Origin: Auanema rhodensis
Taxonomy: Eukaryota > Animalia > Nematoda
Reading direction: 5' to 3'
Assembly: GCA_964057225.1 (NCBI GenBank)
Contig: OZ059895.1
Location: 19,158,001-19,222,000, forward strand
DNA: 64,000 nucleotides
The notes under the pieces are model-generated. The model saw nothing but the letters and a program-made list of their open reading frames with translations. It was not told the DNA's origin and ran no database searches. Made by a program: the position numbers and the translations under genes. This document shows, piece after piece, positions 1 to 64,000 of this stretch. Every line of letters begins with the position of its first letter. Positions within the stretch are counted from its first letter, which is position 1.

Positions 1-438
1 TGTCGTCTTTTTCCTCTTTATCTTCTATTGTTTCATATTTATTAAGTTTATGTGGACATTTCTCCATAACATAATCGATGCATCCGGATAAACATTTCTC
101 TGAAAAAAGATTGAAAATATAAATTGGCTGCCAAGAATATTCAGTTTATACCTAAAACACGTTCAGTACAGCATAATACTTTCGGTAAAGAATGGCACTC
201 AGGCAATTTTATGTCACCACGAACAATAGGGGATACACATATAATGAGAAGAGATAATGTGAGAACAGTTGAAGACCTGAAAAGAAGTTGAATGAAAAAT
301 GTGATTTTGAGATTGATGATGAAGAGAAAAAAATGATTGTGTGCAATCTATTTTTCTATTTTGTAGAGAGAAAGACTATTCTATATGTGAATAGCATAAA
401 AGGGTTAAGAAAACATTTTGAAACTTACAAATTCAAAT

Positions 439-1666
439 TCATTTTCGTGAGAATAATCCTCCTCCACCAGAGCTGGACGACGTGCAACCACAACCTTTAT
501 TATCGAAGAATCCGGAGTTGGAGAATGAATCGAAGGGGCGGTCCTGAATGTTAAAATAGAAAATTTTTCAGTTTTAATTGAATAGTGTTAAAAGATGGGA
601 GAGCACTGATAGGTCGAATGAAAGATAATTAGGGTAGGAGGTCAACTGAAAGTGAGAACAATAGAATTTGATTTCGTTTTCTCTGCTTATAGCTGATAAT
701 CCTCTGATAATTCATCTTTTAATTAATTAATGATAAAAATTATGTAGCTATTCGGATTATCTTTCTTTGGAACTAGGATATTATGACATGAGAATCATCT
801 CTGCGCAATCACAAAGCAGACTCTCAATAAGCATGTCTTATTTTTTACTCCTCATTTTTGCTTTTATTTCTTATTTTATGTTTAATTATAATATACCAAT
901 CTGTTTTAAGTTTATAATATTTGTTGTAATTTCTTACATTTTGTCTGTTTCCTCCAAATAATCCTCCGTTGCCGTGGTTGTCAAATGAAGCATCACCTCC
1001 TACACCTCCGACTCCGTGAGTTGACCTTAAATATAAGAAATATTAAAAACTTAGCATAGTTACAAAGTTCTTTATGAATGTTTTGAAACAAAAAGATTTT
1101 AATTTAATTTCCCTATGAATGAGTATTGCTAATTAACTTTGCTATTTTGCATCTCTTGATAAATGTTGAAAAAGTCTTTAATATTGCCATTCAAAAATTA
1201 CTTTGAGAATTCACAAAGTAAATTAATTTTCGATAAATATGAACCTTTTCACATCTTTTCTGTTGCATGAACTTCGAGATATGAGAATGAAAAAAAAACT
1301 ATGATTAGCGATAGAACGAGAGAACTTAAGCGAATGAGAAACATGATAGGATCGTTGGAGAGATATATACAATTGCTAATCAAATAGGGATAGAGATTAA
1401 TGACAACCGTTCGTTACGCATTATCGCAATGAAATAAATTCAATTTTCATTTTGTTTAACGACGCTTAAGAACCTAGACGTATGTTTCGAATAAATAGCT
1501 AATATGACTTGTCTTAATTTGTTATATATATATATATATATATATATTAAAAGTGAACTAACCAATTTCCAGATCCAGTACCGACCGCAAATGTGGAGGC
1601 TCCAGTCTGGGGTTGCAAGTCAGATAATGCAAGAGCGGCACGTGGACATGGGCTATCAGGAAGCAT
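439..1666 (-). CDS. Small 3-exon Gly/Ser/Phe-rich protein of unknown function (98 aa)
   Basis: Exons 1666-1563, 1025-938 and 543-439 join in frame through GT..AG sites (gttagt/ttaag, gtaaga/ttcag): MLPDSPCPRAALALSDLQPQTGASTFAVGTGSGNWSTHGVGGVGGDASFDNHGNGGLFGGNRQNDRPFDSFSNSGFFDNKGCGCTSSSSGGGGLFSRK*. The exons are GC-richer than their flanks. Confidence 0.75.
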
Positions 1667-2843
1667 AATGTTTAATTGGATGCAGTAGAATAGCTTATTC
1701 GCTTGTTTGTTTATTTATGATATATTAGCTGATAAGCGTATGCGCCTTCTAGTTCAGCTAGCAGTTGTTTTGGTAACGATTTGAAGTTGATAACGGCGGC
1801 TAAGACGTAGACGATATTCAGCCGACTGCTTGGACTTGGACTGACGGACTGACTGACTGAGTTGTCGGACAATTTGAACTTGTTGACGATTTGTAGAAAG
1901 TAATCAGATAAGAGTAATGTGAGTGTCTTTTTGTGTCTATAATACAGTCAAATAATTTGTTCGTTTCCTTGTTTAGGTGAACCAAGAATAAGGTCAAGGT
2001 ATATCCGCAAACAATGGAATTGTGAATCAGCGATTAAGAAATATGATAAGAGATGTCGAAGAACAAATGAAAACCGATGATTATAATGATCATATTTAAG
2101 CATAAGAAATAATAGAAAAAATCAAATTAGGATTTTAGGTACTTTATCTTCATTGTTTTGAAAACATTAAAACAATTTGTTTTGGGATATGCATGTATGT
2201 AATAAAATGATTAGAAAAATTGGAAAAAAATAAACAAAAAACATAATATTTCAGAATACGATATTAATAGGTAGGTATTATCAATATATCTATATCCACA
2301 TGTATTCAAAAAAACTATACAGTTTAATTTTATAACAAAAATTGAAAAAAAACTTTTCATCCTTAAATGAATAATTTATTATTGAAAATTGAAAAAATCT
2401 GATAAGAAGATGAGGAGGAATAATCTGTTGAAAAATCATTTGAAAACTCTTCTAAGAACCTCAAAGATTCAAAAATAACTCAGAAGATATTTTATTTTTT
2501 TATCAAAGTTATTTTTAATTAAAAATCAAAGTTAAATATATGACAGGGATAAGTGAAGAGATGTGAATAAAGTTGAAAACGAAATTTGATTTATTTCCAA
2601 TTGAACTGTATTCAACTTTCTGCTATTTTGGGAAAATGAAAAATGCAAGCTGAAAGCACAACCTGGGGAATAAGCAAATGAAAAAACGATCAGGAAGATG
2701 TAACAGAAAACTAATACTGAAAAGAATTTCGGAGACAAGAAGTCAATGCTAATGATCAGATTAGCAGTTGATATGAAAGTAGGCATCGTTTATGATTTAG
2801 AGGAGGGAGGAGCTGATGGTGATGCATCTTGGTCTGACTGCCA

Positions 2844-3021
2844 GTCTGAATAGCGATTTCCAAACGGGATTATATAAGCCGATTCGATGGCTAGTCAGCA
2901 TACCGTATTATAGCTAAAGGGTGAGCGGACCGAATGTGTCGAGATCGTCTGGTTTTGCGCCTTCGCTTCTACTCCGCCCCTTCTCCCGCCCACTAGCCGT
3001 GCCATGCACAACGCCCAATCG
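2844..3021 (-). promoter_or_regulatory. Candidate core promoter (TATA, GC boxes, CCAAT) upstream of the small minus-strand gene
   Basis: TTATATAA at 2870-2877, CTCCGCCCC and CCCGCCC at ~2972-2991 and CCAAT at ~3016, in a GC-rich island and ordered as expected for minus-strand transcription. Confidence 0.4.
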
Positions 3022-6000
3022 GCGAAAAGGAACAAGGAATTTGAAATGGAAGAACAAAAAAATTAAAATTAAAATGAAAAAGAAAGTGATTCAATTAATG
3101 AATTATATGTTTATCATCGTAATTTATGACTTTTCACTGGATTTGCAATAATTGTAGAACTACACTAACTTATCTCACGTCGCTCACATAACGGACATAG
3201 CTTCGATGAAATAGTTTAGCCAAGAAACAGTAGTTTCACCAAAAATATAGATATGAGCAAAAGAGATTTTAAAAACTTAAATTTATTTTATATATAATAT
3301 TCAAATATATCTACTAGGTTCATAAGCTGTTTTTTTGGAATTATGATCTCAATTCTATAGGAATAAAGGAGCTTCTTCTCTCCCCTAATATCAAATGAAA
3401 ACGAGAGATCATGAAGAAGTAAAATGAAACACATTGGTCTGGAAGATAAAACCGTTTTTTGGCCGTTTTCTTCTTGGAAAAGAAGTAACTTGGACTAAAA
3501 TAGAGTTGGCAATGAAATATTGAAGGAAAACGAGATGGTATTGTACTTAGATAGTACCTCGTTGACGACAACTCAATGAAGCCGTGTTAGATATCTGAAG
3601 GTCAAGCGGAGAAAGTGTGAAGAACGAAAGAAATATGTTCGAGGTGATGATGACCTAATTAACAGTATAAAATATATATAAAATAATAAAAAAATGAAAA
3701 AATTTTTGTTTTCAAATCAAGAAGCCAGCTAATTTCTTTTTTATCTCCTTTGAACTGCTTAACAGAAGAAGCCGACAAAAAATGTTTAATGGCTGTTGAA
3801 GTGAAGGATATTGTAGGTATACGAACCAGGATTCGAGACTCTACGAGAAATCACTGTAGAAAAAACATATCGAGGGAGAGAAGAATGAACACAATACTAG
3901 GAGGAGAGAATAAGAGAAATAGAGACTAAACTGAAAAATGGAAGTTCTTTTAATAGCGAGACAAAACGATGCTGATGATGCTGATGATGGTGATGATGAT
4001 GATGATGATAGAAACGATGCTGTTAGTCAACGATCAGATTAGGATCTTGCTTAAGTTCTCTTCTCGCTGGTTGCCACCAAGTCTATTCACAGATACGATA
4101 TTTAATCTTAGCGTTCAGAAGAAGAAAAAGAAGAATAAGAATAAGAGAAAGAAGAAGCAAGAAGCAGGAGAAAGAGATGAACAGGAACAGGAAAAAGATC
4201 AAGAAAGCCCTTAATGAAAAGACAATAGGCCAACACATTTAGATATACATACACATGTATGTGATGACTACAGTCAAGGTGCGTTTTCTTTCACCTTAAC
4301 GGAATTTGTTAGATTAATCAGAAATGGAAAGAAAAGAAAGTGTAAAGATCTGATATCTAGCTCCTTTTCAAAAGGAACGTATATTACGATATATAAAATT
4401 CAGGAAAAAAGGAAATGAAAGGCTATGGTGACTGATGCATGAAACGATGAGGAAAAGAAGCCTTTCTCGGATCTCGAGATTGTTCAAGTCATGATCAAGG
4501 TGAAGCTTGAAGATGAACGGATAGGAATAACGTATTTCTTCTCTCTTCTATCTAGCAAAGCTACATCATCATCACTTTGACGTCAATAAATAGAATATAT
4601 CCAAAATATAATATACTCATGATACGAACATATCTGGGATAACTAAAACGCCTGCACAATAGTATATCATAGAAAAATATAAATACAAAAGCAGGACCGT
4701 TATCTGATAGTATAACATAGAATTCGTGGGAGGAGATTATACATGATGTATAGCTATGTCCCCCCCAGCCAAGAAGCTTGAACCCCCCACAATGTCAACA
4801 TGCATCTCTCAAATCTCACAACAGGTAACAACTAGCAGTACACCAACTTTGAGAAACCAGCTTGCTCTGGTTGTTGTTCTCTTTATCTCTTTTGCGCTTT
4901 CTACACGTTTCCATCACTTTCTCCACATGTAAGTTAAGAGAAATTATATCAAAGCCCCCCGAAAAAATGCAGGTAAATGTTGTGGAGAAATAAATGAAAA
5001 GAGTTAACAAGATTTTAGGAATACATGGGGTGCTGAGTCATCACATTATTTGGATTTATCTCGCTCATAAATCATTTATCATCCTATAGCTTTCCATATC
5101 CATGATATGAATGACAACAACGACTACACAATAAGCGTTAAAGCATGATTCAATAAGACATAGTATATAACGAATAGAAAAGAAGATGAAGACGACACTA
5201 AAGCTGTAGAAATTGTGATAAATGCAAATGACATCATATTCAAGAGAGAAAAGCGGATGATCGGCGATCAAATGAATAATAGATGGGCAAAAGCAGCAAC
5301 ATCTTACCAGGTTATGAAAGGAATGCGGATGAACAATAGCCAGCATGTATATGTAGATACTAATACTTATTATATGCATATGACTTTTAAAATAACAAAT
5401 CCAAAATATGAGTATGAAAATGACAAAATTACATTATCATATTGTACAACGGCTTCGAAGTTCATAGTGTTATAACATTGAAAATAAATAAGAAGAAGAA
5501 ACAATTTCAAAACGGCCAAAGTGGAACTTCTTCTAGAAATGACTAAAGGTAATGAGATGACAATATATGTATCTACTATGGCCCTGAGGTGGGAGGAGAG
5601 ACAGATAGATATGGAGATGAAAAGAAATAGAGAGTATGAGAGGATATAGGAGATGAGAGCCATGTGATCGACGTGGCTAAACACAACATGATTCACAAAC
5701 TTACGTGATGATTAACTAGAAGTTTCAAAAGTATTTAATGGGTCAAGGGCTAGCGTATACAGGAGATAGTGTTAGAGGCTAGGAGGAAATGAAGACGTGA
5801 GCTAGCGGCGGATGACGATATTGATGGTGTTGATGATGGTTATCATAACGTTGTAGGAGAGTATAAGGTGCCTCGGGTATTTTTTTGATCGGATCCAATG
5901 ATTTCAAGTCATCTTCTGATTCTCTCCATCAGCCATACTATGCTATAAATCTGACGTCATAAGGCTGAAGAAGATTTGTATTTGTATTGTATGGTGTCAT

Positions 6001-7166
6001 ATGAATATTTCGATAAATGTATATCGACGACGACGTCCATGGTGGTCATGTGTTTTTAATCGTTCCTTATCCTTTTCTTCTTCTTCTCTTTCTTCTTCTT
6101 ATTTGTCTTCTTTTAATTCCTTCTTTTACTTTGCATGTTGTTGTGAAGGCATCTAGAAGCTATCCAGATAAAATTGTTTCAAACTCAACTTATCTCCAGA
6201 CAATTTGACGTTCACGTAGACTGAAATGTGGAAAAGCGGAAACTCTTAAGCTGTTTCAAGCTACTAGACATCTTTCTGTAGCAGATAGCAAGATAATGAC
6301 TCAAACTTATACAGTAACATCGCTGCTCTCCCTAACAAGGGTAGAATACATGAAAAGGAAAAATGAAGACAGAAGCTGATAACTACATAGCTAAATCAGT
6401 TACAGTTTTTACTGTTATAAAGCCTGAAGACATTTTTCCAACTTTCTCGTAGAAATCACATAGGAATCACATTCAAGCAATAAAAGATTCTTGGCTTATA
6501 ATAGCTTTATATTACATTTCTAGTAAAACAATTCATAAATGTTCAAGAAAATGTTGTCAATTCTTTTAAATATGAGTTAGATATACAATCACAACTTATA
6601 TAATAAAGCCTCTACTATATGATATACAATATATACGTATTTATTTATTTAATATTTTCTTTTCTTTTCTTTATCTTCATAGGTATGTGCTAACGGTATG
6701 ATTCTCTTTATTAACATCATCAGATCATCCGACGACGACCAAAGGCGATGAGAACAACCTATGAGGGCTCAGTTTCTTCTTTTTCCCTTTCCGATTGTTT
6801 TACTCTCTTATTGTCGATCCGTCTCTATCCCATTTGCCTGACAAGGAATTCTATTTACATGATTGCCTCGGGAATTACTCCTGAAGGCCAAGGACGATGA
6901 TTTTCGGTTGAGATTCTAGAAAGACGCAATCGGATGGCCGCTTACTGACAGGCGCACCGTCTCCTTGCCTGGTACGACCCCGTGTAAGTTTGGAAGACGA
7001 ACGACGGAAACATAACTGGAGTACCGCCAATCATGCACCTCCAAAATACAATCATGTTATGAAGAAAGAAAATAAAAATATGTTGATAACTAGATGGAAT
7101 GAATAAGTTTCTCACGATTTTGTTTTCAATATAGATATTTCATTATTTTTACAGTCGCCAGTTTGA

Positions 7167-7543
<377 letters not shown>

Positions 7544-7778
7544 AATTTACAGAATACCTCGGTACATCTTTATTTTGAACACAACGACGTGTTTCGTTTA
7601 AAATATAGCTAATGTTATTATTTCTCTTTCTTGCTGTATGTTTCGAGAATTTACAAGGATATTGTTTATAGTACTAATCTGTGCAATCTGAAAAAGAGAC
7701 GAAGAGACATGAACCACAGTGGAGCAAAAATGTGAGTAAATAAGGAGTCAAAACAGGAGAAAAGAGAAAAAATGAATA

Positions 7779-8527
<749 letters not shown>

Positions 8528-9997
8528 AATGGGCTTTCTTTTTATTTTCTATTGAACAAAAATTTCACTAGTTTTTGCTTTTAAATTCACGAGCGAGACG
8601 AAGCTATTCATTTCCTGACATGACCTTTTCAGAAGAAAAATAGTTCAATGTCAAAGGTCAATACCAGGATCTGCTGCCAATGACTATCAGAATAAGAAAG
8701 TGTCTCTAAAATAATAAACAAAATATAGATCACCATGATTGGCTTCAAAAATGTTTTATTTGAATATTTTTAGCAGCCAGGACGAAATGAAACCTCTTGT
8801 TTTTCAGGTTTATTAATATAAATTTATAAGCTGAATTAACGTGAACATTTTCATGGTCGAAAGCAAAGACTAGGAAGTTCTCATTTTCCAGTTATAACAT
8901 ATAATTAGCGTTCAACTTATAGTCATCCTATTCTACAATATACCTTCTTAAACAAGTTAGTGCGAATTGAAAAAATATGTGTAGCGGGGAAGATTTTAAC
9001 GAATCGACTGAAGAAGTGAGTGTGAAGGAGTGAGAGAGAAATTTATTACTAGAATATCTTACAGGTCTATAGCCTGAAACCACCTCGATGCTTGTCGATA
9101 AGGATGTAAACTTGATTTGATATTCTGATAAGGATATCGGAAGTAAACGCGATGAAAGCGAATTGATTTAATGCTCCTTTGGTCGAGGTTTTGGCGAAAA
9201 TGAAAATCCGCATTCTTTGTTCCAGAACGGAAAAGAAAAAGAAAATTAAATGATAAATATCATCAACCATTAACAGAAAAATTATTCTCTGCTCTTTGAA
9301 TTCGAAATGTAGTGCCAATATCAAACATAATCATAATAATGATGTGGAAATTACGGAGGAAATGATAGTTCAGCCCAAAAGATTTTCAAGAACCCCCCCC
9401 CCTTCTCGCAATCACCACAATGGTGAAGCTGCAGATAATAATTCACAAGCATTAGTATTCAGACATTTAATGAATGCTACTGATTCTACCCAGCACAAGC
9501 TTGTACCATACACGACGATCAGCTAGAATCTACATGTTGATCTGCATCTTAACGATCTGTATCTTCTTCAACAGCTTCTATATGCTGATCATCTAGCCTT
9601 TCCTCTCCTCATACAAGAATCACTTCTATCCCCTTCTGTCATTTCTTGTCAACACTTCCCTTGCTTTCCATTCTTCCCATTGAGATGTTCAGCGTAATGA
9701 ATCATAAAAAAATCTCATGAAGAATTGCTATTGAAAAGCTTTGATTCTGTCAGATTTCATTAATCATTAAAAATCGTTCATGATATAGTAATGACAGACA
9801 CAATGCCGATGAGAAAATGGGGAGAGGTAGCTCAGTTCTCCTCTTTTTTCATCATTTATCCTCGAATATCTTGTACAAGTATTATTATACTTATGAAGCA
9901 ACAAAACCTATTTTTTTTATAAAAGCTCTGTAAAGTATCATAAAAAGATAAACTAATACTGATAAAAGATAGAGAGAGTTTGTGTTATTAACAGAAT

Positions 9998-10117
9998 GAA
10001 AGAAAGAGAGAGAAAGAAAGAAAAAAAGAGAGAGAGAAAGAGAGAGCGCAAGAGAGAGAGAGAAAGAAAAGAGAGAGAGAGAGAGTAAGAGAGACAGAGA
10101 GAGAGAGAAAGAGAGGG
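9998..10117 (+). repeat. Degenerate (AG)n microsatellite
   Basis: Purine-rich AG repeat tract. Confidence 0.85.
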
Positions 10118-11186
10118 ATTTATCTGTTCTTTTCCCGTCGAGATTTCATTTGATAAATGATCCGATTCTTTTCAACCAATTCGCTAGCAGCTACCGCTGC
10201 CAGTTAAGAAATTAAATCTCGTTGTTTCGTCGATTTTTAAGTGAAACGATCCGGCTTGCACTCCGACGATCGGTTGTGTCTTTCATACACACATGCATAG
10301 ACTTGATCGATACTCTCTCGCTGACTTGATCTTGACATCAACATTATAGTTACAAAGATATACTGATGTCTATATGAAACACGGTTATGTATAGAATGCT
10401 TAGCTTGGAAAACCAGCAGTACATTCAAGCCCAAGCCAGCTCTAGTCGCAATACTATGGTCGTGGTCATGGCTAGTGCTTGTGGTATACAAAAAAAGAAG
10501 AGGCGAATTACTCTGTTTTCTTCTTATTCTCCATTCCTCTCTTCTTTCTTCCCTCTGACTGTATTTTTCTTAAGTTTATATAAAAATTGGTTATTATAAT
10601 ATCTTAATTTTATTTTTGGATTTCTCAAAAATATCTTCATTTTCTTCACATTTGTCATACGCCTCTAATGGTGTTCGGACTAGAAGCATAACAAAATTAC
10701 GCGGAAAACTGAATTCGCAAATAAGACTCAAACCTACATTCTTTTTCTTTCTAGAAGATCGAGAATAAAAATATTTTACCATTAAATAATTCCAGGACCT
10801 TCGATTGTATCCATGACGATTCTTTTTTTCGTCATTACTGTTGAAACTAATTTAATCCGACTTAAACAGCAATAATTTCAGATATATGATACGCGAAAGA
10901 GTTACCGGTATCAAATATAGAAAAAATGTGTGGTGAGAGCTGATGATAAAACAAACATCGAAACAAAAATAAAATGTTTGAGTTGCGTTCTTTCTATGTA
11001 TGACCATAGTTTATCACATATTTATAACAAATCGAAACTTATCGCATATAACCAAAGAATGAAAAATCCAGCATTTATCATGTTTTTAAAATATTTATAA
11101 TGCAAAAATTGGTAGGAAATGGTAGAAGAGAGAGGTTGAGAGACATACAAAAAACAAAAGTCACATAATTCATATGAAGAAAACAC

Positions 11187-13245
11187 TTACTTAACCAAAG
11201 GACATGCTAAATTAGTTATGCGATTATTCAACCTTGTACTACGTTCAACAGATATAAACTTGTTCCAAGCTAAATTGCTTATTCGGTGATGACCTTCTCT
11301 TGAAAATATGCTCATCTTGATGGCTCCCAGTGCACTCTGGTCGAACCTGAAATATTTAAGTGATTGAGTTTTTATTTTAATAATTTGCTAGTGGGGTAAA
11401 ACGTGAATGTTGATTCCAAAAAGGAAGAAAATATACTAAAGAAAATAACTGTTCTACCTATGGCAATGTCCATATAGATTCATTGGATCTTTCTTAAGAT
11501 TTCTACAACCTTGAGATGCATGCTTGGGAGCCATGCAGTACTGATCCAACGCACACATCAAATACCTGCAGCTTCCAAACGTAATTAATAGGTATAATAA
11601 ACATTAAATAGTCAAGAACCATTTCATCACTTCTTGGCTATGTATTCCACGTCGTACAAACTGTATGCCAGCTGCGTGCATGCGAGTTTTTTTGGCCAAA
11701 TCATTATTTTGGGGAAAGAAAAGATGCATTCCTAGAATATTTCTTAATTATATATATATATGTGTGTGTGCCTAATAGTTACCGGAATGTGTTGCGAAAT
11801 ATTGGCTATGTGTAGTACGTATTGCATTCATAACTTGATCGAGATCATAGGAATGATTTGTTTGAAGGTATTGGTAAAATTCTAATAATTTTGGCAGTTG
11901 ACGGAATCGGACACTGGCATCCACGTACCAATAAACTTTATATGTTTTAAATGCCATCTAAACTATTTTTGTGATATAGTGTAATTGCTAAATATTATAT
12001 ATACGTACAGCATCAATGATTGGTTTAAATGCATAATTATGCAAATGCCGTGTGTGGCTAGGAAATTCGGAAAAGTTCACTTTGTGATAAACTAAATTAC
12101 AAACAGATTTCAGCTCGTTCACCTGAAAGCTTAGTTGTATTATTCATTTAAACTAGAGAAACTGCACGTTGTAAGCTACACTAATATTTTATCGACCGCT
12201 ATCTCAACTTCCTTATTTGGCCACTCATACGTACAACTTTGTTGCACAGCGAAATAAACTTTAATACATTTCGGAGCGTCTCAAAACTTCATTCAAACAT
12301 TTTCTTTTTCTTGGAATAATTATGAAATCTTTGCTGAATCTCGAACTTAAGATGCTCCTAACCTCATGCTGACGTAATCCAACATCATAATATGCGATTG
12401 TATTATTCATTATCGATCTAATTTTCTTAACTGCCAATCGAGATTCAGCAAAATGATTAGAGGATGCATACGTGACAATTACAACCTGGAACGAAAAGCT
12501 ACTATAAAGTATAAGATATAACATAATGGTTTTGGCTTACATTGTTAGCATTGAACATCTTTACTTCTTCAAGTTTTGTTTTGGAATCCAATCCAAATCT
12601 TCGAAGATATGGAACTAATTTACAGTTAAAACGTATGCCTTTTGATGTTTTCTTTCCATCAACATATGATTGAAAGCAAAACTAAAACTTAATTTATTGT
12701 ATAGTATTTTAGAATGTGTCTAATATTATGTTCAGATATCGATACATTATCAGTATATAATTAACAATTATTTTTGAACTCCGAACAATATTGATTGACT
12801 TACTTACATTTTCTCCATCACAGTCACATTCTTCGCTAATTGGTTCATTTTCAGACTCAAAAGAAATATCAGTATAATCTGTGTTAGAAGCTAATACCAT
12901 GTTGTCATTTTCATCAACCTTGACATTATTCTCATTCAAAAAATTTGATTGAGTAATTTTGTTTTCATTTGGCAATTTGTTATAATTATGCGTATTCGTC
13001 ACATTTGAACGAATTATAGTTATATAGTTAGAATCAGTTGGATCTGATGAGGTCGCCGATGATGTTTCTGATGTTATCCATATACCAGCAATCAAGCCTA
13101 AGCCTGGAACAGGTACATGCCGTTATTAAAAAAAACTTTTATATTATATTAGAAAAAGGAGTATTCTGGTGTGAAGAAGCTTACCGAAAAATATCAAGGT
13201 TCGCAGCAGTTTTGAAGTGTGCAATGTAGTGGCACTAGACGTCAT
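11187..13245 (-). CDS. DUF1647-family type II membrane protein
   Basis: Spliced model begins MTSSATTLHTSKLLRTLIFFGLGLIAGIW (signal anchor). It contains VVIVTYASSNHFAE, YYDVGL, YAFKPII, YWYVDASVRF and HCHRFDQSAL, motifs typical of nematode DUF1647 proteins. TAA at 11187-11189. Confidence 0.75.
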
Positions 13246-14375
13246 CCTTTTTATAATGAATATTAGAAATTTGGCTACTTGATTAACATTTGAATTATCC
13301 AAAAGTTAACAACAGGTTCAAAAGAATATGATTAAAATTAAAATGATTTCCGAAATCTAATTGTATGATGTGAAAATAAGTTTAAAATGTGTTTACGTAG
13401 CTGTTGTCGACATGAATTCCAGCACTTTAATCAGTCTTCATTACAATCAAAAAATTGCTTCTTTTCCAATATAAATGAAATATTAATAGTCATATAAATA
13501 TTTTACCAATAGTTGGTGTTATGATTTTATTTCTATTTCGAGGTTTTCTGGCTCTAAGATAGGATATTTACTATTATAATGTAGGATAAATCTCAGTTTT
13601 AGATTTATCATAACTACACATGTATAAATACATAGATATATAAATATATATAAATTTTATGTGAATATAGTTGTGCGATTTCAATGTTTATACAGTTGCA
13701 ACAAGAGATATCTATCCTTTGATGTTTATACTGTCATCTTGCTTTGATTCGGATATTAGAATGATATATGTAGTTAAGCTTTAAAAAGGAAAAAAAACTG
13801 AAATTTAATATGGATACAGTAATTTTTGTCCACGAATACAACGATCAAGATCTTACTATTATTTTCTGGATACAATTCTTTCGTAATTCTTGAAATATGT
13901 GAAGAAAAATGCACATATTTATTTTTTGTCAAACAAAATACCACAAAGATGTGAAGAATTCATCCTTCTTTTTTTTCTATATTGAATTTTATATCACTAT
14001 TCATCAGCAGGAAAAAAAATATATCATCGAGAGTTGTCTGATTGAAGTCTACAACTTCAATACGAACAGTTTTTATTTAGAGTAAAATAGACTAATGCAG
14101 GACAGCCTTGTCCTATTTGCCAAACGTCCAATGATAACCAAAAAGAGTGATTCTGGTAACTGTGTTATATTCGTACTGACATAAATGGCTACTGATATGA
14201 TACTAAATATTAAAAAAATTGTTTGAATAAAAACCAATAAAATAGATATAAACTGAGTTGATAATTAATAGCATATTATAGGTTTAATGAGTGCACCCTA
14301 TTAGCAATATATAGTTCTGTTAGAACAATATATACAAATTTTGAAAACTATATTCAAAGGGTGTAATGTCTGATA

Positions 14376-17300
14376 TTATTTTTTCAGAGTGAGTACAGCT
14401 AACGCTATACTGCATGACACTATATTATTAAAGTACGGGGTAATATGAACAGCCAATGCAAATTGAGCTGATAAATCTGTGTTCAAATGAGCGTTAAGAG
14501 CAAGTACAGATTGTACACAATGCTGAAACAACAATTCCATTACAGTTGAAAACCACAGAATACGAATACCTGTAATGACTTGTACGGAATTCTTATTGCT
14601 GTTACGGTAACATAATAGGAGTCACGTAATCTCAGCAATTTATCTTCAAGCAGTGTTGGAGTAACATGATCAATGTCTTGAAGTAATTCACGCAATAATC
14701 TGAAATAAAGTTACTTTTGTATTTGATAATTTTTAACTGAAGTTGACCTGGATGCCATGAGATTCCACTGAGGAATGGCAAATTGCCTTGAATCATCAAA
14801 ACCAACTTTAATTTCTCGTTCAATAGACGATCGCAATTCCATAAGAGAATCTTCTGATACCTTGATGATTACTTCATATAAATGAAATTTTGATAGCTTC
14901 TGAACCTCATTATATGTCAAAGTTGAAGGTTGAACTGAATCAAGTTGAAGATTATCTTTATCAAATAAGGGCTTCCAATGTGTATTTTTCTAAATTAGAA
15001 ATATAAACACGTACGTCAGAAAAGTGAACGAATAGAAATTTGAATTATCATACCGTAAAATCGAATGAAAGTTGACTTGGATGTACATATGGCTGGATAT
15101 TGCCATAAACATTCATGTTAGATATAACAGTTCCAACCGATATAAGAGGACACATAACATCATCTATGTGGTATGAATTACCTAATAAAAAGATCAATAT
15201 ATAGAATGCGATAATTTAAGACTGTCACCATCCGTAGGATTAACTAGTAGCATTATTCCGTTCATGTTAACTAAAACAAAAGCTGCGTTATCGCCCTCAG
15301 GTAAAGCATTTCCTAGAAAATAATTAAATACTATATAAATATTAAACTAAGAGATAATATTAATAGTACCTAATACTACATAGCTAAATTGATTTAAATA
15401 TAGTAGCCAGCAACATAGTAGTAGGGCATGCTCTTCTTCATCGCCACATGTCATTGATATGAACTAAACTTTATTGGTAAGTTATGTTGCCAAAACATAA
15501 ATCAGATGATACTTGATCAGCAGTTGTCCACATATCCACAGATCCAGAAAATAGCATGGGATCAGATACAAATGGTATATAGCTCACGATTTGAGCTAAA
15601 TTATCAATAAGCCTACTAGGTGTTGATGAAAAGGCTTGAATCAAGTTATCCACACACGGGGGAGGCCGGATAGGTCGAAGATAGCTGAAAATAACGCATG
15701 TATTATTGAAGTTTTATAACTTATGTCGATAGTTCGAACTATTAACCGAGAAGATAAAATTCTTTTTCCATAAATATCAACTACTGTTGCAGTGAATCGT
15801 CTATCTTCGAACTGAGTTGTTAACAATTTTTCCCAATTTGTGCATTGACTCATGATCTAAAGTGTTTTTCGAATAATAATTGCAGGGTTACATTTTATTA
15901 CTTTCGTTGGTTCAGATGTTTCTCTACTGGCTCCAGCAATAACTCTAGGTGGAATCATAGGTGGATCAACAGCCAAAAGTAGTTTCAAATAACTTCCTTT
16001 TGCAGGCATCCTGCAATAATTCAAAATGTTTAGATAGTTCACAGTAAACTAACTTGTAGCCTGTAATAAACAGTGGAAACTTAATGCGAAGACCCCCATC
16101 TATCTAGAATACAACGGTTTCATGTGTTATGGATTAATAAGTATAAAGAATTTCATATTCAAAAAAAAAATAAAAAATTGAATAATATGGCTTGGAACAT
16201 ACTTTTCCTTTAGAGTAAACCGTTGAAAATGGTAAGTGTAATGTTCCAATTAACTGGCGAAGTAGTTGCTCGTGTACTGTATTGACCTCACGGTCGTCAT
16301 GATTTAATTGACAAACAGTCTGTAAATTTATGAAAACAAATTCAATTACATTTTACATTTAGAAAAACACCACCTGATCATATATATTAATTTCAATATT
16401 ATCCTTGATACTACGAAGATCAATATTAGCCGAATCAACTGTCAGCCGTAAAGTTTGTTGCCAATTTGGGTGTTTTCCTATAGCAGCTGTTGTACAAACT
16501 TTCTGATTCTTAAATGATTATTGTAGTGCAAAATTCAAAAATAATCTTACCTGAAATGATATCTCAACTATTGCTTGCAAATTTCCTCTGTTTCGGGTTG
16601 GTAGATTGATGGCTGATTGTATATTTATGATTAGATTGTAACTGTTTACGTTTATGGCTTGCTGTCGAGCATATTCTTTTCTCATAGGTTTTAACTTTCG
16701 ACTAAGATCAGGTGGACCAAAGATACTGCCAAATGATACGGCAGCACCTATCGGCTCTTCCTGAACTATCTGATCATAACGAATTTCTGGACATGTTTCA
16801 ACAAATCTTTCAAGAACTCTCCTTCTTCAATGTAATCGTATTAAAAAAATTGAAAGATGTGAAAAGCCACCTCAAAGCTACAGATTGATTGTTACCGGAA
16901 AATCGATGTCCATCAATACCAGTTCTATAGCATATTCCCCCTAGTTTTCTATCATCTTCATAAAGAAGCTGTGCATCAACTTCAGATGAATCAAAGCCAA
17001 TTCTAAAAAGTAACAAGTATAAAAATAAAACCAAAAATATTTACCTGCGTAGTTCAGAGGATTTGGAAGACAGTTTCATTCGGAACCTTCGTTCTAATAC
17101 CTCCCAACGAATATTTGAATCAAAATCTTCATCAGTTACTAACCGACATAATGTTGGTATTAAATTGAAATCACCAGAATTAGACCTTTTTGCAACCTGA
17201 TGAATAAGAAAAATTCTTAGTTCGAACTACATACATATATATTAATTTAAATTACATCTTCAATAACTTTTGTCGTATCTCTATATTTTTCATAATCTTC

Positions 17301-20300
17301 CCATCCCACACGGTAAACTATCGTTCCCGAAATATTAGGCTTCACAGCGCTCAAACTGAAGATATTCAATACAACGCTAATGGATTTCGAAGAATAACGA
17401 ACTCTTCAGGTACTGAAACGAATTCAATAATATCTCTGCAAAGTTCATCGTTCTGAATAGGACGGGGAAAGTCAATCTATATACGTTGAAATAATTAATT
17501 TTCATAATCTAGAAACTAACGGAAGCTATTGGCATGTCCTTAATATGTTTCCTCTCAAATATGGTAGCTTTAAGTCCAATCAAATTAGAAGTCACCTATA
17601 TTTAATAAAATAGGAATATTTAACAATTGAATTTTACCTCCATGGTGAAGACATGATCTAATTTGAAATACAATCCTTTACTTAAACTCAAGGTTTTTGT
17701 TTTACCAACTTTTTTTCCATTATAGTATAAAATTAACTGAAATTAAAGAGCTATAAACTTGAGCAGTCAGGAGATACGAAACATAAAACTCCCTCTTCTT
17801 CCTTTCTTCTAAAATTCTCTTGACATCAGCAGGCAAATCATTTAGTGAGGTTATTTCGTGATCTTCCGATATCTTTGGAATTTTATGTTTAACACTGTAA
17901 CTTAGAAATCTCCCAAACGTATATTTTCATTATCCTTACTCTCCTTCTTCTGTTTCATAATGAACATTAATATTTGTTAAAGAATAGCCTTGTATATGAC
18001 GTTGGTTTTGCAATGTGGCCCATGATGTTTTGAATGAATCTAATAGCATATTCAATTTATGCTCGTTGTGTTGATAAATGGCAGATATATCTTGCACCAC
18101 TGTTGAGCTATAATTAATGAAAATTAATTAACGAGTACCCAGACCTTTATATCTCACTTATCATACGATTTCGACCGTTGTATATGCATACTTTCTAGAT
18201 TTTTGAGGAGTATATATAACCGAAAAAAATGTAATCGTAGTTGATTACACATAACTTCCTGAAAATAATAGTACAACATAATATTGTAAATAAATTAAAA
18301 AACCTCCGATGTATTAAACAGCGCAGATTGAACTGTTATGTTATCAATACACACATTCAATCCAGAATATGAGGTTTCAGTATGAACCGCTTGATACTCA
18401 TTCCATGATTGTGCAGGTATATAAGATAGGATTTCCTCTTCTTTCATTATCCACTGAACAAAAATGTCATCTTCATCTCAACTTCTATAAAACATACGCG
18501 AAAATTGTCCATGTCATCTTCACTTCTTCTCTCTTTCTCATATGCGAACATTGTACTAGTTGTATGGTGTTGACCACTGAACCTTTCAATTAACTTAAAA
18601 ATAAACATTGTAATAAGCTAACAATTGATTTTCAATATCGGAGATACGTAAGGAGCGTAACTCCACCGCCATCAGTGAATCATCTTCAGGAAAAGGCTGA
18701 GCTTTCTGATTATATACGTTGAAACAATGATCAAATTCACCTTCAGTTTTCTAAATATATCAAATGCATTTTAAAAATAAAAATATAAACTTTATCGTAA
18801 GTTGCGGTACAAAACAAGAATTGTTCTTCATCAGGTGGATGTATGATGTAATGAGCATCGTTTAAATACCGAGCCCCGAGCTGAAAACGACTTTTCTTAA
18901 GAATCTAGTTAAACTTACGCAAACCTTAATACTGTTTTCTATCTGAGAATCAACATTTTCGATATCCACTTCTGTTGGCATATCTTCAATATGGGTGGTC
19001 ATTCTACGTTTTAGACGTCGTGTTAACTGAACGGATCCTCTTTTACGCTCCACAACTTTTTCAGCCTAAGTGAGAAGTCATATTGCATGAAAACAAGATA
19101 ATGATTGCCTGTTTTCTTATTTTTGATCGCAATGACGCTTTCAAATCATCAGAACTGATTGTTTTCTTTGACGATTGGGAAAAAGTCGGACTATAAAATG
19201 CCTTCTTTCAAACTGAATTTTTTTGTCACAAAAACCTTAATACTCTATCTTCGTTAGCTGAGGTGTCATCGTCAGGAAAATCTATCCCTAATGCAGTGTT
19301 GGTCATCTAAAATAAATTTACAATACTGTAGGTCACTGTAATAACTTACTGTTGTTGGTGATATTGGTGTACTTCCATAATCTTCAACCAACCGCTCATG
19401 AACTTCTTCGAAGACCTTCCCAGCCTATAACACATCACTAACTAAAACAATAATATGGAAGAACACCTTTATTTTGAATTTTAATAGTTGTTCCTTGATG
19501 GAATCACGACGGGCATGTTTTTTTTCTGTTCTCACTTCAGTATGGGGATCAGAATTCTGTTAAGTATCAGTAACACGGCGTCATCAACGAGTACACAAAA
19601 ACTCACTTTCCTCTCTCCAGAATGTTGTCTATATGGTTTTTTTCGGTATTCTTTGTCGGCACTTGCTAGAGGAGACTAGAATATATTATCATTCAGCATT
19701 TATACTTCTTAAACAAACTATTTTTGAATCAGTTGTATCAAAAAATGCTTCAACCAAGGAGCTGCGTCTTCGCTGAGAAACCACTTGCGCTGAAATTTTA
19801 TATATAATAATTACAAATTAAGAAACTCGAGATGAAATGAGATAATAAAACAACAAAACAGAAAACAAACGACCTAGTAAAAATCAACAATGTAGTTAAT
19901 ACTTCTAATACGATAATTTAGTTTTATTTGATTCTACACTACATGTGATTTTTTCCAATAAAACTTATCTGATCCAAAAGTAAATAATGAAAGAGCAGAA
20001 CTAACTTTTCTCTTGTGTACTGATCGGTGGCAACTTTCTTGGAAGCGGAGCTGAAATTAAAATAAATTTCATAAAAATCATGCAACTAAACATTCAGTGA
20101 TTCAATAAACAATATGTGTTTATATTTAGTGAGGTTCGAAAAAAGTCATATTTTATTCAACATTAGCTGTGATTTTCTTTTCTTCTATTTTTGACAAATA
20201 AGGTAATCTCACTATTTATGTTCTTTAGTTTTACAATATCTACAAGTCCTAGAATTTAAACATACTCAATATTTATTATCAAAAGAGGTTCAAACACACC

Positions 20301-20426
20301 AAACAAAGATAAATACAATAGTAAAGCTATGAAAACAAAGCAAAACAAATAATGCTACTCACTTGATAATTTAATAGCATCGGATCTTATGCTACTAATT
20401 GAAGATTCAGACATAATATCAGTCAT
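14376..20426 (-). CDS. mks-6: Ciliary transition-zone protein MKS-6/CC2D2A
   Basis: Large multi-exon gene with C2-like segments ([25 protein letters not shown]), 'YIPFVSD', '[14 protein letters not shown]' and the C-terminal [24 protein letters not shown] matching CC2D2A. X-box upstream. Confidence 0.85.
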
Positions 20427-20509
20427 TGTGAAGTTAATTCATACAAAAAGCAACTGACACTCTTTGTAAATATCGGTAAATATCAATATATGCGATATAT
20501 GTACAGCTC

Positions 20510-20523
20510 GTTACCATAGTAAC
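20510..20523. promoter_or_regulatory. X-box (RFX/DAF-19 site) of mks-6
   Basis: GTTACCATAGTAAC fits GTTNCC-AT-RGNAAC, about 84 bp upstream of the mks-6 ATG. Confidence 0.85.
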
Positions 20524-20659
20524 GCCAACAATACATCGTTACTCGGGCGTTCAGGAGGAGTATGGAGGAGTAATTAAGTCCAGCTTTGAGCTCAATGTTT
20601 CTAGTATATATATAAACAACTTTTCAAATGTAGAAAAACATGCTTAAAAATAATTTTTT

Positions 20660-21605
20660 TTACATTTTTTCAAAAGTTAAAACGAAACCACAATCAACGC
20701 ATTCTTTTGAATATATATCATCCTCTTCATTGTAAGACTCAGGACCATAATTATGCTCATGACTTCCTTTCACCTGTACTTTAGTCCCAGCTAAACCTCT
20801 GATCTTAATTGTAAAAAACATAAAGTTTCTGTTAAAAAACTAAAGTACCTGCTGACGCATTTCTCTAACTTTTTTCTCAAAATTCTTCTCAGCCTTTGTT
20901 TCTTTTATCTCCTCACGAAGCTCTTTTTCTTTTTCAAAGTTCTGCCAAGAACCGAAAACCTCCAACATTCGGTCTATAACCTGAAAATTAAATGATGCGA
21001 AAATTAATAATTTGAATCATTAACCTGGCTACGCAAATACAATTTCATATCACCATACCTAGGATTATGTGGATTTTTTTTTGAATAAAATCGAAGTACG
21101 GGTTTTCTTTGATCAAAATCACAATCTTTCAAAAGAAATTCCTTTTTAGCTTCAGTTCTGGCAATTAGTTTATGAATATCCTTGTCATCTCTAAAAATTG
21201 ATATAATCAAGAGCTGTTAAAAAGGAAAACAATCAACCTGCACTGATCACAAACAGGATGATTATAATGGTCCCAGAGCCATGATTCTAATAATGGCTTC
21301 GAGCACATTGTGCAATCATCAGGTAATTCATGAATAGCGTGAGCAGCTTCATGCCCTATTACAACATAGTTTAATTAGAAAACAAATGTTTTAATACGTT
21401 TTCGCCGGTTATCAATTATTTGTTCTCTGCGCTCTTGGGCTTCATCATCATCATCCAAAAAACCACCAGCTCCAAAAAAGTTACTTTGATGATTTTCTCT
21501 AGAAATAAAAGTATTGTGAACACTGCACTCTGCTCACCTATAAAGTTTCTCCACTACAGGAATCCTATCTTCATCTTGCGCTGGATTAAAACGTCGTTTC
21601 GACAT
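20660..21605 (-). CDS. xpa-1: XPA nucleotide-excision repair protein
   Basis: [32 protein letters not shown], a CxxC zinc finger, [35 protein letters not shown] and a C-terminal [18 protein letters not shown]. Confidence 0.95.
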
Positions 21606-21894
21606 GTCTCCATAAAACAACGAAAATCTTGATAATATTACTAATATTATTCACAGACAAATAACCGCGTACGAAACACTAATAACTTTGCATTGGACGA
21701 CATTATTCGTATTCGCGCCCGACTGTGATTAGTTAAACTTTAAATTTTTTACCTATCGGCATATGTTGTTGGCCTTATCATTCGTATTGTCAAAGATTTC
21801 TGATAAGGATTCATTCAATTTTATATTTTTCCTCTTCTTTGAAATTATTTATACTATATTATTACATCTAATTCCTCTTTCATAGTTTTAAGAC

Positions 21895-24432
21895 ATGATG
21901 TCCAAGGAAGTACTAACAAAACTTCGCTCATTGTTTAACTGTGCTGAAGTGTTAAAAAATAGTAATGGCCATGCCTTGGATGCTTTTATTCTTCCAAGCA
22001 CAGATAGCCATCAGGTATAGCTTCATACTTTATGAATTCTAAATATAGCTTTTCTAGAGTGAGTACTTGTCCGATTATGATTTTCGTGTTCGATTCTTAT
22101 CTGGTTTTTCTGGTAGTAATGCTTATGTCATAGTTACTCAGAATGAAGCTCTTCTTTTTACTGATGGACGCTATTTTGATCAGGTGGAAAAACCGAAGAA
22201 GAGGTGCAATAACACTGTTAATATTAGGCAGAAAAAGAACTTGCTCATGGATGGACATTAATGAAATCTGGTCTCCCGGGGTCTCTTACTCCTAACGAAT
22301 GGTTGATTAAAAACTTGCCTGCTGCAAGCTATGTTGGATTTGATCCTTTTCTTTCGACTTACTGTATGCTCTAAAGGTTAAGATGCATATTTTGATATTT
22401 TTGTTATAGTGGAAGTGAAGAAAATGCTGGAAGACTTTGAAGGCCTCAAGTTTAATACTGTCCCCGTGGCCCCTAATCTAGTTGACATGATTTGGAATAC
22501 TAGACCAATTCGTCCCACTCAAGAAGTATTTCAATAAAACTAATTAAATTTCAAGAATCTTATTTTAGATTATTGCTCTTCCTGTGGAGGTTACAGGTAA
22601 ATCTATTCAAGAGAAGCTTGAAGAGATTCGACTAAAATTAGACGAGAATAAATGCTCAGCTGTTATTTTTTGCGCTTTAGATGACATTATGTGTAAGTTA
22701 ACACTTTTCCTCCCCAGCTTCAATACTTTTTAAATGTTTTTGAAGCTTTATTGTTTTCTTCATTAACTTTTTAGGGACTTTAAATATTCGTGGAGCTGAC
22801 ATTCCATATAACCCTCTTGCATATTCTTATTTATTAGTATCCCTAGAGTCTGCTACTCTATTCATCGATTCCGTCAAAGTACAAGACAAGGTTTGATCAT
22901 CGTTGTACACATTTTACAAATGTTTCAGGTGAGGCATCACTTGAAAAATATTGATATTGTCAACTATGATGACACTGTATCTTATTTATCTGACTGGCAA
23001 GGAAAGCAAAGACAAGTCAATCCCTCCCATCGAGTATTATTGTGATTTAAGAAAAATAACTTTTATGGTCACTTGAGGTTTTCGTCCCTGTGTCATCTAG
23101 TTATGCTATCGGGCATATTTTTGCGGATAGCCTGATTACAGATGTTTCTCCTGTACAAGTTTTGAAAGCAGTGAAAAACCCAGTCGAGATGGAAGGAATG
23201 CGTAGAAGTCACGTGAGTATCTTCCTTTCAATAAACATTATATTCCTTTATAGATAAGAGATAGTGCTGCTCTCATTGAATTTTTTTATTGGCTTGAACA
23301 AAATGTCCTGAGTGGGGCAACTCTTAGCGAAATCGAGGTTGCAAAAAAGGTGATTGAATTGAATTTATTATTTATACCTATTATCGATTTAGGTTGATAG
23401 AATTAGGGCAGCTCAAGAACATTATGTTGATTTGAGGTAATTTGATTATTTTTACGACTTTGCATCTTCTGAAATTACAGTTTTTCAACTATATCTGCTG
23501 CTGGAGAACATGCTGCTTTACCTCATTACCATACTCAAGGGGACGAAGGAGAAAAAAAAATCACTAAAGAACAAGTTTATCTCTGCGATTCCGGTGCTCA
23601 TTACTTGTAACTTAATGTAATTACGGTGTGGGTTTGTACTGCTGGTTTAATGTTTTAGAGATGGTACAACTGATGTTACTCGGACTGTTTTGATTGGAGA
23701 CCCTTCAAAAGTGAATCCAGACTTTGTGTTTCATAATACTTTAGTCTTGAAAGGACATATTAGTTTGGCTATGACTAAATTTCCTGAAGGAATATTAGGT
23801 ATGTTTTGTGAAAATATTTTACTATTTCATTTCATAGGTAGCCGCTTGGATTCATTCACAAGACACGCGCTCTGGCAAGCTGGTCTTGATTTTGGACATG
23901 GGACTGGACATGGTGTTGGACACTTCTTGAATGTGCACGAAGGGCCAAGTATCAGACCATTCTCTGTATGATGATTTTATTCTTCATTTCAGTAAGTATT
24001 GGATATCGTGTAGTATTGCCTGGTGGACAGATTAGGCCAGGGCAAGTTCTTACAATCGAGCCTGGCTTTTATTTACCTGGAAGTTATGGAATTCGAATCG
24101 AAAACTGTTATGAGGTTTTGTTAGTTCTCATAAAGTTATAACTATATTTATTCCAGACTGTACGTACTAGTGTGTTATCCGGTGCTCACAATTTCTTGAC
24201 TTTTAAAACATTAACTTTGGTTCCTATCCAAACATCTATTCTTGATAAGACTCTTCTTACAGCACAAGAAGTTTATTTTTTTAGATTATTGAAGATGCTA
24301 ATAAGTATATTGTAGGTTCAATGGCTTAATGCTTATCATTCTGAAGTTTTGTCCGTTGTAGGACCTGTGCTTCTAAGCAAAGGTAAAATTCGAGAGCACG
24401 AGTGGCTCGAGAAAAACTGTGGTCACATCTAA
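21895..24432 (+). CDS. app-1: Xaa-Pro aminopeptidase 1 (aminopeptidase P, M24B)
   Basis: PSTDSHQSEY, FLSGFSGSN, TDGRYF, DSGAHY.DGTTDVTRT, FGHGTGHGVGHFLNVHEGP and TIEPGFY..G.YGIRIEN. Confidence 0.95.
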
Positions 24433-24545
24433 TTTAAATTTCTTGTTACCTTCACCAGGATTAATTTATTTCTTCATTTTTTTATATTATAAAAGTGCTA
24501 GGTTTCGTTGCAAAATTTTTTATTATATTAAATATAGTAATTATA

Positions 24546-26000
24546 TTACAATACACAATTTCCAGAATAAATATAATATATAGAAGCGTACATAAGCAGC
24601 TTTATTTTTAAAACTCAGCTTTAAAAGAGCGTTTTCCTGATAAGCTTTGTTCCTTGTGATGATCTATTTCAGAACTGCTTGGCATTAAGAGTAACACCAC
24701 TAATTGCTGAAATACTTTAACGTGAATTTATAGAACAATAAACGCCAACATTTTGAGGGTTGGCGGGATCAGAAAGAATTTCTATATTAGACAGAGGAAA
24801 ATACAGCCATGGTTCATCGGCTAACCAGCCGCTATACTAAAAATTGATATTGTTTAAAAATTAGTCAACTTATGATACTCTCTCAGTTTTTGAGTAGTAG
24901 CGGGCGCCTGTACTATCAGTATGATCCAGTACACATTTTTGGAGAAGTTGGTAATTATCTACCAGCCATATAGAACTGGCATTATCGCTAGCTTCGAAAT
25001 CGGATAAACGTATTAAAAACGTTCCTTTCTTAAAAAAATACTGAATTTTATAAGAAGTTAAATGTTTATGAATAAACCGGGTAAGCCATATTGTTTCGGC
25101 GGGATCTTGCATCGGGATCTAATGGTCCATTACTCATTGTGGAGGTATCAAAATGTGAACGCTTTAAAGTTTTCTCAGATCTATATTTTTTTATATAACA
25201 TAATAAAGCTCTTTCTCATACCTTTTAGTCACAACCGACTGATCGTCATATTTAATCCTAGAATTTTCTAAAAGATGTGGAGATATATTGGTTCGGATAG
25301 AAATATTCATAGGATTATACATTTCAGTGAAACCTGAACATAAGAAGCTGAAAAAGTGAATAAAATGGTTTTCCACTTACCCATTACATTTACACTGTTC
25401 ATAGGATGAACATAAGTAGTAGGTGTATGGTGGAGTGGCAAAACCGATATCTAAATAGTTATAGCTTTTAGATACTATGCAAAACTTTCAATTGATTTTA
25501 TTTTCTTCTCTTTCCTACCTGTTTAGTTGACAATGAAGACCGAGCAAAAAGAGTTGAATCATTTGAAACTTCTTTATTTTCATGAAAGATTGCTTCGGAT
25601 TTATATATGAACTATATTTTGTAATTTTTTGGTAGAAAACTAAATTTACTTCATTATGGCTCCGATAATAAATTTGTTCTTTTGCATCAGGAAGAGTAGT
25701 AAGTTGATGAATCGGTGTAGCGGACTGGTTCAACAATTTTGAATTCTGAGATTGAAGAGATTTGAAGGTGCTGAACCCTTACTTACTTCTGTTATATTTG
25801 AGATGAGATTGTCATATACTATGCTGTTGTATGCATAATTCAGGTTCGTAGGTTTAGGCTGAAACAAAACTAATACTTACTCAAAGCAGATCAATTACCT
25901 CATCGTGAAAGAAAGATACAGCCTGCTGGTCAACAACTCCGGAATTGACATCTAAAAATGAAGGTTGATAATCGGACCCACAATACGATTCAGTGGACAT
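24546..26000 (-). CDS. Uncharacterised multi-exon protein
   Basis: ATG directly after a ttttgcag acceptor, with in-frame exons including YFFKKGTFLIRLSD..SIWLVDNYQLLQK..YSGWLADEPW. The 3' end is uncertain. Confidence 0.55.
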
Positions 26001-26604
26001 CTGCAAAAAAAAATGTTTTACCTAAATTAAATTAAATTCAGAAAAACGCTCAGATTGTATAATAAAGCCTACTACATACATATCTAGCTAATTAGCATGA
26101 TATGAAATTATTCTAAACCGTGCGCTTTATGCATAAAATACAGTAGATTACTGTATACAACGCTCTATTATTAAATAACACGAATGTTTTACATAGTTAT
26201 AAGATGTCTACTTAATTCATCATTTATTCATCAAAAAACCGACCTGCTCTTTCTACTGTATTATTTCAAATGAATCATTCATATCACGTTAACTTTCACG
26301 TTATTAAAATTAGCGATTAAGAGTACAGTGTTTATTTAATATTTCGTAACTAATAGTGACTATGACCGGTTGTGTAGTGGAAAACTCCTTGTTTACATTT
26401 CTCAAACTTATGCATTGTAAAAAATGAAATATTGTAGTCAATAAACTAGTTATACATAAATACCATTTTTATAATTGAAAGTAAAGATATGGTAAGATCT
26501 ATTTTTTTATCACATTTATATAATTGGTATTTTTCTTATCTATTTTGTACATGGAAGGTTTATGCAGGTTTTAAAAGAATTACATTGTTTGCTGCCTTGT
26601 AAAG

Positions 26605-26618
26605 GTTACCCTAGCAAC
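26605..26618. promoter_or_regulatory. X-box (RFX/DAF-19 site) of osm-5
   Basis: GTTACCCTAGCAAC, about 79 bp upstream of the ATG at 26697. Confidence 0.8.
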
Positions 26619-26696
26619 CATATGCAGCTAGGTTATAGATTGCTGCCCTCATCGATAGGCATTTCGGTTGTCTAAAAGCTGAACGCATATACAATT

Positions 26697-29600
26697 ATGG
26701 AAGATCCATACTCAGGTTTTGACAGTAGCGAAGTAGATTATAACAGCATTGTAAGTGTTTTTTACTAATATCCTATGATCTCCGATATTTAGCCTATAAC
26801 TCAAACTCGTTCGTTTCAACAAGCTGTTGCTCGTTCTAGTCATGGCCGCCGACCTGTAAGTAGCACTTCTAATAATAGCTGCATATATCAATTCCGTATT
26901 ATAGATGTCTAGTACCGGAATGGCAATACCAATGACTGCCGGAATACCTTCAACTTCATCTGGTAGAAGTAGTTATGGAAGAACAGGGTCTGATTGATTT
27001 TTTAAATATTATATTATGTAGATTTGTTTCTCAATTAAGAACTGCATCGGCAATAAAAAATGAACCCGCAAGACCTATGACTGCTGTTCGGGCAGCTGGA
27101 TATACCTCTTTCGCGAATAAAAGTAGGACTATTTATTCTGTAATCATAATTGCTATTATTTAAAGTGCAAGCCAGCGAGTTAGAAGCTGCGTCTGAGGTT
27201 AAAACTATTGAAAAGTAAGTATTTCTTGTAATAACAAGATTTTTCTATTCATATTTTTATTATAGCACTGAAGATAAATATCTGGAAATGGAAATGAAAG
27301 TTATTTCAATTTTGAAAGAAAGTGTAATTTTAGCAGATAAGAAAATGTATAAAGGGGTAGGCAAAATCAGTCCAACACCACACACATGTTCTTTATTACA
27401 GGCTCTAGAAAAAGCCAAAGAGGCTGGACGAAAAGAACGAGCAGTAGTTAAGTTCAGAGAGCAACAAAAAATGGTTGAAACTATGAACTTGGATTTAACT
27501 TTTGTTGTTTTATTCAATTTAGCGCAACAGGTTTGTCAAAAAAACGTCAATGATAGATTGAATAATTTCAGTACATGAACAATGATATGTCGAATGAAGC
27601 TCTTAATACTTATCAAATTATCGTCAAAAATAAAATGTTTCCCAATTCTGGTCGATTAAAGGTTCATCTTTTTTTGTGGCGGATTCAGTTACTATGCTAT
27701 GTTAAGGTGAATATCGGAAATATTTATTTCAAGAAAAAGGAATACAACAAAGCTCTTAAATATTACCGTATGGCTTTGGATCAAATACCAAGCATTCAAA
27801 AAGAAACAAAGTCAGTTTTTATTCAATTTTCTAACATTTGGACTTGTTTGCAGGATTAAAATTCTAAACAATATTGGGGTAACGTTTATCAGGATTGGCA
27901 AATATGATGATGCTTTATCTACATTTGAGCATTGCGTAGAAGAGAGAGCAGATTTCTCGACCGCTCTCAACCTAGGTAAGTGTATACATTATGTCCTATA
28001 AATTAAATCAAAACTTGTATTCATTATATGCAATATTGTCATTTAGTACTTACGGCTTACTGTATAGACGACCCTGACAAGATGAAGGACGCATTTCAAC
28101 GAATGCTTGACATTCCAGTTGATGAAGAAGATGATCCTAAAAGTCAAGTAGGAAAACTATTCATACTAAATAATGCTATTATGTAGGAAAAGGAAGATGT
28201 GCTATTAATCCAAGTTCTTAACAATGATAGTCTTCGTCTTTGGGAACGAGCTAGTAGACATTTTGCTGATCGAGCGATATTAACAGCGGCTAGAATCATA
28301 AGTCCAGCCATAGCTAATGAGTAAAACTTAGTCTATGAAGTTTTTTTTATCTATTATTCTAAAGCTACTCTATCGGCTACGATTGGTGCGTGGAAGCGAT
28401 TAAACAATCTGTTCACGCCTCCTTATCTACTGAACTTGAGATGGGAAAAGCTGGTGAATTACTTCGACGTGGGGATTTAGAAGGAGCTAAAGAGGTTGCT
28501 TTAAAACTACCAAAGTCACAAGAACTAAGGGTTTTCAGGTTTTGAAAGTATTTCATTCTCAAGAATCTAAGATTGCTAGTGCTGCCGCAAACAACCTAGC
28601 TATGCTGCACCTTTTGGTAATTACCTATTTCAATCATAATTCAGGGCATCTATTTAGCAAGGAAATGAGAAACTTAGAGAAGCTGAAGAATATTCTGAAC
28701 AGGCTTTGCATTTAGATCACTACAGTGCTAATGCACTTGTGAATGCTGGTAAACATAAATTACATATTCGCCACTCAAAAATGTTTTGCAGGAAATATTG
28801 CGTACTTACATGGAGACACTGACAAAGCGCTGAGTAATTATAAAGAAGCTTTAACTAACGAAGCCGGATGTGTACAAGCCTTATACAATATGGGACTAGT
28901 GAATCATCAGCTTGGTAATTTGGAACAAGCTCTGGACTGTTTTTACAAACTTCACAATATTCTCTTGAATAATGTACAAGTATTTTGTCAACTGGCTTCA
29001 ATGTAAAAAAAGGTGTATGATCACATTCAATCTTTTTTTTAATCTCAGTTATGAGTCGTTGGAGGATACTGCCCAAGCTATTGAATTATACAGCCAAGCA
29101 AATAGTTTGGCCCCAACGGACCCAGCTATTTTGTCAAAGTTGGCTTCCATCTACGATCTAGAAGGTGATAAATCTCAAGCATTTCAATGCCATTACGATG
29201 TGGGTGGTTCTTTTTGTCATAAGTTCAGTTTCTTTATTTAGAGCTATCGGTACTTTCCGTCGAACATCAAAATTATAGAATGGCTAGGTGCTTACTATAT
29301 TGAAACTCAATTTTCTGAAAAAGCATTATTGTATTTTGAAAAGGCTGCGATTATGCAGTAAGATTCTTTTAAATATTTTAACTTTTACTTATAATTAGAC
29401 CTAATGAAATTAAATGGCAATTGATGATGGCTTCTTCTCAGAGGAGAGCGGGTAATTATCAAAGAGCTTTGGACTTATACAAGAACATTCATCGGAGATT
29501 TCCAGAGAATATAGAATGTACAGAGGATCAAGTCATATCTTAGCAAAATATTGTTTTCAGGTCTGAAATTTTTAGTTCGCTTGTGTACTGATCTTGGGAT

Positions 29601-30104
29601 GCCAGAAGCCAAAGATTACAGTGAAAAATTGAAAAGAGTTCTACAATTATAAATTCTGATTGTTTACTTTTATTTACAGGTTGAGCGCGTGAATGCCCTA
29701 AGAATCCAGCGTGAATCAGACAGTAGTCATGGTAAACGGCACAGTGCCAACTCTGCTCAGAGTTTGCCACTACCACAAAACGGTCTGATTACTTCAGATG
29801 CAGATTTTTTTATAGAGAATTTTTAGAATACCGACCAAATTCAATGCAAATGAGAAATACGAGTGCTCAACAGAATTCGGCTTCATCGTTCTCAGATACT
29901 TCATTTACTGTTAATCAAAAAGACATGAGTAAACATAAAACATACTATATTAAAAGTGGGTTCTAATAAATATTTTCAGAGTCTACTGATTTTTCATATA
30001 AGGATTTATTCGGACCCGCTCCTCCACGACCTAAGACCGGTTCAGTCAAGAAGCAAATGGAAGACTCGTTTGATGATTTTGATGATTCATTGTTGCCTGA
30101 ATAG
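26697..30104 (+). CDS. osm-5: Intraflagellar transport protein IFT88 (TPR protein)
   Basis: ARPMTAVRAAGYTS, ALEKAKEAGRKER, NLDLTFVVLFNLAQQY, KNKMFPNSGRLKVNIGNIY, YYRMALDQIP, GDKSQAFQCHYDSYRYFP and a C-terminal DDSLLPE*. Confidence 0.95.
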
Positions 30105-30469
30105 CAATGTCATTTTGCTAAACTTTCTACTAAAATTAAAAACTCAAATAGCTGTAAAATCGATGAACAACTGTTATTATTTTCTTAGTCTGGTTACTAT
30201 TATCCATGTTATGTCCAAGAAACATATGGCACCGTCTCGTGATTCTATTGGACATGAAGTTGTGTCCACGTACCTGCTGATAACACAGCTGTTATCTTGA
30301 TTGATAATAACGCTGACCTCGTCTTTTACAATTTAACCCACTTGTCACATTGCATATATACTTTGTAAATATTTAATTTAAATAAGTAATCGTTTTTTTG
30401 AACAAGACAGAGTGAGAATATATGAATAGTATCGCATTGTTTTTGTAAAAGTTAATTGACAAGAAATAT

Positions 30470-31280
30470 TTAAACAAGCATAGTATCATCGCGGTAATCG
30501 AAAATATCGTGAATGGACATAGGGGAAAAATCTCTACATCTCTCAGATTCAATTTTATCAACCAGGGGGGATCGGAACATATTCTGGCTGAACATCTAAA
30601 ACAATATCTAGATATAAAGATAGACAAGCTCAGACTTGCATCAATCTTCACAGAAGTAGGAAAGTGTATGCATTCTTCTATTGCCTTCAGGTGCCGGAAA
30701 TAGTTCATAGAAACGTACATACCTCCATAAGACACTGCCAAAATAAATATGTAATATATAAAGATAGGAACGGCTAAATTGTTCAGTATATCCAAAAGTC
30801 ATTCAAAATATTCACGTACCATGTATGAAATCAATTTTCAAACTACGGCCCTGACTTAATGCGATTCCAGTAAGAACCCAAAGACGTACGAACCGAAATG
30901 CCGCTAGGTGAAAAAGTTCAGGTAATATGACTGATCTTACCTGGAGAAAGATGATGAATTGAAATAGTATGATATTTTTTCTTTGAAATCCTATGGTTGC
31001 AATAACAAGAAAGGATCCATATAAAAACAGCAAACCCAATATTAAATTAATATCTACTTTGGACTGAATATTCTAGTTATAAGAAAATAGCTTCTTCAAC
31101 AAACCCATTCTTCAATCCATCCCATTAAAGCATGCATGTAGTATGTCCAAACTGTCCATTCACAAAGAAATAGGAGAACTGTAGCTTTCTTAGGCAGAAA
31201 CTAAAACTTGAACAAAAAGGAAATTAGCTTACCTCTATATGAATTATACTAAGTACATTATAAGTATCTCTTGGAACCAT
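30470..31280 (-). CDS. Small multi-pass membrane protein, unknown function
   Basis: Spliced model MVPRDTYNVLSIIHIE|KATVLLFLCEWTVW..|NIQSK..LLFLYGSFLVIATIG.. with about 4 hydrophobic segments, ending ..FDYRDDTMLV*. Confidence 0.55.
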
Positions 31281-31688
31281 ATCTAAATTAAAATTTTCAT
31301 TCTCGATTATAGCACAATATTGTATTAGAGAATATATTTTATTGCTCCTAATATTTGTATTTTGTGCCTCTTTTTAACATCATTTTAAGTGATCAATTGT
31401 TTCGTGTTCATTTTTGAAAATTTAGGGATCTTCTAAATTATTGCAACCATCTTTCTTTTATTTCTCATTTTTTTAAACATTAATGCTTCATATGTCTAGT
31501 CTTAATTATCACAATCAGAGATTATACTAAAGCCTTAAATTCCAGACAAATTCAAAATCTTATCTTGTTTTCACCGTCCCTTTCCTTGTACTTTGATCCC
31601 TGATCAAATGACCCTAAGTTTGCCCGCCCTCCCAACACTTGCTTGGTAATTGATAAGACAATTTACTATCGCTATCTCACCTGAAGAG

Positions 31689-33159
<1,471 letters not shown>

Positions 33160-33234
33160 AGATCTTCTGTAAAGCTTTACAAAATTTATTTATATATAAT
33201 GTGTTATTTTCATAAAGCTACGATGTACAAATAA

Positions 33235-35059
33235 TTACGTTTCAAATATGTCACAAGCAAGCTTAATTGATTTCTCTAAGTAATCATCTTCATTCCGATT
33301 TTCTCTTGCTGTATATTCTCTCTCGAGGCATAGTTTCTTTAAACTAGCATCCGGAATAAGTGGGGATACATCGAAATGCTGTAAAAAAGCTATTAACATA
33401 TCGTTAGCGGAATACTTACATTGATCAAAAAGAGCCGCCAACACGCCCAACGTAAGGGTTCAACCTTAAAATAACCATATGAAAAAGATTTCAGAATTTT
33501 GTACCTCAAGAGAAAGCTCATTCACTTTTGTTTCTGAACGCAAAATGTCAACAATGAAAACTTTTATATAATCCGCCCAAACAGGAGTTTGGGCAAAAAA
33601 ATCGAAGTCCCACCACTCATATTTCTATAGAGAACGTTAAAGTCGCTGTGTAATTTTTAAACTCACTTTTCGGGGATTTGATGTTTTTTTATACTCTATC
33701 CTTGGGTGATTGCGGAAAAACTTATGAACGCGAGATACGTTAAAGAATCTGTCGTGTATCAGAGAACCAACTGAACTGATTACAGTAGAACCACCTGGTT
33801 GGGACACAGAGACCTACAAGATAAATGAGTATTACGAATTTAAAGTCTTTAGTACTTTCTGTTCAAGAATATGACGAGTACTGGAAGTTGCAATTATACA
33901 TAAGAGAAGAAAGAATAAAGAGGACCAAAACTAAAACGCAATTAAAATATCTCACTATCCTAAGGCAGGGATTACAATAAAATGTCGAACATTTAAAGCT
34001 TTCTCAGTTGATAGTCTTATTTTTGCAGATCGATTTCCAATTAGAGTACCAACAAGCGAAGATATAAATACAGTTCGTACGTTAGACCCAGTTATAAATT
34101 TACTCTGTATATTCATAACTCGTATTATTTTTATAGTGAATACTTACTAAAAAGGCAGAAGAAAAGGTTGAAATCCAGATATACAATAAATTACGTGTTT
34201 GGTTGCTACGATTTCCAAAGATGTATATCCCTTTAAGACAATTTATAATTTGTCGAAATTAGAAAAAGACAACCTGAACTTACAGCCATAGATACTACAG
34301 CTTGAGCTAATACGCTCTCATTGAATGGGACTCTCAATACAATTGAAGCTGCAATCCAACATAAAATACCTTAAAAAAAAAGTAATATTGAACTTTGTAA
34401 TATAATTATCTACCAAGCCACATTCCATATAGAGTAGATAAAATGAAGGCTTCCAAAGAAAAGTTAACATGCTTGGAAACAGTTGGGAGGAGTTTCCCAT
34501 TTCTAAGAAAAACAAAAATTCTCGTAATATTCTTTTGACAAACTTGTATTTTAAATTCTCATCAATGTTTTCTTTTTCATTTTCATTAGTATCATTGTAC
34601 CTCTTAACTAGCGCATGTATTATGAACACATCGTATAAAACACCTGTTGTAATATTATTATAATTATTAAAGTATATTTAAAAACCTATAAAAAGTATTC
34701 CGCTAGTTGATAAGTATATAAACGCCTCAGAAACTTGGTTCAAATATAAACGATGCAATCCCAATGGCCCGCCAAATGTTAAAAGCAATCTCAAATATAC
34801 TATAACATATGAAAAAGCTATAAATTTCAAACCTGGCCTTCAATGGATCTGCTAATGCGGGATTCATACTCGTTCCATCAACAAAAAAGGAACTTATTTA
34901 GAATTATTAATATTTGGCAAAGCATTAAAAAATAAGAAACAAATAAAAAACTTTTCGAAATAAAAAAATGTGAATTATTGTAAACCTGAACAAGCTTCGA
35001 TTTATCCTCATTAGCATGACGCCAATTCTCGTACATAGCTAAACATCTTATGAGCATTC
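33235..35059 (-). CDS. TM2-domain membrane protein
   Basis: Spliced KARLLLTFGGPLGLHRLYLNQVSEAFIYLSTSGILFIG is a TM2 motif, followed by further hydrophobic exons. The start codon is uncertain (34868, 35038 or 35059, or an exon near 35.4 kb). Confidence 0.7.
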
Positions 35060-35578
35060 AAACCATTTTCGACTATAAACGATTTTCGATTAAACGTCTA
35101 CTTCAGAACTTAGTTGAATTAGAATAATAATTTTACGACAAATTAGTCCATTAATTATAATAGTGATTTAGACTAATATTATTGATTGGTATTACTTGAA
35201 TATGGTTGTAAAAACTAAACAGGTCAATGAAAAAAGAAAAAGAAATTAGTGTCTTCAATTTTTTAAACTTCTAATTATTTCTATTTAAGGAGCTTTTTTC
35301 ATCTCTGACTATAGAAACTGGACGGATATAATCATCAGTCTTCTGTTTTGAATTGTCATTTCTACTGGAAGCGTAATAGGTGTCAATAAATGGGATTTCC
35401 ATCTTTTTTTGGTGTATATTTTTTTTCATGTTCAAATCCTGTTCAGAAATGAATTGCATGCTTTGAGAAGACTTTAATGCTAAAGACTGAATTAAAAATA
35501 ATTTATGATACATATAAATTATGGATTATGAATAATTATGAAACAAGTCTCAGAAGATAAAAGCACTGAACAAAGTTG

Positions 35579-38065
35579 TTAATCAATTTTTACAGCAGAA
35601 TAAATTTTCTTAAGAAAGATATAAGATGCGTAAAACCCGATTGTACCAGTAAGGAACCAAAATGTGATAGCCATCAGACCACTGTAACAGAAGTAAAGAA
35701 CAGTCGGTACAAATCCTTCTATATCCAATTTAGTATAATAATAAAAAACAGCATACAGCATAACTAAAGTAAACATATATTCAAATCAAGTAATTAGGAT
35801 TACCGTAAACAGCAGAACCTCCGCTTACTACAAATGATTTCCACCACCATCTATAGTTCTGCAATAGAGTTAATATTTAAAGTTTAGTTTCATTATATTC
35901 CTACTTCTGCACAAAGCATGAAATATGTAGCTACAACGGAGATCTGAGCAGTACTTATACAGAGAATAAAACAAACTATTAACAAAAAACCAAATAAATA
36001 GTAAAATTGATTTTCCCAGATAGCCTGTTACAAAATCAATATTGTTTTTATGGTTATACGAAACTTGCCGTGAAAATGAAGAACAACTCAATAAACATAG
36101 CTCCAAAGGGTAGTATTCCGGCAAGAAATGTGCAAGGAACGGTTTTTAAATACCAAGGCTGTTCGGGAACTTGACGAGGAATTTGATTAGTGCGTACAGG
36201 ATTAATATACGGCTAAAACAGAGATATATTTTATAACAACTAGAAAAAAATTGTATTTTACCTGTTTCCTATAGCCGAAATAAAAGCCTAAAAATATGAG
36301 AGGTAAATCAATTCCGAACCACATCAACAATAGAGCAATCATTGTACCAAAAGGAATCTGTTGAAAAAACAATATATTTTGAAAATAAAGATAGAACTGA
36401 CGGCTCCAGAAGACTGCTTACTGATGAGAAAAAAGTTCATCAACAATCCACTGCCCAGGATGAGTGAAGGGAATAGTGTACCAGTCTAATATACGTAGAG
36501 ATACAATTAGCTGATAAAAGATACCTGTATAGCGCATCTGATTGGATTTCTTCCTTTCAACGTTTTGTATAATCGACCTGAATGATAGCCACTAACAAGA
36601 CCCATAAAACAGAATAGAAACACAGCAGCCGACATAAGTGATCCTCTGCTGGAGGGAGATAACATTCCTAGAGCAGCAAAAACTAAATTTGCCTAATTTA
36701 ACTCAATTCTTATAGATAATCTTACATAAAATAATTCCAACCATTCCTAAAAGTTGAATTCCAGTTCCAACCACATTTACTAATATCATTTGATGAGGAG
36801 GTGGTCGGAAGACATCACCATGAACAAGCTTCCATCCTGTCTCTTCCAAAACATCATCCTTGAAAGAATAAAATAATTAAACCGTTAACGATGCATACCT
36901 CTTCTTCCTCTCTATTATAGTGAGCAATATCTCTGCGAACAGTTCTTAAGATAGAAACACTCAAGAAACCTGTTAAAGATATGACTACTACGACAGAGTT
37001 AATAATACTGAACCAATGAATGTCAACGGCTCTAACAGTGAGATATACGTCCCATCTGCTAGCCCAAGGAATCTGAAACATACTTTTCTACCTATTATTA
37101 GTTAGAAAATTATTACATCGCTTTGTTCCCAAACAACACCATAAGCGAATTGAATCTGTTGTGATTTTCCACTTAATTGTAACGCTTCAGCTTGCATGGG
37201 AAGGCTATCACATCTCTTAAAGCAATATTAAGTCTAGTAAAAATATGTATTATACTCCCTGATGTACAGAATTCCATGAAAAGTTTTTAATTGAGCGTGG
37301 TCTAACTTCAAAACCAACAACTCGATAAACTTCTGGTTGGTGTTCATGATATTTCATGACGAATTCCAAGTAATTATTAAGAAAAATCTGTTCAAACAAT
37401 TATTATGTCAGGAAAAAAGGAAACTCAGTTACTTACTTTATTATCATCATCAACCCACCCAAGTTTATATCCTAGATCATAAAAAACTTCATGCGTTGCA
37501 GGAATATCATACTTTGTAGCTACCGGAAGATTATCAACCAAACTAAAATAAAGTACTTTTCGAATAAAACTTTAACTCTTACAGATGAACGTGATAATTT
37601 TCTTTGATTCTTCGCATAAAATTTGCAGAATCACTTTCGGACAATTGAATGAACTGTTTTCCAGAACAGGAAGAACTGCAGCCCATATTTTCCCGCATTC
37701 GGATCTATAAGCTTTATTTTATATGAACTTCAAAAGTAAGAACACTTACGTTAAATGGAGTATTGACAATACGATCACCTCTCATTACTTCACCCAAATT
37801 TTCTGATTTGAAATGAAGATCTCCTTCTGGCTTACAAAAGGGAAGTGAATAGTATTCGTATGGTACGACATTTTTAGTACTTGTTAGCTTGATAGCCTGT
37901 GAAAAAAAATAATTTTTAGCACTTTTTTGACTAAACAATAACTACCTTCACTTCAATTGTGGAATTTTTATGAAATTCAACCGGTGCAACACCAGGAACG
38001 TAAAACGACTGTAGCAAATCGGCATTAAGTAAACAGTAGAGGAAAAATAAAAACTTTTGGCCCAT
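35579..38065 (-). CDS. TM9SF4: Transmembrane 9 superfamily (nonaspanin/EMP70) protein, TM9SF4-like
   Basis: [74 protein letters not shown] and a C-terminal YSAVKID*. Confidence 0.92.
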
Positions 38066-38849
38066 ATTAAATTACCTCAAATAATTGCATAAAATCATAA
38101 AAAATTGTTAAAAAACATTGAGAATATAAATGAGAAAAGTTTGGGAAAACTTCAAGTTTCATAGAATATCCATTGGAAAATTAACACCATATGACGTGGA
38201 AAGGACGACGAAGATACGTATCATACGTATAATCTCAAAATTTCAAATTTAAACGTATTCCATTTATATCTTTATTTTGTGTGCTATATCTTCCTATAAA
38301 ATAATATATGAAAATATAGAGTTCTTAGCAGTTGTTATAGTGAACTGATAATAACGATATATTTTTTTCTAGTAAACTGTAAAATGAAGTTCTTTTCAAT
38401 AAAATAATTAGTATTGTGCACTGTTTGAGGAAAAATTCATTTAGGATTTCTCTAACAATCAAAGTCCAATAAACAGCATCTTATAAGTTAGATCATCTTT
38501 GTAAAAATAAATTTATCATCATGGCTGCTGCTAAAATCATTAAAGTAGCTCAAGAAATAATCAAACATTAGGTATTTAGAAGATCCGCAATATGTGTTAG
38601 CAAAAGTTTTTAATATCCCAATCAAAACTTCAAAATCACTGAATGAACAAAACTCTTTTTTAATAAACCAATCATATACGCAATCACGTAGAAAACGTTT
38701 AATTAAAAATTCGTTGTAAATGCATTAAATTGAATGTTTTTCTCAATGTTAATTCCAAATATGTTATATTGGAACTTCGTTTCTATAATTGGTAGATATG
38801 CTATTTTGTAACAATGCATGATGTATTATAAAAACAATTTTTTTCAGCC

Positions 38850-40588
38850 ATGAGTGGAGTTATCAACAGCTCAGATTATGTTGTACTTCAAAAGCTAGGT
38901 GGAGAGCATATTAGAGTTATGAAGTTGTCAACTAAACAGAAAGTACTTATTGAGAAGCTTAAATTCAATGCAAATACGTCAGTATTATTATGCTTAAAAT
39001 TTGTTATGAGTATTTCTGTTTTGTTCATTTAAGTGTGTTTGGTAAACCTTTTGGTTTGTTCGAAGTTGCAAATGATACCGCTAGTTCAGTTAAAATGGAA
39101 CATTTGCTCAAAACAGATAAATCGTCTAATGATTTAGGTAATCTCTTTTTTACTTTTAAATTTAATACTGTCAGGCTCTCTTAGAGGTTAGAGGAGAGTG
39201 CTTGCCACCGAGCAATGCCATGAATGAGGCAGATGAAAACAGTGAACAGGTTTGAATCTTTTTTTAACGATTAGAATTAAACTAAAATTTAGACAGGACA
39301 AATGTTGTCTCAAGATGATGTAATAGGCCTGAAAAGTAAGTTATCAGCGGGTGAATTGGTAACTTCTGTTCGGAACTGTATTACATTTGCTATCTGTCCA
39401 GGTAGCAAAACTTGTTGAGGGTAATAAAGGATTTGAAAACAGAACTGAATATTCCAAAAGTAAATATATTCGGAGGAAAACTAAGAAACATTCCGATCGG
39501 TTTGATATAAAAAGTGTATAGTATAAGAGGTCTTTTGTAGAGTGCTCATTTTAAAGCCTACTATTCGCTTACTTTGCCAATCATATTATAATAAAGATAG
39601 TGAAAGGTTGTCAAATTTGAGGTATTTTTTATTCGTAGAATTATACTTTATCAATTATTATAGAATAGATCAGTTAGGCTTGATTTTACAAATGGCTAAT
39701 ATTCATTATGGCTCTAATGTGTTAGTTTTCGAACAGGTATTAATTCTATATGTAAATGAATAGACCGATTATTTAGGCTCTTGGTTTGGCGACTGCTGCT
39801 GTTATTGAACGATTAGCCGGAAATGGTTGTTGTATTCATTTGCATAGAGGAATTATCGCTCAATCTATACCATGTGTTCATGCTATGAATTTCCCTGAAG
39901 ATGTTTGATTATTGATGATAAACAGTTTAACTTTATTTAAGATTCTTTCAACCTTCTGTCCCGTGCGCATCGCCAAACTCACTGCAGTAGAACAGAATGA
40001 TCCCCAGATCAAGGGAGAATTTATGAATGATATGATGAACGAAGATGAAGTTTTTGACAGTAATAGGTAATATTATGTATTTCTCAATTTCTAGGAAGAA
40101 ATGTCCAAATCAGCTGTTACAAAAATTGATAGGTTATCTACGGAACGGAAAGGATTATTTCTTATGGACAGCGGTGTCGACAGTTTACTTATCGTTGCAC
40201 GCTCGGTTTTTTATTCATCGTTTTAATATATATATTTATTATGTTTTCAGGTCAGTATTATATCCGTATTAGAAATTGCACTAAAAAGTTTGAGACCAAG
40301 TGGTTCCATTGCAATCTATTCTCCCCATCTTACGGTTTTTTTTTCTAGAATTTAGCTAATTCTTGATTAACAATAATAGGGATTGATGGAGGCTCAGGCT
40401 TGGCTAATGGAAAGAAGTTGTGTCAATGTCAATTTGAGCAACCAAATGTATCGATGTCAACAGGTTCAGTAAGGCATAAATAGTCTTAAGAATTTAAAAT
40501 TTAGGTTTTGCCTAACCGCACTCATCCTCTGATGGCCCAGAGTGTTGTTGGTGGATATGTTCTCAGCGCAATTAAAGTTATAAATTAG
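38850..40588 (+). CDS. TRMT6: tRNA m1A58 methyltransferase non-catalytic subunit (Gcd10/TRM6)
   Basis: GKPFGLFEV, F..RTEYSKSKYIRRKTKKH, LKPTIR, NLRIDQLGLILQMANI and the C-terminal QVLPNRTHPLM..GGYVLSAIKV. Confidence 0.9.
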
Positions 40589-40856
40589 ATTATTCAAGTG
40601 CTGAATTATTGCTTAACTGTTTAATTGTTATGTTTTGTTGTTATTGTTTGTATTGTTTTCTTAAATAAAAACTAGAAGTATAATGTAATTGAACCGCTCA
40701 GCTATACAGCCTATGACCTTCATTCGGAGGAATCGAAAGTGAACTGTGTCGCTTACCCAGCACCCCCTGCAAAATGCGCTTGCGTTTTATTCTATTTTTT
40801 TTTAAAGTTGACAATACAGTTCTAATACATGTTTAATTCTTTTTAAGCAGACAAAA

Positions 40857-42215
40857 ATGGCTTCTTATCTATTATCTGCATTTACAAATGTAAAAGATTG
40901 TGTTGGAGCAGTTTTGTATAATTTCTTACCTTTTGGTTTTTTATCTCGTAAAAATGTTTCCGGACAGGTTTGTTTTGAAACATATAATTGAGTTTCTTGG
41001 TAAAATTAGGTTATTCTGATTACTGGAGCTGGAAACGGTTTGGGACGTTTAATGGCCATAGAACTAGCGAAAATGAACAGTATTCTCGTATTGTGGGATA
41101 TAGATGAAAGATCGTTAATGAAGACAAAAGAAATGTGTGAAAATGATGGCGCAAAGGTATATAATATCGTTAACCTTAAGTATATTTTGAAAAAAAATCA
41201 ATGTTTTTAAGTTCAAATATTGTTTATTGTGATTTTTAGGTATTAATCAACGTGCTAGATATTAGTAATAGACAAAATGTTTATGCTGCAGCTGACGATG
41301 TATTAAAGAATGCTGGAAAGGTACACTCGATTCCCATATTTGCAATATGACTTGAAATATAGGTTGACATACTTATAAATAATGCTGGAATTTTGAGAAA
41401 AGGAGGAGATTTTTTGAATAAAGATGACGAAATGATGGAAAAGACAATTCAAATCAATATGATCTCGCATATTTGGGTACACTTACCTTATTATATCATG
41501 ATTTATGATATGATTTAGTTAGCCAAAGCATTTTTGCCAGGTATGATTGAAAACGAAACGGGTCATATTGTTTCAATTTGCTCATTAGCCGGCTTAGTGG
41601 GTGCCATTGGTGAGTTCTCGCAAAGTTGAATTGAAGTCATATTCTTTTTTGCGCCGTTTCTGCCATAATCTTATTGTTGTATCATAATTGAACATCTCTT
41701 TAAACAGATTAATTGACACCCGGGTTTAACTCTCTGAACTGATAAAAACTGCAATCTCTTTTTAGCTGATAGTTGAGTTTACTATTTTAGATCTAGTAGA
41801 TTATTCTGCTTCTAAATTTGGAGCCGTTGGCTTTCAAGAGGCTCTTGAAAATGAAGTTCACAACAAGGGTCACAGAGCAATTAAGTTTACAACTATATGT
41901 CCGTCATTTATCGCTACAGAAATGATCAAAGAAATTCCTTCGTATGATATTTTCCATGGCAAAAAAAGATAATTTTAAATCTACAGCTTAACTAGCCCTA
42001 CTGTCATGAAGCCAGAAGAAGTTGTCACACATATAATTGATTCCATTCTAACAGAGAGAAGAATTCTAATACTTCCAAAGATGGCTTATTTGCTGTATGC
42101 AGCAAAGGGGTATTATCTTACAAATTAGTGAAATGAAAGGCAATTTATTTGAAGGCTGTTACCAAGAACTGTATTTCAACGTGTATTGTTATGGAACATG
42201 AATAACTATTCTTGA
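40857..42215 (+). CDS. Short-chain dehydrogenase/reductase (SDR16C, dhs-3/4/19-like)
   Basis: VILITGAGNGLG, LVLWDI, VDILINNAG and catalytic YSASK. Confidence 0.9.
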
Positions 42216-42296
42216 TTGTTTTACATGTATATATTCTTCTACAATTCTTACAAAATATTGCTACATGCACTTACATTTTGTGATAACTTTTCAGAC

Positions 42297-44510
42297 ATGT
42301 TTAATTCGTATCATAACTACCTTGACCATTTTCCCAACGAAACCTGTTTCACAGCTTGTTTTTTCAAACATATGGTTAAATACAACAATAAAAAAATCTT
42401 AGTAACTTTAATCTTTTCACAGTTGTAAATCTTAATTAACATTCAGGTGGATGATGAAACAAATCAAATAATGAGCTTCTACAGTTTTCAAAATATTACA
42501 GCTGGTTATTCACATTCTCTGAAACACATACTACAAAAGCAACCTAGCAAAATAGTTGTCACAATATGTGGAAACTCGATAGAAATTTTGGCCATGAACT
42601 TGGCTCTCATTGGAATGGGATATACAGTAATGCCACTAAATCCAGCACTCACTCAATGTATTTTCATAGTCTTTGGGAAAAGCTGTTAATTGTTTTCAGA
42701 TGAAATTCACAAATGTTTATTTGGGTTAGATATCAATATAGTTATTGTCCAGGATCAACAATGTCTTTCACTTGAAAACAAATACAGAACTTATAATTTG
42801 TTCGACATAGAACATTATGAGCGAGAAAATAATTTGTTGGATCCGTGTAAATGTAATCGAGAAACAGCTGTAAGCTCATTGAAGCCATCAAAAAACAAAA
42901 TTGGATTCAAAATAAATCTTTTAGGCTTTCATATTTTTTTCTTCCGGTACAACAGGACCTCCGAAAACAATACAGCTAAATCACAATAGTTTGATAGCGT
43001 TTTTGAACCAACTAATGTATTTTTAATTGCTTTTCTGATATTTTGTATTTATCAATGTTTTAATTTCAAAAGTTTAATTTATAGCTGTTCGCATACGCAA
43101 TCTAAATTCAATTTTGTGACTGTCAACGAAACTGATGTAAGAAAGTTGAATTTCAGCGAATTATTAACGATTAACTTGGGTTTAGAATGTTTTTAGTGTT
43201 CTTCCATATTTTCATCTTGGTGGGATATTAACCACGTATTCTATGATGTGGTTGGGAGCAACTATATTCGTGAATAGAAAATGGAATGCTGAAAAATTTG
43301 TTCATTGTTTGCAAAAAAATCAAGTAAGCTTTTTATCTTTTTTAAAGTTTATCACGACTATCTTAGATAACGGTGCTCAACGTTGTTCCACCGATTCTGA
43401 AATATCTACATTTGATTGGGTCAAAAACAACACTAAATTATCTAAAGTAGCGATTCGTTCCACAAGAAATAAGCATTTATATTGTTACAGGACAATTTTT
43501 ATTGGAGCTTCTCGAGTTGATCCAAAAATTGTTATATCTATACAAAACATTTTTAAAAACGTTAAAATATCACAACGTAAGAATAATGGGCGCTGGTATT
43601 GTTTCGCTCATCCCCCCCAGATAGAGAGAGCTTCAACAAAATTTAAAAGTATTAAACTCGCAGAGATGAGACTCTGTATTTTCAGGTAAAAAACGCATGC
43701 GCTCTAATGTTAACTCTTAGGGGGGGGGGTGGGCGAAACGATACCAGCCCCGAATAATGACATGCTGATACGTAATTACAAAACTCTTTAAGTTTTTGGA
43801 ATGACAGAAGCAGGATTAATAGTTTTCATGAGTCCAAAAGAAAGTGATGATCCTACTCACGTGGGAATTCCATTCCCTGGTGTTGAATCGAAGGTATATT
43901 AAAAAAAAAAAAATACTTAACAGCATTCTTTTTTCTTTAGATTGTCAACCAAGAATTATATGTGAAAACGCCTACCATGATGAGTGGATACTTTAAGTCC
44001 AAGTAATATACGACGTATATATTTTTTTAAAAAATAAATTGCAGAATAAATCCTTTCCAGGACGGGTGGTTCCCTACCGGCGATCTGGTAGAGGAAACTT
44101 CAGAAGGTTTTTTACGAATTATCGGAAGAGTGAAAGATATGATTAAAATTAGAGGATGGCAAGTACTGCGACCCCATGCAGTTAATCATTTAGTCAGAAA
44201 AAATAGGTAAACCCATCGGAAATTGAGGAACTTGTAAATCAAGTGAATGGAGTGGAGGATTGTGCTGTATGTGGCGCACATTTTGGTAGTTCAGATAGAC
44301 TGTTGCTTTTTTTCGTTGGGGATATAAATAGTGAAACAATAAATCACGTTCTGAAAAGTAAGTTAACACAACTTGCAAAATCATACTGTTCAAGATAATT
44401 TAATTTCATATAAACATCCGTTCTGGATCACTCGAGTTAGAAGCATCAACCGAACAGAGTCAGGAAAAATAAAAAGAACACAAATCAAGATGATGACGTC
44501 AGATTTTTAA
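42297..44510 (+). CDS. AMP-binding acyl-CoA synthetase (4CL/luciferase-like)
   Basis: FFSSGTTGPPK, LPYFHLGG, FGMTEAG, GWFPTGD, GRVKDMIKIRGWQVNPSEIE and SGKIKR. Confidence 0.85.
43589..43751. mobile_element. 163-bp MITE, Merlin/IS1016-like, in an intron
   Basis: About 30-bp imperfect TIRs (GGCGCTGGTATTGTTTCGCTCATCCCCCCC versus the reverse complement GGGGCTGGTATCGTTTCGCCCACCCCCCCC), flanked by a perfect 8-bp TSD GAATAATG at 43581-43588 and 43752-43759. Confidence 0.85.
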
Positions 44511-44561
44511 TTTGAATTACACACGCAACATTTAATTGAAAGTTTGATAAATAAAAATTAC

Positions 44562-45516
44562 TTATTCATATTGACAATTGGTTTCGGCAATACTCCAATC
44601 TCCAATTATGACTTCCGTCTTCCCCAAAGTTACCCCGCTCTCCGAATCCACAATTCCGATTTCGAATTCATTGTCGGCACAACAATCGTGATAGATAGCC
44701 AACTCAACTGCTTTACGAAGAACAGCTTCAGCGTCCGCTTTGGAAAGTCTTTCATCCTTGAAGTATATTAATAATTTTATATCGTGTATTCTGAAGTTTA
44801 CCTTCTTTCTATATTCATCTTCAACAGCTTGGTTCAATAACATTGCTCCAATACCAGTAGCAACTGATTTAACAGAATAAGCAACACCCTAGAACAAAAT
44901 TTCTAATGTTCATCATGAATGATATCTCAACAGACCTTTAAAGTAATGACCCCAATAAACGGAGTGGCTGTTTCTTTGTTGTTTTTCTCTTCTTCTTCAA
45001 CCCCAGCGACAATCAGAGTGTTGAACACTGGATTCATTTTGCAGCGCCTACAATGAAAATAAGAGGGTTGAAATTAAATTGCGGTTACTTAGCATATATC
45101 AAGCTGGTGAGAAAGCCATGGAGAGCCTTAGGAGTAAGCTCTTGCCCTATACCGGCCCATTGAAGTGCCTAAAATAGATAGTCTAAAAGAAATCACAAAT
45201 TTTGTAGCATACACGACGCTCAATCACATTCTGCAACCACTGGAAATCAGCATGATCTCCACCGAAGGCAACAATTACATTATCGTTTACCTTATACTGA
45301 CGAGAAATTCCCTGAAATTTAAAAATGAATATCATACAAGCTTCCTGCAATGCCTTATATCTAGCTGTCTTGCCATAAGAAACAACGCTATCAGTAGCAA
45401 GGACTACTCCTTTGTCATATTGTATAGCAAATACCGAAGTTCCGGTACATGTAGGATTTCTTAATAAATATATTAAAAAAACATAACATGCACAACACTT
45501 ACAATGTACGTTGCAT
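44562..45516 (-). CDS. pbs-7: Proteasome subunit beta type-4 (beta 7)
   Basis: [47 protein letters not shown] and [13 protein letters not shown]. Confidence 0.95.
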
Positions 45517-45676
45517 CCTCAAAAGATATATGGTATACTAAAAAATGCAAATAATAAAACACAAGATGTAATATAGATATAACATCGCAAAAGCATCGAA
45601 TAGCACCGAACAATCAAAAATAAAAGAGTTCATTAATAGGTAACTTATTAACAAAGAAGTTATAACAAAATTAGTT

Positions 45677-47746
45677 CTATATACTTCCGTTCATAACGTG
45701 TAAGTGTGAAAACATAGATTTATGTGCTGAAACATACTGCAATTTTTTAAGGAAAGATAAACCTGATTTACCTGGACAGTCCAAATATTTTAACTTGCAA
45801 TTAAATTTGCAACATTTCTTGCACATGCCATTTTTACATCCTTGTCCTCCGGGTTGTCCACATTTCTGACAAGGAGGGAATTTAATCTAAAAACAAGTAT
45901 AAACCAAATCCTTGTGAAATGGATAAAAAAACCTTTCGTGTAGCTAACAGTTTTTGCCCAAGAACTTTTCTTCTTTCTCTCTTTTTAGCCTGCCTAAATA
46001 AACATATTGGAGATCATAAATATGAATATTTACTTTATTGATATTCCCAGAAGAGAAGCTTTCTGTTTTAATTCATCTTTCTTTGTCGTTTTTTGTTCTC
46101 CGTTCACTTCAAGTTTTTCTTCCTTAAGAAAGCCAACATTTTAAAAAACATAACTTTTCATATTGCCTGATTTAAACGAAAATAAGGCTTAGATATCCAA
46201 TGAGGCGTCTTAGATATAGCAACAGGGTCTATCAAACAAGAACCGAATCTACGATATTAATATTCAGTTAATGTTAATAGACAACTTTAAATTAACTTGA
46301 TTTCTTGGAAGTATGTCAAAGCTTTCTCAACTTTTTCCCGTTGATCGTCTTCTTCCAGTGCAGCTAAAACTCTTTCTTGAACTATTAATACAACATTTCT
46401 AAACGCTTCAATAGTATTCTCGGCAGAAACCCGTTGTCTTAAATCTTCATACACAAGCAAACTGTAAAGCTAAGAAAATATACCAGACATCTCGTGAAAT
46501 TCACCTATGATGTAATATTCTAAAAATGTGAGCTCTCACTGCGCTTATGTTAGCTTCGAAAATATCTGCATATTTTAGATATTCTAATGCAATAGCCCAG
46601 GAATCGCAGTGAGCATCCTGAAAAGCATGAAGCGTATGTAATATATCGTAGAATTAAAACTGACAGAAAAAAGCATTGGGTTATACAAAATTCCTTCTGC
46701 TGACATAACTGCAGCAGCTCCAGTTATTTTCAAGCACCTCGAAATATCCCCAGGCATCTAGACAAATAGAGAATAAAAAAGAACAAAACAAATGAATTCA
46801 CCTGGCAATTACCATTAGCTATTACTGGCACACTAACAGCATCCACAACCTCTCGTATTCTATCCCAGTCAGCCAAACCGGTAACAGTACCTTTCATGTC
46901 TCTAGTTCTCCCGTGGACAGTTAGCCTATGTAAAGAACAAAATATTTAAAAAATGAATTAGAAATTACATTGTTGCACCAGCATTCACTAATCGATGAGC
47001 ATAATCTATAGTTTTCTTTGGGCAAGGAAGTATTCTAATCTTACACGACACAGGTAATGAACAAAAATCTCTCACTCTAGAAACCATATCACACACTACA
47101 TCTAACTCTTCCTGAAATAAATATTAATAGATAAAATAATCTCTGAAAAGTTTACTTGCAAGTAAGCCCCATAATGGCCTCTCTTCGCAACCATTTGTGG
47201 ACATCCTAAATTTAGATCTACGCCATCGCAATACCCTTCAACTAGTCGGCAAGCTGAGAGAAAAGTATTAGGATTATTCGCGCAAAACTATAAAAGAGAC
47301 AATTTGAAAGCTTTCCATATATCATACCTGAACTATTAAAGGTCTGTCCTCAGCACAAAGAGTCAAAGCATTTTTTCTATATGTTGTATCGTTTACAAAT
47401 AAATGAGCATGAATCATTGGCGTATATGTTAATTCTGCACCATATTTTCTCATTAGCATCCGGAAGGCAAGCTCACTGAATAGTATACTCTCAATAATAA
47501 TAATAATAATATATTACCTTTGATCAACCATCGGTGCCACAACTTTCGTTATTTTTTTCTTTTCTAATAATTCCCGCCAGAAATTCATATTTTTATCAAT
47601 CTCAAAAGAAACGCTTTCAGGTATTAATGTAAAAATTAACGAACAATTTCTTGAGAATTTTTCTCAGTTCGCTCGGGTACTTCATCTTTAGATATCCTGA
47701 TCAACTCGTAGACCGGATGTTTGCATTTGATACCACCTTCCGCCAT
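45677..47746 (-). CDS. DUS1L: tRNA-dihydrouridine(16/17) synthase DUS1-like
   Basis: [69 protein letters not shown] and a C-terminal Cys-rich region. Confidence 0.92.
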
Positions 47747-47874
47747 TTCTATATGTAACAATAGTTAAATAAGCAAGCATGCTAAATACAAAAAGCGAAC
47801 AAACGCTTGAAAATAATTATAAAACAATCATCACTTATTTATCACGAGATCATAAATTAATGAAAGATAAAATA

Positions 47875-49805
47875 TCACCTCCGATCACTTCCACCATAAG
47901 AGCCATGCCGACCATAATGACCCCGGTGATCTCTGAAAGAAAATTTTAATGTATCTGCACCCAGTAAGTATGAACCTCTTCCCTCGGCCTCCGCCTCCTT
48001 TCCAACCCCGATCGTTTCTTTTGTTCGACCACGTCCTGTCTAAATTACCATTTCTACTTTTCCACTGCTCTCGTCCACGATCTTAAAAGGTTGTTGTGCA
48101 ATATATACAAAATAATTTATACCATATCGATAAGATGGAAATTCTTTATCATTTTCATCAGCGTTGGAACTGACCGATACATCATTATAATTCCCCTTCA
48201 AGAAAAGAACGAATTTTCAAAAAACCGCCTTAATATTACTTTATAATAAGTATTAGGTACAAAGTTTCCTTGATTAAGAGACACAGTAGTCGGATTAGGT
48301 AGTCCATTTTCCCGCCCATTCCATTGCCCACCATAAGGAGGATATTGAACAATCTAAACAATTAATGGATACAAACATCAATTTAATCATTACATTTAGC
48401 ATTGGATTATTAGATACTGAGGGCACGGTGTTCACTATATCATCATCCTCATCACCAATATCCATATCAGCCATGTCATGGTTATCACGAATGGGCTCTC
48501 TTAAATCTAACAAAAAAAAAGATATTTTTTTTACTTTTGCGACGCGAAAATGTACTTTGCAATACATGTTCTACTCCTATAGCGTAAATATCGTCATTAG
48601 GTGTAGGTGAAGGAGCATCTCTTGGTGGTGTAGCTGCAGGATAAACACCTGTTTTTTCCATTTCCTGTAGAAAATGTATTTGATTTTGATTACGGTCGAG
48701 CATTTTTGCAAATCACCTTTAGTTCAGTTTTTACTACCCTCACACCTTGATAAAATTTTTGATAGGCCTAAAGATTTGGAGTGATTTCTGATGACTGTAC
48801 TGTCTAAAAAAATTACATCTTCAGCAACAGTGACATCCCGCAATTGATGAGAAAACTGCCTCTTTGCTATTTCCAGCATTTCAACTAATAAAAGCATTTT
48901 TTTCTTTTGTAGCTCCATCACATGGCGGAACGAATTCAGCTGTTTTGTTGCCTCCTTTGTCTCGTTTTCCAGAACAGTAACTTCATGTCGATCTAACAAT
49001 GTAGAAACAATTTTAATTTTGGAAAAAAATCAGACCTCTCGCTTTTTTATTGCTTTCTTGGAAATTTAAATTAGAGTTCCTCAAAATATGAAAAGCGCAT
49101 TCAACTAGTTCTCTACCCTGCATTGAAATAATATACTTTCTTACATAAGAACTTGCAAACTTTTTGAAATATATTCAATTTTCTTATTAACTCATCAACA
49201 TCCAAATCGACGCATATATCATCACCATCCGTGGCATCAGTATTGGCTTCAAAAAAAAGTAGATAAAACAAAATTTAAAAAAAACTTACAAATAATATTA
49301 TTCATAGCTTGTACACTCTCTTTTGCGAACACTTGCCTGTCTCCAAAAATACCAATGCATCGCTCCATAGTTAGTTTGACTTGTTTAGAATTTCTTAAGC
49401 AAACGATTATAAATAATTAAAATTTCAAACCTTCCGATTTGTACTGCAGCAAGAACAGCAGGTTGAAATGCAGGAATCAAATAATCAATGTGCTTATTTT
49501 TAGCCTTTTGCACAACATCGTTCATTATATAAAATAGGGCAATTCTCTGCTGGTCAGAAGATGCTGAAACAACAAATATATATATTAGATATACGTTTGC
49601 ACACCTTTTTGAAAACAGGTTAACCATCCATTCACTATAACATCGATAGAATTTTTATCTTTGTAATGCATAATCCATAACGAAATTGTTTCAATGGATT
49701 CTTGAGATATATTACGAACCTAAGAACGTTAATGAAAAATAATATTAAAAAACATCATACATCTTGTAGTCTCCTTAAAACTGCCTCTGATGAAATACCA
49801 CCCAT
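47875..49805 (-). CDS. cids-2: RNA Pol II CTD-interacting domain protein (RPRD1/2 family)
   Basis: SQESIETISLWIMHY, RIALFYIMNDVVQKAK, a coiled coil and an RG-rich C-terminus. The family call is strong. The paralogue symbol rests on recalled neighbourhood with DUS1L/phip-1 and is less certain. Confidence 0.8.
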
Positions 49806-50023
49806 TCACCTAAATAATTCACTAAAGGAAAATATGAGCATCATGAAAGACAAAACATGCTGTTGTGTATATAAAGCTAAATCATCATTTATGTTACTTT
49901 CCAACGAACGCTCCACTTGACGTACTCTAATGTCATTTGGAGCAGGATTTGAGTGTTTTCTCTTAATAATTCATACATTAATTATTTCACGATTTCATGT
50001 TTTAATTCTGTTTTGAGTAGATC

Positions 50024-50485
50024 ATGTCATTGGACGGGGTGGATAATGTGGATATTGATTCAAATGGTATATATAAATATATTTTAATTGAGGCAAGTAA
50101 TTATTAATATTATAAATTTGGAATAAACTGAATGCAAATGTAGCATATATAGCATTTCATTTTCTAGTGCCAAAGCAATGGAACTAAAAAATTACTGGTA
50201 CGAGGATATGCTTCTTGTCAATTTCATGCGGATATTTTTGATTTGGTCGAAGAACAGTTGGGAAAACAATTCAAGTTAAAATGTATTGGTGGAGGACGTA
50301 TTCGGAACGACCCAGTTAACAAAGAGATTTTAATTTATGGCTATTCCCAGGCTAGATTAGTTTTTGTTTCAAGCTTATCTACTATTTTACAGGGATATGG
50401 TCAAGCTGATCACACTAAAACAGTTGCACTAGTTAAAGAGAAATATCCTAATTTTGTTGTTAATTTTTCTAATGATGGCTATTGA
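50024..50485 (+). CDS. phip-1: Janus/Ocnus-family phosphohistidine phosphatase (PHPT1)
   Basis: VDIDSNGIYKYILI, LVRG..FHADIFD, CIGGGRI and YGYSQ|GYGQADH..FSNDGY*. Confidence 0.92.
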
Positions 50486-50764
50486 ATAAATCAAATTCTC
50501 TGATCTTTCATTGTTTAATATTAGCTTCTGTTCGATCTGATAAACAATCAAAACGTGTTAATCTCTTATCTACAATTCCTGTCTTCAAAGTATAGTTTCA
50601 ATGTGCCACGTCTTATTCTTATCGTGATAAAAATGTTCTCTAAAAACTGTTGCTTATCTGATTTGTCTTAGTATTTGCTGTCATTTGGGCGGCCTCTGGC
50701 GTCGTAATCATCGTCTCATTTCTGCCATTTCTTTCTTTCTGAATGTCATCTCTTTCTTTTAGCA

Positions 50765-51345
50765 ATGGCTGAATTTGTAGGCAGATGGAAGCTTGTCAAG
50801 AGCGACAAATTTGAAGAGTACATGAGTGTAATTTAATATTTTTTACCCGAAATGTTCTTTTTGGATTTTAGGAAGTTGGGGTTGGACTATTAACCCGAAA
50901 GGCTGCTGCTTCTCTTAAGCCAACCCTTGTTGTCAAGATAGATGTAAGTATCAGTAGCGTGTCATACCAGTAACTGATTTTTTCCAGGGCAATCATTGGA
51001 TCTGCAACCAAGAATCCACATTCAAGAATACTACTCTTGAATTCAATCTTGGAGAAGTTTAAAGTTTTTCTAATGTTGAGTTTAATTTTGGCTGTTTAGG
51101 AATTTGATGAAACAACTCCTGATGGAAGAACTATGAAATCAAAGGTTGAATTAGTCAACGGAAAGCTCATTCATACTCAAAAGAAGGTCAAGGTTAGTCA
51201 ATGAAGGTTATATTTGATTCCTACAATTTTGTTGCAGAGTTCTGATAAAGATAGTGTGATTGAGCGTTGGCTAGAAGGTGATCACTTAATTACCACTCTT
51301 ACTTCTGGCTCTGTTGTCTGCCGTCGTGAGTACATCCGCGAATGA
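50765..51345 (+). CDS. lbp-6: Cytosolic fatty-acid binding protein (lbp-5/6-like)
   Basis: MAEFVGRWKLVKSDKFEEYM.EVGVGLLTRKAAA, STFKNT, EFDETTPDGR and VVCRREYIRE*. The exact paralogue is uncertain. Confidence 0.9.
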
Positions 51346-51695
51346 TTCATAAAGTTGTATTGATAATCATTAATAAACATTCTATATTGAGAGTTTATTG
51401 TTACTTTAAAGTAGTCAAGCCTGTTGGATGTTTCGTATTTTCCTTGGTTAATTTATAAGGTTAATTTATAAACAAAAAAAAATATATGTGCAGAATGCGT
51501 ACGGCGTTCCATTTGCAGTTTTTTCACACAATAGCTGTCATGTTTAAACATATGAGTTATTTTGTTTATAATTAAAATGAGATTTGATGGATTGGTAGAC
51601 AAGCATTATATTACACATTATGTCATAGTATTTTCTGCTCACAATGCCAGCAATAGAATTCAATTTAAATTTTGCAGCATACAGTTTCGTGTCGA

Positions 51696-53027
51696 ATGGA
51701 ATCTCAACTTATAGGTATAGCTTGTTGTGCAATTTCTGCTATTTTTTTTGGTAGCATGTTCGTTCCTGTGAGAAATTGCAATATTGGAAATGGTTAGTAG
51801 TGTACTGAAGAAAATTTCCTTAAATATACTGTCTCTATGTTCAGGAATATTTTTTCAATGGGTCATGTCATCAGCTATAATCTTGGTTGGGTTTATCATC
51901 TATGCAAAAAACAACTTTCTAGGTTTCTATCCTATTGCCATGCTAGGAGGCGCATTCTGGACAATAGGTTGCTATATGTTTTTGTATAATGTTGTTTATT
52001 TATATTTAGGAAATAGTACCGCTGTACCTATTATCCAAAGAGTGGGCATGGCTATGGGTATTTTAATCTGGAATACTACTAATTGCCTATCAGGATGGGC
52101 ATGTGGTCGTTTTGGACTCTTCGGCACAAAGCCTCATCACCCAACTAATTCAATCTTGAATTATTTCGGGCTCACTTTAGTAGTTGTGGGGTAGTTCTGG
52201 AATCATTCTCTAAAAGTACTTAGCATTCTTGCAGAGGATTTGTTTTCACTTTAGTTCAAAATTCAAAGGATGAAGAAAAAACTGTCTCTATAGAATTACA
52301 AGTTTTATCTTCTATTATTTTTATTTTTCTTCTTTAAATTTAGAAGAGTCAAAAAGAAGACACTTTGCTAAAAGAGACTGCCGAAACTGCTGAACAAGAT
52401 TATGGTTCACAATATTCGTCTAGAGAACGCTTTGTGTAAGTTCAAAGGTTTCAAACATTAAAAAAAATATATAAACATTAAGTGGAGTTTTCTTGGCAAT
52501 ATTTGCTGGGTTTTTCTATGGAATTACATTTGTTCCTGTTAATTACATGACTGATAACCCTCACAAATTTCCATCTTATCCACAAGATGGGCTTAGTTAT
52601 GTATTTTCTCATTTTTCTGGAATATATATTACTTCATCAGTATTGATGCTAGCGTATACAGCATTTGCGTAGGTGATTCTGTTTGAAAATTATATTATTT
52701 ATTAAACTGTACAGAAAGAACAAACCGTTTATATCAGCTCGCTTAATCTTACCATCGTTTGCGACTGGTTTGATGTGGGCGGTAGCTCAATGTTCTTTTT
52801 TTGTTGCTAACCAACTTTTATCACAAGCAATTACATTTCCAATTATTACTATGTTACCAGGTTGTATAGCATCATTATGGAGCTTCTTCTTTTTTAAGGA
52901 AATAACGGTAAACACGTATAAATTTCACATTAAACAAAAAGTTTAGGGAATCAAAAATGTTGTAACTACTTCCATTGGCATACTTATAACTATGCTCGGA
53001 GTTGTGATCGTTGCAATATCAAAGTAG
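51696..53027 (+). CDS. TMEM144: TMEM144 / drug-metabolite transporter family protein
   Basis: FFGSMFVPV..GNGIFFQWVM, FYPIAMLGGAFWTIGNSTAVPII, GWACGRFGLFG, YVFSHFSGI and LSQAITFPII. Confidence 0.9.
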
Positions 53028-53263
53028 TTTAATTCTAGCATCTTATCTTGATTTTGACCATTGTGTTGTTATGCATATATGGCTTTAAGCATTTCGAGAC
53101 ACCTGTAATAATAGTCTGTTCTAATAAATCTATCTAAACCACGATAATACCACAACATATCCAGTGAAACAGAGAAATTCAATTCTTAGTTTACTGCTAA
53201 TACATATAATTAACCTAATTTTCGACTATTAACTCGAACATATAATGAACATATGATATATTG

Positions 53264-53384
53264 TTTGCTCAGGCTTAGCCAAGGCAGAAATATTAGAAAA
53301 CTGTGAACATTTGATTTGATGTTGACAATACTTGCAAAAAAAGTTAATTTATAAATACTATCGTATTGGCTCAGCCTGAGCAAA
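53264..53384. other. Pair of inverted 19-bp degenerate palindromes (candidate DNA-elimination break motifs)
   Basis: TTTGCTCAGGCTTAGCCAA (53264-53282) and TTGGCTCAGCCTGAGCAAA (53366-53384) are reverse complements at 18/19, and each is itself palindromic about GGC/GCC. The repeat is seen directly; the function is inferred. Confidence 0.55.
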
Positions 53385-53427
53385 TGTTATACATAACAAA
53401 TCTACGAAGCTCGGAAAGACGCATCGA

Positions 53428-53572
53428 ATGACTTTGAAATTTACGTGAACTTTAATTTATGCTAATTAAATGTACACGTGATGCGCACATGGTATGTAAC
53501 TCGCTTCCCCTGAAAGATAAAGAGATGCGATTTTCAAATTTGATTTCCCCGTGTCCATATTAGTCTAAAAAC
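53428..53572 (-). repeat. Inverted partial copy of the 176-bp satellite monomer
   Basis: Reverse complement of about 145 bp of the monomer with a few substitutions. Confidence 0.93.
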
Positions 53573-53750
53573 GGCATAAATTAAAGTTCACGTAAATTTG
53601 AAATTCATGGTAACCATACGAAATTCATGGTAACCATAATTCGTTGCATTTGACGACTCATATGAACAAAAATCGATTTAATCAATATTAGCCATAAGGG
53701 GCGTGCCCTCAGAATATGCTAATTTCCTTAATTTTCTAAAATTTTTTCCT

Positions 53751-56700
53751 TAAATTTGAAATTCATAGTAACCATACACCGATATCAATAATGTTTTGTT
53801 TTTAGACTAATATGGACATGGGGAATCTAATTTTGAGAACCGCATCTTTTTATCTTTCACGGGAAGCGAGTTACATACCATGTGCACATCACGTGTACAA
53901 TTAATTAGCATAAATTAAAGTTCACGTAAATTTCAAAGTCATGGTTACCACGCACCAATATCAATAAAAATTCGTTTTTAGACTAACATGGACATGGGGA
54001 ATCTAATTTTGAAAACCGCATCTTTTTATCTTTCACGGGAAGCGAGTTACATACCATGTGCACATCACGTGTACATTTAATTAGCATAAATTAAAGTTCA
54101 TGTAAATTTGAAATTCATGGTAACCATACACCGATATCAATAAAAATTTGTTTTTAGACTAATATGGACATGGGGAATCTAATTTTGAAAACCGCATCTC
54201 TTTATCTTTCACGGGAAGCGAGTTACATACCATGTGCACATCACGTGTACAATTAATTAGCATAACTTAAAGTTCACGTAAATTTCAAAGTCATGGTTAC
54301 CACGCACCAATATCAATAAAAATTCGTTTTTAGACTAACATGGACATGGGGAATCTAATTTTGAAAACCGCATCTTTTTATCTTTCACGGGAAGCGAGTT
54401 ACATACCATGTGCACATCACGTGTACATTTAATTAGCATAAATTAAAGTTCATGTAAATTTGAAATTCATGGTAACCATACACCGATATCAATAAAAATT
54501 TGTTTTTAGACTAACATGGACATGGGGAATCTAATTGTGAAAACCGCATCTTTTTATCTTTCACGTGAAGCGAGTTACATACCAAGTGCACATCACGTGT
54601 ACGTTTAATTAGCATAAATTAAAGTTCACGTAAATTTCACAGTCATGGTTACCATGCACCAATATCAATAAAAATTTGTATTTAGACTAATATGGACATG
54701 GGGAATCTAATTTTGAGAACCGCATCTTTTTATCTTTCACGGGAAGCGAGTTACACACCATGTGCACATCACGTGTACATTTAATTAGCATAAATTAAAG
54801 TTCACGTAAAATTCAAAGTCATGGTTACCATGCACCAATATCAATAAAAATTTGTTTTTAGACTAATATGGACATGGGGAATCTAATTTTGAAAACCGCA
54901 TCTCTTTATCTTTCACGGGAAGCGAGTTACATACCATGTGCACATCACGTGTACAATTAATTAGCATAACTTAAAGTTCACGTAAATTTCAAAGTCATGG
55001 TTACCATGCACCAATATCAATAATGTTATGTTTTTAGACTAACATGGACATGGGAAATCTAATTTTGAAAACCGCATCTTTTTATCTTTCACGGGAAGCG
55101 AGTTACATACCATGTGCACATCACGTGTACAATTAATTAGCATAAATTGAAGTTGACGTAAATTTCAAAGTCATGGTTACCATGCACCAATATCAATAAA
55201 AATTTGTTTTTAGACTAATATGAACATGGGGAATCTAATTTTGAAAACCGCATCTCTTTATCTTTCACGGGAAGCGAGTTACATACCATTTGCACATCAC
55301 GTGTATATATAATTAGCATAAATTAAAGTTCACGTAAATTTCAAAGTCATGGTTACCATGCACCAATATCAATAAAAATTTGTTTTTAGACTAATATGGA
55401 CATGGGGAATCTAATTTTGAAAACCGCATCTCTTTATCTTTCACGGGAAGCGAGTTACATACCACGTGCACATCACGTGTACAATTAATTAGCATAAATT
55501 AAAGTTCACGTAAATTTCAAAGTCATTGTTACCATGCACCAATATCAATAAAAATTTGTTTTTAGACTAATATGGACATGGGGAATCTAATTTTGAAAAC
55601 CTCATCTCTTTATCTTTCACGGGAAGCGAGTTACATACCATTTGCACAGCACGTGTACAATTAATTAGCATAAATTAAAGTTCACGTAAATTTCAAAGTC
55701 ATGGTTACCATACACCGATATCAATAATGTTATGATTTTAGACTAATATGGACATGGGGAATCTAATTTTGAAAACCGCATCTCTTTATCTTTCACGGGA
55801 AGCGAGTTACACACCATTTGCACATCACGTGTACATTTAATTAGCATAAATTAAAGTTCACGTAAATTTCAAAGTCATTGTTACCATGCACCAATATCAA
55901 TAAAAATTTGTTTTTAGACTAATATGGACATGGGGAATCTAATTTTGAGAACCGCATCTCTTTATCTTTCACGGGAAGCGAGATACATACCATGTGCACA
56001 TCACGTATACAATTAATTAGCATAAATTAAAGTTCACGTAAATTTCAAAGTCATGGTTACCATGCACCAATATCAATAAAAATTTGTTTTTAGACTAATA
56101 TGGACATGGGGAATCTAATTTTGAAAACCGCATCTTTTTATCTTTCACGGGAAGCGAGTTACATACCATGTGCACATCACGTGTACAATTAATTAGCATA
56201 AATTAAAGTTCACGTAAATTTCAAAGTCATGGTTACCATGCACCAATATCAATAAAAATTTGTTTTTAGACTAATATGGACATGGGGAATCTAATTTTGA
56301 AAACCGCATCTTTTTATCTTTCACGGGAAGCGAGTTACATACCATGTGCACATCACGTGTACATTTAATTAGCATAAATTAAAGTTCACGTAAATTTCAA
56401 AGTCATGGTTACCACGCACCAATATCAATAAAAATTTGTTTTTAGACTAATATGGACATGGGGAATCTAATTTTGAAAACCGCATCTCTTTATCTTTCAC
56501 GGGAAGCGAGTTACATACCATGTGCACATCACGTATACAATTAATTAGCATAAATTAAAGTTCACGTAAATTTCAAAGTCATGGTTACCATGTAGCAATA
56601 TCAATAAAAATTTGTTTTTAGACTAATATGGACATGGGGAATCTAATTTTGAAAACCGCATCTCTTTATCTTTCACGGGAAGCGAGTTACATACCATGTG

Positions 56701-59700
56701 CACATCACGTGTACAATAAATTAGCATAAATTAAAGTTCACGTAAATTTCAAAGTCATGGTTACCACGCACCAATATCAATAAAAATTTGTTTTTAGACT
56801 AATATGGACATGGGGAATCTAATTTTGAGAACCGCATCTCTTTATCTTTCACGGGAAGCGAGTTACATACCATGTGCACATCACGTGTACAATAAATTAG
56901 CATAAATTAAAGTTCACGTAAATTTGAAATTCATGGTAACCATACACCGATATCAATAATGTTTTGTTTTTAGACTAATATGGACATGGGGAATCTAATT
57001 TTGAAAACCGCATCTCTTTATCTTTCACGGGAAGCGAGTTACATACCATTTGCACATCACGTGTATATATAATTAGCATAAATTAAAGTTCACGTAAATT
57101 TCAAAGTCATGGTTACCATACACCGATATCAATAATGTTATGGTTTTAGACTAATATGGACATGGGGAATCTAATTTTGAAAACCGCATCTTTTTATCTT
57201 TCACGGGAAGCGAGTTACATACCATTTGCACATCACGTGTATATATAATTAGCATAAATTAAAGTTCACGTAAATTTCAAAGTCATGGTTACCATGCACC
57301 AATATCAATAAAAATTTGTTTTTAGACTAATATGGACATGGGGAATCTAATTTTGAAAACCGCATCTCTTTATCTTTCACGGGAAGCGAGTTACATACCA
57401 TTTGCACATCACGTGTATATATAATTAGCATAAATTAAAGTTCACGTAAATTTCAAAGTCATGGTTACCATACACCGATATCAATAATGTTATGTTTTTA
57501 GACTAATATGGACATGGGGAATCTAATTTTGAAAACCGCATCTCTTTATCTTTCACGGGAAGCGAGTTATTACATACCATTTGCACATCACGTGTATATA
57601 TAATTAGCATGAATTAAAGTTCACGTAAATTTCAAAGTCATGGTTACCATGCACCAATATCAATAAAAATTTGTTTTTAGACTAATATGGACATGGGGAA
57701 TCTAATTTTGAAAACCGCATCTTTTTATCTTTCACGGGAAGCGAGTTACATACCATGTGCACATCACGTGTACAATTAATTAGCATAAATTAAAGTTCAC
57801 GTAAATTTCAAAGTCATGGTTACCATGCACCAATATCAATAAAAATTTGTTTTTAGACTAATATGGACATGGGGAATCTAATTTTGAAAACCGCATCTCT
57901 TTATCTTTCACGGGAAGCGAGTTACACACCATTTGCACATCACGTGTACATTTAATTAGCATAAATTAAAGTTCACGTAAATTTCAAAGTCATTGTTACC
58001 ATGCACCAATATCAATAAAAATTTGTTTTTAGACTAATATGGACATGGGGAATCTAATTTTGAAAACCGCATCTCTTTATCTTTCACGGGAAGCGAGTTA
58101 CATACCATTTGCACATCACGTGTATATATAATTAGCATAAATTAAAGTTCACGTAAATTTCAAAGTCATGGTTACCATGCACCAATATCAATAAAAATTT
58201 GTTTTTAGACTAATATGGACATGGGGAATCTAATTTTGAAAACCGCATCTTTTTATCTTTCACGGGAAGCGAGTTACATACCATGTGCACATCACGTGTA
58301 CAATTAATTAGCATAAATTAAAGTTCACGTAAATTTCAAAGTCATGGTTACCATGCACCAATATCAATAAAAATTTGTTTTTAGACTAATATGGACATGG
58401 GGAATCTAATTTTGAAAACCGCATCTCTTTATCTTTCACGGGAAGCGAGTTACACACCATTTGCACATCACGTGTACATTTAATTAGCATAAATTAAAGT
58501 TCAAGTAAATTTCAAAGTCATTGTTACCATGCACCAATATCAATAAAAATTTGTTTTTAGACTAATATGGACATGGGGAATCTAATTTTGAAAACCGCAT
58601 CTCTTTATCTTTCACGGGAAGCGAGTTACATACCAATTGCACATCACGTGTATATATAATTAGCATAAATTAAAGTTCACGTAAATTTCAAAGTCATGGT
58701 TACCATGCACCAATATCAATAAAAATTTGTTTTTAGACTAATATGGACATGGGGAATCTAATTTTGAAAACCGCATCTCTTTATCTTTCACGGGAAGCGA
58801 GTTACATACCATTTGCACATCACGTGTATATATAATTAGCATAAATTAAAGTTCACGTAAATTTCAAAGTCATGGTTACCATGCACCAATATCAATAAAA
58901 ATTTGTTTTTAGACTAATATGGACATGGGGAATCTAATTTTGAAAACCGCATCTCTTTATCTTTCACGGGAAGCGAGTTATTACATACCATTTGCACATC
59001 ACGTGTATATATAATTAGCATGAATTAAAGTTCACGTAAATTTCAAAGTCATGGTTACCATGCACCAATATCAATAAAAATTTGTTTTTAGACTAATATG
59101 GACATGGGGAATCTAATTTTGAAAACCGCATCTTTTTATCTTTCACGGGAAGCGAGTTACATACCATGTGCACATCACGTGTACAATTAATTAGCATAAA
59201 TTAAAGTTCACGTAAATTTCAAAGTCATGGTTACCATGCACCAATATCAATAAAAATTTGTTTTTAGACTAATATGGACATGGGGAATCTAATTTTGAAA
59301 ACCGCATCTCTTTATCTTTCACGGGAAGCGTGTTACACACCATTTGCACATCACGTGTACATTTAATTAGCATAAATTAAAGTTCACGTAAATTTCAAAG
59401 TCATGGTTACCATACACCGATATCAATAATGTTATGTTTTTAGACTAATATGGACATGGGGAATCTAATTTTGAAAACCGCATCTCTTTATCTTTCACGG
59501 GAAGCGAGTTATTACATACCATTTGCACATCACGTGTATATATAATTAGCATGAATTAAAGTTCACGTAAATTTCAAAGTCATGGTTACCATGCACCAAT
59601 ATCAATAAAAATTTGTTTTTAGACTAATATGGACATGGGGAATCTAATTTTGAAAACCGCATCTTTTTATCTTTCACGGGAAGCGAGTTACATACCATGT

Positions 59701-62700
59701 GCACATCACGTGTACAATTAATTAGCATAAATTAAAGTTCACGTAAATTTCAAAGTCATGGTTACCATGCACCAATATCAATAAAAATTTGTTTTTAGAC
59801 TAATATGGACATGGGGAATCTAATTTTGAAAACCGCATCTCTTTATCTTTCACGGGAAGCGAGTTACACACCATTTGCACATCACGTGTACATTTAATTA
59901 GCATAAATTAAAGTTCACGTAAATTTCAAAGTCATTGTTACCATGCACCAATATCAATAAAAATTTGTTTTTAGACTAATATGGACATGGGGAATCTAAT
60001 TTTGAAAACCGCATCTCTTTATCTTTCACGGGAAGCGAGTTACATACCATTTGCACATCACGTGTATATATAATTAGCATAAATTAAAGTTCACGTAAAT
60101 TTCAAAGTCATGGTTACCATGCACCAATATCAATAAAAAGTTGTTTTTAGACTAATATGGACATGGGGAATCTAATTTTGAAAACCGCATCTCTTTATCT
60201 TTCACGGGAAGCGAGTTACATACCATTTGCACATCACGTGTATATATAATTAGCATAAATTAAAGTTCACGTAAATTTCAAAGTCATTGTTACCATGCAC
60301 CAATATCAATAAAAATTTGTTTTTAGACTAATATGGACATGGGGAATCTAATTTTGAAAACCGCATCTCTTTATCTTTCACGGGAAGCGAGTTACACACC
60401 ATTTGCACATCACGTGTACATTTAATTAGCATAAATTAAAGTTCACGTAAATTTCAAAGTCATTGTTACCATGCACCAATATCAATAAAAATTTGTTTTT
60501 AGACTAATATGGACATGGAGAATCTAATTTTGAAAACCGCATCTCTTTATCTTTCACGGGAAGCGAGTTACATACCATTTGCACATCACGTGTATATATA
60601 ATTAGCATAAATTAAAGTTCACGTAAATTTCAAAGTCATGGTTACCATGCACCAATATCAATAAAAATTTGTTTTTAGACTAATATGGACATGGGGAATC
60701 TAATTTTGAAAACCGCATCTCTTTATCTTTCACGGGAAGCGAGTTACATACCATTTGCACATCACGTGTATATATAATTAGCATAAATTAAAGTTCACGT
60801 AAATTTCAAAGTCATGGTTACCATGCACCAATATCAATAAAAATTTGTTTTTAGACTAATATGGACATGGGGAATCTAATTTTGAAAACCGCATCTCTTT
60901 ATCTTTCACGGGAAGCGAGTTATTACATTCCATTTGCACATCACGTGTATATATAATTAGTATAAATTAAAGTTCACGTAAATTTCAAAGTCATTGTTAC
61001 CATGCACCAATATCAATAAAAATTTGTTTTTAGACTAATATGGACATGGGGAATCTAATTTTGAAAACCGCATCTCTTTATCTTTCACGGGAAGCGAGTT
61101 ACATACCATTTGCACATCACGTGTATATATAATTAGCATAAATTAAAGTTCACGTAAATTTCAAAGTCATGGTTACCATACACCGATATCAATAATGTTA
61201 TGGTTTTAGACTAATATGGACATGGGGAATCTAATTTTGAAAACCGCATCTTTTTATCTTTCACGGGAAGCGAGTTACATACCATTTGCACATCACGTGT
61301 ATATATAATTAGCATAAATTAAAGTTCACGTAAATTTCAAAGTCATGGTTACCATACACCGATATCAATAATGTTATGTTTTTAGACTAATATGGACATG
61401 GGGAATCTAATTTTGAAAACCGCATCTCTTTATCTTTCACGGGAAGCGAGTTACATACCATTTGCACATCACGTGTATATATAATTAGCATAAATTAAAG
61501 TTCACGTAAATTTCAAAGTCATGGTTACCATGCACCAATATCAATAAAAATTTGTTTTTAGACTAATATGGACATGGGGAATCTAATTTTGAAAACCGCA
61601 TCTCTTTATCTTTCACGGGAAGCGAGTTACATACCATTTGCACATCACGTGTATATATAATTAGCATAAATTAAAGTTCACGTAAATTTCAAAGTCATGG
61701 TTACCATACACCGATATCAATAATGTTATGTTTTTAGACTAATATGGACATGGGGAATCTAATTTTGAAAACCGCATCTCTTTATCTTTCACGGGAAGCG
61801 AGTTACATACCATGTGCACATCACGTGTACAATTAATTAGCATAAATTAAAGTTCACGTAAATTTCAAAGTCATTGTTACCACGCACCAATATCAATAAT
61901 GTTATGTTTTTAGACTAATATGGACATGGGGAATCTAATTTTGAAAACCGCATCTCTTTATCTTTCACGGGAAGCGAGTTACATACCACGTGCACATCAC
62001 GTGTACATTTAATTAGCATGAATTAAAGTTCACGTAAATTTCAAAGTTATTGTTACCATGCACCAATATCAATAAAAATTTGTTTTTAGACTAATATGGA
62101 CATGGGGAATCTAATTTTGAGAACCGCATCTCTTTATCTTTCACGGGAAGCGAGTTACATACCATGTGCACATCACGTGTACAATAAATTAGCATAAATT
62201 AAAGTTCACGTAAATTTCAAAGTCATGGTTACCATGCACCAATATCAATAAAAATTTGTTTTTAGACTAATATGGACATGGGGAATCTAATTTTGAAAAC
62301 CGCATCTTTTTATCTTTCACGGGAAGCGAGTTACATACCATTTGCACATCACGTGTATATATAATTAGCATAAATTAAAGTTCACGTAAATTTCAAAGTC
62401 ATGGTTACCATGCACCAATATCAATAAAAATTTGTTTTTAGACTAATATGGACATGGGGAATCTAATTCTGAAAACCGCATCTTTTTATCTTTCACGTGA
62501 AGCGAGTTACATACCAAGTGCACATCACGTGTACGTTTAATTAGCATAAATTAAAGTTCACGTAAAATTCAAAGTCATGGTTACCATGCACCAATATCAA
62601 TAAAAATTTGTATTTAGACTAATATCGACATGGGGAATCTAATTTTGAGAACCGCATCTTTTTATCTTTCACGGGAAGCGAGTTACACACCATGTGCACA

Positions 62701-64000
62701 TCACGTGTACATTTAATTAGCATAAATTAAAGTTCACGTAAAATTCAAAGTCATGGTTACCATGCACCAATATCAATAAAAATTTGTTTTTAGACTAATA
62801 TCGACATGGGGAATCTAATTCTGAAAACCGCATCTCTTTATCTTTCACGGGAAGCGAGTTACATACCATGTGCACATCACGTGTACAATTAATTAGCATA
62901 ACTTAAAGTTCACGTAAATTTCAAAGTCATGGTTACCATGCACCAATATCAATAATGTTATGTTTTTAGACTAACATGGACATGGGAAATCTAATTTTGA
63001 AAACCGCATCTTTTTATCTTTCACGGGAAGCGAGTTACATACCCTGTGCACATCACGTGTACAATTAATTAGCATAAATTAAAGTTCACGTAAATTTCAC
63101 AGTCATGGTTACCATGCACCAATATCAATAAAAATTTGTTTTTAGACTAATATGGACATGGGGAATCTAATTTTGAGAACCGCATCTTTTTATCTTTCAC
63201 GGGAAGCGAGTTACACACCATGTGCACATCACGTGTACATTTAATTAGCATAACTTAAAGTTCACGTAAATTTCAAAGTCATGGTTACCATGCACCAATA
63301 TCAATAAAAATTTGTTTTTAGACTAATATGGACATGGGGAATCTAATTTTGAAAACCGCATCTCTTTATCTTTCACGGGAAGCGAGTTACATACCATGTG
63401 CACATCACGTGTACAATTAATTAGCATAAATTAAAGTTCACGTAAATTTCAAAGTCATGGTTACCATACACCGATATCAATAAAAATTTGTTTTTAGACT
63501 AATATGGACATGGGGAATCTAATTTTGAAAACCGCATCTCTTTATCTTTCACGGGAAGCGAGTTACATACCATGTGCACATCACGTGTACAATAAATTAG
63601 CATAAATTAAAGTTCACGTAAATTTCAAAGTCATGGTTACCACGCACCAATATCAATAAAAATTTGTTTTTAGACTAATATGGACATGGGGAATCTAATT
63701 TTGAGAACCGCATCTCTTTATCTTTCACGGGAAGCGAGTTACATACCATGTGCACATCACGTGTACAATAAATTAGCATAAATTAAAGTTCACGTAAATT
63801 TGAAATTCATGGTAACCATACACCGATATCAATAATGTTTTGTTTTTAGACTAATATGGACATGGGGAATCTAATTTTGAAAACCGCATCTCTTTATCTT
63901 TCACGGGAAGCGAGTTACATACCATTTGCACATCACGTGTATATATAATTAGCATAAATTAAAGTTCACGTAAATTTCAAAGTCATGGTTACCATACACC
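53751..64000 (+). repeat. 176-bp tandem satellite array (~58 monomers, running off the window end)
   Basis: GACTAA[T/C]ATGGACATGG recurs at 53805, 53981 and 54157 (period 176). Copies are near-identical, and four carry a 3-bp insertion. Confidence 0.99.

Follow-up and report, generated by a model that had tools for sequence, protein, structure and literature searches.

The question raised by this locus is whether the pair of inverted palindromes that separates a block of ordinary genes from a satellite array marks a place where Auanema rhodense breaks its germline chromosomes and discards their ends. In the window, that is, the whole 64-kb stretch of DNA analysed here, the left 53 kb carries ordinary nematode genes and the right end is occupied by a 176-bp tandem satellite. 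Between them is a 135-nt inverted-repeat unit (53257-53391), referred to here as the doublet. Judged from its sequence and from what has been published on this species, we consider it highly likely that the locus is a programmed DNA elimination boundary, with gene-rich DNA retained on the left and a terminal block of AT-1 satellite on the right. In all probability the doublet itself is among the break sites published for A. rhodense.

The elimination system is already known: a sequence-defined break, GGC-seeded healing, the loss of megabases of satellite and fail-safe sites were all published between 2022 and 2026. In A. rhodense, each of the 28 internal break sites carries a 29-nt palindrome termed SFE (Sequence For Elimination), in which conserved residues surround a variable central base and the flanks are AT-rich (Gonzalez de la Rosa et al., Aug 2026, bioRxiv 10.64898/2026.08.27.747507). 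Read depth in that study drops roughly eight-fold on the eliminated side, from about 236x to about 29x. Autosomal breaks fall where gene-rich DNA gives way to repeat-rich DNA, and on chromosomes 1-3 there are second high-scoring motifs at most 1.1 kb downstream; at some of the extra motifs a few reads do carry telomere sequence (bioRxiv 10.64898/2026.08.27.747507). In Oscheius tipulae the SFE is degenerate and palindromic over 29 bp, with a 3-bp spacer between GGC (nt 11-13) and GCC (nt 17-19), and it was shown by experiment to be necessary and sufficient for breakage and elimination. The break falls at the SFE centre, the ends are resected and GGC/GCC prime telomere addition on both sides, and alternative SFEs within the eliminated DNA serve as a fail-safe (PMC13060919; Dockendorff et al. 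2022, bioRxiv 10.1101/2022.08.19.504554).

The doublet is built around the 19-nt sequence TTTGCTCAGGCTTAGCCAA, found at 53264-53282 (+), and an inverted copy at 53366-53384. As originally described, the two are identical at 18 of 19 positions (one mismatch), and their start-to-start spacing is 102 bp. No further match to TTTGCTCAGGCTTAGCCAA was found in the 64-kb window at up to three mismatches, and none was expected by chance, as estimated for the 19-mer pair from 100 dinucleotide-preserving shuffles of the window. The inverted repeat lengthens to 26 nt at 85% identity (53257-53282 and 53366-53391), giving the whole unit two arms of 85% complementarity separated by 83 nt. Both copies contain the core GGCT-N-AGCC, which is a form of GGC-N3-GCC. 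In the gene-side copy it is composed of GGC (53272-53274), TTA and GCC (53278-53280), and in the satellite-side copy of GGC (53368-53370), TCA and GCC (53374-53376). The GGCTNAGCC core occurs twice in 64 kb, both times in the doublet, where 0.09 occurrences are expected. Read in the same orientation, the two copies have identical GGCT and AGCC, and over the 19 nt that they share they differ at the central base alone, which is T in the first copy and G in the second. Other GGC-N3-GCC sites of the window, at 21967 and 32222, were rejected as candidates, since they have neither the GGCT/AGCC core nor any similarity to the arms.

When centred on this core, the doublet resolves into two 29-nt degenerate palindromes. 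SFE-1, on the gene side, spans 53262-53290 about a centre at 53276, with the core GGCT-T-AGCC at 53272-53280; SFE-2, its inverted copy on the satellite side, spans 53358-53386 about a centre at 53372, with the core GGCT-C-AGCC at 53368-53376. The spacer between them (53291-53357) is 79% A+T and has no other copy in the window. Nine of the 14 dyad pairs are complementary in SFE-1, a score of at least nine being reached by just 0.5% of the 29-mers of the window, and seven of 14 in SFE-2, a score of at least seven being reached by 6.9%. Aligned to each other, the two 29-mers agree at 20 of 29 positions in inverted orientation and at 14 of 29 in direct orientation. The A+T content of the motif flanks is 76% and 79%, versus about 67% in the window. 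A separate feature nearby is a 20-nt direct repeat with 80% identity (53246-53265 and 53304-53323, 58 bp apart), by which the sequence just 5' of SFE-1 reappears in the spacer; it could be due to chance in AT-rich DNA or be the remnant of an older duplication.

Both 29-mers share with the O. tipulae SFE the placement of GGC at nt 11-13 and of GCC at nt 17-19. The outer arms differ: nt 1-7 are TGTTTGC here, and the O. tipulae consensus begins with TTTA and carries AGGT at nt 4-7. With the A. rhodense SFE the doublet shares the 29-nt palindrome, the AT-rich flanks and the location at the border of gene-rich DNA and AT-1, together with a second motif a short way downstream, as on chromosomes 1-3; the base at which its two cores differ may correspond to the variable centre of the published motif. 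This assignment follows the published verbal description of the A. rhodense motif rather than a PWM score. On that description no difference between the A. rhodense SFE and the doublet was apparent, and its identity with one of the listed sites is what we infer. The earlier suggestion of an SFE-like site, possibly doubled, is thus borne out in the sense that both copies appear to fit the published SFE format at the gene/satellite switch.

An inverted-repeat unit of this size could also be a small transposable element, and a MITE or fold-back had been named as the alternative from the beginning. Under this explanation the 135-nt unit would be an element of one of these two types that inserted beside the satellite, the 26-nt arms being its terminal inverted repeats, and its likeness to the SFE would be incidental. 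The general architecture is compatible, as both are short AT-rich units between inverted repeats: in the doublet, 83 nt of AT-rich DNA are enclosed by the 26-nt inverted arms (85%), TA dinucleotides stand at both of its ends, and as single-stranded DNA it folds into a stable hairpin (-23.6 kcal/mol, z = -4.65). However, a blastn-type comparison combined with a mismatch scan found no second copy of either the arms or the inner core in the 64-kb window, and no target-site duplication longer than 2 nt was found beside the arms, the TA being trivial in DNA this rich in A+T. In addition, GGC-N3-GCC is present in the unit exactly and in the register known from published SFEs, the unit stands at the gene/AT-1 border, its arms are SFE cores, and their sole difference within the shared core falls on the variable central base of the SFE. 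A transposon is therefore a very improbable source of the doublet, and the alternative found no support in the window. Two broader searches gave no match: an Rfam scan of the window detected no RNA family, and an exact-DNA scan of metagenome and prokaryote genome collections with the gene-side arm was negative, as expected.

The interpretation of the doublet as an elimination site depends also on what lies to its right. The satellite array extends over 53751-64000 (+) and runs off the end of the window (TRF period 176, 58.2 copies, 95% matches); its units are mostly 176 nt long, with four spacings of 179 nt. The published FISH probe for AT-1 matches 29 satellite units at one or two mismatches, where no match is expected. 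These comprise 28 units of the array (+, at most two mismatches) and one unit of the array edge (-); none of the units gives a perfect match, the best having one mismatch. The three FISH probes for the X chromosome have no match in the window at up to three mismatches. Because the AT-1 probe matches the satellite and the X probes do not, the window very probably spans an elimination boundary on an autosome of A. rhodense, although the mismatches to the probe leave a slight chance that the source is a very close relative. AT-1 is an autosomal terminal repeat that was seen by FISH to be gone from somatic nuclei from the 12-cell stage (bioRxiv 10.64898/2026.08.27.747507). The satellite to the right of the doublet is accordingly predicted to be germline-limited DNA, as had been proposed before its family was recognised, and the match to the AT-1 probe, together with the published FISH, favours that view. 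No telomere array was found in the window. This was expected, since telomeric reads were removed before the published A. rhodense germline assembly was built (bioRxiv 10.64898/2026.08.27.747507).

The transition into the array is not clean. The first satellite-derived DNA is a partial AT-1 unit of 145 nt at 53428-53572, which is inverted with respect to the array (-), with 93-94% identity to array units by blastn and the AT-1 probe match at 53470-53497 (-). It is followed by a scrambled edge (53574-53750, +), which begins with 44 nt of satellite in forward orientation (53574-53617) bearing a tandem duplication of 20 nt (53600-53638) and continues with a non-satellite insert of about 130 nt. 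The second 19-nt copy of the doublet ends 44 bp short of position 53428, in agreement with the claim that the doublet stands just before the first satellite. The doublet could in principle be the result of chance or of replication slippage at the array edge, with no function. The inverted unit, the 20-nt duplication and the insert are what this explanation can draw on, but neither the 19-mer pair (0 expected) nor the core (0.09 expected) is readily given by chance, and the sequence of the doublet is unrelated to the satellite. We find chance or functionless debris hardly credible as the origin of the doublet.

Several smaller observations concern the array. The non-satellite insert is bounded by copies of GAAATTCATGGTAACCATA. 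It contains, at 53638-53650, an exact 13-nt word, AATTCGTTGCATT, in common with the published FISH probe for the X-terminal repeat XT-2; by a rough estimate about 0.03 such matches are expected by chance, and the word may hint at a shared ancestry of autosomal and X satellites. At the start of the array, neighbouring units alternate between two sequence variants. A reading of the satellite as a higher-order repeat was dropped, given that the lag-identity test was confounded by the 179-nt units.

On the left side of the doublet no satellite was found in positions 1-53250 by blastn with array units. The last gene on this side encodes a TMEM144-family transporter (51784-53027, +; Pfam PF07857). 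Three of its exon ORFs, at 51784-52194, 52493-52672 and 52683-52907, match PF07857 with E values of 9.5e-38, 2.5e-18 and 2.8e-27, respectively, and between them account for positions 27-306 of the 332 in the profile. The terminal exon, read from the sequence, occupies 52947-53027 and closes with a TAG stop at 53025-53027; an earlier exon probably lies near 51672. The sequence AATAAA at 53123-53128 is the likely polyadenylation signal of this gene. The stop codon is 237 bp before the first 19-nt copy, which agrees with the roughly 240 bp first given, and 235 bp before the 29-nt SFE-1. For the neighbouring genes, namely the TMEM144-family exons and a Janus/Ocnus gene, the nearest homologues are in rhabditid and strongylid nematodes, with 51-63% identity. 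The protein searches gave no A. rhodense entry for this locus, and exact matching of four ORFs near the site against public assemblies had no hit. Further to the left, at 7168-8508 and 10001-10115, long TC/GA microsatellites reach about 730 bp and are strongly skewed between the strands.

What this locus itself shows is a motif that is unique in the window, where that motif lies and which satellite follows it; cutting, resection, telomere priming and the somatic loss of AT-1 are known from the published work. By combining the two, a course of events can be proposed. From around the time when the embryo has 12 cells, a factor in the somatic blastomeres would recognise the 29-nt SFE and a double-strand break would be made at its centre. 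Resection would leave 3' overhangs ending in GGC(T), where telomerase could prime the synthesis of (TTAGGC)n. SFE-1 is predicted to be the main site of breakage and of telomere addition: the left fragment, with its end at about 53275-53278, would become the somatic chromosome end, everything to the right would be lost, and the TMEM144-family gene with its likely polyadenylation signal would be kept intact. The cut left fragment would end in GCTCAGGCT and would then be extended with TAGGC repeats. The germline sequence already reads AGGCTTAG at 53271-53278, eight nucleotides identical to telomere repeat with the G-strand running rightwards, able to cap the gene-bearing left side, exactly as had been noted in the original prediction. 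For this reason the telomere junction would be ambiguous over 53271-53278, and the first base to differ in somatic DNA would be 53279.

We read SFE-2 as a spare, that is, an alternative SFE in inverted orientation located 96 bp into the eliminated side. If both SFEs were cut, the short intervening piece would be lost with the satellite, and if SFE-1 failed, SFE-2 could still trim the chromosome. That the doublet is used as a break site, and that SFE-1 rather than SFE-2 becomes the somatic end, is what we infer from this arrangement. The two motifs could instead be genuine SFE matches that do not set the somatic end as proposed, either since the end is at SFE-2 or since the gene block is itself within eliminated DNA. 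A. rhodense has 15 high-scoring SFEs within eliminated DNA and four unused ones in retained DNA (bioRxiv 10.64898/2026.08.27.747507), and the better local dyad, with 10/14 pairs about 53375, is found in SFE-2, both of which speak for this possibility. Nevertheless, the doublet lies at the kind of gene-rich to repeat-rich transition at which the published autosomal breaks fall. The species eliminates 3% of its genes, half of them transposon-related (bioRxiv 10.64898/2026.08.27.747507), whereas the block to the left is composed of ordinary genes. Moreover, if two sites are cut, the one on the gene side sets the retained end. A somatic end elsewhere than SFE-1 is on these grounds distinctly unlikely, and SFE-1 remains the predicted end.

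O. tipulae trims only its chromosome ends (0.6% of the genome), whereas A. rhodense removes about 61% of the genome, mostly satellite. The elimination motifs of Caenorhabditis and Mesorhabditis belari, also rhabditine nematodes, share with the A. rhodense SFE sequence-defined, base-precise breaks that are healed by telomeres, but by the description in the A. rhodense paper they differ in sequence and structure, the M. belari motif being bipartite (bioRxiv 10.64898/2026.08.27.747507). The chromosomal break regions of Ascaris share somatic breakage, telomere healing and satellite loss. They differ in that telomeres are added over 1-2 kb with no motif (bioRxiv 10.64898/2026.08.27.747507), while a discrete palindrome is found here.

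Set against these systems, the locus offers added detail rather than discovery. A programmed DNA elimination boundary appears to be recognisable by a reader from the raw letters alone, and the locus gives the probable base-level anatomy of one A. rhodense site, with a main SFE, an inverted spare, a scrambled edge and the last retained gene. What is new is minor: that the spare copy is inverted, and that the motif has a telomere-like periodicity; the former, and the ladder of dyad centres at 3-nt intervals described below, may be of interest to specialists. The inverted orientation of the spare and the 96-bp spacing have no mention in the available part of the A. rhodense paper (bioRxiv 10.64898/2026.08.27.747507).

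The periodicity became apparent in the position of the dyad centres. The palindromes had first been centred on a single GGC/GCC, with scores of 6/8 and 8/9 flanking pairs; those scores are reproduced, with 7/9 pairs about 53273 and 8/9 about 53375. This centring is, however, 3 nt off the published GGC-N3-GCC register. Accordingly, the 102 bp given as the distance between the centres is real as the spacing of the two copies, but the centres of the published motif, at 53276 and 53372, are 96 bp apart. Both choices of centre are palindromic because the dyads form a ladder with peaks every 3 nt: in copy 1, the centres 53273, 53276, 53279 and 53282 have 7, 9, 6 and 6 of 14 pairs, respectively, and in copy 2 the centres 53372 and 53375 have 7 and 10 of 14, so that the strongest dyad is off the GGC-N3-GCC centre. 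An interval of 3 nt is what a palindrome made of 6-nt repeats set head to head would give. Each of the four SFE arms agrees with (TTAGGC)n at 8-10 of 14 positions, all in one register and with the G-strand towards the centre, and three of the four reach 9/14, a score attained by 1.5% of background 14-mers. The centres at 53273 and 53375 are secondary dyads caused by this telomere-like 6-nt periodicity.

One possible origin of such a structure is that the SFE descends from a decayed head-to-head telomere junction, which is the geometry of two fused chromosome ends. If so, elimination sites would go back to ancient fusions of telomeres with other telomeres or with satellite, the factor that recognises the SFE might derive from a telomere-binding protein, and fold-back repair of such a junction would have generated the inverted doublet. 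We regard this descent as rather unlikely. A plainer reading, suggested by analogy, is that the telomere-like bases may have been selected as back-up primers for telomerase, as the O. tipulae authors propose for the telomere-like bases of that species (PMC13060919).
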